Below, one piece after another: positions 1 through 64,000 of a DNA stretch of 64,000 nt; position 1 is the first letter of the stretch; each line of letters starts with the position of its first letter. The stretch is from Thermoplasmatales archaeon. Lineage in GTDB: Archaea; Thermoplasmatota; Thermoplasmata; Thermoplasmatales; Thermoplasmataceae. The position numbers were made by a program, and so were the translations under genes. Under the pieces are notes generated by a model. That model was not told the DNA's origin. It made no database searches and was given only the letters and a program-made list of their open reading frames with translations. The DNA is taken from positions 192,001 through 256,000 of the forward strand of contig DAIDBH010000018.1 of NCBI GenBank assembly GCA_027310185.1, given 5' to 3'.

Positions 1-68
1 TCTGTGTCTTCAGCAAAATTTTCATCTATTGGTTTTGGTTTGTAATCCAGATCTTCGAGTTTTACCAC
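1..68 (-). CDS. zfx: Zinc-containing ferredoxin, 5' part (runs off window start)
   Basis: Not in the ORF track. The minus strand from GTG at 68 reads MVKLEDLDYKPKPIDENFAEDT, resembling the N-terminus of Thermoplasma acidophilum Zn-ferredoxin as I recall it (MVKLEELDFKPKPIDEHF). A GGTGAT SD lies just upstream; an alternative in-frame ATG is at 86. Confidence 0.75.
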   Translation of the reverse strand, partial: MVKLEDLDYKPKPIDENFAEDT

Positions 69-334
69 TTTATCACCTAAACCCATATTATTAGAATGTT
101 ATTTAACGTTTGTGAGCTATATTAATTTTGGGCAGGAAGTCATTGTGGATTCAATAAACTCGGGAGGAATCGGGAATTAAAAGCTACATAAATAAAACCA
201 TAAACACACTTATCCAGAGTTATTACATCAACATAGAAATAGCAAAACTAAAATCGCACTTTTCCTGATGCGTTTTGGATGATAACTATAAAAGATTGTT
301 GATATATTTTTAACTCATAATGTAATATGGGAAC

Positions 335-1351
335 ATGAAAGGATCCTCTGACAAGGTTTTAGACAGAAAAGGTATAGGGGAATTCGTCAGCACTCTTGTA
401 AGGCAACTCAAATATAGAAGGGATGATTTCAAGGTAATTGGCCCAAGCGGAGGATTTACATCTCTGATCGATCTTGGAAACATTGCGCTTGCTTTTAATA
501 CCGATGGGGTTGGAACCAAGGTTTTGTTAGCTGCAGAGGCAAATAAATGGGAAGGGATAGGCATAGATTGTGTGGCAATGAATGTTAATGATACAATAAC
601 AATTGGGGCAGAGCCAATCGCTATGGTGGATTATATATCGCTTAAGGACACCGATGTAAATATCGCAAAGGAAATTGGTGTGGGTCTCAATGTAGGCGCC
701 CAAATGGCAAACATTTCTATTGTTGGAGGTGAAACTGCCCTCATTCCAGATCTTGTAAGAGACATTGATGTTTCAGGCTCAGTGATCGGTATAGCTCAAA
801 AAAACCAGATAACTACGGGCGAAACAATAAAAGATGGGGATCTTGTATACAGTTTACAGAGTAGCGGCCTTCACTCAAATGGTTTTACAACTGTCAGGAA
901 AATTATAAAAGAACAGGGTCTAGGAATGGATGAAACATTTCCGGGGTACAACAGGAAAGTATCAGATGTTTTACTGGAACCAACCAGGATATATGTTAGA
1001 GAAATTCTTGATATAATCAATCTTGTTGATATAAAGGGTATGGCAAATATTACAGGAGGTGGCTTCAAGAACCTTGTGAGAATGAAGGATATGAAATATG
1101 TCATAGACGATCCCGTCGAGCCCCAACCAGTTTTCACCGGATTAATGGACCTTGGAAACCTGTCTTATTCTGAAATGTATGAAATTTTTAACATGGGAAC
1201 AGGTTACGTAGTTGTTATTGACGCCGACAGTAAGCATGATTTCGTAAGCACGCTAAGGAATCGTGTATCCATAAGGGAAATCGGGCACATAGAAAATGGA
1301 TCAGGCATTGAGATACCGAAATATGGTGTGAGCCTGAAGGATTACTATTAA
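335..1351 (+). CDS. purM: Phosphoribosylformylglycinamidine cyclo-ligase (AIR synthetase)
   Basis: TDGVGTK, DCVAMNVND, GGETA, SSGLHSNGF and FNMGTG motifs. Confidence 0.95.
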   Translation: MKGSSDKVLDRKGIGEFVSTLVRQLKYRRDDFKVIGPSGGFTSLIDLGNIALAFNTDGVGTKVLLAAEANKWEGIGIDCVAMNVNDTITIGAEPIAMVDYISLKDTDVNIAKEIGVGLNVGAQMANISIVGGETALIPDLVRDIDVSGSVIGIAQKNQITTGETIKDGDLVYSLQSSGLHSNGFTTVRKIIKEQGLGMDETFPGYNRKVSDVLLEPTRIYVREILDIINLVDIKGMANITGGGFKNLVRMKDMKYVIDDPVEPQPVFTGLMDLGNLSYSEMYEIFNMGTGYVVVIDADSKHDFVSTLRNRVSIREIGHIENGSGIEIPKYGVSLKDYY

Positions 1352-1367
1352 TTTCCCACCACTAATT

Positions 1368-2714
1368 TTAATCAATTGACTTTTCTCCTTCTCCAATGAA
1401 TTTTTTATAAACTGAAAGTGATTTCTCTCTCATTTCTTTGTATGTCAATTCCGGTCTTCTATACCTATTGCATTTCCCTTCATTCATATGTTCAGGGTCA
1501 TGGATGGATTCAACAGGGCAGTCACTCAATTCTTCAACCCATTTCCTGATGAATTTTCCTTCCGGATCTATTTCAGCGCCATTCTTCAATGGATTATAGA
1601 TCCTGAAGTATGCCCATGAAAAGTCAGAGCAGCCGCTGACCCATTGCCAGGATGAATAATTGTTCGCCTCGTCTGCGTCCACCAGAGTATCCATGAACCA
1701 TTCTGCACCATATGTCCATTTTATACGATCCAGCTTCGTCAGGAAATCAGATACTAATAGGCGCTTCCTGTTATCAATCCACCCTGTTTGCCAGAGTTTT
1801 CTCATGATGGCATCAATTATAGGGAAACCTGTTTTCCCCTCCTTCCAGTCGATCAGATCTTTCCATTGTCCAGACCATGGAAAACTGTCCATCCTTCTAT
1901 TTATTGATAATATGCCACTATCTGGCCTTCTCGCATAGGAACAATAGAAAAACTCTCTCCATAGAAGATTTCTTTTAATTATACCAACTTCCTCATCTTC
2001 GCCTCTGGAAATTATCCCCCAAAGGTTCCTGATATTTATCTGTCCATGCCTTATATAAGGAGAAAGTCCAGCACTTTCATTTTCCAGACCACCTTCCATC
2101 AACCTCTCAACAGCCATGCTTCCAGCCTCCTCACCAGTATTCCAGTATTTTGCCAAATTCCTTTCCCACGATGAAAATTCTATTTTCCTGTTTATGACAT
2201 TGGTCTCACTAAACTCAGGTAAATCTTCAGTATATCCCTCATCAAGATCAAATTTCATATCCATTGCAGATCTGTAGAACTGTTTGAAATTTTCAAAATT
2301 GATCTTCATATTCATAATCATTTCATCGGATAGCAGATTATTGGGTTGACACATCTTAGCTTCCACACCCCTGCTTATAAAATATTCATGAATTTCTCCA
2401 AAAGCATTTCTTACTCTAGCATAGGGCACGGACTGGGAAACTATTCTTTCAATTCTGTTAGTGACTATAATTTCTTTCAGAACGGGTATATAATCTCCCG
2501 AACTCTCAACAATGGGTATTCTCTCTATTCCAAATTTATGTGCCAGATCTATGAGACTGCTCTTTACCCACCAAAGGCTTGCTCCACTCAGTTTTTCAAT
2601 TTTCGGATCCTTTAGAAAAATTGGGAAGATTATGTCATTTCTTTCTGCTGCTTCTTCAAGAACCTTGTTATCATGTATCCTCAGGTCATGTGAGAGAATG
2701 TAAAGAGTACGCAC
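1368..2714 (-). CDS. phr: Deoxyribodipyrimidine photolyase / cryptochrome family protein
   Basis: N-terminal HDLRIHDN; LSPYIRHGQI, LLWREF, GKTGFPIIDA.MRKLWQTGW, WFMDTLVDAD.ANNYSSWQW and YFRIYNP FAD-binding motifs. Confidence 0.9.
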   Translation of the reverse strand: MRTLYILSHDLRIHDNKVLEEAAERNDIIFPIFLKDPKIEKLSGASLWWVKSSLIDLAHKFGIERIPIVESSGDYIPVLKEIIVTNRIERIVSQSVPYARVRNAFGEIHEYFISRGVEAKMCQPNNLLSDEMIMNMKINFENFKQFYRSAMDMKFDLDEGYTEDLPEFSETNVINRKIEFSSWERNLAKYWNTGEEAGSMAVERLMEGGLENESAGLSPYIRHGQINIRNLWGIISRGEDEEVGIIKRNLLWREFFYCSYARRPDSGILSINRRMDSFPWSGQWKDLIDWKEGKTGFPIIDAIMRKLWQTGWIDNRKRLLVSDFLTKLDRIKWTYGAEWFMDTLVDADEANNYSSWQWVSGCSDFSWAYFRIYNPLKNGAEIDPEGKFIRKWVEELSDCPVESIHDPEHMNEGKCNRYRRPELTYKEMREKSLSVYKKFIGEGEKSID

Positions 2715-2772
2715 ATTATGGTTATAAAGGAATGATTAATAAAGTTAATAAATCAATTTGGCATGGACATCT

Positions 2773-3123
2773 ATGAAGGTTATAGCAGTAGTCGACGAAG
2801 AAGACGTATTAACTCCTCTGGAGTATGGTAATACAATTGTGGAGATAGATACAGAGACAAAGCAGAAGAAATTCTATGAAAATCCCGGCTTCGGTTCTCC
2901 GTTTCAGGGAAAGGAACGAGCAATGGCTGGAATTCTGACACTTAACGCAGATGCAATTATCGTGAAGGAAGGTGTTCTCTGCCCAGGATCGTACATGATG
3001 TCCAAGGGAAAAATGAAATATATCCCGGTAGAAGAAGAGAAATTACAGGAGATTGAGCCAAAGCTCAACGATATTGCAAAGAAAGCAACTCCTGAACTTG
3101 ATTTCAATATATACAGGGAATAA
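2773..3123 (+). CDS. Hypothetical protein, NifB/NifX (FeMo-cofactor-binding)-like fold
   Basis: MKVIAV...ENPGF...ADAIIV...CPGSY pattern resembles NifX-like small proteins. Start moved to the ATG at 2773. Confidence 0.55.
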   Translation: MKVIAVVDEEDVLTPLEYGNTIVEIDTETKQKKFYENPGFGSPFQGKERAMAGILTLNADAIIVKEGVLCPGSYMMSKGKMKYIPVEEEKLQEIEPKLNDIAKKATPELDFNIYRE

Positions 3124-3188
3124 ATTTACCAAAAAATTCCTCAATTTTTTAAAAATTTCGCAGTTTTATGTATTTTTATAATAAATTG

Positions 3189-5876
3189 TTATAAGAGTTT
3201 CCTCATAACATTCTGAAGGATTCCTCCGTTGTTGAAATATTTTACTTCCACAGGAGTGTCAAGCCTTATTTCAACTTCAATTTTTCCAGCTTTTCCATCT
3301 TTCTTCATGAAGCTCAGTGTTGCATTTGCATGTGGAGATAGTTTTTCTGGCAACTTTAGATCAAACTCTGAAAATGGATCTATATTCAAAGATTCAAAAT
3401 TCTCCTTCTCTTTGAATTGAAGGGGAAGAACTCCCATTCCAACCAGGTTGCTTCTGTGGATTCTTTCATAATTCTCTGCGACAACTGCTTTTACGCCAAG
3501 AAGATATGGTCCCTTTGCTGCCCAATCTCTTGAGGAACCTGTGCCGTATTCTTTTCCTGCAAATACGATTGAGCCGTTTCCATCATTTACATAGTCCATG
3601 GATGCATCAAATATCCACACATCTTCTCCATCTTTCGCTTTCTTTGTATATGGGCCAACCTGCGATGCCATTTTATTGGAAATCCTGTTATTCCCAAATG
3701 TTCCCCGCATCATTACTTCGTGGTTTCCCCTTCTTGAGCCAAATGAATTGAAGTCTTCAGGTTTGACACCCTTTTCAACAAGATATTTTCCAGCGGGGCT
3801 ATTTTTTGATATGGAACCAGCTGGTGATATATGATCAGTAGTCACTGAATCTCCGAAGACAGCAAGACATTTGAGACCATTTATATCTCTTACATATTTT
3901 GGCAATTTCGATGAAAAGTTTTCGAAAAATGGAGGATTCTTGATATAAGTGCTCTTATCGTCCCACCTGTAAAGATCACCCTCTGGTGCATCCATTTCAT
4001 TCCACAACTCACTGAATCCATAGACATTGGAATAATTCTTCTGGTAAAGGTCTTCCTTCAGGACTTTTGAGATGACGCTGTTAATTTCTTCATCTGATGG
4101 CCATATATCTTTTAGAAATACGTCTTTCCCATTCTTATCTTTTCCAAGTGGCTCTTTCCTCATGTTTATATTTATGGTTCCAGCAAGTGCAAAGGCAACT
4201 ACCAGTGGAGGTGACATAAGATAATTTGCCTTCACGTTCCTGTGGATTCTTGCTTCAAAGTTTCTATTTCCTGATAGTACTGAAACTGTATAAAGGTCAT
4301 TATTAACAATTGCATCCTCAATGGGTTTTTCAAGTGGCCCACTGTTTCCAATGCAGGTTGTGCATCCGAAGCCAACGAGATCGAATCCAAGTTTGTTCAG
4401 ATATTGCTGAAGTCCGCTCTTTTCCAGATACTGGGATACTACTCTTGAGCCGGGTGCGAGACTGGTCTTTACTTTAGGATTTACCGCAAGGCCCAATTCA
4501 AATGCCTTCCTGGCCAGTAATCCTGCACCAACCATAACTCTCGGATTGGAGGTGTTTGTGCAACTTGTGATTGCTGCAATTACTACGTCACCGTCCGTCA
4601 GATCAACTTTTTTTCCCTTAAGCTGAATGGATGCAGTTTTCAAAGATACCTGAACCTGCCCATTCTTTCCATCCTTATGAGACTCACCCGATGTCTCAAG
4701 AAACTTAAGGAATGACTTTTCAGAATCCTCAAGTTTTACCATCTGCTGGGGAAGCTTTGGTCCCGCAATGGTGCTTTCAATCTGTTCAAGATCAAGATCA
4801 ATTACTTCTGAATACTGGATGTTGTTCTGCACACCATACATTCCCTGGGCCTTCATGTACTCCTTTACAAGATTTATGTGTTCCTTTTCTCTTCCCGTCA
4901 GTTCAAGGTATGAGATTGTTTCATCATCCACTGGAAATAGTGCGCATGTTGCACCATATTCTGGGCACATATTAGATAAGGTTGCCCTGTCAGGAAGAGC
5001 GAGGTGTTTGACACCTTCTCCGTAAAACTCAACAAACTTTCCAACAACATTGCTTCTTCTAAGTAACTCAGTCAGTGTTAGTACAACATCTGTTGCAGTG
5101 ACCCCTTCCTTTGGCTTCCCATGCAGATTAACACCAACCACTTTTGGTGACAGGAAAGTTACTGGCTGGCCAAGCATCGCTGCTTCTGCTTCAATACCAC
5201 CAACACCCCATCCAAGGATTCCAAGACCATTAATCATTGTGGTGTGTGAATCTGTTCCAACCAGGGAATCAAAGTATGCTGTCATTTTACCATCTTTCTC
5301 CGAGACCTGTACAACTTTTCCAAGAAACTCAAGATTTACCTGATGTACTATACCCGTAGAGGGTGGAACTATCCTCAAATTCTTCATGGATTTCTGTGCC
5401 CACTTCAGGAATCTGTATCTTTCCTTATTCCTTTCAAATTCCTTTTCTGAATTCTTCTTGAGGGCATCTTCTGTACCATAATAGTCTACCTGTACTGAAT
5501 GATCTATCACAAGGTCCACCGGTACTATCGGTTCTATCTTCTCCGGGTCCTCTCCAAGCTTCTTAAAGGCTTCTCTCATAGAAGCAAGGTCCACAACTGC
5601 AGGAACGCCGGTAAAATCCTGCATCAAGACTCTTGCCACCGTGAATGGTATCTCAAAGTCACCGGGATTCGTTGGAGTCCTTGAAAATATGTTCTTCAAA
5701 TCCTCCTCTCTTATGGTTTCACCGTCAAAATTTCTCACCATTGCTTCCATGATGATTCTAATGCTCATCGGTACCCTATCTATATTTGGAACTTCTTTTA
5801 TGAGCTTTTTCAGTGATACAATACTGTATTTTTTATTGCCAACTTCTATCTGATCATAAAATTCTTCCTTCTTCAT
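3189..5876 (-). CDS. acnA: Aconitate hydratase AcnA
   Basis: QDFTGVP, DHSVQVD, GTDSHTT, ITSCTNTSNP, GCTTCIGNSG and GSSRDWAAKG motifs. ATG at 5876 preferred over the upstream TTG. Confidence 0.97.
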   Translation of the reverse strand: MKKEEFYDQIEVGNKKYSIVSLKKLIKEVPNIDRVPMSIRIIMEAMVRNFDGETIREEDLKNIFSRTPTNPGDFEIPFTVARVLMQDFTGVPAVVDLASMREAFKKLGEDPEKIEPIVPVDLVIDHSVQVDYYGTEDALKKNSEKEFERNKERYRFLKWAQKSMKNLRIVPPSTGIVHQVNLEFLGKVVQVSEKDGKMTAYFDSLVGTDSHTTMINGLGILGWGVGGIEAEAAMLGQPVTFLSPKVVGVNLHGKPKEGVTATDVVLTLTELLRRSNVVGKFVEFYGEGVKHLALPDRATLSNMCPEYGATCALFPVDDETISYLELTGREKEHINLVKEYMKAQGMYGVQNNIQYSEVIDLDLEQIESTIAGPKLPQQMVKLEDSEKSFLKFLETSGESHKDGKNGQVQVSLKTASIQLKGKKVDLTDGDVVIAAITSCTNTSNPRVMVGAGLLARKAFELGLAVNPKVKTSLAPGSRVVSQYLEKSGLQQYLNKLGFDLVGFGCTTCIGNSGPLEKPIEDAIVNNDLYTVSVLSGNRNFEARIHRNVKANYLMSPPLVVAFALAGTININMRKEPLGKDKNGKDVFLKDIWPSDEEINSVISKVLKEDLYQKNYSNVYGFSELWNEMDAPEGDLYRWDDKSTYIKNPPFFENFSSKLPKYVRDINGLKCLAVFGDSVTTDHISPAGSISKNSPAGKYLVEKGVKPEDFNSFGSRRGNHEVMMRGTFGNNRISNKMASQVGPYTKKAKDGEDVWIFDASMDYVNDGNGSIVFAGKEYGTGSSRDWAAKGPYLLGVKAVVAENYERIHRSNLVGMGVLPLQFKEKENFESLNIDPFSEFDLKLPEKLSPHANATLSFMKKDGKAGKIEVEIRLDTPVEVKYFNNGGILQNVMRKLL

Positions 5877-6025
5877 ATATCTATATGGCAAACTCAATTA
5901 TAAGTTTTGAAACTATTTTAAATACCACATTAATGTTTTAAAAATAACGTGGATCAAACAATCCACAAATTTGTAACTATTATAAACAAAGTGCAGGTTA
6001 AAATAATAAATCATTCTTAGCCCAT

Positions 6026-9000
6026 ATGGAAAATTATATTCTACAACCGGATATTCACGAGAACAAGTTATGCTTCGTTTCTGAAGATGACCTGTTTATC
6101 AGTAACATGGATGGCGGTAATTCAAGAAGGATCGTTTCTGGACTGGGAGTTATCAGCAATCCTAGATTCTCTGAAGATGGTAGACACATAGCTTTCAGGC
6201 TAATGAGAGGAGTACATAACGGAGTGAATGAAATTTTTGTATGTGACTCTGAAGGAGGATCATTGATACAGATGACTCATATAGGATCACCGGCAACTGG
6301 AATCGCAGGATGGATAGATTCTAGCAATATCATGATTTATTCAGATATCTATGAGCCTACACGTGGAATAACCGAGTTCTATTCCATCAACCTCAAAACC
6401 AGAAAAATGGAAAAGACAGAGTATGGATATGGAAACACGATACAGTTCTCTGGAAAAGGTATATTGCTTGGAAGAAACACCATGGAAGTGCCATACTGGA
6501 AAAACTACAGAGGAGGAACCAGAGGCAAAGTATGGTTCAGATTAAAGGGAAGCAAGAAATTTGAAAAACTGCTGGATATTGAGACAAACATTCATTCTCC
6601 AGTTGTACTGGGAACAAAATTATATTTCGTTACCGACAGGGATGGTACAGCAAATGTGTATGTATATGATTTTTCAGAAAAGAAAATCGAGAAGCTTTCA
6701 GATTTCAGGGAACACGATGTTAGGCCCATGAACGGTCACGGGACTAATCTTGTATTTACTGTTGCTGGTGAACTGTATGTATTCAACGTTATAGAAGGAA
6801 AGGCGCGAAAAATCCCTATCAAGATAGATTCCAGATTCACAGAAAAAAATTATGAATTCAACAGTGTTTCAGAGAGTATAGAGAGGATACGCCTTTTTGA
6901 TGAAGAAAATATTTCTATTGTATCACGAGGAAGAGGAATTCTCAAGGGGAAATATATGAATGCTCCTGTAACTCTAAACGCAACCTTCCACGGAAGAATA
7001 AGAAGAGTAGAAAGAATGGACGGTGACAGGTTTGCAACTGTACAGGAGATCAATGGGGAAGACGGTATAGTTATTTACAGGAGAAATGGGAAGGAAGAAA
7101 AATCAGTTCCACTGGATATGGGAATTATAATGAATATGAAAATAGTAGCAGGGTCAGATAATGTTGTCATATCCAACAACAGGCACGAGCTTTACATGGT
7201 TGATCTGAATACAGCGTCAAAAAATCTCATAGACAGGAGTCCAGGAGGCAGATTGAGTGACTTTGATATCAGCAGGGATGGGAAACTGGTTGCATATTCA
7301 TTTGGACTCACTTCAGGTCGATCACAGATCAGAATTTATTCCATAGAAGAAAAGAAGGTATATGAGGCCACGTCAACTTCAGCAGCTGATTTCTCCCCAT
7401 CCTTTGACACTTCAGGAATGTTTCTCAGCTATCTCACAAACAGGGCACTTGATCCCACCTATGACAATCTTATATTTGATCTTGGCTTCATGACAATATT
7501 CAAGCCCTACTGTATAGCTCTAAAGAAGGGAGGGCAAAATCCATTTCTTGGCATCCCGCCAAAATTCTCAAAGGAAGATACTGAACTCCCCTACGAGCTT
7601 GAAGATCTTAAAATGAAGTCTCAGTCTTTTCCCATTGATGCAGATAACTATGGTGAGCTTCAGGCAGGGAATTCAGTCGTATTCTACACAAGAACCAAAA
7701 TCGAAGGTTCAACAAAGCATTATAGCCTCGGAGGGCAGGCCCAGAGAAAATGGACTCTTCTCTGCTATGATTTCACAAAGAGAGAAGAAAGAGTGGTGAT
7801 CGATGGGATCAGTTCATTCAGCCTATCTGACGATAGAAAGAAAATTCTTGTGGCGAGAAACGGGGATTATTTCATCATAAATTCTGATTCCACAGCAGAT
7901 AATCACAAGGATCTTGAGAAGGGCAAAGTAGATCTTGCATTACTAAACATTAGGAGAGATCGGAAGGAAGAATTCAGGCAGATGCTCAATGAAACCTGGA
8001 AACTCATGAGGGAAGGGTACTGGAACAGTGAAAAATTATCTGGCTGGAGCAATGTGAGAAAGAAATACGAAAAGCTTCTGTCAAAGGTTAATACAAGAGC
8101 TGAACTTTCTGATATTCTTAAGAAGATGCAGGGCGAACTCGGGACATCCCATTCCTATGAGATAGGTGGAGATCTGACAAATATTGACTATTACCCATCT
8201 GGCAGGCTCGGTGCATTCACCGAAGAAACTGAAGAGGGGGCATATATAAGAAAGATTTATTGCGGGGACCCATCGAACGAAGGGGAGAAATCTCCACTAA
8301 TGACCACAGGTATTGAAATACATGAGGGAGATCTTATAAAAAAGATAGATGGCATGGACATCAACCAGGATTACGGTGTGTTTGAGGCACTGCTTAACAA
8401 GAAGGAAGATACTGTAAGTATTGTGGTTTCGGGAAAGGATGATAAGGAGAGGGAATATGGAATTAAGCTTCTGAGCAACCACAGGAATCTTATTTACAGG
8501 GATTGGGTGGAAAGCAAGAAAAAGTATGTTCATGAAAAGAGCAGGGGAAAGGCAGGGTACATACACATTCCGGATATGGGTCCAGCTGGGTTTACTGAAT
8601 TTTACAGGTTATTTTCAGAGGAAACTACTTATGAGAACCTTGTCGTTGACGTACGATATAACGGAGGAGGACACGTTTCCCAGCTCATCCTGGATAAACT
8701 CGGGCGTAAATTTCTTGGAAAGGATATCTCCAGATTCGGGGAACCTGAACCCTATCCAAGCTATAGCATCAAGGGAAAGATGGTATGTGTTACGAACGAG
8801 TATGCAGGTTCTGATGGGGACATATTCAGTCACGCGTTCAAGTTGATGAATCTAGGTGAACTTGTCGGAACAAGAACATGGGGGGGTGTTATAGGAATCA
8901 ACCCTATGACAAGGCTCATAGATGGAACGGTTGTTACGCAGCCTGAATACGCCTTCAGCTTTATTGATGTAGGACTTGGAGTGGAAAATTACGGAACGGA

Positions 9001-9088
9001 TCCAACAATAGAGGTTGAAGTTTCTCCAGAAGAATTTGCTTCAGGTAAAGACCCACAACTGGATATGGCCCTTAAAGTAATTCTATAA
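6026..9088 (+). CDS. tri: Tricorn protease (S41 family)
   Basis: 1020 aa with beta-propeller repeats, PYWKNYRGGTRG, TSHSY, a PDZ region, DVRYNGGG, catalytic GSDGD and RTWGGV. Confidence 0.95.
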   Translation: MENYILQPDIHENKLCFVSEDDLFISNMDGGNSRRIVSGLGVISNPRFSEDGRHIAFRLMRGVHNGVNEIFVCDSEGGSLIQMTHIGSPATGIAGWIDSSNIMIYSDIYEPTRGITEFYSINLKTRKMEKTEYGYGNTIQFSGKGILLGRNTMEVPYWKNYRGGTRGKVWFRLKGSKKFEKLLDIETNIHSPVVLGTKLYFVTDRDGTANVYVYDFSEKKIEKLSDFREHDVRPMNGHGTNLVFTVAGELYVFNVIEGKARKIPIKIDSRFTEKNYEFNSVSESIERIRLFDEENISIVSRGRGILKGKYMNAPVTLNATFHGRIRRVERMDGDRFATVQEINGEDGIVIYRRNGKEEKSVPLDMGIIMNMKIVAGSDNVVISNNRHELYMVDLNTASKNLIDRSPGGRLSDFDISRDGKLVAYSFGLTSGRSQIRIYSIEEKKVYEATSTSAADFSPSFDTSGMFLSYLTNRALDPTYDNLIFDLGFMTIFKPYCIALKKGGQNPFLGIPPKFSKEDTELPYELEDLKMKSQSFPIDADNYGELQAGNSVVFYTRTKIEGSTKHYSLGGQAQRKWTLLCYDFTKREERVVIDGISSFSLSDDRKKILVARNGDYFIINSDSTADNHKDLEKGKVDLALLNIRRDRKEEFRQMLNETWKLMREGYWNSEKLSGWSNVRKKYEKLLSKVNTRAELSDILKKMQGELGTSHSYEIGGDLTNIDYYPSGRLGAFTEETEEGAYIRKIYCGDPSNEGEKSPLMTTGIEIHEGDLIKKIDGMDINQDYGVFEALLNKKEDTVSIVVSGKDDKEREYGIKLLSNHRNLIYRDWVESKKKYVHEKSRGKAGYIHIPDMGPAGFTEFYRLFSEETTYENLVVDVRYNGGGHVSQLILDKLGRKFLGKDISRFGEPEPYPSYSIKGKMVCVTNEYAGSDGDIFSHAFKLMNLGELVGTRTWGGVIGINPMTRLIDGTVVTQPEYAFSFIDVGLGVENYGTDPTIEVEVSPEEFASGKDPQLDMALKVIL

Positions 9089-9190
9089 ATAAAAAGGAAA
9101 ACATAATTTTTTATTAAAAACATCAAATTTTACTAATTCCCACGTTTCCTTTAGGATAACCTTTTATTCCCCTGATAACATATTGTTTTG

Positions 9191-10057
9191 ATGATATCAG
9201 ATCAGGCGACACAGGACACAGTGAATCAGATCAGGAACATTATGATATCTGAAAGAAGGAGCCCCAGGACAGTGAAGCAATATTCATTCCTTCTTGAAGT
9301 TTTCCTGGAATTCATCAGGAAACCACTGGAAGAATGTGATTCCAGTGATATAGAGAAATATAAATTCTACCTGGCCACAGAAAGAAATTATTCCAAGAAC
9401 AGCCAGTATCTTGCGGTTCAGGCACTGAAGTATGCCATGAAGGTGAAGGATATAAAAATTCCAAAGAATCTGACACCACCTAAGAGATCAAGAAAAATGC
9501 CGGTTTACCTCAGCCAGAGCGAATCTTCAAGACTGTTGAAGGAAAGCAGCAAAAGTCAGAGAGATTTTACAATAGTTAATCTACTTTTAAACTCAGGGCT
9601 CAGGGTTAGTGAACTGTGTAATCTGAAAACTGAAGATATAGAATTCGACACAGGAAAGATAATAATACATGGTGGGAAGGGAGATAAGGAAAGAATTGCC
9701 CTAGTTTCTGACAAGGTAATGGAATCATTGAAACAGTATTTTAAATCCAGGCTGGGCAGGAATGTAGACTCTCCATATTTCTTCACCAGCAACAAGGGGG
9801 GAATGTTCCACACGTCAACAATCGAGAAGATAGTAAGGGATATTGCCAGGGAAGCTGGCATCAACAGAAAGGTAACACCACATACACTTAGACATACGTT
9901 TGCAACAAATATTCTCAAGAATGGAGGAGATATAAGATTCATACAGACACTTCTGGGTCATTCCAGCATAAGTACCACTGAAATATATACGCATCTTGAC
10001 AGTGATACCATGAGAGAAATGTTTAAGAAATTCGGGCCAAAATACTATGAAGAATAA
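9191..10057 (+). CDS. xerA: Tyrosine recombinase XerA
   Basis: GLRVSEL, GKGDKER, HTLRHTFAT and LLGHSSISTTEIYTH give a complete R-K-H-R-H-Y set; no mobile-element cargo nearby. Confidence 0.9.
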   Translation: MISDQATQDTVNQIRNIMISERRSPRTVKQYSFLLEVFLEFIRKPLEECDSSDIEKYKFYLATERNYSKNSQYLAVQALKYAMKVKDIKIPKNLTPPKRSRKMPVYLSQSESSRLLKESSKSQRDFTIVNLLLNSGLRVSELCNLKTEDIEFDTGKIIIHGGKGDKERIALVSDKVMESLKQYFKSRLGRNVDSPYFFTSNKGGMFHTSTIEKIVRDIAREAGINRKVTPHTLRHTFATNILKNGGDIRFIQTLLGHSSISTTEIYTHLDSDTMREMFKKFGPKYYEE

Positions 10058-10107
10058 ACAATGTATTTTCTAATTAACAAGCTGGGATTAAAAATTGGAA
10101 ATAAAAT

Positions 10108-10317
10108 TTATTGTTTTGGATAGAATGATTCTACCTTGGTTCTGTTTCCCTCGTGATCATACATGAAGACCCCTTCTTTCTCGTCCAGGGTTTTCTTGTG
10201 AGAACCGTCACAGTATGGCTTATTCCCTGACAATCCGCATGCACATATATGCAGTTCCTGATCTCCGGCCTTTATCACATATGGTCTGTCTTTTTCGTGT
10301 AACACTATTCTTGACAT
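10108..10317 (-). CDS. CDGSH iron-sulfur domain protein
   Basis: CACGLSGNKPYCDGSH motif. Confidence 0.92.
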   Translation of the reverse strand: MSRIVLHEKDRPYVIKAGDQELHICACGLSGNKPYCDGSHKKTLDEKEGVFMYDHEGNRTKVESFYPKQ

Positions 10318-10421
10318 ATCTATCTATTAATCATACCAATTAATTACTAAAGGGTTTTCATTTTTTCAAATGTAGATACTCCGTGGGTAATTTTCTGGTT
10401 TATTATAGGTGAAAATATCTC

Positions 10422-11489
10422 CTAGTATTTTCTTGAGACAAGGTAATCTGCGAACCATTTGAGGAATTCCTTCTGTTCTTGGTTGCCATCTATCAGGTCT
10501 GCATATCGTTTCCCAGCTTCTATGAATTTGCTGATCAGCCACCTTGAATAATCGAATGATGATGTCTCCCTTACAATTTTTTTCAGTCTTTCAAAGTCCT
10601 CATCGCTTATATTTCCTGAGTTAAGGCTCTTATCTATGAAATTACGATCCAGTTCATGGGATTTCTCCATTGCCTTTATCATCAGAAGAGTCTGTTTTCC
10701 TTCGTTAACGTCACTTTTAGGGGGTTTACCAATTTCTTCCTGGGTCCCGAAAAGGCCAATCACATCGTCATGGAGCTGGAATGCAAGGCCGACCAGGTTT
10801 CCATAGGACTTCAGTGCGTGAAGATCCTCATTCCTTCCGGCAAGATATGAACCAAGTACCAGTGGCCCCTCTAGGGTATATTTTGCTGTTTTTCTGAGGT
10901 GAAGTCTAATGAGATCATTCATCTTCAGTTTTACTCCTGCACTTGAAAACATGTCAAGTCCTTCACCGTATCCTGTGGTTTTTATTATTTCTATCAGTTC
11001 ACCCATTGCCCTGTATTTTACATCCAGAGGAAAGTCACTTCTGTTGAGTGCATCAAAGGAATAGTCCACTGCAAGGTCACCCGCAACTATGGCAAGTGAT
11101 TCTGCCATATGTTCCTTGTCCTTGATATCTCCAAGCATTTCCTCGACCTTCCTGTGAAAACTCTTGAAGCCTCTTCTCAGATCGCTCCTGTCCATTATAT
11201 CATCATGAATCAGGAAGAATGACTGGGAAAGCTCGATGCTGATTGCTGCCCTGTAAATCTCATCATCCTTTCCACCAAACATTCTGTAAGCTGTTGCAAT
11301 CAGTATAGGTCTGACCCGCTTGCCTCCGTTCATCGTGTAATTTCTGAGTTCCTTCACTATCTTGATCATTTCCCCATCTTTAACATCATCTATGACAGAT
11401 TGAAAATACTGTTCAAGGGCTTCATTTATCCTGTTCTTCTCCCCTTCCATGTATTTCTTGAATTTTTCTGACGAATCAGCCTCAACCAT
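10422..11489 (-). CDS. idsA: Geranylgeranyl diphosphate synthase (polyprenyl synthetase)
   Basis: GGKRVRP, FARM HDDIMD..LRRG, KTA.Y and SARM FQLHDD motifs. Confidence 0.9.
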   Translation of the reverse strand: MVEADSSEKFKKYMEGEKNRINEALEQYFQSVIDDVKDGEMIKIVKELRNYTMNGGKRVRPILIATAYRMFGGKDDEIYRAAISIELSQSFFLIHDDIMDRSDLRRGFKSFHRKVEEMLGDIKDKEHMAESLAIVAGDLAVDYSFDALNRSDFPLDVKYRAMGELIEIIKTTGYGEGLDMFSSAGVKLKMNDLIRLHLRKTAKYTLEGPLVLGSYLAGRNEDLHALKSYGNLVGLAFQLHDDVIGLFGTQEEIGKPPKSDVNEGKQTLLMIKAMEKSHELDRNFIDKSLNSGNISDEDFERLKKIVRETSSFDYSRWLISKFIEAGKRYADLIDGNQEQKEFLKWFADYLVSRKY

Positions 11490-11563
11490 GACATGTGATT
11501 TCTTTTAACCATAAAAGTATAGAGTTTTCCCTTTATAATCATCGAATCCATGACCATGCACTG

Positions 11564-12196
11564 ATGTCTGAGATATGCTGTGGTATGGATGAAGCAGGTA
11601 GAGGACCGGTTATAGGTCCCATGGTTATGGCAATTGTGTGCTCTGAGCAGGAAGTAATGTCATCCATTGGTGCAAGAGACTCAAAGACCCTTTCTCCTGG
11701 GTCGAGAGAGAATCTGTTTGAAAAGATAAAAGAAAGATCAGAAAGCGTGCATTTCAGGATTATAACTTCATCTGAAATAAACGAAATGATGAATATTATG
11801 ACGCTCAATGAAATCGAGGAAAAGTTTGCCATAGATCTGATCAATGAATCTGTTGAAAACAGGGTTTATGTTGATGCATTTGATGTAAACGAGCAGAGGC
11901 TGTCCAAGAAACTGTCCAGTGCAACTGGAAAAGATGTAATATGCAGGCATAAGGGCGATGTCCTGTTCCCCGTGGTATCTGCAGCTTCAATAATAGCCAA
12001 GGTAATACGGGACAGAGAGATTAGAGAAATAATCCGGACTTATGGTGAAGTTGGTTCAGGTTACCCATCTGACCCAAAAACTATAGAATTCTTGAGGAAA
12101 TCCATCAGGAATGGAAATGACCTCAAGCCCATAGTCAGGACTAAATGGAGTACATACATAAGGATAATGAAGGAAGAAAAACAGAGAAGACTATAA
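11564..12196 (+). CDS. rnhB: Ribonuclease HII
   Basis: GMDEAGRGPVIGPMV, DSK.L, VSAASIIAKV.RD, GSGYPSDP and a C-terminal PIP-box-like QRRL. Start refined to ATG 11564. Confidence 0.95.
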   Translation: MSEICCGMDEAGRGPVIGPMVMAIVCSEQEVMSSIGARDSKTLSPGSRENLFEKIKERSESVHFRIITSSEINEMMNIMTLNEIEEKFAIDLINESVENRVYVDAFDVNEQRLSKKLSSATGKDVICRHKGDVLFPVVSAASIIAKVIRDREIREIIRTYGEVGSGYPSDPKTIEFLRKSIRNGNDLKPIVRTKWSTYIRIMKEEKQRRL

Positions 12197-12259
12197 TGAA
12201 GCAAGTTAATAGAGAAAAATAAAACATTAGATTAAAGTATTATTCTGAATTGTTGAACT

Positions 12260-12958
12260 GTGCCAGAAGAAATAAAAAACCCAGATGAACTTAGGGATAG
12301 AGATGAAATTGCAGATGATTATAATGAGAGGGGAATAGCATTCTTCAATCTTAAGAAATACCCGGATGCAATAAAGGAGTTCACCAAGGCAATAAAGATA
12401 CTGCCAAACGATCCGGATTATCACTTCAACAGGGGTCTTGCCTATTATTCGATGAGGATGTATGAGCAGGCAGTAAAGGATTACAGGAACGCCATAGAAA
12501 TAATACCTGAAAACGCCGATTACCATAATGCCCTTGGGGCCGCACTTGAAGATTCAGGAATGGCAAGGGAAGCTGTGGAAGAATTCAATAAGGCAATAGA
12601 ACTTGAGTCAGATATACCAGATTTCTTTTACAACAGGGGAAATGCATTCTTCAAGATTGGAAAGAAGGAAGAAGCCTTAAAAGATTACTCCGAGGCTATC
12701 AGGCTTAATAGCATGGACCAGATATTCGTGTACAAAAGATATGAAACCCTGATGGAAATGGGAAGGTTTGAGGATGCACTGAAAGATATTGAAAAGGCAA
12801 TTGAAATATCACCGGAGAATGGAAGCTATTACCTATTGAAATCTGATACACTGGTAGAACTTGGCAGGAAAGAAGAAGCATCTAAGGTGCTGGATGAAGC
12901 AACAAGGTTCAGTGTAGACATGAATGAAATAGAAGAAAGGAAGCGAAAGCTTGAGTGA
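12260..12958 (+). CDS. Tetratricopeptide repeat protein
   Basis: About six tandem 34-aa TPR motifs (YNERG...A, YHFNRGLAY...A, FYNRGNAF...A); overlaps the xpd start (GTGA). Confidence 0.9.
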   Translation: MPEEIKNPDELRDRDEIADDYNERGIAFFNLKKYPDAIKEFTKAIKILPNDPDYHFNRGLAYYSMRMYEQAVKDYRNAIEIIPENADYHNALGAALEDSGMAREAVEEFNKAIELESDIPDFFYNRGNAFFKIGKKEEALKDYSEAIRLNSMDQIFVYKRYETLMEMGRFEDALKDIEKAIEISPENGSYYLLKSDTLVELGRKEEASKVLDEATRFSVDMNEIEERKRKLE

Positions 12959-14847
12959 AGGAATCGAAAGGTGAAAGTTTTGCACAATCCAGTTATGGAT
13001 CAATCATACTGAAGCCATATCAGACTGAAGCCATAAATTTCGCTGTGGAATGCCTGCTCAAGCAGGTTGTACCCATAATAGAATCTCCAACAGGTTCTGG
13101 AAAGACAATAATATCTATTATTTCATCAATTATATATGCAAAAAAGACAGGAAAAAAAGTTCTATATCTTACAAGGACAAATTCACAGCAGGACCAGATT
13201 CTCAGGGAACTGAAGATTCTCTCAAAAGCAATGGATTTCAGGGCAATTGCCATGCAGGGAAGGGTAAATCTCTGCCCACTATACATGGAACTTGAGAAAG
13301 ATTCGGATTTCACAACAGAATCACTCTCCAAAATGTGTTCATCCAGAAAGAAGAGAACGAAGGAAAGGAAGGATGGAGGATGCTACTATTATAACAGTGG
13401 AATTTCTTCAGAGGAAACGAGGGAGTATATCCTTGAAAATATTCAATCTACCGAGGACATTTTTGAAACTCTAAGAGCCAGGAAAATATGCCCGTATGAA
13501 TCTCTTAAATTTGCAATGAGGGATGCGGACCTTGTTGTAATGCCATATTCATATTTCGTAAATTCAAACATGGCCATCACCACTATATATAACTGGAGAA
13601 CCTCAAGAGAAAACCTGGTTATAATAATCGATGAAGCCCATAACCTTCCTGATATCGCTAGGGAATCAAATTCGCTGGAAATATCCATGAATACTGTAAA
13701 CATTTCAGAAAAAGAGGCGGTGGAATTTGGCGATCCCGAACTCCAGCCATCTGTACATGTATCTGATTTCATGGAAACAATCAGGGTATCTCTCATTGAA
13801 TTGACCCGTGATCTGGCCGAAAACCAGATCGAAAAGAGAATCATGTTCAGGGATATATTTGAGGAAATGAGCATCTATACGAAGAGAAAATCAGATGAGA
13901 TAGAGTACATGGTTGATGCCCTCATTGCATTTGGTTCCCAGATAGAAGACCAGAAGGAAAACCTTGGCAAGGTTCCAATGTCGCACATTAAAATTCTTGG
14001 AGAAAAGCTAAAATTCCTGAGATTTGCGGAATTTGACAGATTCATATGTATAGTTTCAAGGGAGAAAGAGGAGAAGCTTGAGGCATACTGCCTTGATCCA
14101 TCAATTGTTCTTGAACCACTTTTCCGGTCATCCACAATTCATGTCTCTGCAACACTCGATCCTGTATGGCTTTACACCAATATGACTGGTATTGTAAACT
14201 TTGAATTCAAGTCAATTAAAAATATTTTTCCACAATCAAATCTACTCATCCTTTACAGGGATGATCTTACCACGAAATATTCTGAATTTGGAGCTGAAAT
14301 GGCCGATGAATATGTGAAAGCAATAACTGAAATCCTCAAGGGACTTGACAGGAAGTCAATGGTGTTCTTCCCTTCATTCAATACAATGCAGTACATAGAA
14401 ACAAAGGTAAAATTTCCACACCTGTCTGAATCAAGATCAATGACCCAGCGTGATTTTCAGCATCTCATCTCACTTTACAGGAAGGAAAACCAGCCACTTT
14501 TCGGTGTAATGGGTGGAAGACTCTCTGAAGGCATAAACCTTCCAGGGAACCTCCTCGAAGTTGAGATACTCGCGGGCATTCCGTTCCCGAAACCCACAAT
14601 AAAACAGAGGGCGCTTTCCTCGTATTATGACTTGCTTTTTGGCTCAGGATGGCAGTACGCTTTTCTATTCCCGGCAATTATAAAGGTCAGGCAGACAATG
14701 GGAAGGGTCATAAGATCTGAAAGTGACATAGGAGTCATCATAATACTGGATGGTAGGGTTCAGATGCTTGAACCATACATAAATGCAAGGCTAAGCAACA
14801 ATATACGAGATGATATCAATTCCTTTTTCGAAAGTCACATTAAATAA
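12955..14847 (+). CDS. xpd: ATP-dependent DNA helicase XPD/Rad3 (4Fe-4S)
   Basis: SPTGSGKT, RTNSQ, four Cys (LCP, MCS, GCY, ICPYE), DEAHNL, SATL, SEGIN and QTMGRVIR. Confidence 0.93.
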   Translation: MKESKGESFAQSSYGSIILKPYQTEAINFAVECLLKQVVPIIESPTGSGKTIISIISSIIYAKKTGKKVLYLTRTNSQQDQILRELKILSKAMDFRAIAMQGRVNLCPLYMELEKDSDFTTESLSKMCSSRKKRTKERKDGGCYYYNSGISSEETREYILENIQSTEDIFETLRARKICPYESLKFAMRDADLVVMPYSYFVNSNMAITTIYNWRTSRENLVIIIDEAHNLPDIARESNSLEISMNTVNISEKEAVEFGDPELQPSVHVSDFMETIRVSLIELTRDLAENQIEKRIMFRDIFEEMSIYTKRKSDEIEYMVDALIAFGSQIEDQKENLGKVPMSHIKILGEKLKFLRFAEFDRFICIVSREKEEKLEAYCLDPSIVLEPLFRSSTIHVSATLDPVWLYTNMTGIVNFEFKSIKNIFPQSNLLILYRDDLTTKYSEFGAEMADEYVKAITEILKGLDRKSMVFFPSFNTMQYIETKVKFPHLSESRSMTQRDFQHLISLYRKENQPLFGVMGGRLSEGINLPGNLLEVEILAGIPFPKPTIKQRALSSYYDLLFGSGWQYAFLFPAIIKVRQTMGRVIRSESDIGVIIILDGRVQMLEPYINARLSNNIRDDINSFFESHIK

Positions 14848-14886
14848 TACCTACAAGTTTAATTAACGGTATTACATTTTATCAGT

Positions 14887-15528
14887 ATGGAAGTCGTGAA
14901 CTCCTTCACACTTATCCCTGGAACAATGGCAAACTGTTATGATGTTTCATTCAATGGAAAACGGTTCCTCATTGACGCAGGAACTAAAGGCTCAGGAAAG
15001 AAGATAGTGGAATATTACAACACACTGAAGACAAAGCCGGATATAATCCTCATTACACATTATCATCCAGATCATATAGGTGGTCTTTCACTGGTAAAAA
15101 ATACATTCAATCCCGTCATATATGTGCCAGATGGTGAGATAGACGTTGTCAGAGGTCAGAAAAAGATGACTCCTGCCAGCAGTTTCATGTCCAGGTTCGT
15201 GGCGGCTGTAATGAAATCAAAGCCTGTAAAGGATGTAAGGCCGGTCTCCGAATTGAAATTTGAAGGAATAAAGGTGATAAAATCAAACGGACATACTCCT
15301 GACAGCACATCATATCTTTTCACGCGCCTAAGGGCTCTTTTTGTCGGAGATGCTGCCATGAAAAATGGAGAGAAAATCACAGTTAACAGGGGATTCACTC
15401 TTGATTACAGCAAGGCATTATCATCTATCCAGATCCTGAGCGAGGAAAAAGAAGCCACAGTCTTTCCAGGGCATGGGAAGCCATTCAGGTTTGATGGAGG
15501 AAAGCATGAGGATATTCGGAAGGAATAA
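14887..15528 (+). CDS. Metallo-beta-lactamase fold hydrolase
   Basis: THYHPDHIG, GHT, GD and PGHG motifs. Confidence 0.88.
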   Translation: MEVVNSFTLIPGTMANCYDVSFNGKRFLIDAGTKGSGKKIVEYYNTLKTKPDIILITHYHPDHIGGLSLVKNTFNPVIYVPDGEIDVVRGQKKMTPASSFMSRFVAAVMKSKPVKDVRPVSELKFEGIKVIKSNGHTPDSTSYLFTRLRALFVGDAAMKNGEKITVNRGFTLDYSKALSSIQILSEEKEATVFPGHGKPFRFDGGKHEDIRKE

Positions 15529-16036
15529 TTCTAAAAAAGGATTATTAGATACCAACACATATTCAAGCATAGATATGCAGAGAGAGGAGATACAGGAACA
15601 TGTGGTCAGACGAATAGAACCCCATGAGATAAAGAGAGCAATGGATATCTCACAGAAATCCCTATCAGAAAGATACTCACGGGATCTTATGATGGAGATT
15701 TACCAGAGCTGGCCGGATGGCTTTATTGTATATTCAGCAAGGGACAGGATATTTGGTTTCCTCGCGGGAAGAAAGGTAACCCAGAGCGAGGCGAGAATAC
15801 TGATGCTGGCTACAGAAGAAAAATACCGAAGTCTTGGGATTGGGGGAGAAATCATTGAGAATTTCATCCAGACATGCCAGATTTATGGTTTTATCACAGT
15901 CAGGCTTGAAGTGAGGACCGACAACAGGAGGGGAATAGAATTTTACCAGAAACATGGGTTCATGGTTACCTCAATATTAAGAAATTATTACAGTGACGGC
16001 TCTGATGCATATGTGATGTGGAAACAGCTAGTTTGA
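15506..16036 (+). CDS. GNAT N-acetyltransferase (RimI/Ard1-like)
   Basis: YRSLGIG, LEVRTDN..I.FYQKHGF and YYSDGSDAY motifs; GGAGG SD before ATG 15506. Confidence 0.88.
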   Translation: MRIFGRNNSKKGLLDTNTYSSIDMQREEIQEHVVRRIEPHEIKRAMDISQKSLSERYSRDLMMEIYQSWPDGFIVYSARDRIFGFLAGRKVTQSEARILMLATEEKYRSLGIGGEIIENFIQTCQIYGFITVRLEVRTDNRRGIEFYQKHGFMVTSILRNYYSDGSDAYVMWKQLV

Positions 16037-16966
16037 GAACACTTCCAGTCTCGTTGTCTGTTGCGCTTTTACAGTTACAGGTTTTTCAATCTTTATCACA
16101 GTGCCGTGGGCATAAGATTCCTTAAGGCTGCCGTTGATGATCCCACTTCCACTGAGTATCCTCAGGAGATTTCCGTCTTCAGGTGTAATGGTCGCAGTAT
16201 AATCATCCTTTACGAGATATTCCGTTATACCTAACTTCTCGTTTTCAAAAACCTCTTTCTTGTATCCAAAGCCGGTGTCCTCCCTGCCCTTATATTCAGA
16301 TCTTGCCTGTTCCAGCTCCTTCTCACTATCCACTCCGATCCACAGGGAATCCTCCTTGTATGCACCAAGGAGTCTCTTCCTTGCTATTTCAGGAAACACT
16401 GTTATCTCAACATCCTTTCCATTATAATCATTGAAGAAAATTTCCCTTATTGAGCTCTTTATGTAATAGAGGCCGGAATTTATGTAATGTTCCAGTACGG
16501 GTTTTTCCCTGAACGAAGTAACCTGATCCCCATTCATCTCCACTATACCATAGGGGCTTCTCATCTTTGTCACAAGCATTGTCATGCCAAAGTTGGATTC
16601 ATTTGAGAACTTCCTGAAGTGCTCGAAATTAATGTCTGTGATTGTATCCCCATTCCTCAGCATTATATCTTCCTCACCAACAGAGTCAAGCAGATTCCTT
16701 ATGGAATACAGTGTACCCATTGGTTTCTCCTCCCTGAGATAGTGGAATCTCATTCCATCGTGAACTTTTCCATACCTATCCTCTATCTTTTCACCAAGAT
16801 GTCCTGAAAGTACGTAAATATCTTCAATTCCAAGATATTTAAAATCCAGTATCTGTCTGTCCATTATGGTGTAGTTTGGTTTTATTTCAACTAAAACTTT
16901 TGGTATCTCATCGGTAATTGGTTTCAATCTCTTGCCGTATCCTCCGGACAAAATTGCTCCTATCAT
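16028..16966 (-). CDS. Sugar-phosphate nucleotidyltransferase with short C-terminal cupin-like tail
   Basis: ILSGGYGKRLKPIT.EIPK, GD, F.EKP and INSGLY motifs. Confidence 0.85.
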   Translation of the reverse strand: MIGAILSGGYGKRLKPITDEIPKVLVEIKPNYTIMDRQILDFKYLGIEDIYVLSGHLGEKIEDRYGKVHDGMRFHYLREEKPMGTLYSIRNLLDSVGEEDIMLRNGDTITDINFEHFRKFSNESNFGMTMLVTKMRSPYGIVEMNGDQVTSFREKPVLEHYINSGLYYIKSSIREIFFNDYNGKDVEITVFPEIARKRLLGAYKEDSLWIGVDSEKELEQARSEYKGREDTGFGYKKEVFENEKLGITEYLVKDDYTATITPEDGNLLRILSGSGIINGSLKESYAHGTVIKIEKPVTVKAQQTTRLEVFSN

Positions 16967-17062
16967 TCATTCACACTTATCCCAAGTAGTAAAAGGAGAT
17001 ATTTTATAATTTGTCAACAAAAGGAAGCTTCATTGACATAAGTTAAAAATTTTTAGCAATCC

Positions 17063-18244
17063 TCACTTTATCTTCAGTGCCTTTGCCCCATTCTCAAAAG
17101 CCTCGAGAGTCCTTTTCAGGTCATCCCTTGAGTGCACTGCTGATGGCATGACCCTTATCCTGGCAACTCCCTTTGCTACAGTGGGAAACACAATTGGTGA
17201 AGCAAAAACCCCCTCATTCTTATACAGGTAGTTGCTGAGTTCAAGAGTTTTCTTTTCATCACCTATAACCACAGGGGTAATCGGTGTCTTTGTAGAGGTT
17301 AGTTTGAATCCTGCATCCCTAAAACCTTTCTGCAGGAAGTTTGCGTTTTCCCACAGCTTCTTGACCAGTGAGTCATCCCTTTCCATTATCTCTATGGATT
17401 TCAGAACACCTGCAGTATCACCTGGATTCAATGCACTGCTAAACAGAAATGGCCTTGCCCTCTGCTTTAGAAGATCTATGAGTTTCTCGCTGCCAGCCAC
17501 AAAGCCTCCCATGGAACCGAGGGCCTTGGAAAAGGTGCCCATTTCAATCTCTACTTTACCCTGAAGGCCAAAGTGATCAACTATACCTCTTCCATTCTTG
17601 CCCAGTACCCCTTCACCGTGAGCGTCATCAACATAGAACATCGTATCATACTTATCCTTTAACTCCTGGATCTCTTTTACAGGCGCTATATCCCCATCCA
17701 TGCTGAAGACCCCATCAGTTACTATGAGTGATCTTTTTCCCTCTTTTCTATGTTCCTTAAGGTTTTTTTCAAGATTGTCAACTGACATGTGATTGTAAAC
17801 ATATTTCTTTGCTGAACTCAATCTCATGCCATCAATTATACTTGCATGGTTTAGTTCTTCGCTGAAAATAACATCCTCCTTCCCCACCAGAACCGGTATA
17901 GTACCAAGGTTTGCAAGAAGTCCTCCCTGATATACGAGTGCTGATTCCATATGCTTGAAAGATGCTACCTTTTCCTCAAGTTTCATGTGTATTTCCATTG
18001 TTCCAGCTATGGATCTGACAGCTCCTGCACCTATTCCATATTCATCAATCGCTTCAATAACTGCCTTTTTCACTTCTGGATTGTTTGCAAGTCCCAGGTA
18101 ATTATTGGAACACATATTGAGAACTTCTTTTCCCTCAATTTTTACGTGAGCTCCCTGAGAAGTTTCAAGAATTCTTATTGGTACATATCTGCCTTCGTTC
18201 TTCAGACTTTCAAGCTCATCATCAACCCACCCTAAATTTGTCAT
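17063..18244 (-). CDS. kbl: Glycine C-acetyltransferase / 8-amino-7-oxononanoate synthase family (PLP)
   Basis: CSNNYLGL, NHASIIDG, DGVFSMDGD, DDAHG and GTFSKALG motifs. Confidence 0.85.
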   Translation of the reverse strand: MTNLGWVDDELESLKNEGRYVPIRILETSQGAHVKIEGKEVLNMCSNNYLGLANNPEVKKAVIEAIDEYGIGAGAVRSIAGTMEIHMKLEEKVASFKHMESALVYQGGLLANLGTIPVLVGKEDVIFSEELNHASIIDGMRLSSAKKYVYNHMSVDNLEKNLKEHRKEGKRSLIVTDGVFSMDGDIAPVKEIQELKDKYDTMFYVDDAHGEGVLGKNGRGIVDHFGLQGKVEIEMGTFSKALGSMGGFVAGSEKLIDLLKQRARPFLFSSALNPGDTAGVLKSIEIMERDDSLVKKLWENANFLQKGFRDAGFKLTSTKTPITPVVIGDEKKTLELSNYLYKNEGVFASPIVFPTVAKGVARIRVMPSAVHSRDDLKRTLEAFENGAKALKIK

Positions 18245-18284
18245 GATTAAGAATGGCTTACTTAAAGAAAAAATTAACTATGTA

Positions 18285-19013
18285 TTAAAAAGGCACCAGT
18301 GTAAAATATAACCTCTTGTTCTTTTTCCCCTTATTCTCGATCTTCTGCAATTTTATCTGGCCCAGTTCGCTGGTATTTGAAACATGCGTTCCACCATCTG
18401 CCTGTTCATCAATTCCGACTATCTCTATTATCCTCACAATGGAAAGGTTTTTTATGAGTTCCCTCCCAGGTGCAGTCCTTGAAATATTTGGAATTTTTAC
18501 AGCTTCTTCTCCTGAGATGTATTTTATCCTTATATCGTGATTTTCCATTATAGCCCTGTTTACCCTGTCTATTATTTCCTGTGCCATTTCCTGGGAAAAA
18601 TCCTCCATCGAAAAATCAACTCTTGCCCTATCCTCATATATCTGGCTACCAGTTATCAGCCCTTCATAATCTGGCATTTTATTGACAATTCCATCTATAA
18701 GGTGAATTGATGTGTGATACTTCATATAACTGTATCTTTTTTCCCAGTCTATAGCTCCGTGAAAGTGATCTCCTTCCTTCAAATCATCAAAGGGTCCTTC
18801 AATAACATGGAGCACTTCATCCCCTTCCTTAATGGTATTGCTTACCCTGTAATTCTTTTCATTTACCGTAAGTATGCCTGAATCCCCAGGTTGTCCGCCT
18901 CCCGAAGGATAGAATACCGTTCTGTCAGGAATAACTCCCTTATCTGTGATCCTGTTGATTCTTCCATCGCACTCCTTCAAGTAGGAATCGTTGAAGTATA
19001 ATTTTTCCGTCAT
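18285..19013 (-). CDS. alaX: Alanyl-tRNA editing protein AlaX-M
   Basis: T.FYPSGGGQPGD, HTSIH and ADGGTH editing-site motifs. Confidence 0.9.
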   Translation of the reverse strand: MTEKLYFNDSYLKECDGRINRITDKGVIPDRTVFYPSGGGQPGDSGILTVNEKNYRVSNTIKEGDEVLHVIEGPFDDLKEGDHFHGAIDWEKRYSYMKYHTSIHLIDGIVNKMPDYEGLITGSQIYEDRARVDFSMEDFSQEMAQEIIDRVNRAIMENHDIRIKYISGEEAVKIPNISRTAPGRELIKNLSIVRIIEIVGIDEQADGGTHVSNTSELGQIKLQKIENKGKKNKRLYFTLVPF

Positions 19014-19160
19014 TATTTTTCCATTCTAACATCGTATTTATTTCTATGCAATATTGTAAGTTTCAGCACCTCTTACTGTCATTTCATTTCAAAAAAATTA
19101 AGAGGATAGAAGGTATGCGCAACAACGAGAAGCTTCTGGGATAAATCATTTGAATATATA

Positions 19161-19676
19161 ATGGGCATATTTGCGTTCATTGCTCCACTGATTTCAACTT
19201 ATATAATACTGAGGCTGCTCTCTAGAAAAAATATTGTTTGGCTATTTTCAATTATTAATATCATAGTTATTTCCATAATCCCATTCATTTTTGGATTATT
19301 CTTTGGGCTTTCATCAATTCTGGATATAGTCATACTGTTGGCTATCTATTCTTTTATATTCATCCCCCTTACAACATTCATATTAAGAACAAGAAGAAGA
19401 AAGTTCAATTTCCATGGAAAATGGAGTATTCCCATGGCATTCAGGAAACACTGGGCAATATACGCGGCATCAATAGTTTTTTACATATTCAGCCTCATAT
19501 TCATATGGTCCTTTGCATTCAATGTTCCAACATACTTTAGCAATATTCTTTTCTACGTATTCACAGGATTTCTTACATTCTATTATCTCATACTGGGATT
19601 TGGCATAGCAAGGGTAGGCATGGAAGAAAAAAGAAGAAGAAAGAAACAGATGGAGCAAAGCAGGTTCAGCCAGTAG
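19161..19676 (+). CDS. Hypothetical integral membrane protein (~5 TM)
   Basis: Multiple hydrophobic segments separated by basic stretches. Confidence 0.7.
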   Translation: MGIFAFIAPLISTYIILRLLSRKNIVWLFSIINIIVISIIPFIFGLFFGLSSILDIVILLAIYSFIFIPLTTFILRTRRRKFNFHGKWSIPMAFRKHWAIYAASIVFYIFSLIFIWSFAFNVPTYFSNILFYVFTGFLTFYYLILGFGIARVGMEEKRRRKKQMEQSRFSQ

Positions 19677-19735
19677 CCGTTTAATTTTAAAAATTTTTCC
19701 ACAAATATTCTTAAGCTGATTTTTCATGTCTGTAT

Positions 19736-20680
19736 ATGGATTTTACAGGCATCAGGATAAGGCTGGCAACAATCCTCGCCGGTATAGGTATAGCAGTGGT
19801 TGCAGGGCTTCTAATCTCAGTGGTGGCGAATTACTTCTTCAATCTTTCTTATTCTTTTGCATTTCTTGGGATAATACTTGTCATAGTGTTCATAATGGAT
19901 ATTGCTCAATATCTTCTTTCACCCTATATCATAGGCAGGATGTACCATCTCAGGAAGGTGAATCCACAGGAACCATCAACCGCCTGGCTATATGCTTCGC
20001 TCCAGCAGGTATGCAGCTACAATAACCAGAAAGTTCCAGAACTTTTCATTGCTGAAACACCTGTGGCAAACGCATTCGCATATGGCTCACTTCTATCAGG
20101 AAGACGAATGGCTGTTACGAGAGGTCTCCTGAATATCCTCAACAGGGACGAGGTGGAGGCTGTAATGGGTCATGAAATCGGACACCTGAAACACCACGAT
20201 GTTGCACTGTTGCTTGCCATAGGATTGATACCAACCATAATATTCTATTTCGGATATTCAATGCTATTTGGAGGTGGAAGAAAGGGTGGCAACGGTTCCA
20301 TATTCATAATCGCACTGGTGATGATGGGGGCGAGTTTCATCTTCAACATAATGATCCTTGGTGTGAACAGGATGAGGGAATCCTATGCAGATGTCAATTC
20401 AGCACAAACAATACCCGGTGGTGCAGAAAATCTGCAGACTGCTCTTGCTAAAATCGTGGCATCCACACCCCAGAAGAAGTATCTCAGAAAAAGTGCTCGA
20501 AATACAACAAGCAGTATGCTGATGTTTTCAGGACTTGATCAGGGAGAAATGAGAGATCACAGGAGGCTTCTTGAAGAATGGAAGCATATGAAGATATCAC
20601 TGTCACAGTCGATATTCAGTGATCATCCACATCCGGCAAAGAGGATTCAAATGCTTGAAAAATTGAAGAAAGATCAGTAG
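19736..20680 (+). CDS. htpX: Zinc metalloprotease HtpX (M48)
   Basis: NAFA.G, HEIGH, R.RE.YAD and HP..KRI motifs plus TM helices. Confidence 0.92.
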   Translation: MDFTGIRIRLATILAGIGIAVVAGLLISVVANYFFNLSYSFAFLGIILVIVFIMDIAQYLLSPYIIGRMYHLRKVNPQEPSTAWLYASLQQVCSYNNQKVPELFIAETPVANAFAYGSLLSGRRMAVTRGLLNILNRDEVEAVMGHEIGHLKHHDVALLLAIGLIPTIIFYFGYSMLFGGGRKGGNGSIFIIALVMMGASFIFNIMILGVNRMRESYADVNSAQTIPGGAENLQTALAKIVASTPQKKYLRKSARNTTSSMLMFSGLDQGEMRDHRRLLEEWKHMKISLSQSIFSDHPHPAKRIQMLEKLKKDQ

Positions 20681-20743
20681 GTAAGTTTCAATCTCCTCTA
20701 ACTGGTATGGAGGAAGCAATATCATCCATCAGGTTGGAATAAA

Positions 20744-21364
20744 TTACCTGTCAGGTTTTGGATTATCATTCATCCTGGGTGGTATTCTTCTCAGTATGAA
20801 AGCACCAGCAAGGATCAGCACAGTAAGTGCGAGCCCTCCATAAATACCACCTATATATTTCGTGTTAAGGAACAGGAACACAAGAATTGCCGCGACAATC
20901 ATGATGTTGGAAATAATGCCATTCCTCCGGGAGAATGGACTTGGCATTTTTGCAATACTTTTCTCAAAATAACCGGTCAGGGCAAGATATATCATCGCCA
21001 GGAGGATGTATTTACTGTCGTTGATTTCTGCTATGACCTCCTTACCCTGCCTCCTTAAGGTAAGCACATCAGAATTTGAATCACGTATGACTGTTTCAGA
21101 ATCTTTCTTTGAAACAATTGAGCCCAGTTCATTCAACCTGACGAAATATTCTTCATTTCCAATTACAACGTTAAGGTTTCTTTTTATAATGCCTACCCTT
21201 CCATTTGAAGCATAAATTACAAGTCCGGCTGTGTTTCTTTTTATGATTGCATTGAAGTTCCCAGAAACATTAATTGAAAGATTCCCTGCAAATCCTGACT
21301 TAGTTATTAATGCAAACTCCCCTGTACCAGAATCTACCTTCCCGTTTGCATAGGTGAATTTCAT
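20744..21364 (-). CDS. Hypothetical membrane protein
   Basis: 206-aa ORF with beta-rich N-terminus and C-terminal TM hairpin. Confidence 0.65.
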   Translation of the reverse strand: MKFTYANGKVDSGTGEFALITKSGFAGNLSINVSGNFNAIIKRNTAGLVIYASNGRVGIIKRNLNVVIGNEEYFVRLNELGSIVSKKDSETVIRDSNSDVLTLRRQGKEVIAEINDSKYILLAMIYLALTGYFEKSIAKMPSPFSRRNGIISNIMIVAAILVFLFLNTKYIGGIYGGLALTVLILAGAFILRRIPPRMNDNPKPDR

Positions 21365-21547
21365 CCGTTACAATCGTAACAATCAATTATTAGCTTTTCC
21401 CTATTTGTACGGTGGTATCTGATCCATTCGTGCCAATATTTTTATAGGAAAGAATAATCAGTCTTTTTAGGGTCTAATGAAACAGAGAAACGTTAAAGAA
21501 TTTTACGAGAATTTCTCTGGGTATGCCCGCATTGTGAACAAAGGAGG

Positions 21548-22603
21548 ATGCCTGAAGTGAGAAGATACCTTCTTCTCGAGGATGGCTCGTCCTTTGAGGG
21601 GAAGGCATTTGGTTCATGTGACAGTTCAACTGGTGAACTTGTCTTCAATACATCCTTCACAGGATATTATGAAATAATGACTGATCCATCATATGGGGGT
21701 CAGATTATAGTGTTCAACTTCCCCTCAATGTTCTATTATGACTATATGAAGGACATAGCCCAGAGTGACAGGATAAGTGCAAGCGGGATAGTGGTCAAGG
21801 ATGGAATCATACCTGGAAATAGTAGTTTCAAAAATCTGGACGATCTGCTAAAATTGAAGCATGTTCCAGGAATATACGGTATTGATACGAGAAAGTTAAC
21901 CCAAAAAATAAGGGATTCGGGAAACCTTAAAGGTTTCATTACTTCCACAGATAGGATGCCGGATCATTTCCCGGAAATGGACACAGAAGAACTGATAAGA
22001 AAATTCTCAACAAAGGAATCCTACATCATCAATGGAGAAGGACAGAAGAAAATTCTCTTTGTTGACATGGGCACGAAGTCGTCTCTTCTGAGGGAAGTTT
22101 CAAAGCTCGGGAATCTTGAAATCGTTAACATATTCAATCTGCCTGAGACGTATGAGGATTATGATGGAATCTTTCTGTCAAACGGGCCTGGCGATCCTGG
22201 AAACGCAGTATTCAGGCAATTGAAAAAGGAACTGAAAAATGTCATAGGAACAGTGCCCGTTTTCGGTGTATGTCTGGGACATCAGATTATAGGCGAAGTC
22301 ATTGGAGGAAAGATTGAAAAGATGAAGTTCGGTCACCATGGTTCAAATCACTCTGTTGGGAATGGACAAAGGTCATTCATCACATCACATAACCACAATT
22401 TCAGGATAGCAGAGGATTCACTTAATATCAGTGGTGTAGAAATAATGTACAGGGACATGAACGATGGTACACCAGAAATGATTGGAATGGAGGAGAAAAT
22501 GCTGCTGAGTGCACAGTTTCACCCGGAAGGCTCACCCGGACCTAGGGACAGCACCGGGTTTTTTGATATAATGAGGAGTGTAATGGATGGAATCAGAAAC
22601 TAG
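21548..22603 (+). CDS. carA: Carbamoyl-phosphate synthase small subunit
   Basis: GELVFNT, TDPSY.GQI, GIDTRKLT, SNGPGDP, GVCLGHQ and QFHPE motifs. Confidence 0.96.
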   Translation: MPEVRRYLLLEDGSSFEGKAFGSCDSSTGELVFNTSFTGYYEIMTDPSYGGQIIVFNFPSMFYYDYMKDIAQSDRISASGIVVKDGIIPGNSSFKNLDDLLKLKHVPGIYGIDTRKLTQKIRDSGNLKGFITSTDRMPDHFPEMDTEELIRKFSTKESYIINGEGQKKILFVDMGTKSSLLREVSKLGNLEIVNIFNLPETYEDYDGIFLSNGPGDPGNAVFRQLKKELKNVIGTVPVFGVCLGHQIIGEVIGGKIEKMKFGHHGSNHSVGNGQRSFITSHNHNFRIAEDSLNISGVEIMYRDMNDGTPEMIGMEEKMLLSAQFHPEGSPGPRDSTGFFDIMRSVMDGIRN

Positions 22604-25583
22604 GGAAGAGGATATGCGGGTCCTGGTGATCGGTTCGGGACCTGTGGTCATAGGGCAGTCTGCTGAATTTGATTATGCAGGAACCCAGGCCTGCAGGATA
22701 TTGAGGGAAAGAAATATTTACACAATCCTCCTCAATTCAAATCCGGCAACAATCCAAACAGATAACTACAATGCAGATAAGGTATACATTGAACCCATAA
22801 ACAGGGAAAATGCAGAGCGTATAATTGAAACAGAAGGAGTAACGCACATAATTGGATCAATGGGGGGGCAAACCGCGCTGAATCTTGTAATGGAGCTGCA
22901 TAACAATGGTTTCCTGAAAGAAAAAAATGTGAAAATCCTTGGAACTCAACCTGAATCCATAAGAATCGCAGAAGACAGGGAGGTATTTCATTCTGTAATG
23001 GAAAAAAACGGCATAGCAATACCTTGGTCTATTTCTCTAAAAAGAAGTGATTATGGAAAAATAGCCGCAGAAATTGATTTCTTTCCAGTCATCCTCAGGA
23101 CCTCTTTTTCGCTGGGCGGGTTATCAGGCAAGATAATTAAGGACAGATCAGAACTGGTCCAGGTCCTGGAGGAAATATTTTCAGATTCAGCCCAGGAATC
23201 CGTGGACATTGAGAAGTCCCTGCTGGGCCTTATTGAAATGGAATACGAGGTTATCAGGGACAATTCAGGGAACAGTATAATGATATGCAACATGGAAAAT
23301 ATTGATCCAATGGGAGTACATACGGGAGAAAGTATTGTGGTAACACCATCCCTGACGATTCCAGATAATATTCACCAGAGGATGAGGAAGACAGCATTGA
23401 ATATAGCGGACATAGTCGGAATTGTTGGTGCCTGCAATGTTCAATTTGCAGTTGACATGGAAAGTGGAAATTTCTTTGTTGTGGAAATAAACCCGCGTAC
23501 TTCCAGATCTTCCGCCCTTGCTTCCAAGGCGAGTGGTTATCCAATTGCAAAGGTTGCAACCATGGTAATTCTGGGAGATTCTTTGGTTTCAATTTCAAAT
23601 CCCATAACTGAAAATACCTCTGCTTCCTTTGAGCCATCGATGGATTATGTAATAGTTAAAATTCCCATATGGCCTGTTGGAAAATTCACTGATTCAGGTT
23701 CCATAGGAATATCCATGAAATCTACGGGAGAAGCCATGGGTATAGGAAGATCCTTCGAGGAGGCTTTTCTCAAGGCTGTAGCAGCTACAGAAATTGATTT
23801 CAGCAGATATTTCTCAGAAGTAGATGAGGATGAAATCCTGAATAATTTAAAACAGGCAAACTGGAAGAGGCTTGGATATGTAATATCTGCATTGAATCAG
23901 GAGATGGATCTCAATCTGATAGCGACAATGACAGGCTGGCAGATAGAAATAGTCCAAAGGTTATCTAATATGTTCAAATTTCTCGGAAAGTCTGTAGTTA
24001 ATCTTGAAGAATACCTGCCGGAACTGAAAAGATATGGATATCCTGACAGAATAATTTCATGGAAAACTGGAATAAACGAGTCTGAAATCCTCTTAATGAG
24101 GAAGAAAGCTGGTCTCTTTCCAAGTTTCAGGATGATAGATTCATCTTCCTCCGAATTCAGTTCAAGGACGAAATACCTGTATTCAACGTATTATGAGGAT
24201 GATGAGTGTGGTCCAAGGAGAAAAGATTCAGTATTGATTATTGGCTCTGGCCCAAACAGGATTGGACAGGGTCTTGAATTTGATTACAGTTCTGTAAAGG
24301 CTATACAGGCACTGAAGAAATTTGGCTATAGATCACTCATGATAAATTCAAACCCTGAAACCGTATCCACCGATTTTAACACATCAGATGAACTCTATTT
24401 TGATCCCCTCACACTGGAATATGTAAGTGGAATAATTGAAAAAAGAAGGCCAGCTGGAATAATCATACAGTTCTCCGGGCAGACCGGGCAGAACATGGCA
24501 TACGAAATTGGGAAGATATACGGTGAGGATATAATTATGGGAACAAAACCCTCATCCATAGCAAGAATTGAGAATAGGTCAACATTTTCCAGGGACCTTG
24601 ATCATCTGGGTATAGCTCAGGCTAAATGGCATGAGGCGTTCAGCGGTGAAGAAATAAGAGAAAAATCAGAATTATTGCAGAATAAGGTAATAATAAGAGG
24701 CAGCTTCATAATAGGGGGATCTTCCATGTTTGTGAGCAGGTCCCCTGGGGATATTGAAACCTTCATAAATAAACTGAAAAGTAGTACTGTAAAATTTCCA
24801 TTACTGATTTCTGAGTTGCTTGAAGGAGCAACAGAATATGATCTGGATTTCATAAGCAGTAGTAAGCAGCTTATGATTGCAGGCATATTGAAACAGATTG
24901 AACCCGCCGGAATTCACTCCGGGGACTCTATGGCAATTTGCGGTCCGGACATACCGGATAAGGAACTTGAAACGAGGATGAAGGTTATTGCTGAGAAGTT
25001 TCTTGATTTTTACTCCATTAGTGGATTCACAAATATACAGTTCATGGAAAAGGATGGTCTGCTCTATGTCATTGAGCTGAATGCACGGGCAAGCAGAACT
25101 GTTCCATTTATAAGTAAATGGTCAGGAGTAAACTGGGTTGAAAATGGGATCGCAATGATCCTTGGTCGGAGCAATACCACTATTGACATAGATGTGAAGG
25201 ATTATGCAGCAAAGATACCAGTATTCCCCTTTAACAGGTTTCACGAAAGCGACTATATGCTTTCTGCCGAAATGAGATCTACCGGGGAGGCAATGGTAAG
25301 GGCACCAACTATTGACATTCTGAAGGACAGGATTAAATCATTTCTAAGGATTAAGTCTGAAGAATACATATTTTATGACCGCCAGAGGATCACGCTTATT
25401 GATGGTGGTGAAATAAAGGAATTGACGGAGGAAGAAGCTACTGGTATTATAAACTCTTCAGGTAATATAAATGTGATCTGCAGTACAGAAAGTCATTTAA
25501 GGAAGGAGATTTCACACATTGCAGATCTTAAAAAGATACCATTGATAAATAACCAGTACATCTGGGAATTCATCTTAAAATAA
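22587..25583 (+). CDS. carB: Carbamoyl-phosphate synthase large subunit
   Basis: GSGPVVIGQSAEFDYAG, NSNPATIQTD, GVHTGES, EINPRTSRSS and the second-half GSGPNRIGQGLEFDY; C-terminal MGS domain appears eroded. Confidence 0.95.
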   Translation: MESETREEDMRVLVIGSGPVVIGQSAEFDYAGTQACRILRERNIYTILLNSNPATIQTDNYNADKVYIEPINRENAERIIETEGVTHIIGSMGGQTALNLVMELHNNGFLKEKNVKILGTQPESIRIAEDREVFHSVMEKNGIAIPWSISLKRSDYGKIAAEIDFFPVILRTSFSLGGLSGKIIKDRSELVQVLEEIFSDSAQESVDIEKSLLGLIEMEYEVIRDNSGNSIMICNMENIDPMGVHTGESIVVTPSLTIPDNIHQRMRKTALNIADIVGIVGACNVQFAVDMESGNFFVVEINPRTSRSSALASKASGYPIAKVATMVILGDSLVSISNPITENTSASFEPSMDYVIVKIPIWPVGKFTDSGSIGISMKSTGEAMGIGRSFEEAFLKAVAATEIDFSRYFSEVDEDEILNNLKQANWKRLGYVISALNQEMDLNLIATMTGWQIEIVQRLSNMFKFLGKSVVNLEEYLPELKRYGYPDRIISWKTGINESEILLMRKKAGLFPSFRMIDSSSSEFSSRTKYLYSTYYEDDECGPRRKDSVLIIGSGPNRIGQGLEFDYSSVKAIQALKKFGYRSLMINSNPETVSTDFNTSDELYFDPLTLEYVSGIIEKRRPAGIIIQFSGQTGQNMAYEIGKIYGEDIIMGTKPSSIARIENRSTFSRDLDHLGIAQAKWHEAFSGEEIREKSELLQNKVIIRGSFIIGGSSMFVSRSPGDIETFINKLKSSTVKFPLLISELLEGATEYDLDFISSSKQLMIAGILKQIEPAGIHSGDSMAICGPDIPDKELETRMKVIAEKFLDFYSISGFTNIQFMEKDGLLYVIELNARASRTVPFISKWSGVNWVENGIAMILGRSNTTIDIDVKDYAAKIPVFPFNRFHESDYMLSAEMRSTGEAMVRAPTIDILKDRIKSFLRIKSEEYIFYDRQRITLIDGGEIKELTEEEATGIINSSGNINVICSTESHLRKEISHIADLKKIPLINNQYIWEFILK

Positions 25584-25602
25584 TGATAAAACATTTCAAT
25601 TT

Positions 25603-27048
25603 TCAGAGAGGTGAAGTTGGAAATCTCTTCTTTGTGTTCTCTATCTCCTTCACAACCCTCTCCTTGAACGCATCAAAGTCCTTTGGAGTTTTAGGGTAGT
25701 TTTCATATATCTTGTTCATTTCATTCATCTTCCTGACTGTATAAACAAGATTTGAGAATGCGTTCATATTCTTCATTCCCTTTATTATCATCTTGGCTTT
25801 GCCGGCCAGAGAAAGCTCGGGGATCATTCCAACCGTAAGATCACTGGCTTCTTTCTTGGTTAAGAACGTTTTCATGCCGTAGTTCAGAATTTCATTGTTT
25901 ACAGATTGCAAATAAATCCTGAAAACCTCCATTCCGGCCATCTTCATTCCATATTTCTCATTGAAATCAAGATTATAGTTCCAGAGACCGGATACTGATA
26001 CATCTCCTTTTGATATGGACTGGGCTGCATTTCTGCCTGCAATAACACCCGCGATCAGTGCCGGTCCTATACCGCCTGCGCTGATTGGATTGGGCATGGT
26101 CATACTATCTCCAGCACCCATGTAACCATTGTAGACAAGGCTCTCCATCTGCCTTCTAACAGGAACTGACCATATACCTTTTCCATTACTGTCCGTGTCA
26201 TCAACCCTGAGGTTTTTGAAATTTGGAAGCCACTTTACATAGTTGTCAATAAGGGTCTGTAAATTGTCATTTCTTCCCATTTTCTTGTTTCTTATATCAA
26301 GGGCCTTTTTCTGAACTCCCAGTCCGATGTTCACCTTGCCGTTTGACTTCGGGAATACCCAGCCATATCCGCCTGGAGCAAGTTCATTATTAAGATGTAT
26401 CAGGGCATACCTGCTATCATAATAATTTGAATCCTCTTTTTCAAGTTCAAAATTATATATATATCTCCCTGTGCTCTCTATATCATCTATGTCAACCATT
26501 CTGTCAACAAAATTATTTTCAGGTAACTTTCTTCTCAAAACTGTTGATACACCCAGGGAATCGATAACTATCTTTGACCTGTATTCAACATTCTTTCCGT
26601 CCTGATCCCTGCCAGTTATTCCCTTAATGAAACCATCCTCAACTATAGGCCCTGTGACCTCGAATTTAGATATGTAATCAATTTTCTCACCCCTTGCAAT
26701 TGAAAGAAGCTTCCTTTCAAATACTGGTCTGTTCAGTGAAAATCCCTTTCCATCAAATGGATATCTGGAGTTAAGGTCGGGGGACAGAGCCATAACACCG
26801 TCCACCGGCAGGTCAAGTTCAGGGCTTGAAAACTTTACGCCAAGGTTTTCCTGGATATAATCTATATGGGATGCTGCAACCGCGTCACCGCAGGTCCATC
26901 CCCAGTTTGTTTTTCTTCCTACATTTTTCTCTTCGTTTCTGTCAACAAGTAGAACCGATATTCCGCCCCTTGCAGCCATTGTTGCGGCCAGAGTTCCAGC
27001 CAGACCCGCTCCAGCTACAATTAAATCATAATCGTTTTTAACCGACAT
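25603..27048 (-). CDS. Geranylgeranyl reductase family FAD-dependent oxidoreductase
   Basis: GAGLAG, TCGDA, APGGYGWVFPK and GD....NPISAGGI motifs. Confidence 0.85.
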   Translation of the reverse strand: MSVKNDYDLIVAGAGLAGTLAATMAARGGISVLLVDRNEEKNVGRKTNWGWTCGDAVAASHIDYIQENLGVKFSSPELDLPVDGVMALSPDLNSRYPFDGKGFSLNRPVFERKLLSIARGEKIDYISKFEVTGPIVEDGFIKGITGRDQDGKNVEYRSKIVIDSLGVSTVLRRKLPENNFVDRMVDIDDIESTGRYIYNFELEKEDSNYYDSRYALIHLNNELAPGGYGWVFPKSNGKVNIGLGVQKKALDIRNKKMGRNDNLQTLIDNYVKWLPNFKNLRVDDTDSNGKGIWSVPVRRQMESLVYNGYMGAGDSMTMPNPISAGGIGPALIAGVIAGRNAAQSISKGDVSVSGLWNYNLDFNEKYGMKMAGMEVFRIYLQSVNNEILNYGMKTFLTKKEASDLTVGMIPELSLAGKAKMIIKGMKNMNAFSNLVYTVRKMNEMNKIYENYPKTPKDFDAFKERVVKEIENTKKRFPTSPL

Positions 27049-27307
27049 ACTAATTCCTTTTGAACTGTATATTTGATAACTTTTAAATATTTTTTAATTC
27101 GATCAGTTACATATATTTTAAGAAGTGAAGTAATCATGGAATGATGATTCCTGAAATTTATAATAAACAATCATCTTCTGTTCAACGATTGGAACTAAAT
27201 ATGGATCATATGTACATATGGAATCAATCAAGGTAGAGTATGATGAAATGTAGTATTGTAGACAACCAAAGGTTAATGGCTTTTTAAATCGAGTGAAAAA
27301 ACCCAAA

Positions 27308-27998
27308 TCAATGGAAAGGGTTCTCCCCGAGTCTGTTCATGCCTTCGAAGAAAATATCTCCTCCTTTCATTGAGAATCTTGGAAATATCATACCCACACC
27401 TGTTGATACAGCTTCAAAAAATGCCTCTGCAAATAGGGGGTCTGTCACTTTATTTGGATAGAAGAATTTTGTATTCTTACGAAACAGGAGAAAAATAAGA
27501 TTTGTATCTTTTCCTTCCTTCTTCATTTTTGTCAGATTCCGGATATGTTTTGCACCTCTCATTGTTGGCGCATCGGGAAAAATTACATATTCATTCAATT
27601 GCATGGAGCAACCCTTCACTTCAACATATCCATTTTCTATGGCGAAGTCATATCTCGAATCACCATGTGTCACCTCCCTGCGGAAATTTCCATTAATAAA
27701 AAACTCTGCGATCCCATTATGAAATCTTGTGTCAAGCAATATTTCCTCACCATCCAGAACTGCAGATGTAATGGAAAATGATGTCTTTGCTCCTTTAGTT
27801 TTCCTGATATTCACAGTAGAACCTGGAAAAATCAGCTCTTTGAGTCTCCCAGGATCATGGAGATGAACATCCAAAATTCTGCCTGAAGACTCCCACTTCC
27901 ACCAGAAAGCGGTTTTTTCTTTCTATTACCGTGGCTTCAATAAGTTCTGAACCAAGTTCCATCACCCTATCTCCAATTCTTATCTTTCTTAGTTCCAC
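27308..27998 (-). pseudogene. sfsA: SfsA DNA/RNA nuclease (sugar fermentation stimulation protein), split by a +1 frameshift near 27893
   Basis: The upstream frame gives ...IEATVIERKNRFLVEV and the downstream frame gives ESSGRILDVHLHDPGRL...SRYDF...VEVKGC...FPDAPT.RG.KH. Removing one G from GTG GGA GTC joins them. Confidence 0.8.
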
Positions 27999-28153
27999 TC
28001 TGCAGGATGATAAAAGTTATTAATAGGATTATGCTGAAAAAGTATGATAGGGCAACTCACTGTTAAATCTGGATTTTGAAATTTAGCAAAATAAGAACTG
28101 CATATGGGTTACCCATCCATAGTATTTTTAATCTCGTCCTTATTAACTAAGTC

Positions 28154-28999
28154 ATGGAAAGTGTCCAGTCAATCATGACGCCGGATCCGGTAATATTCTC
28201 ACTCCCTTCAACAGTGGCACAGGCTGTTTCTGTGTTGATAAAGAATAACATAACGGGAATGCCAGTCGTTAATTCCAGCGGAAAATATGTTGGAATAATA
28301 TCAAGAAGAGATGTATTCGCCAATCCTGAAGAAACACAGGCAACGAGGATTACAAGAAGCGAACCATCCATAAGGGATGACACAGAAATAAGGGAGGCAG
28401 CCATATTGATGGTAAAGGAAAAGAGAAGGCATGCCGCAATAGTGAACAGTAGGGACGAAGTGATCGGGATACTTACGCCGCAGGATTTCTTGAAAACCAT
28501 TGAAAAAACATATGGAAATATTCTGGTGAAGGAAGTAATGAAAAGTCTTGCCTTTCCCATATGGGAAAAAACTCCTCTTCCGGTTGTATACAGATCTATG
28601 AAACTTACAGGTATATTCACATATCCAGTAACAGATTCACATGGGAATTTCAAGGGCTTGATCACCGACAGGGACCTTTTTGACAAAATTGATGTTAGCA
28701 CAGTAAGGGTGGATGATGTGGAAACAGTATCAGACGATGATCCATGGTCATGGGATTCAGTGAGAAATGTAGTCTCTTACTTCATTGAGAAGAATCATTT
28801 GAAAATACCGGAAGATCCGGCAGAATCCATAGCAATAGGGAAACCGGTAGTCGCGAATTTAAATGAGAGGCTCGCTCTCGTCGCAAGAAAGATGAGGGAC
28901 GGTAATTTCAACCAGCTTCCTGTCACATCCAGCGTTAACGGTCTTGAAGGAATCCTGACTGATCTTGATATCCTGGCGGTATTCCTGAAAGAAAAATAA
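28154..28999 (+). CDS. CBS domain protein (4 CBS repeats)
   Basis: Repeated hPVv....G.h..D motifs (MPVVN..VGIISRRD, YPVTD..KGLITDRD, LPVT..GILTDLD). Confidence 0.9.
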   Translation: MESVQSIMTPDPVIFSLPSTVAQAVSVLIKNNITGMPVVNSSGKYVGIISRRDVFANPEETQATRITRSEPSIRDDTEIREAAILMVKEKRRHAAIVNSRDEVIGILTPQDFLKTIEKTYGNILVKEVMKSLAFPIWEKTPLPVVYRSMKLTGIFTYPVTDSHGNFKGLITDRDLFDKIDVSTVRVDDVETVSDDDPWSWDSVRNVVSYFIEKNHLKIPEDPAESIAIGKPVVANLNERLALVARKMRDGNFNQLPVTSSVNGLEGILTDLDILAVFLKEK

Positions 29000-29029
29000 T
29001 AATCAAATAGGAGTCGGAAATAGGGAAGA

Positions 29030-30502
29030 GTGAACGGAGTGGACGAACTGGAAGTAATGATTGAATTATCCAAAAGGAGGGGTTTCTTCTGGCCATCATT
29101 TTCTATTTATGGTGGCTCTGCAGGGTTGAACGATTATGGCCCACTTGGCTCAATTCTTAAGACAAGGATATATCAGGAATGGAAAAATGAGTTCACAAGA
29201 ATAGGTGCAATTGAGATAGACACACCAAACCTCACCCCGGAAGTAGTTCTGAAAGCTTCCGGGCATGTGGACAAATTCATCGATATGGCAATTACATGTT
29301 CAAAATGTAAAACAAGATACAAGCTTGAAAATGTTATAGAGAGCTATGGTGGTTCCAAAATACCAGAGACACTGGAAGAGGCAAAATTAATTGTGTCAAG
29401 TGGCAACTTCAAATGCCAGAAATGTGGTAATATCTTAACTGATCCATATGAATTTCACCTGATGTTTGAAACAAGATCTGGTGGTGAAATAATGTATCTG
29501 AGACCTGAAACAGCCCAGGGGATATTTGTCAATTTCAAGCTACTTCTCAATTACAACAGGGGAAAACTTCCCATGATCGTAATACAGCAGGGAAAAGGAT
29601 TCAGAAATGAAATTTCACCAAGGCAGGGAATAATAAGGCAGAAAGAATTCAACATGGCCGAGGCAGAAGTATTCCTTGAAGCTGACCGGGAAGCCAATTT
29701 CATACCTCGCGGTGATTGCGAGGTTACACTTCATGACATGTATTCAAAAGAGCACAGGATCAATCTATCCAATGCAGTAAATTCCCATATTATAGGTTCT
29801 AATGATCATGCATTCTTCATGGAAACTGTTTACAGACTGGCTATTAAGATAGGGATATCTCCAGAAAGGCTGAGATTCAGGCAACATCGGAAAGATGAAC
29901 TTGCACATTACTCAAAGGAATGCTGGGATTTAGAGGCCAGGATAAATGACTCATGGCTTGAAATAGCCGGTATAGCCGATAGGGGCACTTATGATCTTTC
30001 AAGACATATCAGGGAATCCGGTGAAAATCTGTTTTACGAAGCAGAAAAAATAGCAAGGGTACTTGAGCCATCAATAGGACTGGACAGGATGATAGCGGCA
30101 TCAATAATATCAAATATGAAGAAGAGGGAAAATGAATATTCATATCTCACCTTTCCTTCAGAAATAGCACCGTACAGGGTAGCAATCCTTCCATTGCAGA
30201 AAAAGGACGGATTGCTGGAAAAGGCAAGAGAAATATTTGCGAAACTCCAGGAAATTGAGCCATATTCAGTGTTTGATGAATCAGGAGCAATAGGAAGAAG
30301 ATATGCCAGACAGGACGAAATAGGAACACCTTTCTGTATAACAGTGGACTATGATACACTGGAAAGGGATGTGGTAACAATAAGGGAGAGGAATTCGACC
30401 AAGCAGATAAAGGAAGTAAAAGTCGACTCTATCACAGATTTTCCAGTATTCCTGAGGAATCCCATCCTTGATGAATTTAAAAAAATGAATTCTGTTCAAT
30501 GA
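29030..30502 (+). CDS. glyS: Glycine--tRNA ligase (eukaryote/archaeal type)
   Basis: ASGHVDKF, LRPETAQG, FRNEISPRQG, AHYS..CWD, EPSIG.DR and GRRYARQDEIGTP motifs. Confidence 0.96.
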   Translation: MNGVDELEVMIELSKRRGFFWPSFSIYGGSAGLNDYGPLGSILKTRIYQEWKNEFTRIGAIEIDTPNLTPEVVLKASGHVDKFIDMAITCSKCKTRYKLENVIESYGGSKIPETLEEAKLIVSSGNFKCQKCGNILTDPYEFHLMFETRSGGEIMYLRPETAQGIFVNFKLLLNYNRGKLPMIVIQQGKGFRNEISPRQGIIRQKEFNMAEAEVFLEADREANFIPRGDCEVTLHDMYSKEHRINLSNAVNSHIIGSNDHAFFMETVYRLAIKIGISPERLRFRQHRKDELAHYSKECWDLEARINDSWLEIAGIADRGTYDLSRHIRESGENLFYEAEKIARVLEPSIGLDRMIAASIISNMKKRENEYSYLTFPSEIAPYRVAILPLQKKDGLLEKAREIFAKLQEIEPYSVFDESGAIGRRYARQDEIGTPFCITVDYDTLERDVVTIRERNSTKQIKEVKVDSITDFPVFLRNPILDEFKKMNSVQ

Positions 30503-30677
30503 AATTATACTATTTCACATCAGAATCTAAAATGAGTACTTCTGATTGAATCTCCTTACTTTGAAGAACAATTATGTATTCTGCGATTCTGCTCCCATAA
30601 CCGTTATCAAATCGAAAGGAACTCTTGCAGCCGGGAAACCTAAGGACATTAACAAATATATTAATAATAAATTAATT

Positions 30678-31361
30678 ATGCACCTTCAAGTGACTGTTAA
30701 CTGTAATATATCCATAGTGATCCCAACAATGAACGAAGGTAGAACAATTGGCAAGGTCATTGACGATCTCCAGTATCTCAGGCCATTGGAGATTATCGTC
30801 GTGGACACAAATTCCACTGATAAAACTAGGGAAATTGCCTCAGAAAAGGGGGCAAAAGTCATAGAAGAACCAAGAAAAGGATACGGTAGGGCATATAAAA
30901 CTGGGATCGAGGAGGCAAAAGGGGAAATTATTGTCTGTCTGGATGGCGATGGCACCTATCCTGCTGAAGCGGTAGGTCCCTTAATAGAATTACTTTTCAT
31001 TGACAGGGTCGATTTCATCTCGTGTGACAGGATGACGTTGAGAACGACTTATTCATACACTACATTACATCTAATAGGAAACAAGATTCTAAACAAAACC
31101 CTTGCAATTCTCTATGGCTTCAGGTTATATGATTCCCAGAGTGGCATGTGGATATTCAGGAAGGACTTATACGCCAGGATGAAGAATCTAAGTGATGGAA
31201 TGTCCTATTCCCAGGATATAAAGATCGAGGCTATGAGGAATGGAAGATTGATCGAAGTGCCAATTGTTTATGGGGTTAGGATAACGAAGCCAAAGCTTAA
31301 CACATGGGAAGATGGCTTTCATAATCTCTTTGAACTTTTCGTGAAATACGTGAATAAGTAA
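30678..31361 (+). CDS. Glycosyltransferase family 2 (dolichol-phosphate hexosyltransferase-like)
   Basis: VIPTMNE, VVD.NSTD.T, GYG.AYKTG, DGDGTY and DSQSG motifs. Start refined to 30678. Confidence 0.88.
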   Translation: MHLQVTVNCNISIVIPTMNEGRTIGKVIDDLQYLRPLEIIVVDTNSTDKTREIASEKGAKVIEEPRKGYGRAYKTGIEEAKGEIIVCLDGDGTYPAEAVGPLIELLFIDRVDFISCDRMTLRTTYSYTTLHLIGNKILNKTLAILYGFRLYDSQSGMWIFRKDLYARMKNLSDGMSYSQDIKIEAMRNGRLIEVPIVYGVRITKPKLNTWEDGFHNLFELFVKYVNK

Positions 31362-31549
31362 TAATTGAAATGATTTTTCCCGTGAATAAGGAAAATCTGA
31401 ACAGGTATCCATGGATTTCATCACTCAGGTTATTTTCATAAGAATTACTTTTCTGCTCAAACTGCATGATTTCCTTCTAAAAGTGCAGTTATGAGAACAT
31501 ATTGAGATTTTTCCAAACTTTAAAATATAAAGTTTGTCTATATCTATTC

Positions 31550-32299
31550 ATGGAAAATAACCAGACCAAAGTTGGTGTCATATGCAATGAAGATGTACAC
31601 TTCACCAACCCTATCGTTATCGGTGGGTTCATTGGGCAGACTACACTGGGTGTAACAACAACAAGCTACATCATAGAGCAGTTTGGTTTACACGAAGTCG
31701 CAAAATTGAAATCACATCAAATAGCACCCGTTACGGTTTTCGTTGGAGGAAAGATGAGAAGTCCTTTCAGAATTTATTCCAATGATAAGGGTACTTTAAT
31801 GATCATTCAATGTGAGGTGCCTGTAGACATTGAGGGTTTGTATGAAATTACAGAAACACTGATGGACTGGATCAAGCCATTCAACCCGAAGGAGTTTGTG
31901 ATCATAGATGGAGTTCCCGTAGAGGACCTTCCAGAGGAAAGGGAGGCATATCTCGTAGCTGGTCTGGAGAGAATTGAAAGTTTAAAGAGTACTGGAATAG
32001 CCATTGCTGAAGCTGCTCTGATCGGTGGAATGGGTGGTGCCATTCTGAATGAAAGTATCCTTACAGGGCAGAATGCAATAGCACTTCTTACAAATGTATC
32101 AGTCGCAATACCCGATCACGATGCTGTGCTATCAGTGATTAAAGCACTGAATGCGATTTATAAACTAGGAATAAAAACAGCGGTGCTTGAGGAGAGCGTG
32201 AAGAAGATACACGAAGAAATATCAAAAGTAGCAAGTGAATATAAGGCAGCAACTGCTGAACAGGATTCAGTCTCTGGTCCAGATTCAATATACAGGTGA
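31550..32299 (+). CDS. PAC2-family proteasome assembly chaperone
   Basis: IGGF.G...G, P.RIY, ID.G, G..GA.L and PD..A motifs of the PAC2 family. Confidence 0.82.
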   Translation: MENNQTKVGVICNEDVHFTNPIVIGGFIGQTTLGVTTTSYIIEQFGLHEVAKLKSHQIAPVTVFVGGKMRSPFRIYSNDKGTLMIIQCEVPVDIEGLYEITETLMDWIKPFNPKEFVIIDGVPVEDLPEEREAYLVAGLERIESLKSTGIAIAEAALIGGMGGAILNESILTGQNAIALLTNVSVAIPDHDAVLSVIKALNAIYKLGIKTAVLEESVKKIHEEISKVASEYKAATAEQDSVSGPDSIYR

Positions 32300-32309
32300 A
32301 AATGCAGAA

Positions 32310-33323
32310 ATGATAAAAGTGGCTATTAATGGATATGGAACAATCGGCAGAAGAGTGGCTGACGCAGTCAGAGCCCAGAAAGATATGTCTGTGGCCGGGG
32401 TAGTGAAAAGAAAACCAGATTATGTAGCCAGGGAAGCTGCAAGAAATTATCGTATATTCTCGAGTGATAAAGAAACACTGAAGGCTTTCTCGCAATCAAA
32501 TATTGAAGCTGAAGGAACAATGGAGGAACTTCTGGATGACGTGGATATTGTAGTGGATGCAACCCCAGAAGGACAGGGAGAAAAAAATATACAGATATAC
32601 AAGACGGCAGGGAAAAAGGCAATATTCCAGGGGGGAGAATCGGCTGCACTTGTAGAAGCCAGTTTTAATGCCTATGGTAATTTTGTGGATTCATGGGGAA
32701 AAGATTATGTACGCGTTGTTTCATGCAACACAACTGCCATGGCCAGGACAGTTTCAGCATGCATGCAGAAGTTTGGTGTACGAAAAGTTGAGGCAACTAT
32801 AGTCAGAAGGGCAACTGATCCAAATGACAGCAAGAAGGGGCCAATAAACGCAATAGAGCCATCTCTAGGGTTTCCATCACACCATGGGCCAGATCTGAAG
32901 ACCGTATTAAAAATAGGGGAAGCCAATACGGTGGCAATAAAGGTACCAACGACCCTCATGCATGTACACGTGGTGAATCTAACACTGGAAAAGACCATCA
33001 CACAGGATGATACACTGGATCTTTTCAGGGAATATGGAAGAATAATAACTGTATCAGGAAAGGAAGGGCTCACATCAACTGCCCAGCTGATGGACCTGGG
33101 AAAGGAAATGGGCAGGAAGAGAGGCGACCTCTTCGAGATACCTGTCTGGAAGGAATCTATATATGCAAATAACGATAATTTAAGATATATACAGGCAGTA
33201 CATCAGGAGAGTGATGTGGTTCCTGAAAACATTGATGCCATTAGATCAATGCTTCAGGAAAGGGACAGGGAATCATCCATAGAAGAAACAGATAAGGCAA
33301 TGGAAATCAGGGGGAAAAATTAA
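32310..33323 (+). CDS. gap: Glyceraldehyde-3-phosphate dehydrogenase (archaeal type II)
   Basis: [31 protein letters not shown] and [12 protein letters not shown] motifs. Confidence 0.96.
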
Positions 33324-34318
33324 TGGAAAAAAATGAAAAGATAAAAAAAGAAGAGGAAGCAAAGGACGAAAGCAAGAAATTGACAATTGAAGATATTCCA
33401 GGTGTAGGTGAAGCAACAGCTGAGAAGCTCAGGGAAAACGGTCTTGATGATATAATGGCCATTGCGACCGCCTCTCCAAAGGATGTTTCTGAGCTTACCG
33501 GGATAGGTGAAGGCTCAGTGGCAAAGATCATTTCAGCGGCGAGAAAAATTGCTGATATAGGAAACTTTGAAACTGGAGAAGAGATATTCCAAAAAAGAAA
33601 GGATGTTTTAAGACTGACAACAGGGAGCAACAATCTTGATACACTACTTGGAGGTGGCCTTGAAACCCAGTCAATTACAGAATTCTTTGGAGAATTTGGT
33701 TCCGGGAAAACCCAGATTATGCATCAGCTTGCTGTGAACTGCACTATGCCGGAAGAAAAAGGCGGATTCAACTCTGATGTTCTGATCATAGACACTGAAA
33801 ATACATTCAGGCCTGAAAGAATCATTCAGATGTCCAAGTACAGGGAACTGGATTCTGATGAAGTATTGAGGAGAATACACGTGGCAAGAGCATATAATTC
33901 ACACCACCAGATACTTCTAGGTGAAAAAGCAAGTGAGATGGCGAAGGAATACAAGGCTAAACTTCTGATTGTTGACTCACTCACATCGCATTTTCGTTCA
34001 GAATATATGGGAAGAGGATCACTTTCAGAAAGACAGCAACTGCTAAACAGGCATATGCATGATCTGCTGAGATTTGGGACACTCCAGAATGCAGTCATAG
34101 CAGTTACCAACCAGGTTGCCGCAAGACCCGATGTATTCTTCGGTGATCCAACGGCACCTATTGGAGGAAATATAGTAGGACACACGGCAACATTCAGGAT
34201 ATATCTGAGAAAGGGAAAGGCCGGGAAGAGGATTGCAAGACTGATAGACTCTCCATACTTACCGGAAGGAGAAGCCGTGATTCAGGTATCAGAAGATGGA
34301 ATAATAGATGGAACATAG
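33323..34318 (+). CDS. radA: DNA repair and recombination protein RadA
   Basis: N-terminal Hh[28 protein letters not shown] and RIARLIDSP; no intein. Confidence 0.97.
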
Positions 34319-34850
34319 GAGGGAAATGAACATGTGGGATTTGATAAACAATGCCTTTGGCAAGTACCCTTCTCAGATGAAGATAATAAAATATTTGATG
34401 AACTACGGGTTTTCTGTAAATGAGAAATTTGATGGTGAATTCTCACTATACAGTGGTAAAGTAGAAGTGAGACCAAGCTCTCTAGCAGAAGCAATTGACG
34501 TGGATAAGCGAGTTGTAATACAGGTCATAAAAAAAATCAGGGAGGACCCGAAGCTTTTTGAATTCTTCAAGAAACTGAAGCCAATAGCAGATATGAGCAG
34601 TGCAAGCTCCAAGCTTCTGGATCTGGGAATCATTGAAATAAAAGCAGAAGACCCCTCAAAACCTGGAATAATAAGTTCTGTTATCAATTTAATTTCCAGC
34701 AGAGGGATTGGAATAAGGCAGGTAATGGTAAGTGATCCTATAATCAGTGATGAACCAGTTGGAAGAATAGTAACGGAAACGCCCATAACAACAGATCTCC
34801 TAAGTGAAATAAAGAAGATTAAGGGTATAGATTCTGTTGTAATGCTATAA
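34308..34850 (+). CDS. Archaeal regulator of amino-acid metabolism with ACT domain
   Basis: W..I...F..YPSQ, HTH ([12 protein letters not shown]) and C-terminal ACT (PGIIS.V...I...GI.IRQ). True start may be a few codons downstream. Confidence 0.8.
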
Positions 34851-34863
34851 ATGAGGTAAAAGT

Positions 34864-35235
34864 ATGGCATTAATTGGAAAAAAAGGACAAAAAGAACAGG
34901 ATTTGGATGATACAATAGAATATCTGGACCTTCAGGACTACCGGTTTGACACATCTCAGGAAAATGGAAGCCTGAAGTCCATAAAAGTGGTCGATGTAGA
35001 AAGGGCTGATCATGTGTCAAGAGCAGCTAAACTGGCTTACCAAAAAAATATTGTAATCATAGACATCAGCAACGCCAATAAGGACCCAAACAATACAAAC
35101 CAGATTGATGTATCCATTAGGAAGCTTGTAAAGGATATCAACGGTGATTTTGGAAAGCTTGGTGAATTCTATTATATCATAACACCATCTGACGTTTTCC
35201 TTGATAAGAAAAAGGTCAGGGACGATTATATCTAG
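34864..35235 (+). CDS. sepF: Cell division protein SepF-like
   Basis: EYLDL N-terminus, IKVVDV, NIVIIDI, DINGD and YIITP.DV...K pattern of archaeal SepF. Confidence 0.7.
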   Translation: MALIGKKGQKEQDLDDTIEYLDLQDYRFDTSQENGSLKSIKVVDVERADHVSRAAKLAYQKNIVIIDISNANKDPNNTNQIDVSIRKLVKDINGDFGKLGEFYYIITPSDVFLDKKKVRDDYI

Positions 35236-35327
35236 ATTTATTGCTAAACTTATTTATTATAAGAAATAATTCTTAATTCGTGAAATTGGAGTTCAGTTTT
35301 ATTATTAGGCGTTTCCTTTATTAAATT

Positions 35328-35670
35328 GGTTCTCTTCAGTTTATTGTGGGTAACTTCAATCCACCTGTCACAAGATATCTGATCGTATCCCTGTATTCAT
35401 TAGTTCTGAAGCCATAGGAACGCTTGAATGCAGTTTTGATCTGTTGTTTAATCCCTCTACGACAGCTGAATTGATGCCTGTTCTTATGGCTTCCATGATG
35501 CCATCAATATGTCTCTTCATTGTTTTTCCAGGCTTTACAACAATATCCTTCATTCTTGATCGTACTGCCCATGATATTCATTTTTTCACATACTCTTCAG
35601 CAAATGTTACGTTCGGGATCGATAATCTCTGCAACGCAATCTTGAAGTGAAGAGATCCATTTCCTTTAAA
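35328..35670 (-). mobile_element. ISL3-family insertion sequence, 3' remnant with right terminal IR
   Basis: Frameshifted translation ...FKIALQR...W.VRSRMK...KTMKRHIDGIMEAIRTGINSAVVEGLNN/IKTAFKRSYGFRT.EY...I.YLVTGGL.LPT matches the ISL3 C-terminus. It ends at a GGTTCTCTTCA terminus at 35328 (plus strand). Confidence 0.8.
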
Positions 35671-36148
35671 TCACATAATAGACCATTGAACTTTTCTGAA
35701 TTTTATTCCTTTTATTAGCTATTTTACTGATTATGGTAGTGTATGTGTTTGAATGAATATTACATACATTGCAAGGCTATATGAATACTGTACCAGACTG
35801 GGAAATGAAATACAAACCATGCTGTGTCATTACTCAGTGTGAAAAGCAATTACTATGCTTACTTGCACCGGAACACAATTCAAGAAGTATATACATATTG
35901 AGGACAATATCCAGAATCTGTTTTCTGCAACAAGAACAATGCCAACATTCGTAGGTGTATAACTAGGATTAATAAGGAATGTTTCTGAAAATGGCAAAAG
36001 GCCTGATGTAAGATCTGAAAACTGTTCCTGTAATATTATATATAAAAGCTTGGGTTAAGAATTAAATTTTCATTCATGGAAAAAACAAATTTGGATATAT
36101 TAGTATTTAAGGTTAAATAAAAAATAATTTTGATTTCCATATGTTGAT

Positions 36149-36409
36149 TCATTGATTACTCTCTAACCCTATGAAAACTGCTAGTTTCTTGAGCAGAAAA
36201 ATGATAATCTGCATTATAAGTGCAACAACTGAAAATACAAATGCAATGTATGACATTGCCCCTTCCCACTGAATTGCTGACCCAAATGCTGTGAGATCGG
36301 TAGGCGTAATTGATGCTAATATGTCCAGATAAATTAGATAAAAAACCACTATTGCAATCACATTAATTAAAAGACCAACATACACACCATTTAATTTAAT
36401 TCTCGCCAT
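36149..36409 (-). CDS. Small hypothetical membrane protein (2 TM)
   Basis: Intact 86-aa ORF with two hydrophobic helices, sitting between IS remnants. Confidence 0.6.
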   Translation of the reverse strand: MARIKLNGVYVGLLINVIAIVVFYLIYLDILASITPTDLTAFGSAIQWEGAMSYIAFVFSVVALIMQIIIFLLKKLAVFIGLESNQ

Positions 36410-37388
36410 GAACGCTACTTAATCAAAATGTATATCTTATATTTTTCTATGATCACTCCCTAGATATCATGAAGTCAAACAGTAATACTCAAATTTATTG
36501 TACAGGAAATAAAGAAGAGCACAAGTAAAATAGTAACAATACAAACACATAGAAACTTCTATGTTGGTACAATTAATTTATCGAACATAAGGCGGATGAT
36601 GAAATCAGATTTATCCATGATTCTTGAGGAGAGATAAAATGAAAAAGCTCGAAAGGTGTATTGAAAGCATGTAATACATTTTTAGTCTCAATAGATACTG
36701 GCAAGAAGGAAAACAAAGCAACTTGCATAGCACCCGAATGGTTGGAGAAGGAAGGATTCAAGTTTTCCATGAATATGGGAGATACGCTGAAGTTGCAAGG
36801 CAGATGCCGCCTGGGGCAAAAATAGCATTCGAAGTATCCGTATCTGCATATGCAGTATTCAAACCTCTGAGAGATTTGGCGTAGTCAGAAACAACAGTGG
36901 CTCATCTAAAGCAACTTTCATGGCCAACAAAATCAAAGAAGAAAGACAGGGTTGATTCCGTTAAACTCGTGAAAATGGATTTCGTGGACATGATACGAGA
37001 ATCCCATCTTCTTGAGGAGGATAAGAGGATATTTTGTCATTTCCCATTCGTAGGGGTAGGCTTGTAAAGTCTATCTAATTTTTTATGATACACCTATAGA
37101 TACCAGTGATAATTTTTCTGAGAAGAGGAGAAAAGTAATAAATGAGATTATGTTAAACAACCAGAAATGTCTTGTCCTTAAAACAATGCTAGACAGACTT
37201 GAATTCTTTGAGAAGCATAGCATTTCACCAGAAAGAGAAATATGAGGGGAAGCCAGAGAAACCGAAGATGTTAAGCTCCTCATGTGAATGCCCTGAATAG
37301 ATTACTATCTTGCACCTCTCCTTTCATCCTACGTTGGAAATGTGAAGAGATTTGAAACCAGTGTTAAACTTGCTTCATTCTTCGGCAA

Positions 37389-37982
37389 TTAACAAGCGGT
37401 AATCCTGCAACAGCAAATAAGAAACTTGACCAAATCATGGAAAGTACCGATCTTACGATCAACACGGGAAAGAGCCGTATAGTCAAGCACAAGAAAGTTT
37501 TTGTTTTCTTAGGCTTCAAGTTTGTGAGACAGTATTCCTCATGAAAAAGTGGGAGGTGACCAGATGGGTCCCCTGCCAGTTAATCCGAACTGAAGATACG
37601 CAACAACATGCACAACTTGAGGAGAAAACAGTGCTCAATCACTAACAACGCCATAGGAGGGAATAGGAAACACTCATCTCCATACCGATGGGATGGAGTA
37701 ACTAATTCGTCCACAGTCCCGTATCCAAATCGTTTTTAGATGTATGGAACTATGCACAAAGTAGATTGTTGTATATGTACCGCTACTATCACAACATACA
37801 ACGCAAATCAAAAACCAAAGACATTCCAAACCATATACTTTCCATCATTAACGCTATACCATCTACATTTCTAGGAAAATACCTAATCTCATATCATGAA
37901 AGCAGTAGGTAGCCGGTTGTGGAAATCAATCAGTCCGGTTAAAAGAGCAAGTTCCTGGTAGTTTCAGAGCTTTCCTCCCAAT
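37389..37982 (+). mobile_element. Group II intron, 3' half (decayed RT/maturase plus domains V and VI)
   Basis: Translation LTSG...LDQIMESTDLTINTGKSRIV...FVFLGFKF resembles RT6-7 and LISIPMGWSN*F....SKSFLDVWNYAQSRL..MYR resembles maturase domain X. Domain V AGCCGGTTGTGGAAATCAATCAGTCCGGTT is at 37911-37940, followed by a DVI-like hairpin ending in AT at ~37982. Confidence 0.78.
37911..37940 (+). ncRNA. Group II intron catalytic domain V (degenerate)
   Basis: AGC triad; AGCCGG pairs with CCGGTT; inner TTG/CAA stem around a GAAA-containing loop with a 3' bulge; lies directly after the maturase-like reading frame. Confidence 0.72.
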
Positions 37983-38640
37983 TTTAAGATGATAAAGCTC
38001 ACTAGGATGATATTCACTATGCTTATGGAACTAATGGAGTGTAAGTATGAAAGTTACGCATTAATTCAGGACAAGATATCAAAGCTGGAGGAGACATGAA
38101 ATGCCCTGATAAACGAGATATCTCACATGGATTTTACACACAAGATTGACTCATGAACCCTTTTTAGTGAGGGCCAGTATCTGTCTTCTCTGTATTAGCA
38201 GATCGTATAATTGAATATTATGCGTGTTTGCGAAAAGGCAGAGGGAGGAACTCCCGTTCCAGGTTCCCAAGAATATTACAACAAGTGAAAGAGATTAAAA
38301 ATATAACAAAAGAGGACGTAGCTGAGAATTTACATGAGTGACGGCAATCATTAAAGTAATTACCAAAAAATTATGAAATGTCAATTTTTCAAATACACGA
38401 ATGTATCCACTAATGAATATATGTTCTGGAGGTCGCACAGCACTCACGTAAAAGTGGAATTATATCATTCTTTAACTACGCGAAAGTTCGAAGAGCAAAA
38501 AACATATTATCTCAACGAAAAATGAGCGACACAAGGACTCTCAAAACATTTTCTAGGAAATTGAATTTAATAATCAACATATATAAATGTTCATAGTCGA
38601 GGGAAATGGTTTATATAACATGATAAGCATACGCACGATA

Positions 38641-41220
38641 ATGAATAAAAAGAAGTTTGTCATAGCTATGGTCTTCTCTTTGCTCATGCTGGGTTCGGCA
38701 TTTGCCATATCCGCATTAGCTTCAGGAGGATCTCAGATTGTTTTAACTGGAGGCCAAAGTGGGCCAGTTCTTAATGGTGAACCGAGCACATCTACAAGTT
38801 CAACGCCTTGGAGTATGCCGACAACCACCATGCAGGAACCAAGCTACACGAACGGAACGTTTAAAATGGGTATCGACTGTAATGTGAATTCGTTAAATCC
38901 ATTCCAAGAGACAACTTATTGTGATGCCTATGTCGTGGAAGAACTCTATGACGGGTTATATAACACACTGCCAAATGGACATGTTGTTCCATGGCTTGCA
39001 ACCAATTATTCTGTACAGCACGTAACCTCAAACAACCAGACGTACGATTTGCTGACTAACACAACAGTGAACTACTCATACGTATATACGATACATCTAA
39101 GGCCTTATGTTCAGTGGACTGACTGGACTCCAGCAAATGCCTCACAGACATACACATTCTCAAACGTGCTGCACTATTACTATAACGGAAACATGACAAC
39201 GCACGTATACAAATCCTACAAGAACACAACAATGAAGAAATATTACCTGCAGTCAGGTGATGTAGTCCAGTCCTTTAGAATGCAGCAATCATGCGGAGAT
39301 TGGCCAAATGTTGTGAGTGTTGTGCCGGACGGGAATCTAAGCGTTAAAGTTTTTGTTTCTTCGCAAACCCTGTTGCTATTTACGAGCGACTTCGAGAACA
39401 ATGTACTACCTTACCACATATGGATAAAACATGACTTTACATCTGTAAATGGGTTGTATAACTACACACCTGGACTAACATCAGGTAATGGATGGTATGA
39501 CTGGAACATGGGATGGAACACAGCTACTGGAAGATCACCGGGATCAGTTGGTACTGGGCCATTTATGGTACAGAATAGTTATGGAATGCCACAAGGTGCA
39601 ATAATACCAAGCCATGTTGAAACAATGTACGTAAATCCACACTACTTTGTGCAATATGCAAACAAAACAAGTGGACTCAGACAGTACACTCCAAAGATAT
39701 ATGAGATAGATGAACCGTTCTACAGTTCAGAATCCTCGATGATAGCAGCATATCAGAAAGGTCAGATAGACACGACTTCATCAGCACCGACTCCAAACTT
39801 CCTGCCCCAGATTCAATCAACGCCAGGCTCTTACATATATCACAAGACCTCCAGTGCATATGGTTACCTAAGGTTAAACACAAGAGTAGCACCTATGAAT
39901 GTAACTGCATTTAGACAGGCGCTGAACTATGCCACGCCAACAGCATACATAGCCAGTGCAATTAGCGATGGATATGCAATTCTGTCGTCCGACCCAGTAA
40001 ACCCTGGGAACACATTGTATTATAACTCATCGTCTCCCCTCTACACCCTTAACATGGCAAAAGCGAAAAGCCTCATAAACTCAATACCTGGGATGGACAA
40101 CGTCTCTGGAACATTGGAATACTACGGAAAGCCAGTTTCACTGACCATACAAACTACCGTTGGTTCAGTCGCACCAGACAACATAGAGGGAATTGATGCT
40201 ACGGAGAAATACTGGAATCAACTTGGAATATCCGTAACCCTGAAGGAAGAAGCGTTTACAACACTCATATCAAACATTGACGGAACAATATCATCTAACA
40301 ACAACCTGTACCAGATAGGCGATCTCGGAATCAGTACTCCTATAGGCGATCCAGCTCTTGATTGCCGTGTTTCCCTCAACCCAAAATATGGTATACCGAC
40401 CGGCAGCTATGTAGGGCCATTTTCTAGCATGACAGTTAATGGAAAGTTACTCAATGGGACGCAGGTACAGGATCTGTTCAATAACATAACAGCAAAAATA
40501 GTCAGTTCAGACTCACTTCCAAATGCAGAAAAGGAAGTTAAATATCTTCAGACTCTAATGATTCAACAGGCAACAATGATCAACCTTGGATATTTTGTCG
40601 ACCTCATACCAGAACAAACAAACGGATTCACTAACTACTCTCACACGAACGCGGATGCATCATATCTTTACTGGTACTGGCAGTTCTTTTCATTAGAGCA
40701 CACCAAATCAGCTGCGGTCAAGTATCCGTACTACCTCACAGTTAAAGCAACTGTAAGCTCTGGTACAACTCAGTACGACAATGAAACATCTACAATTTCC
40801 TTTACCGTATTGAATGGAACGACGCCTGTATCTGGAGCAACAGTCTTAGTTGGAATATCAGCTACATATGGTGGTATATTCAACATAACTTCAACAAATC
40901 TTGTCACCAATTCCAACGGAGTGGCAAATTTCGAATATGAAGTGAAGGATTTGAACAATTTGCTTGAAACTACTAACAGCACTGGGGCTGTAGTCCACAT
41001 TGGATCGGAGGATGTGAATATCACTGGTATCGCAGAAATTCCTCACTCAACTACAGTTGGATCAGGAAACGCGACAGTTGAACTGACACTAATGCCAAAC
41101 AAACCAGTGTCAACATCAACTCCCACATTGGATTACATAGCAGTTGGAGTAGTTGTGGCTGTTGTTGTCATAGCTGGAGTAGCCTTTGCAATAATGAGAA
41201 AATCAAAGGTAAAATCCTAA
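38641..41220 (+). CDS. dppA: ABC transporter substrate-binding protein (peptide/DppA-OppA family), C-terminally anchored
   Basis: Signal peptide, SLNPF, LYDGL....PWLA, VGTGPF, FRQALNYA, S/T-rich linker, C-terminal TM plus RKSK. Confidence 0.88.
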   Translation: MNKKKFVIAMVFSLLMLGSAFAISALASGGSQIVLTGGQSGPVLNGEPSTSTSSTPWSMPTTTMQEPSYTNGTFKMGIDCNVNSLNPFQETTYCDAYVVEELYDGLYNTLPNGHVVPWLATNYSVQHVTSNNQTYDLLTNTTVNYSYVYTIHLRPYVQWTDWTPANASQTYTFSNVLHYYYNGNMTTHVYKSYKNTTMKKYYLQSGDVVQSFRMQQSCGDWPNVVSVVPDGNLSVKVFVSSQTLLLFTSDFENNVLPYHIWIKHDFTSVNGLYNYTPGLTSGNGWYDWNMGWNTATGRSPGSVGTGPFMVQNSYGMPQGAIIPSHVETMYVNPHYFVQYANKTSGLRQYTPKIYEIDEPFYSSESSMIAAYQKGQIDTTSSAPTPNFLPQIQSTPGSYIYHKTSSAYGYLRLNTRVAPMNVTAFRQALNYATPTAYIASAISDGYAILSSDPVNPGNTLYYNSSSPLYTLNMAKAKSLINSIPGMDNVSGTLEYYGKPVSLTIQTTVGSVAPDNIEGIDATEKYWNQLGISVTLKEEAFTTLISNIDGTISSNNNLYQIGDLGISTPIGDPALDCRVSLNPKYGIPTGSYVGPFSSMTVNGKLLNGTQVQDLFNNITAKIVSSDSLPNAEKEVKYLQTLMIQQATMINLGYFVDLIPEQTNGFTNYSHTNADASYLYWYWQFFSLEHTKSAAVKYPYYLTVKATVSSGTTQYDNETSTISFTVLNGTTPVSGATVLVGISATYGGIFNITSTNLVTNSNGVANFEYEVKDLNNLLETTNSTGAVVHIGSEDVNITGIAEIPHSTTVGSGNATVELTLMPNKPVSTSTPTLDYIAVGVVVAVVVIAGVAFAIMRKSKVKS

Positions 41221-41229
41221 TTTTTTTTT
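41221..41229 (+). terminator. Oligo-T archaeal terminator/attenuator after the substrate-binding gene
   Basis: T9 run directly after the TAA stop at 41220. Confidence 0.45.
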
Positions 41230-41280
41230 AACAAAGTTTTTAAAACATTTTTTTATACAATTTCAATATGAGGGAAATAA

Positions 41281-42273
41281 ATGAATATTTATCTATTAAC
41301 TAGGAAGATTATTCAAGCATTCGCATTGGTAGTCATAATGACTCTGATAATCTTTGTTGTATTCAGGCTGATGCCAGGCAACCCCGGATTATTATTATTG
41401 AAATCGGCCAACAAGACAGGAACACCGCTGAGTGCGAAGCAAAAGGAGGCCATACTGAGCACATTAGGTTTGCAGGATGGAAAATTCTCACTCGTAGACT
41501 TTGAGACATATCTCTACCAGATGTTCACATTCCATTGGGGAAGGGATTTCAACTCTCCCGGTCAGTATGTGTATAATGAAATTGCCAATGCACTTCCGTA
41601 CACTTTAGTACTCATAGTATCGTCCGCTCTGCTCTCCTTCGCAATAGGAATTCCTCTTGGAATAGTTGTTTCAAAGTGGAGGGGAGGAAAGAAGGAAGGG
41701 GTAATACTAACGACCAGTCTAATTCTAAATTCCATACCTTATTTCATCCTAGGCGTCATTCTATTCCTCTATCTGGCCGTATATTCAAGTGTATTGCCCT
41801 TGAAAGCCAGCGTTCCAATTACGTACATAACACAACCCTCATTAAGCACTTTTCCTACATTATTGTACCATATAGCATTGCCTTTCAGCACCTTGCTAAT
41901 AATAGAATCTATGGGGCACATGATCACCATGAGGGCAGCGATGGTTTCAACTCTAGGTGAAGACCACATAACAACTGCAAGGGCAAAGGGAGTGCCGGAG
42001 AAGTCAATACTTAGAAAACACGCGGCAAGGATCGCTGTTATTCCAGTAACAACCAGATTGGCATTGCAACTCTCATTTTTAATAAGTGGTTCGCTGATTG
42101 TTGCAATCATATTTAACTGGCCTGGAATGGGACCTCTTCTATATCATTCAGTGTTAAATGAGGACTATCCTCTTAGCGAAGCTTCAACATTTATAATATC
42201 TCTTCTGACAATAGTTGCATATTCATTGATTGACTACATACATGCGTGGTTAGACCCAAGGATTAAAGTATGA
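41281..42273 (+). CDS. dppB: Peptide ABC transporter permease DppB
   Basis: RLMPGNP, LPYTL.L, EAA loop TARAKG, FNWPGMG and LDPRI motifs. Confidence 0.92.
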   Translation: MNIYLLTRKIIQAFALVVIMTLIIFVVFRLMPGNPGLLLLKSANKTGTPLSAKQKEAILSTLGLQDGKFSLVDFETYLYQMFTFHWGRDFNSPGQYVYNEIANALPYTLVLIVSSALLSFAIGIPLGIVVSKWRGGKKEGVILTTSLILNSIPYFILGVILFLYLAVYSSVLPLKASVPITYITQPSLSTFPTLLYHIALPFSTLLIIESMGHMITMRAAMVSTLGEDHITTARAKGVPEKSILRKHAARIAVIPVTTRLALQLSFLISGSLIVAIIFNWPGMGPLLYHSVLNEDYPLSEASTFIISLLTIVAYSLIDYIHAWLDPRIKV

Positions 42274-42296
42274 TAATTCAGTTGTGGTGAAATAAC

Positions 42297-44552
42297 ATGG
42301 AAAACAGCAATGGGAAAAAATCGAGGAAAGTGCCTTCAGTATACTGGAGGAGACTCTACAGACAATTTAAAGTATTCTATCACAGCTCTTATGGAAAGGT
42401 AGGGTTCTTCATACTGCTTGCATTTGCAGTAATTACTCTTGTTACTCCTTTCGTTGTGGCTAATCCTAATTATACCTACATAGCTCCTGAGGTTGATACC
42501 CACGTAGCCTGTGAGATAACACAGACAAACCTCAGAAATATAGCTGGTAACAACTCAGTTTCGAAGATATACTCTCCAATGTCAAGTGTATTACAAAACG
42601 AGGGGACATCTGCGATTTATGTAGGAACGAGCAACGGTAAGATATATGCATATGGTCTCGGTGCAAATTCAGCTTTAAAGCTTGGGCAGTTAGAGGAGGT
42701 TTATAATTCACACATAAGTAAAAATGAAGTAATGTACCAGCCTACAATGTTTTCACTCATTAATTGCGCTGAGTTGACAGTCGGTCAGGCTCAGTTCGAG
42801 AGGTTTGTGGCCTTACCAATACAAAACGGAACAAGTGGATATGTAAACATTGGAACAATTTCCTACGTGTTCGATGGTTATACAAGCCCAACGTACAGTT
42901 CTGTAACATCTTTTGATTACAATGGAACACTTCAAGGGAACATAACTTCAAACTCAGCTCCATTTACAGGCACCGTATCAACAAGTATACCATCATTCTA
43001 TTACGAGAATTTAAGTCAATCACCAAGTGGACAGATTTACCTTGTCTCGCACAACCTGACAGGAAATTATCTGTATAGGTATCAGATTTCCCCGTCAGAA
43101 TTAATAAGTGTTGAGAAATTGAACATGAAGAGTGTGAAGGATATATCCTATTACGGCTCATCATTTACCCCGTCCTTGTTCGATTCCAATGCACTGATTT
43201 TGGTTTGGAACAACACATCTGTTAATGCCTATTCAGCAAACAAAGGAAATCTTGTCTGGTCAAAGTATATCGGTTCCACCTTTAATTCTAGGGTAGGTCC
43301 AGTAATACCAAAATTTTATCAGACGAGTTACTCAACAAACAATTCAGCATACTACCTGAGTGGGGGAAAAGTGGAAAGGATCAACCTGGACACAGGATTC
43401 AATCAAACAGTTGTAAGCTTGAAAACCACACTAATCGGCTTATCTGTAACTCCTGGGCACTCTGGTCTTCCAAGTGATATTATTGCAACATCAAGATCTA
43501 ATTCCACTGTTCTGACATTCAACGGAACAGGTGCAGTCAGAATAAAGTCAGCAGCATTTCCTATTGATACAGGCTCATTCACAGCAACAGCAACCTACGA
43601 TAGCGTAGCAAATTCACTTATCCTGGTTTCAAACAAAGGCTCAATACTCTCATTCAGCTTGACATCAGGCTCCAGATTTCCATATTCGTGGACTGCAGAT
43701 CTTTCCCCAATACCTAAGAACACATCAAATGTACTCTTATTCAAAGATTCAACAACGGGAGTAGATGCAATTGCAGTTACAGGGAGCAACAATTACATCT
43801 ACGTGTACAGTGCAACTGCGAAAGAGGTAACTCCCACAGGACCCATGATTAAAACACCTTCAGGTACAAGTTTTTTGCTTGGTACAACCCAATATGGAAA
43901 TGATGTATGGGCAAGGTTCATGGAAAGCTTTGGGAACGACTGGATCTTTGGAATTTCAATAGGTTTTTTCACCATAATAATCTCTCTGGCAGTTGCGATG
44001 TATGTTGGTTATAAGGGAGGCTTTGGAGGAGAGGCTGTTGAGACATTGTCCCTTGCCCTGTTCCTTGTACCTAGTCTGGCTCTTCTGATTGCACTATCGT
44101 CTGTCATTAACGGTGCCGATTTCATAACATTGATACTTATAGTAAGTTTAACTGGATGGCCTTTCGCCGCCTTTACCCTGATAGGAGTTGTTAGAGGAGT
44201 GTCGGCGCGTTCATTTGTAGAAGCCTCAAAATTGTTTGGTTCCAAAAGTGGTTCTATCATGAGGCGTCACATAATGCCAAATATAGGACCGCTGCTGCTT
44301 TACCTTCTTGCACTTTCCATTGGAGGCGGAATAGGTGCAGTATCTGGTCTTGAGTTCCTTGGCCTTGCTCCATTAACAACCGCAACCTGGGGAGGAATGC
44401 TCAACGCTGCTTACACAGATTACTTCGTAGTTGTAACACAGCCTCAATGGATTTTGCCACCTGCTATAGCCCTAACCATGTTCATATTCTCACTGATATT
44501 TGTATCAAGAGGAATGGACGAAGTTGTAAACCCGAGACTCAGGAGGAGGTAA
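42297..44552 (+). CDS. dppC: Peptide ABC transporter permease DppC with large extracellular insertion
   Basis: OppC-type N-terminal helix, ~470-aa soluble insert, then LLGTTQYGNDVW.R, FVEASKLFG, RHIMPN, WGGML and NPRLR. Confidence 0.85.
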   Translation: MENSNGKKSRKVPSVYWRRLYRQFKVFYHSSYGKVGFFILLAFAVITLVTPFVVANPNYTYIAPEVDTHVACEITQTNLRNIAGNNSVSKIYSPMSSVLQNEGTSAIYVGTSNGKIYAYGLGANSALKLGQLEEVYNSHISKNEVMYQPTMFSLINCAELTVGQAQFERFVALPIQNGTSGYVNIGTISYVFDGYTSPTYSSVTSFDYNGTLQGNITSNSAPFTGTVSTSIPSFYYENLSQSPSGQIYLVSHNLTGNYLYRYQISPSELISVEKLNMKSVKDISYYGSSFTPSLFDSNALILVWNNTSVNAYSANKGNLVWSKYIGSTFNSRVGPVIPKFYQTSYSTNNSAYYLSGGKVERINLDTGFNQTVVSLKTTLIGLSVTPGHSGLPSDIIATSRSNSTVLTFNGTGAVRIKSAAFPIDTGSFTATATYDSVANSLILVSNKGSILSFSLTSGSRFPYSWTADLSPIPKNTSNVLLFKDSTTGVDAIAVTGSNNYIYVYSATAKEVTPTGPMIKTPSGTSFLLGTTQYGNDVWARFMESFGNDWIFGISIGFFTIIISLAVAMYVGYKGGFGGEAVETLSLALFLVPSLALLIALSSVINGADFITLILIVSLTGWPFAAFTLIGVVRGVSARSFVEASKLFGSKSGSIMRRHIMPNIGPLLLYLLALSIGGGIGAVSGLEFLGLAPLTTATWGGMLNAAYTDYFVVVTQPQWILPPAIALTMFIFSLIFVSRGMDEVVNPRLRRR

Positions 44553-44553
44553 A

Positions 44554-47055
44554 ATGTTAGAAGAGGAAATCACCAATTCAAAGACACTGATAAAGATAGA
44601 TGATCTATCAGTTCATTTCAGGACATTCGAAGGAAGAGTACAGGCTCTGGACGGGATCAACCTTGATCTGAATGAAGGAGAAATACTTGGGATCATAGGA
44701 GAAAGCGGTTCAGGAAAATCTACCACGGCACTATCTTTGCTTGGGCTACTTCCAGATAATGCTGAAATAACAGGGTCAGTTGTATATATAGACAAGGATA
44801 TAATAAATTCTAACGACACCGTGTCAGATAAAAAGATGGGGATAAAAGCTAGAAGAATGCTGGATCAGCGTCTGGCAGAAATCAGGTGGAAAGAAATTTC
44901 TATGATATTTCAGGGAGCTATGAACGCTTTTAACCCAGTTCATACCATAAGGAACCAGATCAAAGAAGTATTTGAAATACACAACACATTTTCTGACATT
45001 TCTAACCTAACCGACGCGGATTTCATAGATGAAGGAAACTTGAGGGCAAGAGCCAATGAGTTGGCTCTGGAAGAGATAAAAAACAAGGAAAGTGCCGAAT
45101 TTAAGATCATTGAAGATAAAATTTACGAAGAGATGGTAGAAAAGCTGAGAAACGATCTCAGGACTATGTCTGCAAAGGATAAGAAGAGACTTCTTGAGAA
45201 TAACAGGATGGAGAGCAGTTGCAGGAAAGCCGGATTCAACACAAAGTTCCTAGATGCATATCCCCACGAATTAAGTGGTGGAATGAAGCAGAGAGGAATC
45301 ATCGCAATGGCACTTGCTCTTAATCCTAAGGTGGTTATCGCAGATGAACCAACAACTGGCTTGGATGTTATAACACAGGCAAAGATAATAAAAGAATTAA
45401 AAGGACTGAAGGACAGTAAAATTATCAAATCTATGATAGTTATATCTCACGATGTTGGTGTTGTTTCACAGCTGGCCAATTATGTTGCCGTCATGTACGC
45501 GGGGAGGGTCATGGAGTATGGAGAACCCAAGGACATCTTCGTAAATCCCAGAAATCCCTACACATACGCACTTATGCACAGTTATCCCTCTATCGATGCA
45601 ACGAAACAGAGAATTCATGGTATTCCCGGATCAGTTCCAGACTTAATAGATCCACCAAAAGGATGCTATTTTGCCAGTAGATGTTTCATGGCAGATGACA
45701 TCTGTCATAAGGAGAAACCACCTCTCAGGAGTTTGAGCCCAGATCATAGATCTCTATGTCATTTTGACGAGATAGACGAGAAAAAGTATCTCAGTGTGCA
45801 GAGGTATAGTGATGAACTGTTGCCTGACCCAGCTGCCGGTACTCAGCCAGTACTTTTAGAAGCAAAGGACCTGAGCAAATATTTCTCAGTGCATTCAAAT
45901 CTTACGACTAATCTCTTTGGCGGTGCCAACAAGCCGGTTGTACATGCTGTAGATATGGTAAATCTACTCATACGGAAGAAAGTAATAATAGGAGTAGTTG
46001 GTGAAAGTGGATCAGGAAAAACAACACTAGGCAAACTCCTTGTAAATGCAATTGAACCAACCAGTGGTAAACTTATATTCAAGTTCGATCAGGTTTCGAG
46101 CGGAAAACAGCTTGAGAACGAAGAAATACCACTCAATGTGGATCCTCAGGACAAGCAAGCTCAGGAAGAATTAGAAAGAGAAAGGGAAAGACGAAATGAT
46201 ATAGCACTAATAAGCAAGAAGAGCCAGAGATATAGCATTTACAGGAAGGAAAGCCAACTGATCTTCCAGGACCCATACGACTCAATAAACCCTAAAATGT
46301 CAATTTTCGATATTGTGGCAGAGCCGCTTCTGATACAAAGAAAGGAGATAATGGGAAGAAGAGTTCAGGGAAGTGCCAATAATAGTTCAACCGAAGAGTT
46401 CGACATCGAAAAGGAAGTACTGGGTGCTCTTGATATTGCAAATCTTAGACCTCCAGAACATTACATTGAGAGATACCCGCATGAACTTTCCGGCGGAGAA
46501 AGGCAGAGGGTTTCCATCGCACGTTCAATAACTCTTAACCCGTCTTTCCTGGTAGCAGATGAGCCTATTTCAATGCTTGATGTTTCCATCAGGGCAAATA
46601 TAATGAATCTTCTTCTAGATCTGAAGGACAAGAGGGACATATCTGTGCTTTATATTTCACATGATATAGCCTCAGCTAGATATGTTTCTGATTTCATAGT
46701 TGTGATGTATCTGGGCCAGATTGTGGAATTTGGTAAATCAGAAGAAACGATCAGGAACCCACTCCATCCATATACGAAAGCATTAATTTCAGCTGTACCA
46801 AGCCTTAACCCTGAATGGGTCAATAAGGGACTGGACATAGTAGGAGAAATTGGGAGCGCAATCAATCCACCAAAGGGATGTAGATTCTATGGGAGGTGCG
46901 TTTACCATAAGGATATTTGCAAGTCAGAGGATCCACCACTGCAGCAGACAGGATACAGATATTATAGCTGTCACTTTGCACAGGATGAACTGACAAGGGA
47001 GGAATCAATGGAAAAAGTGGAGAGTGGTGAAGAAGGAGAATACATGACGGAGTAG
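44554..47055 (+). CDS. Fused DppD-DppF ABC ATPase (two NBDs)
   Basis: Two Walker A (GESGSGKS/T), two YPHELSGG, two ADEP and two C-terminal Cys motifs (PPKGC.F..RC...IC....P...CH). Confidence 0.92.
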   Translation: MLEEEITNSKTLIKIDDLSVHFRTFEGRVQALDGINLDLNEGEILGIIGESGSGKSTTALSLLGLLPDNAEITGSVVYIDKDIINSNDTVSDKKMGIKARRMLDQRLAEIRWKEISMIFQGAMNAFNPVHTIRNQIKEVFEIHNTFSDISNLTDADFIDEGNLRARANELALEEIKNKESAEFKIIEDKIYEEMVEKLRNDLRTMSAKDKKRLLENNRMESSCRKAGFNTKFLDAYPHELSGGMKQRGIIAMALALNPKVVIADEPTTGLDVITQAKIIKELKGLKDSKIIKSMIVISHDVGVVSQLANYVAVMYAGRVMEYGEPKDIFVNPRNPYTYALMHSYPSIDATKQRIHGIPGSVPDLIDPPKGCYFASRCFMADDICHKEKPPLRSLSPDHRSLCHFDEIDEKKYLSVQRYSDELLPDPAAGTQPVLLEAKDLSKYFSVHSNLTTNLFGGANKPVVHAVDMVNLLIRKKVIIGVVGESGSGKTTLGKLLVNAIEPTSGKLIFKFDQVSSGKQLENEEIPLNVDPQDKQAQEELERERERRNDIALISKKSQRYSIYRKESQLIFQDPYDSINPKMSIFDIVAEPLLIQRKEIMGRRVQGSANNSSTEEFDIEKEVLGALDIANLRPPEHYIERYPHELSGGERQRVSIARSITLNPSFLVADEPISMLDVSIRANIMNLLLDLKDKRDISVLYISHDIASARYVSDFIVVMYLGQIVEFGKSEETIRNPLHPYTKALISAVPSLNPEWVNKGLDIVGEIGSAINPPKGCRFYGRCVYHKDICKSEDPPLQQTGYRYYSCHFAQDELTREESMEKVESGEEGEYMTE

Positions 47056-47058
47056 TAA

Positions 47059-47445
47059 ATGGAAAATTCTGCACCAGACGAAGAACTCAGAAGGAAGGAA
47101 AAGATACAAACAAGATTCAAACTAACAGTTCCTCCGATGGTTCTTCTTTTCATTTTATTCATATCCGGGATTGTACTCCTGCTTGCAGGTGCTCTTTCCA
47201 TAGCAAACGTTTTTCCCCTTATACTTGTAATGGTTGGCTTTGTAATCATTTTTTTCGGTGCATTTTACGATTTTGGTGCGAATAGATATGTTAACAATAT
47301 GTTTCAGTCAAAAGCTTCATTGAGAGAAAAGGACGTAGTCCAGATCAACAGAGAACAGCTAATAATGACCGTGATTTTTGTCGGCGTCGGCGGTCTCTAT
47401 ATTTTGATGGGTGTTGCACTATTCTATGTGATTGCGTTTTTCTAA
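47059..47445 (+). CDS. Hypothetical membrane protein (3 TM)
   Basis: Hydrophobic helices; starts 3 nt after the ATPase stop. Confidence 0.7.
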   Translation: MENSAPDEELRRKEKIQTRFKLTVPPMVLLFILFISGIVLLLAGALSIANVFPLILVMVGFVIIFFGAFYDFGANRYVNNMFQSKASLREKDVVQINREQLIMTVIFVGVGGLYILMGVALFYVIAFF

Positions 47446-47522
47446 GGTTGTCTCAATTCCTTGTAAAACGAAGAAATTAAATTTCAACAAACGGAAATTA
47501 AAAATATGCACGACTGATCTCC

Positions 47523-50024
47523 ATGGATATGGGTAAAAAATTACTTGCCATAATCATTGTAGTATCATTCATTGTTGTTGGGTCGATGTCATACGTTTCC
47601 AATTCCCTGAATATTCTCAATCCATCCACTGGAGTATTCAGGAGTGCAAATGGAACTAACTTCACATCAGGTAATTTCATTGTTCCTGGACTTGAAAATG
47701 ATGTCAACATTACCATTGATAGCTCAGGAATTGCACATATAACTGCTAAAAACAACCATGATCTCTTCTACGCGCAGGGATATTATTCCGCATGTCAGAG
47801 ATTATTCCAGATGGAATTGCAGGCAACAGTAGCAGCAGGAAATCTCAGCAACTTCGTTGGAGCATCCGGATTACAGTCTGATTATACCATGAGGCTCATA
47901 GGTCTAACCAGGGATGCATACACTCTAGAGAGAGATCTTGAAGCAAATTACTCCAGCTATTTCAATTACATCAAGTGGTATTCTGAGGGTGTTGATGCAT
48001 ATATAAACAATACAAAATCTGTCTCAACCCATCTGGGTTTCCATCTTCTCGGGATCAAGCCATTCAAATGGACTGTATTCGACAGCCTTGTATGGCAGGA
48101 ATATATGTCATGGTCCCTTGCAACAGGATCAACAAATGTTCTGCAATCAGATCTTTTTGTAAATTCACTAGGATTTTCAAACTACAGTGAAATATGGCCA
48201 TATTATCCATACTATACGGAAAACATAACGATGATTCCTGGAAGTGGAACCGTAAATAATTTCAACCTCACTGATCAGGGAATCAGCCAATCTTATCTAT
48301 GGAAACAGGATTTCTTCCAGGAATGGGCAACGGGAATATCATCAAATCTTCTGAGCAATCTTTCTGCACTAATCAGAGATTCATGTGACAATATATCTGA
48401 CCCGTATAACCTGCCGGGATCACATCTTACAGGTTCACCAATAGGAAGCAACAGCTGGGTGATCACCTCCACGCAGTCCTCCGATGGCGATCCCATGATG
48501 GCCAACGATCCTCATCTTCCACTTCTTGCCCCCTCACTCTGGATAGAATTTCAGCTGAAGGATCCTGCATTTAATACAACTGGCTGGGGACTTGCAGGAT
48601 TGCCAGGTATACTAATAGGTCACACAGGAAATACTTCCTTTGGATTAACAACACCTGAGGGAAACTCTGCCAATGATTATGTAGAATTCCTGAAAGGAGA
48701 TACCTATCTTTACAATGGTACATACATCCCTATGGAAACTTGCAGCTACACGCAGGCAGGAATTGATTATAAAATATATATTACAAATAATGGTCCGCTA
48801 ATAGGAAGGATCGGCAACATAGGAATAAGTATGAACTGGGATGCCAGCTCACCAAGTACTGACCTGATTGCAGAGATTTTACTGGACCAGGCATCAAACT
48901 ACTCCCAGATGATGAATGCATTGAAATACTGGGGACCTGCACCACCCCAGAATTTTGCACTCGTTTCATTGCATCATGCAGGGTACATCACCGCTGGAGG
49001 ATATCCCCTAATAAAAGAAACGTTACCAGACGGCAAAACACTGAAAGTTGTTGGTTCAGTATCACTTCTTAACGGGTCAGACCCTCAGTACAGAGAAACG
49101 GGTTATGTACCATTCAACTACCTACCACAGGAAGTCAATCCAGAAAGGGGATACATGTTCGCTCCGAACCAGCCAACTGTGGGCAAGAACTATCCATTCC
49201 CGTTCGTTGGTTCATACTGGTCTACAGGAGGAAGGGCCGAAACAATAGATCACTATCTTCAGAATCACACTAAAATGACCATTTCCAATATGATGGCACT
49301 TCAATCTAATGTTACCGATTACTGGGCGTCACAGTTCAATCCAATTATCTTGAAGGCCATTTCTGGAATGAAATCAATGAACAGTACAGAAGAAGAAGCT
49401 TACAACCTTCTTTCCAGCTGGAATTATTCTTTCTATGAGCCAATGAAGAATCCTACAGTATACCAGTATGTGACTGCTGCCTTCTATAACATTACATATG
49501 ACAGGGTACTGAAGGAAAAGGGTATCTACAATTACACACCATGCGTATACATAAACACCGCAATATTCATGGCAAGAAACGATCCATCATCAACATGGTT
49601 CAACGGGAACTTCACCCTGACCATGCAGAAAGCCTTTGTGATCGCAGTTGCCTTCATGGATGCAAAACTCGGTCCTGAGAAGAACTGGGACTGGGGTAAC
49701 ATACACAAACTTGAGATCGCAAGCCTGACAGGAATAAGCTCTCTTGGCATAGGACCGATGCCAATATGGGGTGGGAGGCATACCGTTAGCGTGGGTAGCA
49801 TACCAAGACTGCTTGAATATCCCCTTCCATGCGTTTCCATAGGTTCATCACTCAGAACTATCGCAAGACCAGGATCTGGAACTTTTTACGGCGTGTTTCC
49901 AGGAGGTCCCAGTGAGAATATCCTGAGCCACTGGTTCGATAACCAGCTTCCTAAATGGCTGGATCATGAATATTATCCAATGCAGGGCTTACCTGTGGAG
50001 GTGAGGATAACTTATGAACCTTAA
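47523..50024 (+). CDS. Penicillin acylase family Ntn-hydrolase (peptidase S45), N-terminally membrane-anchored
   Basis: GIAHI.A...DLFYAQGY..A..RLFQM, autoprocessing GSNSW, ANDPHL, GLPGILIGH, PPQNF and PGGPSEN motifs. Confidence 0.92.
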   Translation: MDMGKKLLAIIIVVSFIVVGSMSYVSNSLNILNPSTGVFRSANGTNFTSGNFIVPGLENDVNITIDSSGIAHITAKNNHDLFYAQGYYSACQRLFQMELQATVAAGNLSNFVGASGLQSDYTMRLIGLTRDAYTLERDLEANYSSYFNYIKWYSEGVDAYINNTKSVSTHLGFHLLGIKPFKWTVFDSLVWQEYMSWSLATGSTNVLQSDLFVNSLGFSNYSEIWPYYPYYTENITMIPGSGTVNNFNLTDQGISQSYLWKQDFFQEWATGISSNLLSNLSALIRDSCDNISDPYNLPGSHLTGSPIGSNSWVITSTQSSDGDPMMANDPHLPLLAPSLWIEFQLKDPAFNTTGWGLAGLPGILIGHTGNTSFGLTTPEGNSANDYVEFLKGDTYLYNGTYIPMETCSYTQAGIDYKIYITNNGPLIGRIGNIGISMNWDASSPSTDLIAEILLDQASNYSQMMNALKYWGPAPPQNFALVSLHHAGYITAGGYPLIKETLPDGKTLKVVGSVSLLNGSDPQYRETGYVPFNYLPQEVNPERGYMFAPNQPTVGKNYPFPFVGSYWSTGGRAETIDHYLQNHTKMTISNMMALQSNVTDYWASQFNPIILKAISGMKSMNSTEEEAYNLLSSWNYSFYEPMKNPTVYQYVTAAFYNITYDRVLKEKGIYNYTPCVYINTAIFMARNDPSSTWFNGNFTLTMQKAFVIAVAFMDAKLGPEKNWDWGNIHKLEIASLTGISSLGIGPMPIWGGRHTVSVGSIPRLLEYPLPCVSIGSSLRTIARPGSGTFYGVFPGGPSENILSHWFDNQLPKWLDHEYYPMQGLPVEVRITYEP

Positions 50025-50397
50025 ATTCTCCATACTGGCCGTGGCAGTCTCCGCCATCCTGTCACTCCTTGTAGCTTTTTTCCTGAAGGATGCAATTTAT
50101 GTAATAATTTCAGCGATTCCACTTGCAGTCATCAAAAAGAAGTGGGCGATCACATATGGTTTCCTGATAGGTACTCTATCATTCATGTCCGTCTATCTAC
50201 AGTATCCATTTTCAAGTTCAGTCAGGATATCGACGGTCGTAGGTTCAGTTACATCCATCCCCTCGGTTCTGGTTTTAATTCTCTACCCTCTGCTGGGTGG
50301 TATTATAGGTGGTTTTGCCGGACTTTTATGGTCATCCATATACGAGCTGTCAGGAAAAAAGGATGTTAAAAAGCTCGTAAAAGTAAAGGATGCATAG
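50014..50397 (+). CDS. Hypothetical membrane protein
   Basis: Four hydrophobic segments; overlaps the acylase stop; GGAGGTGA SD upstream. Confidence 0.7.
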   Translation: MNLKFSILAVAVSAILSLLVAFFLKDAIYVIISAIPLAVIKKKWAITYGFLIGTLSFMSVYLQYPFSSSVRISTVVGSVTSIPSVLVLILYPLLGGIIGGFAGLLWSSIYELSGKKDVKKLVKVKDA

Positions 50398-50531
50398 CCG
50401 CACATTAAATTGGATTCTTAATTATTATAAGTCTTATTTTCTCGGTTATCTTTTTCAGTTGGAAATATTTACCATCAATGAAATTTATGCAGGTATACTA
50501 CCAATTAAATGAATGAAGTTTTTACCCGAAT

Positions 50532-53500
50532 GTGAAAAAAATTGCACTTATTACACTTATTATACTTATTGCAATTACAGCAACCATCCCTACATCAGGA
50601 TCAGGCAGACCTGAAGTTATACCATCATACGGAAATTATGCCCTAAAGGAAATGGGGTCTTATTCAAATAGCTCTGTAAAGATCGGTCTTATCGGCAATG
50701 ACACAGAATTCTTTCATTCCAACTTCAATGCCTCTTACAACAAATATCCTTTTTACATCAAAGCTAGCAACTATTACAACGCCAGTGGAATCTATTTTTC
50801 ATCTGATTCCGATAATATGTCACTTAATTTATCTTGGAATGAAAATGAAAGTTATTCCATGACGGAATCTTACTTCATGGTGTCCTTCGAGGGCCAGTCC
50901 ATCTCAGGTTGCTTCGGGTTGAAGTACAATTCGTATATTGCAGTTAAACAGGGTAAAAATGTGGATAAATTAATGAAACTGAGTCAGAACACCTTTTATA
51001 CGCTTTCCTTCACTTTCACCGGGCAAGATGTAATATTAATGGTACACAGTATGAACACTCTATATTACTCGGATTCATTTCAACCCACTTCCAGTCAAAC
51101 AGTGTCAAAAGATATCAATTTAACAATTCAGGGATATTACTACAACCTGTTTTTCGAAGAGCCAGCGTTTCAGGACAATAAACTTACTATCTATCCCTCC
51201 ATAATTAACCCGCATACGATTGAGTTGAAACATCAAGGTCTCTTTAGCCTAAAGGGGAAAAGTAAAGATTTCATATCCGATGAAGAAGCGGGTATATACT
51301 TCGTAGTCAATGGAAACAGTTCAATAGTGGAATATAACCCAAATTCAAACATGACAGGTGTGATTTACAGTTCCAGTGAGAATAATATAATCACTGCTGT
51401 TTCTGACAGAGGAGATACATACTGGCTCATAAGAAATGAAACTGATTCAGCGTATTGTGTGGAAGAACTTAACAATTCAAATCTATTCATGAATCTTAAA
51501 AAAGTTCCAGAGACTCCGTCAGGGAAGTTTGGAATCGTAATAATAAACAATGTCCTATCCTTTTATAATCAGACAGAGGTAATGGAAGCAGTCAGTGATC
51601 ATGTTGAGTTCAGATACAGTAACCGTGAAAGTTGTGGCTCAGCCATAGAGGGTATCTCCCAGTACAGAGGTACAACATATGTGTACTACAGGAATAAAAC
51701 CACCCTATCTATCCTTGATCAAGCTAATGGGAAGGTTTCCCATTTTGGCAATTTTCAGTCAATTACCAATTTCAGCCAGGAGGATGGGCAGCTAATATGT
51801 GGGATCAGTTTCAGCACTAATGCAGTGAGTTATTACTACCCGGAACTGGAAGTAATTTCAGGAAGAACCATAAACTTCATGGACAGGGATGAAGCTGGAC
51901 TTACCTATACTGGAGAGGCACTTGACATGCTTAATATTTCCACGCAAAGCCAAACCTTTTTTCAATATACCGGAAATTTATCATTTATATTCAGTGGTTC
52001 ATTCATAAGCATGTCAGGGAATTCATACTGTTTGTATCTCATTGATAATTCAAGTTCCTCAGATGTAAAAATCAAGGTTCCAGAAGATCAGTTGTTTTCC
52101 CCACTTGGATATTTCAATTTTACCATAACTGGAACATCATCCTTCACATCCAAACTTTTAATAGATGGAATCAGCAATGAAGGGATGAACAGGTCATCAT
52201 ATAATCTGAATCTTTCTTCACTGAATTCTGGAATATACAGTTATTTACTGCAGATATTAACGGCATCCCTTTACTATATAGTCCATACAGGCACAGTAAC
52301 AGTGGATAGTTCATTTCCAAATTTGACATTTTCCCGGAGCATCAAAAACGGGATATTTTCTGGGGAAGTGTTATGGTCTAAATATTCAGATTCAGCAGGT
52401 ATCACCCAAATAGTTGTGGATGGAGTCAATAACACCATAAACACTGTTAATTCAACAATATCATTCTTAATTCCACTTCATTATGCTTATAAATATCTTC
52501 AATTTGAGGTATTTTTCAGAGACACGTATAATGTAACCAGGTTTATCAAATTCAAATTAAGGTATTATGACGAGAATGGTTCAGGTGTTTTCCCTGATAT
52601 ATCTGAAAATCAGATATTCAACAGTAACAAATTATACATAACACTCCATGGAAATCCTGTTAATGTATCCCGAATCCTATTCGTTGTGAGAAATGAATCT
52701 TTCAGTAAGACACTTAACTATTCATCAGATATAACATCATTCTACCTGAATCTGGCTAACGGAGTCTACAGTATATCCACGTATGATCTATTTAGCGCAG
52801 GAAACAAGGTGTTTGAAGGAACTGTTAATTTCACTGTACTGTCAGAAAACCTGACTGTGACGGACAATAGCACAGTCAAAAGCTTTTACTCATTCTACGG
52901 TAATTCCGAAAACGATTCATTTAACTTTCATTATGCTGCCAGCATCAAAGGAATGTGGAACGTAAGAGTATATCACAATTCTGTGAAGGCCTTCACAGAG
53001 AAGGTAGGTGAGGAAAATTTATGGCTGAATTCCTCAGAAATAAAATATATATTCAGGGATAATGGCTCCTTTATATTCTACCTCAATTACAGCTCAGTCA
53101 ATAGGCATAATTATTCATCGAAGTTGGACATAGAGGTGAATAATTCCATCCCGTATTTCATAGCACCATCTTATTATTACACCAACACGTCTGTCCTCAA
53201 CTTATCAAAAGCATTCAGGTCCAATGGGAGAATAGATTACCTCATGAATGGAAACATGAGGATATTCAACGGCTCGGTCTATTTGAATCATACGGGAAAT
53301 TTCAGTTTTATATTTCACATATGGTCGAGATCAATGAATCACATCTCAAGGATCATATGGGTTAAATTCAACACATCTGCTCCTGAATACAAATTCATTG
53401 GTTTCAGCAGCAAAGTTACAAGGACATCCAATTTGAAGCTTTCAGTTGTCGCAAACGGAAAGGAACACATCTCTGGAGCTTTCCTCTTTTTTAATGGTCG

Positions 53501-54152
53501 GGAAATGAATGAAAAAAATTTCAGCTTCACTCTACACTTCATGCAGGATGGAGCTTATAATTTCACACTTGAAGTTATGGACAGATGCGGAAATATCAAC
53601 AGGACAACCTACTATCTGAACGTGACCTATTACCCACTTATCAGGAGCATAGGTGTATCTTACCGCATATTCTTCCAGAGCTTCATTGCTCAATCAATAC
53701 TTAGCGGGGATAACACGTCAGGTATAGGGATAAAATGGTACATAAATGGGAACTATGCATCATCGGGAAAGTATGAGAATATATCCCTGCCAGTGGGCCT
53801 GGACCACATCTCCATCAGGGCAAGTTACGGTAACACAACCCGATCTTACAGTTTTACTGTCATAAGCATTAGCAGCTACTTTTTAGTGCCTGTTCCAATT
53901 GCATTATTCTCCATATATGCATTGAGGAACTTTCCAGTAAATGGTAATTCTGAAGATCTACTCAACACCATATTTTCAGAGGATGACAGCCCGTTGAAAG
54001 AGGTAATCAGGAAATTGAGACGGAAGCATTTCTCCCGGAAGATGATAAAAAAGAGTTTCAATCTGCTCCTGGAAAGAAATTTAATAAAGATTTCCCCAGA
54101 TCCGGATGGAAAACCGAGACTTGAGATATTGACTAATAATAAGAAAAAGTGA
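50532..54152 (+). CDS. Large secreted/surface glycoprotein with C-terminal TM and cytoplasmic winged-helix-like tail
   Basis: Signal peptide MKKIALITLIILIA, many N-x-S/T sequons, Ig/PKD-like beta segments (DG.YNFTLEVMDRCGN, IKWYING), TM near aa 1115-1135, basic ~65-aa tail. Confidence 0.75.
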   Translation: MKKIALITLIILIAITATIPTSGSGRPEVIPSYGNYALKEMGSYSNSSVKIGLIGNDTEFFHSNFNASYNKYPFYIKASNYYNASGIYFSSDSDNMSLNLSWNENESYSMTESYFMVSFEGQSISGCFGLKYNSYIAVKQGKNVDKLMKLSQNTFYTLSFTFTGQDVILMVHSMNTLYYSDSFQPTSSQTVSKDINLTIQGYYYNLFFEEPAFQDNKLTIYPSIINPHTIELKHQGLFSLKGKSKDFISDEEAGIYFVVNGNSSIVEYNPNSNMTGVIYSSSENNIITAVSDRGDTYWLIRNETDSAYCVEELNNSNLFMNLKKVPETPSGKFGIVIINNVLSFYNQTEVMEAVSDHVEFRYSNRESCGSAIEGISQYRGTTYVYYRNKTTLSILDQANGKVSHFGNFQSITNFSQEDGQLICGISFSTNAVSYYYPELEVISGRTINFMDRDEAGLTYTGEALDMLNISTQSQTFFQYTGNLSFIFSGSFISMSGNSYCLYLIDNSSSSDVKIKVPEDQLFSPLGYFNFTITGTSSFTSKLLIDGISNEGMNRSSYNLNLSSLNSGIYSYLLQILTASLYYIVHTGTVTVDSSFPNLTFSRSIKNGIFSGEVLWSKYSDSAGITQIVVDGVNNTINTVNSTISFLIPLHYAYKYLQFEVFFRDTYNVTRFIKFKLRYYDENGSGVFPDISENQIFNSNKLYITLHGNPVNVSRILFVVRNESFSKTLNYSSDITSFYLNLANGVYSISTYDLFSAGNKVFEGTVNFTVLSENLTVTDNSTVKSFYSFYGNSENDSFNFHYAASIKGMWNVRVYHNSVKAFTEKVGEENLWLNSSEIKYIFRDNGSFIFYLNYSSVNRHNYSSKLDIEVNNSIPYFIAPSYYYTNTSVLNLSKAFRSNGRIDYLMNGNMRIFNGSVYLNHTGNFSFIFHIWSRSMNHISRIIWVKFNTSAPEYKFIGFSSKVTRTSNLKLSVVANGKEHISGAFLFFNGREMNEKNFSFTLHFMQDGAYNFTLEVMDRCGNINRTTYYLNVTYYPLIRSIGVSYRIFFQSFIAQSILSGDNTSGIGIKWYINGNYASSGKYENISLPVGLDHISIRASYGNTTRSYSFTVISISSYFLVPVPIALFSIYALRNFPVNGNSEDLLNTIFSEDDSPLKEVIRKLRRKHFSRKMIKKSFNLLLERNLIKISPDPDGKPRLEILTNNKKK

Positions 54153-54184
54153 TATACGACATTTTATTTATCCATCCTGTAAGG

Positions 54185-54799
54185 ATGAAATCTATCTATC
54201 TGGTAATCGCTGTTATAATAATTGCATTAATGGTAACACCCATAATGAGTAATGCAGGAACTGTAAATACAGGAACTTCAAGCCATGGGTCACAAATGAC
54301 CGTGAACAATTATGTCAATAAGCTGGAGAATGTAACCACGCCTCCATCAACATTTCCGACAGTTAAATATTATTACGGCAATGATAAATCATGCGCCATA
54401 ACGACAAGCGACTGGACGAGCATTTTCACGAACGTTTTCGATGATAGATCCATAATAGCATATAATTTTTCTTCCAATTCAACACAGTATCTCATAGTTT
54501 TCGATATTACGTACCAGGGATTGAATCCATATGGTGTTGAATATGTAAACGCCCTTTCCCATACAGGAAACCTCTCGAAGAAACATGAGCTTGAAGCATT
54601 CTGGAAAACGGCAAATGAAACATCCCTTGTGAGTGGTTATACAAACTGGAAAGCTTTGAGTGCAGGAGCCTTCCCAGGATTCAGCTGGTCAAGACCAAAG
54701 ATACTACCAAACTATCTTACCGAGGAATATGTAGGCGCAATGGTTGCCGTTGTTGTATCAGTGTTTGTGCTTTATTTTGTCTTCAACAGAAGAAAATAA
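54185..54799 (+). CDS. Hypothetical secreted protein with C-terminal TM anchor
   Basis: Signal peptide MKSIYLVIAVIIIALM and C-terminal TM plus NRRK. Start refined to ATG 54185. Confidence 0.7.
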   Translation: MKSIYLVIAVIIIALMVTPIMSNAGTVNTGTSSHGSQMTVNNYVNKLENVTTPPSTFPTVKYYYGNDKSCAITTSDWTSIFTNVFDDRSIIAYNFSSNSTQYLIVFDITYQGLNPYGVEYVNALSHTGNLSKKHELEAFWKTANETSLVSGYTNWKALSAGAFPGFSWSRPKILPNYLTEEYVGAMVAVVVSVFVLYFVFNRRK

Positions 54800-54853
54800 A
54801 ATTTTTTATCATAAAAGAATTTAATCCATACAATTATTACTAAAGGATAATAA

Positions 54854-55411
54854 ATGAAAGTTATTTTAGGCATCACTGGAGCATCTGGAAGTATTCTGGC
54901 CCAGAGGTTTCTTGAAACTGCGAACGCGGAAATCCACCTGGTCATTTCATCAAACTCTGACCAGGTCATAGAATATGAAACAGGGCACGACTCATCGTCA
55001 TTCAGGAAGATGGCAGCGTATTCGTATGACGATAAGGATGTGGCGGCAAGAATAAGCTCAGGGAGTTTCATATTCAATGCAATGGTAGTAATGCCATGCT
55101 CAATGAATACTCTGGCAAAGATAGCTGCCGGAATCTCTGATTCTCTCATAACAAGGGCTGCTGCAGTAGCACTGAAGGAAAGGAGAAGGCTTATACTGGT
55201 TCCAAGGGAAATGCCATTGAGTGAGATAGCGCTTGAGAACATGACAAGAATCACTAGGGCGGGTGGTATTATCGCAGCTGCCATGCCTGCATTTTATACC
55301 AAGCCAAAGAGCGTAGACGACATGGTTGATTTCATGGTCGGGAGGGTCATGGACCTTTGTGGCATGGACAACAGTCTTGTAAAAAGATGGAAGGAGGAAG
55401 AGAGAGATTAA
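54854..55411 (+). CDS. ubiX: Flavin prenyltransferase UbiX
   Basis: GITGASG, ISSGS, PCSMNTLAKIA.G, LKERR.L.L.PREMP and PAFY motifs. Confidence 0.94.
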   Translation: MKVILGITGASGSILAQRFLETANAEIHLVISSNSDQVIEYETGHDSSSFRKMAAYSYDDKDVAARISSGSFIFNAMVVMPCSMNTLAKIAAGISDSLITRAAAVALKERRRLILVPREMPLSEIALENMTRITRAGGIIAAAMPAFYTKPKSVDDMVDFMVGRVMDLCGMDNSLVKRWKEEERD

Positions 55412-55862
55412 GTATCTTGCTGATAACATGCTGGGAAGACTTGCAAGGTACATGCGAATAATGGGGTACGATACATCATATCCTAACCTCGAAATATCGG
55501 ACACTGAACTTATTGAGATCAGCAAGGCTGATGACAGGATTTTATTATCGAGAGACAGGCAGTTGTGCAGCAGATATATAAAATCCATATACATAGATTC
55601 AGACAGGATAGATGAACAGATAATACAGATCACAAACATTGAACGACCGAGAAGAGAACTTCTATTTTCAAGGTGTACTAACTGCAATGGGGTGCTTGTG
55701 AAGGGTGACAGTAACTGCAGGGAAGAATATGATCCAAGGAAAAAAGATTCTGTATATCACTGCCCGGACTGCGGCAGATGTTACTGGGATGGAACTCACT
55801 CCCAGAACATACTGGCCAAATTGGAGTCATTGAAGGTGTATTATGAAGCTCAGACAGAATGA
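55407..55862 (+). CDS. Mut7-C RNase domain protein (PIN-like plus Zn ribbon)
   Basis: KYLADNMLGRLARYMR.MGYDT, RILLSRDRQL, SRCTNCNG and CPDCGRCYW.GTH. The conserved start lies upstream of the ATG at 55428, so the start codon is uncertain. Confidence 0.85.
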   Translation: MKYLADNMLGRLARYMRIMGYDTSYPNLEISDTELIEISKADDRILLSRDRQLCSRYIKSIYIDSDRIDEQIIQITNIERPRRELLFSRCTNCNGVLVKGDSNCREEYDPRKKDSVYHCPDCGRCYWDGTHSQNILAKLESLKVYYEAQTE

Positions 55863-56865
55863 GGAGGGATGGAGAGAAATACTGATAGAGAACATGGACG
55901 ATCTATGGTACTTGAAGAATATCATCAATTCAGGCACAATAATAAAAAAAACTGTTCTGCGCAGGGAAGATAAGAGCGAAGACATGGAGAGAAGCAAGGA
56001 GACATCAAGGAAGCCTGTACTGCTGGAAATCAGGCCAGAAGAGGTATATTTCCAGCCATTCACGGACAGGCTGAGAATCCAGGGAATAATCATAAAGGGC
56101 CCGGAGGGTACACTGGGACAGCATCAGTCTCTGTACATATCTGAGGGGGAGAATGTTGAGATTCTTAAGGACCGGTGGGACAGGTCCACTGAGAACCTGA
56201 TAAGGGATGCTATGCTGAAAGCATCTAACAATGCTCTTTTCATTGTTATGGATGATGAAACTGCAACATTCTGCACATTGAGGGAGTATGGACTCCAGAC
56301 ACAGGCCAGGATATTCTCAGGAAAATCCGGGAAGGAATATGCGGGAAATTATTCAAGGAAAACATACTTTGAAGAGATCATGAAGACACTCAATTCCATC
56401 AAATTTACAGGTCCAATCATAATAACGGGCCCCGGATTCGAGGGAGAAATGTTTGAAAAGTTTCTGAAAGAGAACAGCACGGGACTGAGAGTCAACTTCA
56501 TACCATCCACAAGAGAGGATGAAAACGCAGTATTCGAAATAATCAACACAGAGGCAGTAAGAAAAATAATAGGCGATTCAAGGTCTTCCAGGGAGAGAAG
56601 GTACATGGAGCAATTCATGGAAGGACTGGCAAGGAATTCAATGGTCGCCTATGGGAAGGAAGAAATTTCAAGGCTTTCCCTATCAGGGGCTATTGACAAG
56701 CTGCTGGTTCTTGAAGATAGCTTCAGAAATGAGGACTTCCAGGAGATAATAGAAAACGTCAGTTCATCGGGAGGAGAGGTGATCATAATGAGTTCAGACG
56801 GAGAATATGGCAAAACACTGAAGAACTTTGGAAATATCGTGGCCCTTCTAAGGTACAACCCGTAA
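55843..56865 (+). CDS. pelA: mRNA surveillance protein Pelota
   Basis: DDLWYL, F.DRLRI.G, GQHQSL, GPGF, VAYG..E and FGNIVALLRY motifs. Confidence 0.93.
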   Translation: MKLRQNEEGWREILIENMDDLWYLKNIINSGTIIKKTVLRREDKSEDMERSKETSRKPVLLEIRPEEVYFQPFTDRLRIQGIIIKGPEGTLGQHQSLYISEGENVEILKDRWDRSTENLIRDAMLKASNNALFIVMDDETATFCTLREYGLQTQARIFSGKSGKEYAGNYSRKTYFEEIMKTLNSIKFTGPIIITGPGFEGEMFEKFLKENSTGLRVNFIPSTREDENAVFEIINTEAVRKIIGDSRSSRERRYMEQFMEGLARNSMVAYGKEEISRLSLSGAIDKLLVLEDSFRNEDFQEIIENVSSSGGEVIIMSSDGEYGKTLKNFGNIVALLRYNP

Positions 56866-56878
56866 TAGATCGCAGCAT
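56862..56878 (+). repeat. Direct repeat copy 1 (GTAATAGATCGCAGCAT), overlapping the pelota stop
   Basis: Identical 17-mer at 58020-58036, with partial similarity extending on both sides. Confidence 0.8.
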
Positions 56879-57009
56879 TATTAGCAGGAAACTCTCAGTT
56901 CGAGTTTCAAATATGCACCTTCACTGCGTTTTGACGTTTTCCATCATAAGCTTATTCAGCGAGTCTTTTAACACCAAAAGATATGTATATCTAATACACA
57001 TAATCATAT

Positions 57010-57234
57010 GTGCCAGCTCAAAGACTAAACGTAACTCTTCCTGAAGATGTGTCGGAAATTCTAAGTACAAAGAAGAATAAATCTAAATTTCTATCAGAGG
57101 CTGTGAGAGAAAAAGCAATGAATGACAAAAAAAAAGAAATTATGGAGAAAGCTGAGAAGCTAAAGCATTACTATGAGTCTGATAGTGATCTTAAAGCTCT
57201 GAATTCTCTTGATTCTCAGGATTTTGTCGATTGA
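57010..57234 (+). CDS. Ribbon-helix-helix antitoxin
   Basis: RLNVTLPEDV.E.L......SKFLSEAVRE (RHH) with acidic C-terminus; directly upstream of a MazF-like toxin. Confidence 0.8.
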   Translation: MPAQRLNVTLPEDVSEILSTKKNKSKFLSEAVREKAMNDKKKEIMEKAEKLKHYYESDSDLKALNSLDSQDFVD

Positions 57235-57585
57235 GTGATACAGTTGTATCAAGGAGATATCTGGCTGGTAAATCTCTCACCAACTGTTGGAGCTGAAATA
57301 ACAAAAACAAGGCCATGTGTCATAGTTAGCAGTAATGAAATAGGTATTCTTCCACTGAAGGTTGTTGCACCCATAACTGATTTCAAATCTCGTTATTCTT
57401 CCGTTCCATGGATGGTTGAACTGTCTCCAGATGGAATAAATAACCTATCAAAGAGATCGGTGGTAGATTTATTTCAGATCAGATCGGTATCCCAGGAAAG
57501 ATTGATCAGGAAAACTGGAAACCTGTCGGGAGATGAGCTTAAAAAAATACAGGAAGCCATCAAGATAGTTGTTGGAATTTATTAA
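57235..57585 (+). CDS. mazF: PemK/MazF family endoribonuclease toxin
   Basis: GDIWLVNLSPTVGAEI.K.RPCVIVS, VAPIT and QIRSVSQERL motifs. Confidence 0.92.
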   Translation: MIQLYQGDIWLVNLSPTVGAEITKTRPCVIVSSNEIGILPLKVVAPITDFKSRYSSVPWMVELSPDGINNLSKRSVVDLFQIRSVSQERLIRKTGNLSGDELKKIQEAIKIVVGIY

Positions 57586-58019
57586 TTTCACAAATATTTA
57601 AATAATGCGATCTGGAATACGACTGTCGCAGGATATGGAATGAAGGCGGGCTTTATTATTTCCCTTAACTTATTATACACTCCTTGCAGAAATAAGCGAA
57701 ACTAGCCTGATTTTATATTGCTATTTGTGTCTACGTATCCGTCAGATCTGATGGATTAGCTTCATGACGGCATGCCTTTGAATCTGAGGTAAATCAAGAT
57801 CAATCAGATTTTTTCTGTATATCTTTTGAAATGCAGTGCTCCCTGTAAAGCCTGGAAGAAGAGACAGGGTAAATAAATAGAATCTTACTCACTAAATATA
57901 CTTTCAATTTTTCACTGAACCCGTTTTTGAGGAGTTGGATGGAAATAATCTCATAATAACTGGCATTTATTATATATAGAATTTTATGGCACTACTTTAG
58001 AAACTTTTAGGTAAACACT

Positions 58020-58036
58020 GTAATAGATCGCAGCAT
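58020..58036 (+). repeat. Direct repeat copy 2 (GTAATAGATCGCAGCAT)
   Basis: Identical to 56862-56878. Confidence 0.8.
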
Positions 58037-58090
58037 AACCGTCTGGAAATCCTCAATTTTAATATACCTTCTGGATATCCTGAAACCACT

Positions 58091-58175
58091 GCGGAGGTTG
58101 TCGAGCTAGGTTAAAGGCGATGGATTTAGGGTCCATTCCCGTAGGGGTTCGCCGGTTCGAATCCGGCCCTCCGCA
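58091..58175 (+). tRNA. tRNA-Leu (anticodon TAG)
   Basis: GCGGAGG/CCTCCGC acceptor stem, ATGGA-TTTAGGG-TCCAT anticodon arm, long variable arm CCC-GTA-GGG, GGTTCGAATCC T-arm; no intron, CCA not encoded. Confidence 0.96.
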
Positions 58176-58199
58176 TATTTATATTAAATAGTTTAAATC

Positions 58200-58609
58200 T
58201 TATTCCCAAATCACTTCTAGACCGTGTACTTTTCGAAATACAGGATCATTGGAAATAAGTGATAAACTTCGACTCAGTGCCTCTGCCGCTATTAACCTGG
58301 CATGTAGCTCGGGAATATATAGGGACAAAAAATATCCCATCCATCTTCTGGAAAATTGGATTGAGATATAAAAGAAGTTCCTCTTAGTTCATCCAGGAAT
58401 TTCTTGATATCTCTCTTCGAATCAGTCAATCTTAGTCTCCCTTTCATTGCAATATAAATGAATTCTCCCATCACTATCTGCGGTACCAGAATCGAGGCCT
58501 CTCCCCTTTGGGCTAGAGAAAATATATCTGATGCAGGACTTGGCAAATTAACCTCTAGGTATCTAGCTAACACAACCGTATCTATCAGGAAATTTTTCGC
58601 AACTTCCAC
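58200..58609 (-). pseudogene. vapC: VapC (PIN domain) toxin, frameshifted
   Basis: FLIDT..L, VP.IV.GE; after an A6 run (58327-58332) the other frame continues SLYIPELHARLIAAEA...LISND..F..V.GL..IW*. Confidence 0.8.
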
Positions 58610-58823
58610 TCTTTTCTTAAGCCTCTAAGGTCTTTCTCGAATCCTTTGGTATCCACCCTGCCTTTTAACATCCCTCTCAAAGCCCCCACATCATGTCTGA
58701 TAATAATGCCGTCTCCAGAATCCGCCAAAATAACACTTTCTCCACTGCTCAGGTGGTATCTATCTCTCAAATCTTTAGGAAGTGTGATCTGACCCTTTGA
58801 ACTACAGTAACCTTTTTAACCAT
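58585..58823 (-). pseudogene. AbrB/MazE-family antitoxin (VapB), frameshifted
   Basis: ATG 58823 gives MVKKVTV, then a 1-nt shift at ~58802 gives SKGQITLPKDLRDRYHL..G..V (AbrB signature). Confidence 0.8.
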
Positions 58824-58852
58824 ATGAAATGCAAGCACTATTGCCCATACTA

Positions 58853-58871
58853 TCTTTACTTGAAGTAAAGA
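58853..58871. promoter_or_regulatory. Palindromic operator upstream of vapBC
   Basis: Perfect 9-bp inverted repeat TCTTTACTT-G-AAGTAAAGA, 30 nt upstream of the antitoxin ATG. Confidence 0.6.
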
Positions 58872-59360
58872 ATTATGGATGAAAATTTTACAATCAAAAG
58901 TTAATAAATTATTCAATTAAAACAATATTAGAATCCGCCCATTCCCGCTTTTGAATTGTATAATATTTAAACTCATTTTGTAAAGAGAATGTGGTGAATA
59001 TTAAATAAAAACTCAAAGGTTCCACAACCAGTGTATATTGCAGGAATTCAGTTTCATCGTCAAATGAACAGACGAATCAATGCTAGAATAAACGTCAGAA
59101 TACGAGGGTATAAAAAAGATAAGAATGAATATCTATATGGTAACTTCAGTTAGAAACGAGTCAATAAATGAGGGTCATATCCTGATTGCTAAAGCAATCA
59201 ATAGTCCATGCCATCCCATGCTGATATCATTAATGTAAAGAAACTTGAACCAAATCTTTTTGTGAACTATGGAATATTAGTCCAAAGTAACTTTATAGTT
59301 AGCTACCTGAAAACAGAAGGAATCAAATGGTTTATATTTGCAGTTGTCAATCAAGAAACT

Positions 59361-59981
59361 ATGCTAATACCTGTGGCAAGAAATATATTCAGATGGAGAT
59401 CTAACGATCCTGAACTTGGAATAGATCAATACGGTACGATGTTATTGAAAGGCGATTTAATAGTGATTGTAGATCCACCAATGGTTCCAGGGTTGGTAGA
59501 AGCTATAAGGATCCTGGGCAAACCTGAAGCCGTCATAATGACTAACTTCGCCCATTCAAGAGGTAGTAATGCCATGGCCAGGCATCTTGGCATACCCCTC
59601 TATATTCCGGAAATTAAAGACAAGGATGGAAGGGAAAATGAAGAGGAGATAAGATTTCTCCATCTGGACAGGGCAATAAGATACAACGAAGGTACCAAAT
59701 TACCATTGGGAATTAAGGCTCATCATCTTAGACCTAAGACAGATAGCGGTGATGTGGTGTTTGATGAGATGGAACTTCAGTTCGAGAATTTCCTCGTTCT
59801 TGGAGATTCAGCCTGGGGGATCAACGGGAAGATAAACTACTTCCCTGCTGGCATTATGCCAGATGAAGGAAGGAAAAAGGAAACTGCAAACCGGATAGCT
59901 CTTGAAAAGCTTCTAAAAGAGACCGGTTCAAGAGGCTTAATTTCTGGTCACGGTGAGGTCGTCACTGGATTATCACGATAA
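59361..59981 (+). CDS. Metallo-beta-lactamase-fold-like hypothetical protein
   Basis: IVDPP, TNFAHSR, LGDSA and SGHG motifs form a degenerate MBL set. Start refined to ATG 59361. Confidence 0.65.
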   Translation: MLIPVARNIFRWRSNDPELGIDQYGTMLLKGDLIVIVDPPMVPGLVEAIRILGKPEAVIMTNFAHSRGSNAMARHLGIPLYIPEIKDKDGRENEEEIRFLHLDRAIRYNEGTKLPLGIKAHHLRPKTDSGDVVFDEMELQFENFLVLGDSAWGINGKINYFPAGIMPDEGRKKETANRIALEKLLKETGSRGLISGHGEVVTGLSR

Positions 59982-60093
59982 ACAATTGTGATGAATGCAT
60001 AGAAATAAACTGACATCCTGAATACGGGTCAGGTTCTTTGAACAGGGTGATAAAATTATTTCTACTCCCGTTATTTATACATGGGATATTTAG

Positions 60094-60447
60094 ATGATAG
60101 AAAAAATTGAACCGGTAATACTTTTTGTAAAAAATTTCAAGGAAAGCAGAATTTTCTACAGGGATCAGCTTGGGCTGAAGGAAGAATCTTCCTCAAACAG
60201 CGAAAATGCGAACTTTGTTAGCTTTAGACTGTCAAATATCACTTTTTCCATACATGGAGGATATGAAGGGATGAATGGCGGTCCTTTGAGTATTCATTTC
60301 ATCACTGAGAACATTGAGGAAGAAGTAAGAAGATTAAAAGCCTTAGGAGTCAGGTTTGCAAGGGAAATAGAGGAAGTCCCATGGGGAGGGAGGGAAGCTA
60401 CTCTCATTGATCCAGATGGGAATGAAATAGATTTATACCAGCCATAA
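60094..60447 (+). CDS. VOC/glyoxalase family protein
   Basis: V.N..ES..FYRD.LGL and PWGGR....DPDGNEI motifs. Confidence 0.9.
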   Translation: MIEKIEPVILFVKNFKESRIFYRDQLGLKEESSSNSENANFVSFRLSNITFSIHGGYEGMNGGPLSIHFITENIEEEVRRLKALGVRFAREIEEVPWGGREATLIDPDGNEIDLYQP

Positions 60448-60541
60448 CAACCATCTGAACGCATGACAAATACTATTTAAGCGGCATTTCTGAATGTCAG
60501 AATTATTTTCCATTATACAATCCAAAATATTGATTTTCCAT

Positions 60542-61327
60542 ATGACATTACCAACCATGACAGAAAAAGAAGAAAAAAAAGCAATACTGGTTACAGGAGG
60601 CTCCAAAGGGATAGGAAAAGCAATCGCAATCAAGTTCGCAGAATCAGGATATAATGTTGCAATCACCTATAATAGATCAGAAAAGGAAGCCACTGAATTA
60701 TCAAAGAAATACGGGAATATTTACCCATTCCATGTGGATGTAACAAACAGGGAACAGATAAGAAATATGGTAAAAGAAATTCATGGAAAGATAGGCACCC
60801 TGAAAGTAATTGTAAACGATGCAGGCATGTGGCATCTATTCCCATTTGAAAAATTCGAGGAGGAAAAATATCAACAAATCATGGACACAAACCTGAAGGG
60901 TCCAATATACATTGTTCTCGAAACACTTGATGACCTGAAGAAGAACAGGGGCGTCGTAATAAATATAGCTTCAAATGCCGGAGTTGGAACTGCAGCAATG
61001 AACACTACATTCTATTCAGTATCAAAGGCTGCACTTATTATGTTGACAAAAAGGATGGCCCTTGAATTTGAGTCCTACGGAATACGTTCAAACGCTGTTG
61101 CTCCTGGATGGATCAAGACAGATCTCACCGTTGGGGGCAAGACGGGTGAGGAGATAAGGGAGCTCGAGGAAAGCTTCATCTCCAGATCTACAGTAAAGAG
61201 AACTGGTAAACCAGAGGATGTGGCAGAACTTGTTGCATATCTCGCATCGGACGCATCAGAATTCATGAACGGGCAGGTTCTCGTGATAGATGGAGGGAGA
61301 AAGGATAACCTGACCCATTCTATTTAA
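60542..61327 (+). CDS. Short-chain dehydrogenase/reductase (FabG-like)
   Basis: TGGSKGIG, NDAG, YSVSK, NAVAPG and GQVLVIDGG motifs. Confidence 0.92.
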   Translation: MTLPTMTEKEEKKAILVTGGSKGIGKAIAIKFAESGYNVAITYNRSEKEATELSKKYGNIYPFHVDVTNREQIRNMVKEIHGKIGTLKVIVNDAGMWHLFPFEKFEEEKYQQIMDTNLKGPIYIVLETLDDLKKNRGVVINIASNAGVGTAAMNTTFYSVSKAALIMLTKRMALEFESYGIRSNAVAPGWIKTDLTVGGKTGEEIRELEESFISRSTVKRTGKPEDVAELVAYLASDASEFMNGQVLVIDGGRKDNLTHSI

Positions 61328-61346
61328 GCGGCACTCCCCTTCCATG

Positions 61347-62015
61347 TCATCTTTTCTTTTCACTGAGTTTCTTCTGCTGTTCCTTATAGAAAGCACAGTA
61401 TTCTGATACATTACACTCATCACATTTTGGTCCAACAGGCCTGCAGATTTTCTTGCCGAACTCAACCATCATGGGATTTAGACCAAGCCACAGTTTTTCC
61501 GGAATTATGGATCTCAATCTCATCTCAGTGACATCCGGATCGCTGGAATCAGACCATCCAATCCTCATGCTTATCCTCTGCACGTGTGTATCCACAGCAA
61601 TCGCAGGTATGCCAAAGCCATCTGCCAGAACAACATTTGCAGTTTTTCTACCCACTCCCTTAATCTCAGTCAGCTCCTCAATTGATCTTGGCACCTGGCA
61701 GTCATATTTATTTTTTAGGAATTTTGCCGCCTCTATTACTCTCGCAGCCTTAACAGTTTTAAAGCCAACCCTGTTGATTATGGATAATACATCATCATAA
61801 CTGGCTTCAGATAATCCATTGCAATCATGATATCTATCAAACAGGCTTCTTGCAGCCCTATCAGTTACCTCATCCTTCGTCCGGTGTGACATTATTGTAG
61901 TTATAAGGACCCAGAAGGGATCAGAGAACTCAAAGTGGTGCGGTGGACTCTGTTTTTCCATCAGTTCAATAATTCTTGGAATGTTGTTTTTGTCATCGCT
62001 CCTTTTGGAAACCAT
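61347..62015 (-). CDS. nth: Endonuclease III
   Basis: L.EIKGVGRKTANV (HhH-K), AVDTHV and CRPVGPKCDEC....C [4Fe-4S] motif. Confidence 0.95.
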   Translation of the reverse strand: MVSKRSDDKNNIPRIIELMEKQSPPHHFEFSDPFWVLITTIMSHRTKDEVTDRAARSLFDRYHDCNGLSEASYDDVLSIINRVGFKTVKAARVIEAAKFLKNKYDCQVPRSIEELTEIKGVGRKTANVVLADGFGIPAIAVDTHVQRISMRIGWSDSSDPDVTEMRLRSIIPEKLWLGLNPMMVEFGKKICRPVGPKCDECNVSEYCAFYKEQQKKLSEKKR

Positions 62016-62062
62016 GAAAATGTGAATATAAACTATTTATTAAGGTAAGTGCATTCAGACCC

Positions 62063-62998
62063 ATGGAAAGTTATGATTTCCTCATTGTTGGTTCCGGGAT
62101 AACTGGAATCAATATTGGAATGGAGCTCAGTAAAAGAGGTTTCAGGACACTTAACATAGACAGGTCAATGGACCTTGGATATCCTGTTTCCGGAAGTTGC
62201 TTCATTCCACTCAGTACATTCAACCGATATTTCCGGAATTATGAAGAACATGTTAATGGAATTTTCACATCCGTAATCATCAGTGACGATAGTTCTGAGG
62301 AAGAGATATCACTTCCTGCTGAAAAGAACATAATAAGCCTGGACAGGGAAAAGATTGTACGCCAGATGGCAACTGAACTTTCCCGTATTGGTGGAAAAAT
62401 CAGCATAGCATCAACAATGGCATCATATAATCTACGGGAACAAGGCAGGGTGAATATCAATCTGAAGAGGGAGGGAAAGGATGAAACCATTGAAGCTGGG
62501 AAGATCATAATCGCAACCGGGAATCCTGAAGAAAGTTTCCTGAAGCACGATAAAAACTGTATAATCAGAAAGTCAAGTTCCGTTTATTCAAGGGGAAAAC
62601 TTGGAAAGTTTCCCGTGGAAAGTTTCAGGGTTGCAATGAATAGGGATGTCGCATCCATAGAAGCAATTTACATGGGGTCCAGGGAGGTGCTTCAGATAAA
62701 CCAGGAAAAAGAACCGGTAGTAGGGGCAGAAGCCACGTTCAGGTACCATACGCTGACACATAGTTGTTTTCCTTATTCCAGCCCGGAGATTTTTGTATCT
62801 GGAAATATGCTTGGAACAGAAAATCTAACCGGTACAGGAATAGGATATTCCATGGATTATAACCAGTTCCTAATAGATAATATTACTGAGGACAGGGAAA
62901 AACTTCTTGAAAAGTATAACTCCATGAACTTAAAAAATGATTTCACCAGAATGGATCTGGTCGATTCTATCCTGTACAGGATACCTGTATACTCCTAG
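62063..62998 (+). CDS. FAD-dependent oxidoreductase, divergent geranylgeranyl-reductase-like
   Basis: IVGSGITG Rossmann motif, LDREK, IIIATG and G.....NLTG.GI. Confidence 0.65.
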   Translation: MESYDFLIVGSGITGINIGMELSKRGFRTLNIDRSMDLGYPVSGSCFIPLSTFNRYFRNYEEHVNGIFTSVIISDDSSEEEISLPAEKNIISLDREKIVRQMATELSRIGGKISIASTMASYNLREQGRVNINLKREGKDETIEAGKIIIATGNPEESFLKHDKNCIIRKSSSVYSRGKLGKFPVESFRVAMNRDVASIEAIYMGSREVLQINQEKEPVVGAEATFRYHTLTHSCFPYSSPEIFVSGNMLGTENLTGTGIGYSMDYNQFLIDNITEDREKLLEKYNSMNLKNDFTRMDLVDSILYRIPVYS

Positions 62999-64000
62999 TC
63001 CTCGAATTCCTTTAGCAGGTCAGGATTACCCTTCATCTGCCCCCTCATCATCTTCTTAAGGGCACGATTTCCCTTCATCATTTTCGCATTTTCCTTCATG
63101 GCCCTGAATTCTTTCAGGAGATTTCTCACATCTTGTTCGCTTGTTCCAGATCCTCTCGATACCCTTCTGATTACCTTTGCATTTATTATTTCAGGATTCT
63201 CAAGTTCCTTATATGTCATAGAATCAAGTATGACCGTATATTTGCCTATTTTTTCCTGTGCGGCATCAAGATCGAGCATATTGCTGGCTCCCTTTGGCAT
63301 CTTTCCTACGGGTATTGAATCAAAGAGCCTCTTCATGAGTGATGGTTTTGCGAATTTCTCCCATATATCATACATATCCATGAGGTTGAACTTTCCGCTC
63401 ATGATCTTTGTCATTGTTTCTTCTGCTTTCTCATCACTAATGTCTGCTTCCTGTGCAACATCTAGCAGGGCCTCCGGATCACCCATGCCAAGAAGCCTTC
63501 CAAGGAATTTCTTTGGGCTGAATATCTCAAAATCCTCCAGATGCTCGCCAGTTCCTATCATGTAGACGGGAACACCTGTCTGGGCAACTGCACTCAGTGC
63601 ACCACCAGCCTTTCCAGTCCCATCCATCTTTGTTATTATTACGCCAGTAAGCCCTGTTGCTTCCATGAGGGACTTTGCCTGAGGTCCAGCCTGCTGTCCA
63701 ATTGTCGCATCCATGACGAGGAGGACCTCATCAGGGTTTACCGCTTTCTTGAGCTTCGTGATTTCATCCAGGAGTTCGCTGTCCAGTGAATCTCTTCCAC
63801 TGGTATCAACAATCTTTACCTGGATATCCTTCAGTTCATCAACGGACTGGTTGAATATCTTTACGGGGTTCTTTTCTCCTTTCATCCCAAAGAACCTGGC
63901 ACCAGATTGCTCTGAAATGGTTCTCAACTGTTCAAATGCTGCTGGCCTGTGTACATCACATGCCACAAAGCCCGTAGAAAGACCCTTCTTTATGAAGAAT
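62995..64000 (-). CDS. srp54: Signal recognition particle protein SRP54 (5' end beyond window)
   Basis: ACDVHRPAA, DTSGR, TKMDGTGKAGG, GTGE, RLLGMGD and M-domain DSMT..EL..P, RRVSRGSG. Confidence 0.96.
   Translation of the reverse strand, partial: FFIKKGLSTGFVACDVHRPAAFEQLRTISEQSGARFFGMKGEKNPVKIFNQSVDELKDIQVKIVDTSGRDSLDSELLDEITKLKKAVNPDEVLLVMDATIGQQAGPQAKSLMEATGLTGVIITKMDGTGKAGGALSAVAQTGVPVYMIGTGEHLEDFEIFSPKKFLGRLLGMGDPEALLDVAQEADISDEKAEETMTKIMSGKFNLMDMYDIWEKFAKPSLMKRLFDSIPVGKMPKGASNMLDLDAAQEKIGKYTVILDSMTYKELENPEIINAKVIRRVSRGSGTSEQDVRNLLKEFRAMKENAKMMKGNRALKKMMRGQMKGNPDLLKEFED

What the first reader, a model, noticed from the sequence alone, without database searches (positions are those of the whole stretch)
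36616..38340. Nested element: group II intron inserted inside an IS110-family (RNA-guided recombinase) transposase gene
Seen in sequence: IS110 transposase homology stops at KLASFFG (~37386) and resumes immediately after the intron's 3' end as M(I)KLTRMIFTML...KYE...KISKL* (37989-38099), the conserved 'RKL..iif.mL' C-terminal helix. The intron 3' junction therefore sits in the tnp coding sequence just before RKL. A later deletion seems to have removed the 5' intron half and the adjacent tnp segment, including the SG/catalytic-Ser region. Inference: the intron targets a conserved site in IS110 transposases. An intact composite could need splicing to express the recombinase and would spread the intron by IS110 mobility, coupling two RNA-guided systems. 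Introns in IS genes are known in bacteria; I do not know of this pairing in Thermoplasmatales.
Basis: partly seen in the sequence, partly recalled or inferred. Interest (0 to 1): 0.75.

Follow-up and report, generated by a model that had tools for sequence, protein, structure and literature searches.

The report
Dead intron fragment inside dead IS110
A long-dead IS110-type jumping gene in a Thermoplasmata archaeon carries the tail end of an equally dead group II intron, an ordinary molecular fossil and not a working partnership between the two elements.

Summary
Window 36628-38340 is one decayed IS110-family element. Its transposase reading frame matches an intact 364-aa relative up to residue 264 (ends 37386) and again from residue 329 (starts 37989).

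In between, 37388-37982 is the 3' quarter of a group II intron, on the same strand. It holds the RT/maturase C-terminus and a degraded domain V-VI.

Sixty-four transposase codons, including the catalytic-Ser stretch, are missing, and so are about 1.4 kb of 5' intron. Both remnants are full of stops and frameshifts. The intron remnant lacks domains I-III, has a damaged domain V, and has lost the branch adenosine. Nothing here can splice or transpose.

The idea that the intron targets a conserved IS110 site is not supported:
- 22 of 22 site-spanning copies of this IS subfamily in the 169 genomes of the order searched are uninterrupted.
- None of the RT matches outside this genome lies in an IS110 gene.
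- 0 of 80 metagenomic relatives are nested in IS110.
- 6 of 6 related introns have unrelated 3' exons.

Two sister genomes lack the whole block. Independent metagenome contigs carry the same relic.

Verdict: an ordinary nested relic of low interest.

The parts
36628..37387 (+). IS110-family transposase pseudogene, 5' part (equivalent to residues ~1-264 of an intact 364-aa relative). It has at least 2 frame changes and 4 in-frame stops in the aligned parts, a stop 11 codons after the ATG at 36640, and a ~41-nt deficit between residues 133 and 163.
   Evidence: DNA match to G088:C43 from window 36628. tblastn pieces 36661-36771, 36783-37034 and 37081-37386. Weak PF02371 match at 37273-37386 (18.2 bits, below the 21.3 cut-off, 2 TGA inside). 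The IS left end (~85 nt upstream of the start in intact copies) is not detectable: nhmmer with a 7-copy profile gave no hit at E<=100.
37381..37397 (+). 5' breakpoint zone. This stretch aligns both to the IS110 reference and to the intron RT reference, so the breakpoint cannot be placed more finely. It is possibly a junction at microhomology.
   Evidence: Local alignments: IS110 (G088:C48) homology runs to 37397, and RT (G053:C54) homology starts at 37381. The blastn ranges overlap at query 789-798.
37388..37912 (+). Group II intron RT/maturase pseudogene, C-terminal part only (equivalent to residues 223-391 of the G053:C54 RT). It has one frameshift and 6 in-frame stops.
   Evidence: tblastn 37389-37610 (53% identity, E 9e-18) and 37484-37879 (39% identity, E 2e-21). 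blastn 69% identity over 530 aligned columns to L014. The reference RT carries RVT_1 and GIIM.
37909..37982 (+). Degraded intron domain V and domain VI, with the 3' end of the intron at 37980-37982. The AGC triad and the lower helix of domain V are kept. The upper helix carries 1 deletion and 3 substitutions against the relatives. The branch-point A of domain VI is a C.
   Evidence: 7-way alignment with six relatives whose domain V-VI is matched by Rfam RF00029. blastn to L029 across its domain V-VI, E 1.3e-10. No Rfam match in the window at E<=10. The fold is not better than shuffles, z -0.49.
37983..37988 (+). Six nucleotides (TTTAAG) of unassigned origin between the intron end and the clear IS homology. 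They are in frame with the tnp tail, but only 2 of 6 match the TCCACC of the closest intact copy.
   Evidence: Alignments.
37989..38099 (+). IS110 transposase C-terminal tail (equivalent to residues 329-363 plus the stop): M(I)KLTRMIFTML...KISKLEET*.
   Evidence: tblastn 63% identity, E 1.4e-8. 6-way DNA alignment with relatives.
38100..38340 (+). IS 3' non-coding region and right end (...TTTACATGAGTG). It is homologous to a ~240-250-nt structured RNA region conserved in intact copies, a bridge/seek-RNA candidate.
   Evidence: 10-way alignment: similarity among copies stops at 38340. Consensus structure of 49 pairs, 92.8% of cells paired against 27-48% in slid controls, 28 pairs with compensatory change.

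Best explanation
This is a molecular fossil of two nested mobile elements. An IS110-family insertion sequence (about 1.43 kb when intact) landed in the spacer between a small membrane-protein gene and a solute-binding-protein gene. A group II intron without an endonuclease domain, of a lineage resident in this archaeal order, then entered the sense strand of the transposase gene, two to three codons upstream of the conserved C-terminal M-R-K-L helix.

Only the last ~595 nt of a ~2.0-kb intron are present: the RT C-terminus/maturase and domains V-VI. They abut transposase codon 264, so 64 transposase codons (including the catalytic-Ser stretch) and ~1.4 kb of 5' intron are missing. Two routes give this structure. 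Either a later deletion spanned the 5' exon-intron junction, or the copy was already 5'-truncated when it integrated, through incomplete cDNA joined at microhomology. I cannot separate the two.

Both remnants then decayed neutrally. Nothing in the block can now splice, reverse-transcribe or recombine.

Shown: the nesting, the colinearity, the missing parts, the decay, the absence of the block from sister genomes, and the identical relic in other metagenomes. Inferred: the order of events and the way the truncation arose.
For: (1) One IS, split. Both IS pieces are on the + strand and colinear. Both are closest to the same copy, G088:C48, at 76% and 75% DNA identity. Intact copies have 181-209 bp where the window has 592 bp. 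Protein residues 8-264 and 329-363 are matched.

(2) The insert is homologous to bona fide introns. The reference RT has RVT_1 and GIIM, and a related 436-aa RT has group II intron RTs as its top solved-structure matches. RF00029 domain V-VI matches lie directly after the ORF in relatives. A full-length relative (L155) has a 5' GTGCG, an RF02005 D1-D4 match (44.3 bits, below the 49-bit gathering score; a second relative, L027, scores 70 bits), a 436-aa ORF and domain V-VI, about 2027 nt in total.

(3) Decay. Stops and frameshifts are found in both parts. There is no Rfam or Pfam intron signal in the window or in the genome. Domain V is damaged and the branch A is lost.

(4) The whole block is an insertion. 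Two sister genomes (flanking DNA 80-89% identical) have 236 bp where the window has 2129 bp.

(5) It is not an assembly artefact, and it is found in other samples. Contigs of three other studies span 36300-38657, 36683-38657 and 36769-38376 with 5, 3 and 3 differences, and no contig skips the insert.

(6) 3'-terminal intron remnants are common in the order. Of 42 RT matches outside this genome, 12 loci internal to contigs hold only the C-terminal part, with start residues between 203 and 349, against 4 that hold only the N-terminal part. 7 of 13 such loci that I fetched keep an RF00029 match at E<0.001.
Against: The exact 3' insertion point is uncertain by 6-8 nt (37981-37988 unassigned).

The IS left end is undetectable, so the left boundary is known only from where similarity to the coding part begins (DNA match from 36628).

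The nearest intron relative is only 69% identical, and the first metagenome scan found no close relative. The source lineage of this intron is therefore unsampled and its target rules are unknown.

The order 'IS first, intron second' rests on topology (IS-intron-IS) alone.
Confidence: 0.85

Rival explanations
1. Site-specific partnership. This intron lineage homes to a conserved site in IS110 transposase genes, as RmInt1 does in ISRm2011-2, and the window holds a decayed survivor of that association.
For: The intron is in the sense orientation inside the coding sequence, next to the most conserved C-terminal helix. Introns that home into IS transposase genes exist (PMC4238363, passages read). 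The source lineage of this intron is unsampled, with a best relative at 69% identity, so its own target preference is untested.
Against: 22 of 22 site-spanning copies of this IS subfamily (14 full-length and 8 partial, at 56% protein identity or more) are uninterrupted in the 169 genomes of the order (83 weaker matches were not listed). None of the 42 RT matches outside this genome is next to such an IS; the nearest case is G096:C32, 2.7 kb from a 30%-identical IS110 gene. 0 of 80 metagenomic RT relatives are nested in IS110; one, L134, has a distant IS110-like gene 1.3 kb upstream. 6 of 6 relatives have unrelated 3' exons. 17 of 17 genomes of the genus show no second composite.
Confidence: 0.06
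2. Chance juxtaposition. A 3'-truncated IS110 copy, an unrelated intron fragment and a 5'-truncated second IS110 copy were brought together by separate insertions or rearrangements in an IS-rich spacer.
For: The spacer is an IS graveyard: an ISL3 transposase relic lies 1 kb upstream. About 800 bp at 35235-36160 are also extra relative to the sister genomes. Fragmentary IS110 and intron remnants are common in the order.
Against: The two IS pieces are on the same strand, in the right order, and non-overlapping. Together they make one element minus 192 nt. Both are nearest to the same reference copy at the same identity, 75-76%. The intron fragment ends with its own 3' terminus 6-8 nt from where IS homology resumes, which is what an insertion produces and a random break does not.
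Confidence: 0.06
3. Assembly chimera: the IS-intron junctions were created by mis-joining repeats in a metagenome-assembled genome.
For: The genome is in 19 contigs, and IS110 copies sit at contig ends elsewhere.
Against: Independent contigs from three other studies bridge both junctions at more than 99.7% identity (X6 record 19, X5 record 14, X12 record 4).
Confidence: 0.01

Closest known systems
RmInt1 group II intron inside the transposase gene of ISRm2011-2 (Sinorhizobium meliloti)
   Same: A group II intron in the sense orientation within the coding region of an insertion-sequence transposase. In principle, splicing would be needed for the IS to be mobile (PMC4238363, abstract and passages read). 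From recall, not checked in a call: RmInt1 also lacks an endonuclease domain.
   Different: RmInt1 occupies the same site in many IS copies and is active. Here there is a single occurrence, both elements are dead, the IS is of the IS110 family (a serine/DEDD recombinase with a structured 3' RNA), the host is an archaeon, and no recurrent targeting was found.
Fragmented or 5'-truncated bacterial group II intron remnants
   Same: Loss of the 5' ribozyme and of part of the RT, with the 3' end retained. Search listings state that introns evolve toward inactive forms by fragmentation (PMC4496777, PMC4181065; abstract starts only).
   Different: Here the truncation is coupled to the loss of 64 codons of the host IS gene. 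The junction lies in a stretch similar to both partners.
Archaeal group II introns that nest in other mobile elements
   Same: The lineage lacks an endonuclease domain (391-436-aa RTs). One relative, L027, sits directly before domain VI of another intron. A preprint reports that group II introns occur across archaeal supergroups (10.1101/2024.12.10.627823, section 7 read). The Methanosarcina pattern of homing into other introns is recalled, not read here.
   Different: That preprint does not contain the words Thermoplasmat-, transposase or IS110. The host element here is an IS110-family IS.
IS110/IS1111-family bridge (seek) RNA-guided recombinases
   Same: The host IS has the DEDD and Transposase_20 domains and a conserved structured non-coding RNA region with covariation.
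   Different: Whether that RNA guides recombination was not tested. In the window the recombinase gene lacks its catalytic-Ser region. That the RNA sits 3' of the gene in IS1111-type elements is recalled, not taken from a call.

Membership tests
IS110-family insertion sequence | N-terminal DEDD (RuvC-like) domain, PF01548 | tested here: inconclusive
   tblastn to an intact relative that carries PF01548 matches residues 8-133 at 46-60% identity. The Pfam model itself lists 4 places in the genome and none is in the window.
IS110-family insertion sequence | C-terminal Transposase_20 domain, PF02371, with the catalytic serine | tested here: not met
   Only model positions 2-39 are present (18.2 bits, below the cut-off). 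Residues 265-328 of the reference, which include the ...TSTKDSST... stretch, are absent. That the catalytic serine lies in this stretch is inferred from knowledge of the family.
IS110-family insertion sequence | Open transposase reading frame | tested here: not met
   At least 2 frame changes, at least 5 stops and two deletions.
IS110-family insertion sequence | Element ends shared with other copies | tested here: inconclusive
   The right end is conserved up to 38340 in a 10-way alignment. The left-end profile gives no hit.
Group II intron | Intron-encoded RT with maturase (X) domain | tested here: inconclusive
   Only the C-terminal 163 residues are recognisable, through a relative, and they carry stops. 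Pfam RVT_1 and GIIM find nothing in the genome.
Group II intron | Domain V (AGC triad, two helices, bulge) and domain VI with a bulged branch adenosine | tested here: not met
   A homologous remnant is present, but the upper helix of domain V is damaged and the branch A is replaced by C. There is no RF00029 match at E<=10.
Group II intron | 5' GUGYG and domains I-III (with the exon-binding sites) | tested here: not met
   IS110 sequence abuts RT residue 223 directly. There is no D1-D4 match. A full-length relative has these parts.
Intron-IS homing partnership (RmInt1 / ISRm2011-2 type) | The same site is occupied in several independent IS copies | tested here: not met
   0 of 22 site-spanning copies of the subfamily in 169 genomes. 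0 further composites in 17 genomes of the genus.
Intron-IS homing partnership (RmInt1 / ISRm2011-2 type) | Related introns share the IS-derived flanking exons | tested here: not met
   6 of 6 relatives have unrelated 3' exons. 0 of 80 metagenomic relatives are nested in IS110.
Intron-IS homing partnership (RmInt1 / ISRm2011-2 type) | EBS1/EBS2 of the intron pair with the IS target | not testable with these tools
   Domain I of this copy is deleted, and the nearest relatives are only 65-69% identical.
Bridge/seek RNA of IS110-family elements | Conserved structured RNA in a non-coding end of the IS | tested here: met
   49 pairs, 92.8% of cells paired, 28 pairs with compensatory change, 0 of 500 shuffles as high, slid controls 9 or fewer.
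Bridge/seek RNA of IS110-family elements | Loops complementary to the target and donor sequences | not tested
   Not examined.

The most novel reading that the evidence does not exclude
The relic is the last trace of an archaeal counterpart of RmInt1/ISRm2011-2. On this reading, a Thermoplasmata group II intron lineage once homed into the codons just before the C-terminal helix of an IS1111-like, RNA-guided recombinase gene, upstream of its 3' structured RNA. IS mobility then depended on splicing, and the intron rode on the IS.
Probability: 0.05. Interest if true: 0.6.

Novelty: new member of a known kind. Interest (0 to 1): 0.2.

Why it matters
It matters little on its own. It is a clean example of a nested, doubly inactivated mobile-element fossil in an acid-mine Thermoplasmata genome. 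It shows that introns of this archaeal order do enter IS genes, and that their 3'-terminal remnants are frequent.

Two by-products may be more useful than the finding itself:
- Intact copies of this IS subfamily carry a ~240-nt covarying 3' RNA, a bridge/seek-RNA candidate in archaea.
- A full-length ~2.0-kb intron exists in a related genome (L155).

Tried and rejected
Rfam on the window, at gathering thresholds and at E<=10 over 35200-38700, gave no intron family. It gave only sub-threshold C/D-box sRNA matches at 36592-36644.

Pfam on the small ORFs of the insert at E<=10 gave only chance-level matches (Deltaretro_Tax, Nuc_N, NapE). I rejected them.

Folding 37880-37995 gave nothing better than shuffles.

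tblastn with the genome's own three IS110 proteins confirmed the 5' part. For the tail it gave only E 5.8, because those proteins are too distant. This was resolved with the subfamily protein.

Own-genome DNA search: the block is single-copy.

The first metagenome scan, with the 68-aa RT stretch of the window, matched 220 patterns but found no relative.

Mapping the empty site in the sister genomes to the base failed, because the AT-rich spacer is too diverged. I claim only the size difference.

The IS left-end profile gave no hit.

RNA evidence. Contigs of one RNA library (X19), from a sample that may be the source of this DNA, cover 36468-37028 and 37173-37971. By the tool's own caution this does not show transcription. 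The parts without cover say nothing. No joint across the insert was seen. A single low-depth contig joint at 36773/36893 in X5 (side 26) was disregarded as probably from another organism.

EBS/IBS pairing was not attempted, because domain I is deleted here and the relatives are too distant.

Literature. Searches (3 terms, 10 papers; 6 papers; 41 papers, 25 listed): from titles and abstract starts alone, none describes an intron inside an IS110 gene. I did not open those papers, so this is a weak negative. Supplementary files were not consulted; supplementary figures 2-3 of 10.1101/2024.12.10.627823 may list Thermoplasmata introns.

I did not use structure prediction, complex prediction, the search for homologous proteins, the search of protein representatives or the protein-atlas search. 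The question did not need them.
Full report
**What is in the sequence.** No long ORF exists between 36410 and 38587 on either strand. The three forward frames show broken pieces of two protein families. Rfam finds no intron in the window at gathering thresholds or at E<=10 over 35200-38700. In the whole 1.88-Mb genome (G000, 19 contigs, 99.5% complete), Pfam RVT_1 and GIIM find nothing. PF02371 gives only a sub-threshold match at window 37273-37386, with 18.2 bits and 2 TGA inside. PF01548 does not list the window. The block is single-copy in the genome. Everything below therefore rests on relatives.

**The IS110 part.** A DNA search of 100 related genomes found homologues of 36628-37397 and, separately, of 37989-38243. 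In G088:C48 and G017:C1 these two parts are colinear and only 181 and 209 bp apart, against 592 bp in the window. An intact 364-aa transposase of this subfamily (L038:1199-2293:-) carries PF01548 and PF02371. With tblastn it matches:
- residues 8-44, 49-133 and 163-264 at window 36661-37386 (46-60% identity; frames change twice; four in-frame stops);
- residues 329-363 at 37989-38093 (63% identity, E 1.4e-8).

Residues 265-328 (192 nt, including the ...TSTKDSST... stretch where the family's catalytic serine is expected) are absent. About 41 nt are also missing between residues 133 and 163. A 10-way alignment of intact copies places the right end of the IS at 38340. The left end, about 85 nt upstream of the start codon in intact copies, is not detectable with a profile.

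**The insert.** Window 37388-37910 is 69% identical to G053:C54. There the homologous DNA is the 3' half of an open 391-aa ORF with RVT_1 (E 6e-41) and GIIM (E 1e-8). An Rfam RF00029 domain V-VI match follows that ORF directly. The same ORF-then-domain-V-VI arrangement is seen in five other loci and four more. A related 436-aa RT has group II intron RTs as its best solved-structure matches (E 2e-59 to 3e-57).

One relative, L155, is a complete intron. It has a 5' GTGCG, an RF02005 D1-D4 match (44.3 bits, below that model's 49-bit gathering score; a second relative, L027, scores 70 bits), the ORF and domain V-VI, about 2027 nt in total.

The window matches RT residues 223-385 with one frameshift and six stops. 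Its 37909-37982 aligns column by column with the relatives' domains V and VI (blastn E 1.3e-10 to L029 across domain V-VI). In the window:
- the AGC triad and the lower helix of domain V survive;
- the upper helix has one deletion and three substitutions;
- the branch-point A is a C;
- domains I-III and the 5' splice site are absent.

**The junctions.**
Unambiguous IS homology restarts at the ATG at 37989. The six bases TTTAAG between them are in frame, but only 2 of 6 match the closest intact IS. The insertion point therefore lies within codons 326-328, two to three codons before M-R-K-L.
- 5' side: 37381-37397 aligns to both the IS and the RT references. The breakpoint cannot be placed more finely, and a junction at microhomology is plausible but not shown.

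**Is it real and is it old?** Two sister genomes, whose flanking DNA is 80-89% identical, have a 236-bp spacer where the window has 2129 bp. They lack the whole block. Contigs from three other studies of mine drainage or tailings metagenomes carry the same relic, both junctions included, with 3-5 differences. No contig skips the insert. So it is not an assembly artefact, and in the samples laid only this form was seen. The number of disabling mutations says that both elements have long been dead.

**Is there a partnership?**
- In the 169 genomes of the order, the RT query gave 42 matches outside this genome, in 25 genomes.
- The IS110 query gave matches in 78 genomes (83 weaker matches were not listed).
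- No RT match lies in or beside an IS of this subfamily. The nearest case is 2.7 kb from a 30%-identical IS110 gene on G096:C32.
- All 22 listed copies of the subfamily that span residues 265-329 (14 full-length, 8 partial) are uninterrupted.
- None of the other 16 genomes of the genus has a second composite.
- Of 80 metagenomic RT relatives, none is nested in an IS110 gene. One, L134, a distant RT, has an IS110-like gene 1.3 kb upstream.
- The 3' exons of six related introns are unrelated to IS110 and to each other. One of those introns sits before domain VI of another intron.

The caveat is that the closest relative is only 69% identical, and a scan for closer ones found none. The target preference of this particular lineage therefore remains unknown.

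**How the structure arose.** Two routes fit.
- (a) A full-length intron inserted, and a deletion of about 1.6 kb (~1.4 kb of 5' intron plus the 192 nt of tnp) later spanned the 5' exon-intron junction.
- (b) The copy was already 5'-truncated at integration, with loss of upstream target DNA, as happens when cDNA synthesis is incomplete.

Remnants that keep only the 3' part are frequent in this order. There are 12 such loci internal to contigs, with start residues spread from 203 to 349, against 4 that keep only the N-terminal part. 7 of 13 fetched loci still carry a recognisable domain V-VI. This bias is compatible with (b) but does not prove it. Search listings on bacterial introns describe decay by fragmentation (PMC4496777, PMC4181065; abstract starts only).

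**Comparison with what is known.** An intron in the coding region of an IS transposase, making IS mobility depend on splicing, is established for RmInt1 in ISRm2011-2 (PMC4238363, abstract and passages). Group II introns are reported across archaeal supergroups (10.1101/2024.12.10.627823, section 7). That text does not mention Thermoplasmata, transposases or IS110. Searches for 'group II intron' with 'IS110' listed no paper that describes this pairing, judged from titles and abstract starts only. The pairing may therefore be unreported, but here it is a single dead instance. It is a new member of a known kind.

**Verdict.** Interest is low (0.2).

Noticed in passing
window 38100-38340; intact copies L038:948-1198(-), L042:2086-2325, L041:2021-2260, L015:1354-1600, L040:716-962(-), L023:2413-2659, L043:2003-2245, L044:721-987(-), L045:2089-2329: This IS110 subfamily carries a ~240-267-nt conserved non-coding region 3' of the transposase gene, with a covarying structure: 49 pairs, 92.8% of cells paired against 27-48% in slid controls, 28 pairs with compensatory change, 0 of 500 shuffles as high. 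It is a bridge/seek-RNA candidate in Thermoplasmata. A short inverted match links the left end (TAAAATCTC) and the right end (GAGATTTTA).
   Followed up: partly
window 35235-36160: About 800 bp are extra relative to two sister genomes. The stretch holds an ISL3-family transposase relic (35368-35553, minus strand, PF01610 E 3e-5). The spacer after the SepF-like gene (34864-35235) is an IS graveyard.
   Followed up: partly
L027 (G058:C8) about 1165-2070: A group II intron with an RF02005 D1-D4 match and an internally deleted RT ORF. It is followed directly by domain VI of a second intron, so one intron is nested in another.
   Followed up: no
L155 (G019:C16) 171-2197, minus strand: An apparently complete ~2027-nt group II intron without an endonuclease domain: 5' GTGCG, D1-D4 match, open 436-aa RT/maturase, domain V-VI. 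It is a usable reference for this archaeal lineage.
   Followed up: partly
L014 (G053:C54) 1212-2883 and L022/L156 (G011:C1): Both loci have full RT ORFs followed by domain V-VI, but no recognisable domains I-III upstream. Only ~410 nt (after a tRNA gene) and ~130 nt (after an IstB-like gene) are available there. They may be 5'-truncated copies that keep an open RT gene.
   Followed up: partly
order-wide RT matches; loci L157-L169: 3'-terminal intron remnants (RT C-terminus with or without domain V-VI) outnumber 5' remnants by 12 to 4 loci, with scattered truncation points. Three of the fetched loci (L161, L163, L166), and also L014, have a tRNA gene within about 0.5 kb.
   Followed up: partly
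window 36592-36644: A C-box-like GGATGATGA motif gives sub-threshold Rfam matches to archaeal C/D-box sRNAs (sR41 E 1.5, sR2 E 2.3). The sister genomes have a similar GGGGGATGATGA...CTGA motif in their short spacer. It could be a native small RNA at the IS left boundary, or chance.
   Followed up: no
L134 (metagenome contig) 522-3085: A distant group II RT (51% identical over residues 39-196 of the query) lies 1.3 kb downstream of an IS110-like gene. It is the only IS110 neighbour among the 80 metagenomic loci.
   Followed up: no

Follow-up and report, generated by a model that had tools for sequence, protein, structure and literature searches.

We identified the remnant of a group II intron in the genome of a Thermoplasmatales archaeon, within a 64,000-nucleotide stretch of one 308-kb contig (hereafter the window). 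The initial annotation had read this piece of DNA as a group II intron remnant, and that reading is upheld in its core by the NCBIfam profile TIGR04416 (group II intron reverse transcriptase/maturase), by tblastn and blastn matches to introns of related genomes, and by a covariance model built from those relatives. The remnant is, with high probability, the inert 3′ end of an intron of an endonuclease-less lineage, placed in sense orientation inside a decayed IS110 gene, and insertion of a full intron followed by deletion is its most likely history. Our case is built on TIGR04416 and the relatives; RF00029, PF08388 and PF00078 were all empty on the window.

The remnant lies in a region without a long open frame, between an ORF ending at 35235 and an 877-aa ORF starting at 38587. 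Both peptides quoted in the initial annotation are present, in two different + strand frames, and the positions given for them are off by no more than a few bases. The first frame, from 37389, reads LTSGNPATANKKLDQIMESTDLTINTGKSRIVKHKKVFVFLGFKF..., and the second, from 37667 to 37909, reads ...LISIPMGWSN*FVHSPVSKSFLDVWNYAQSRL....

The reverse transcriptase/maturase remnant

The coding part of the remnant, defined by TIGR04416, tblastn and blastn, spans 37389–37909 on the + strand and covers RT6/7 and the thumb/X region. It represents the last ~170 residues of a reverse transcriptase (RT)/maturase, equal to residues ~264–431 of a 437-aa relative at locus L010. Three read-through frames were scanned with TIGR04416 and one matched, the frame from 37368, over profile positions 228–306 of 353 (E 1e-6, 28.1 bits). 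Across the whole 1.88-Mb genome, the sole match to this profile was at window positions 37410–37643 (E 1.6e-6). With only one third of the protein remaining, the score falls far short of the 300-bit equivalog cut-off.

By tblastn, residues 55–140 of the L016 RT ORF align to 37389–37643 (47% identity over 86 aa, E 2e-19) and residues 87–217 align to 37484–37879 in the other frame (33% over 132 aa, E 9e-18), while the 437-aa RT of L010 aligns to the window from residue 264 to residue 431. The nearest DNA relative, L026, showed 68.7% identity over 530 columns at 37388–37910 (blastn, E 4e-47), and the blastn matches for the RT part comprised L026, L016, L023, L039, L040 and L010. The intron-encoded protein is thus homologous to group II RT/maturases over RT6-7 and thumb/X. 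The three-frame HMMER search proposed in the initial annotation found nothing on the window: at E<=10, neither PF00078 (RVT_1) nor PF08388 (GIIM) matched the three read-through frames or any of ten stop-free pieces, and a genome-wide search with both at E<=1 was equally empty. All six of the relatives' RT ORFs that were scanned pass the gathering thresholds of both Pfam families, whereas the window remnant does not.

The RT homology starts at residue ~264 of 437, one to four codons past the YADD of the relatives. Alignment to these relatives therefore bears out the earlier suggestion that the fragment begins at about the residues after YADD. The catalytic YADD and RT0-5 (fingers/palm) are absent, as are ribozyme domains I–IV, in agreement with the proposed loss of the 5′ ribozyme and RT0-5, and IS110 sequence adjoins the remnant upstream. 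The first frame is interrupted by stops at 37542, 37557 and 37581 and the second by stops at 37664 and 37703, with a borderline case at 37643, and the change of frame falls between about 37620 and 37666. In all, the remnant has at least five in-frame stops (five or six), and its frame has shifted at least once. The ORFs of the relatives end where the remnant has its terminal stop (37910–37912); the frame ends at 37910, one base ahead of domain V, and there is no endonuclease domain, as had been noted.

Domains V and VI of the ribozyme

We aligned window positions 37901–37995 with the domain V and domain VI segments of 11 relatives (alignment A1) and found that they correspond column by column. 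The hairpin at 37911–37940 sits exactly at the domain V of the relatives, as marked by their RF00029 matches. On the basis of this alignment and the relatives-built covariance model, the domain V relic occupies 37911–37941 and the domain VI relic with the intron 3′ end occupies 37945–37980, both on the + strand; homology places the 3′ end itself at 37979–37982. The covariance model, which was built from 12 relatives with the window left out, returned 37904–37982 as its top match when both strands of the entire window were searched (22.1 bits; E roughly 0.001), compared to 10.9 bits for the runner-up.

The domain V hairpin with its AGC triad and the domain VI-like stem described in the initial annotation are thus right by homology, and both are degraded. 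A complete domain V is a 34-nt hairpin with an AGC triad, a two-base bulge and a closing tetraloop. In the relic, the AGC triad and six lower-helix pairs are preserved and the closing G-C pair has been lost, while one base is deleted and others are substituted in the upper helix and bulge region; the covariance model alignment marks non-standard pairs in this domain. The fold stability of the domain V relic was no better than that of shuffled sequence (z -1.14). In domain VI, three stem pairs are broken, and the branch point, a bulged A in all 11 relatives of A1, is a C at 37974.

The RF00029 cmsearch that the initial annotation had put forward was empty on the window at every scale. There was no match in the window at the gathering score, none at E<=10 on 35300–38600 or on 37860–38040 (181 nt), and none genome-wide at E<=1. 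Six of the 11 relatives in A1 (L026, L010, L013, L014, L023 and L040) score 40.9–46.8 bits with this model, whereas the window copy is below threshold. The Rfam families for domains I–IV gave no match in the window (at the gathering score, and at E<=10 on 3.3 kb and on 181 nt) or in the genome at E<=1. With no YADD region, no domains I–IV, a broken frame and the branch-point A lost, the remnant is non-functional, with no conceivable activity. The sole Rfam match in the window at the gathering score was an 85-nt tRNA with a long variable arm at 58091–58175 on the + strand (RF00005, 47.5 bits).

The host IS110 gene and the history of the insertion

Both flanks of the intron piece belong to one decayed IS110 element, which lies on the same strand, so that the intron piece is in sense orientation. 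As a reference we used an intact relative of 371 aa (between stops; L027:1755-2867:-) that bears PF01548 (N-terminal DEDD) and PF02371 (Transposase_20). By tblastn, its residues 15–51, 56–140 and 170–271 align to 36661–37386 (46–60% identity, joint E 1.4e-55), which delimits the 5′ part of the transposase pseudogene (residues 15–271; + strand) with its internal stops and frame changes. Residues 336–370 align to 37989–38093 (63% over 35 aa, E 2.3e-7), and the 3′ part, with the stop, runs from 37989 to 38096 on the + strand (tblastn and blastn). From 37989 onward, blastn matches L036, L027, L031 and L030. DNA homology to the IS copies of relatives starts at 36628 and extends to about 38340. The direct PF02371 signal in the window was weak (E 0.005–0.06), and intact IS110 transposases of the same genome match the relic at 33% identity (E 1e-8). 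We assign the host gene to the IS110 family by way of the L027 relative and its two domains.

In the IS copies of three other genomes, ~180–190 nt separate the sequences that correspond to the two flanks, compared to the 591-nt intron piece in the window. The intron piece therefore replaces about 65 transposase codons. None of 15 other RT-bearing loci carries this IS transposase alongside, and no compared locus matches both parts. The ends of the IS are left approximate because the 235-nt empty-site intergenic DNA of a same-genus genome has no similarity to the window flanks beyond the gene edges.

Two side observations concern IS110 sequences. In the leader of the relic, at 36592–36644 (+), there were sub-threshold matches resembling C/D-box sRNAs (sR41, 15.9 bits; sR2, 16.2 bits); with E values of 1.4–2.2 and scores far under the gathering scores, they are probably due to chance. 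The genome itself (G000) also holds at least three open IS110 transposase frames of a different subfamily, of 390, 390 and 418 aa between stops (C1:64-1233, C18:64-1233 and C2:10811-12064), which are ~33% identical to the relic; two of them lie at contig starts.

To place the junctions, we aligned five IS copies and three copies of the intron to the window. On the 5′ side, the junction zone spans 37387–37398 (+), where IS110 homology ends at 37386–37397 and intron homology begins at 37388–37395. Microhomology at this junction looked suggestive by eye, yet it is within chance against shuffled sequence: the best of 15 IS/intron pairs was reached by 70 of 500 shuffles, and none of the 15 pairs fell below 70. 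The likeness at the 5′ junction therefore gives no support to a microhomology-driven deletion. On the 3′ side, homology to the intron stops at 37979–37982 and homology to the IS begins again at 37989, and between them the eight bases at 37981–37988 (+) fit neither intron nor IS110, so that a precise retrohoming junction is not demonstrable.

Two same-genus genomes are syntenic with the window over 31000–35234, 36160–36450 and 38579–42542, at 80–86% identity. Opposite 2128 nt of the window, these genomes have 235 nt and the IS-plus-intron block is wholly missing; opposite another 925 nt (35235–36159), they have 125 nt. The site may represent either a lineage-specific dump of mobile DNA or a block that the two relatives have lost. 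Inside the 925-nt stretch we also observed the C-terminal relic of an ISL3-family transposase at 35368–35553 on the − strand (PF01610, E 3.3e-5).

Group II introns often insert into other mobile DNA, and their usual size is 2–3 kb. We propose that a full endonuclease-less intron first entered the IS110 transposase gene by retrohoming, in sense orientation. One later deletion would then have taken the 5′ end of the intron (domains I–IV and RT0-5), which we put at 1.5–2 kb from the usual size, and with it ~195 nt of the IS exon upstream, and the whole block would have drifted neutrally afterwards. This order of events is inferred, and no intermediate, that is, this IS with a full-length intron, was found among the compared loci.

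Alternatively, the intron may have been truncated at birth and never full-length at this site. In such a scenario, target-primed reverse transcription from the 3′ end was aborted after ~590 nt and the cDNA was joined upstream with the loss of ~195 nt of IS110. Retention of the 3′ end only is the polarity expected of an aborted cDNA, target sequence was lost at the 5′ junction only, and several other remnants in the same family are also 3′ pieces. However, abortive reverse transcription would leave an exact 3′ junction, where we found eight unassigned bases, and the 5′ joint shows no microhomology beyond chance. One copy does not separate the two routes because a divergence of ~30% blurs both junctions. 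We regard truncation at birth as the lesser possibility and deletion after full insertion as clearly favoured over it, the main reason being that the 3′ junction, too, is inexact.

We also weighed two further readings. The assembly comprises 19 contigs and misassembly is typical at mobile elements, so the joint between IS110 and intron might be a chimera assembled from repeats in a draft genome. The stretch is however unique in the genome (a DNA search with 36500–38100 found only itself), it lies 37 kb into the window on a 308-kb contig, and its two flanks form a single decayed IS copy in one orientation, which makes misassembly very improbable. Still harder to sustain is the idea that the frames are a diverged C-terminus of the IS110 transposase, or a chance pattern. 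In favour of it, neither RVT_1 nor GIIM of Pfam matches, the start of the piece coincides exactly with the end of IS110 homology, and an "LT..SG"-like motif follows at this point in IS110 proteins of the same genome. Against this, five IS110-family ORFs of the genome (three full-length and two short fragments) reached a best E of 2.7 in 37389–37988 among the tblastn matches listed, and the orthologous intact IS protein aligns over residues 15–271 and 336–370 only. Intron sequences do match this stretch, at E 2e-19 for RT proteins and at E 4e-47 for DNA. Since IS homology halts at 37386–37397 and resumes at 37989, with intron RT matches between, a transposase C-terminus is ruled out.

Relatives of the intron and its place among known systems

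The initial annotation had considered it possible that this genome or related ones hold intact copies. This holds for related genomes and not for this one. TIGR04416 matched in 20 of 103 same-family genomes at E<=1e-3, and 10 of these exceeded the 300-bit cut-off, one of them from the same genus. In a class-wide sample of 401 genomes, 50 matched at E<=1e-3 and 21 were above the cut-off. In the genome under study (1.88 Mb, 99.5% complete), the Pfam, Rfam and TIGR04416 searches gave no other group II intron signal.

The relatives are real group II introns, with TIGR04416 scores of 310–404 bits, RVT_1 and GIIM domains, and RF00029 just after the ORF; eight loci carry RF02005 or RF02003 (domains I–IV), which in several lie ahead of the ORF. 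Five of five full-length relative RTs scanned (418–478 aa) carry RVT_1 and GIIM and no nuclease domain, and three of the five have a weak RdRP_1 match that overlaps the RT domain. The best PDB matches of one relative's RT were group II intron RTs (E 1.8e-59), about equally those of classes IIB and IIC. A search of a collection of genome contigs with a relative's RT returned three loci, the record of the query itself and two bacterial RTs of 36% and 29% identity, and is silent on a donor. Taken together, the sequences of these relatives indicate that the intron is a member of an endonuclease-less lineage still alive elsewhere in the family.

The remnant is most directly compared to the full introns at L010, L016 and L026 in the same family, which have endonuclease-less RTs of 390–440 aa. 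The C-terminus of its RT shows 33–47% protein identity and up to 69% DNA identity to these, and it shares with them the order and spacing of ORF stop, domain V and domain VI and the same domain V lower helix with AGC. In contrast to them, the window copy has nothing upstream of the residue after YADD and carries stops, a frameshift, a damaged domain V and no branch A.

Truncation close to YADD was also observed at other loci of the family. Eight other same-family RT remnants start at TIGR04416 positions 221–262, equal to residues 261–280 of the 437-aa RT. These start points lie just after YADD, within about 20 codons, and the loci include L047, L048, L021, L022, L023 and L049. At L047 (G052:C42), an RF00029 match of 54.1 bits at 2611–2686 on the minus strand ends exactly at the start of the remnant, and the locus is one intron nested in the RT gene of another at the post-YADD point. 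It is conceivable, though we consider it improbable, that the break after YADD is non-random, that introns of the family home at a post-YADD site in each other's RT genes, that recombination between nested copies repeatedly sheds 3′ halves, and that the window piece is such a half now located in an IS110 gene. At L023 (G038:C8, 1181–2048) and L049 (G015:C106, 6–469) we found an internally ORF-deleted intron, in which RF02005 (domains I–IV) lies directly upstream of an RT piece that begins at residue ~280; in L023, RF00029 comes next. The two genomes, from different genera, do not differ at any of the 90 nt around the deletion junction, which could reflect either a spreading non-autonomous intron or shared or cross-binned DNA.

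Outside the family, RmInt1 of Sinorhizobium meliloti is likewise endonuclease-less and housed in an insertion-sequence gene (ISRm2011-2), and its copies are described as decaying by fragmentation and surviving as fossils (PMC4496777, PMC4181065). Its natural target is given as lying within an IS transposase element (PMC4496777). RmInt1 has a bacterial host and an IS630-family IS, whereas the window remnant has an archaeal host and an IS110. Fragmentation of RmInt1, as described, loses the intron 3′ terminus (PMC4496777), which the window remnant keeps. The introns of Methanosarcina acetivorans are archaeal and are placed in non-housekeeping mobile contexts (Dai and Zimmerly 2003, as summarised in PMC4424553). 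They belong to a different archaeal phylum, and the window copy is in an IS110 gene and not in another intron. The nested homing of Methanosarcina introns into introns' ORFs (PMC4424553) is paralleled at the family locus L047. The same review assigns archaeal introns to lineages CL, D and E, describes those of Methanosarcina as homing into one another, and states that most bacterial intron copies are truncated or inactivated, often amid other mobile DNA (PMC4424553).

Group II introns were reported in 15% of Thermoplasmatota genomes in one survey (PMC8919778), and a transcribed group II intron is listed in Ferroplasma Type II (10.1101/538918). The main text of a preprint on archaeal group II introns (10.1101/2024.12.10.627823) makes no mention of Thermoplasm*. 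The remnant is thus an ordinary fossil of a known element type in a lineage with such elements already reported. Because Thermoplasmatota group II introns are, by that survey, already in print (PMC8919778), the finding touches no open question and its value is mainly one of annotation. The window between 36.6 and 38.3 kb is dead mobile DNA, an IS110 with an intron relic, and not unexplained intergenic sequence. In conclusion, the remnant shows that the species formerly carried a retroelement and then lost it, while intact copies persist in relatives of its family, and this fits the picture of invasion, decay and extinction drawn for bacterial group II introns.
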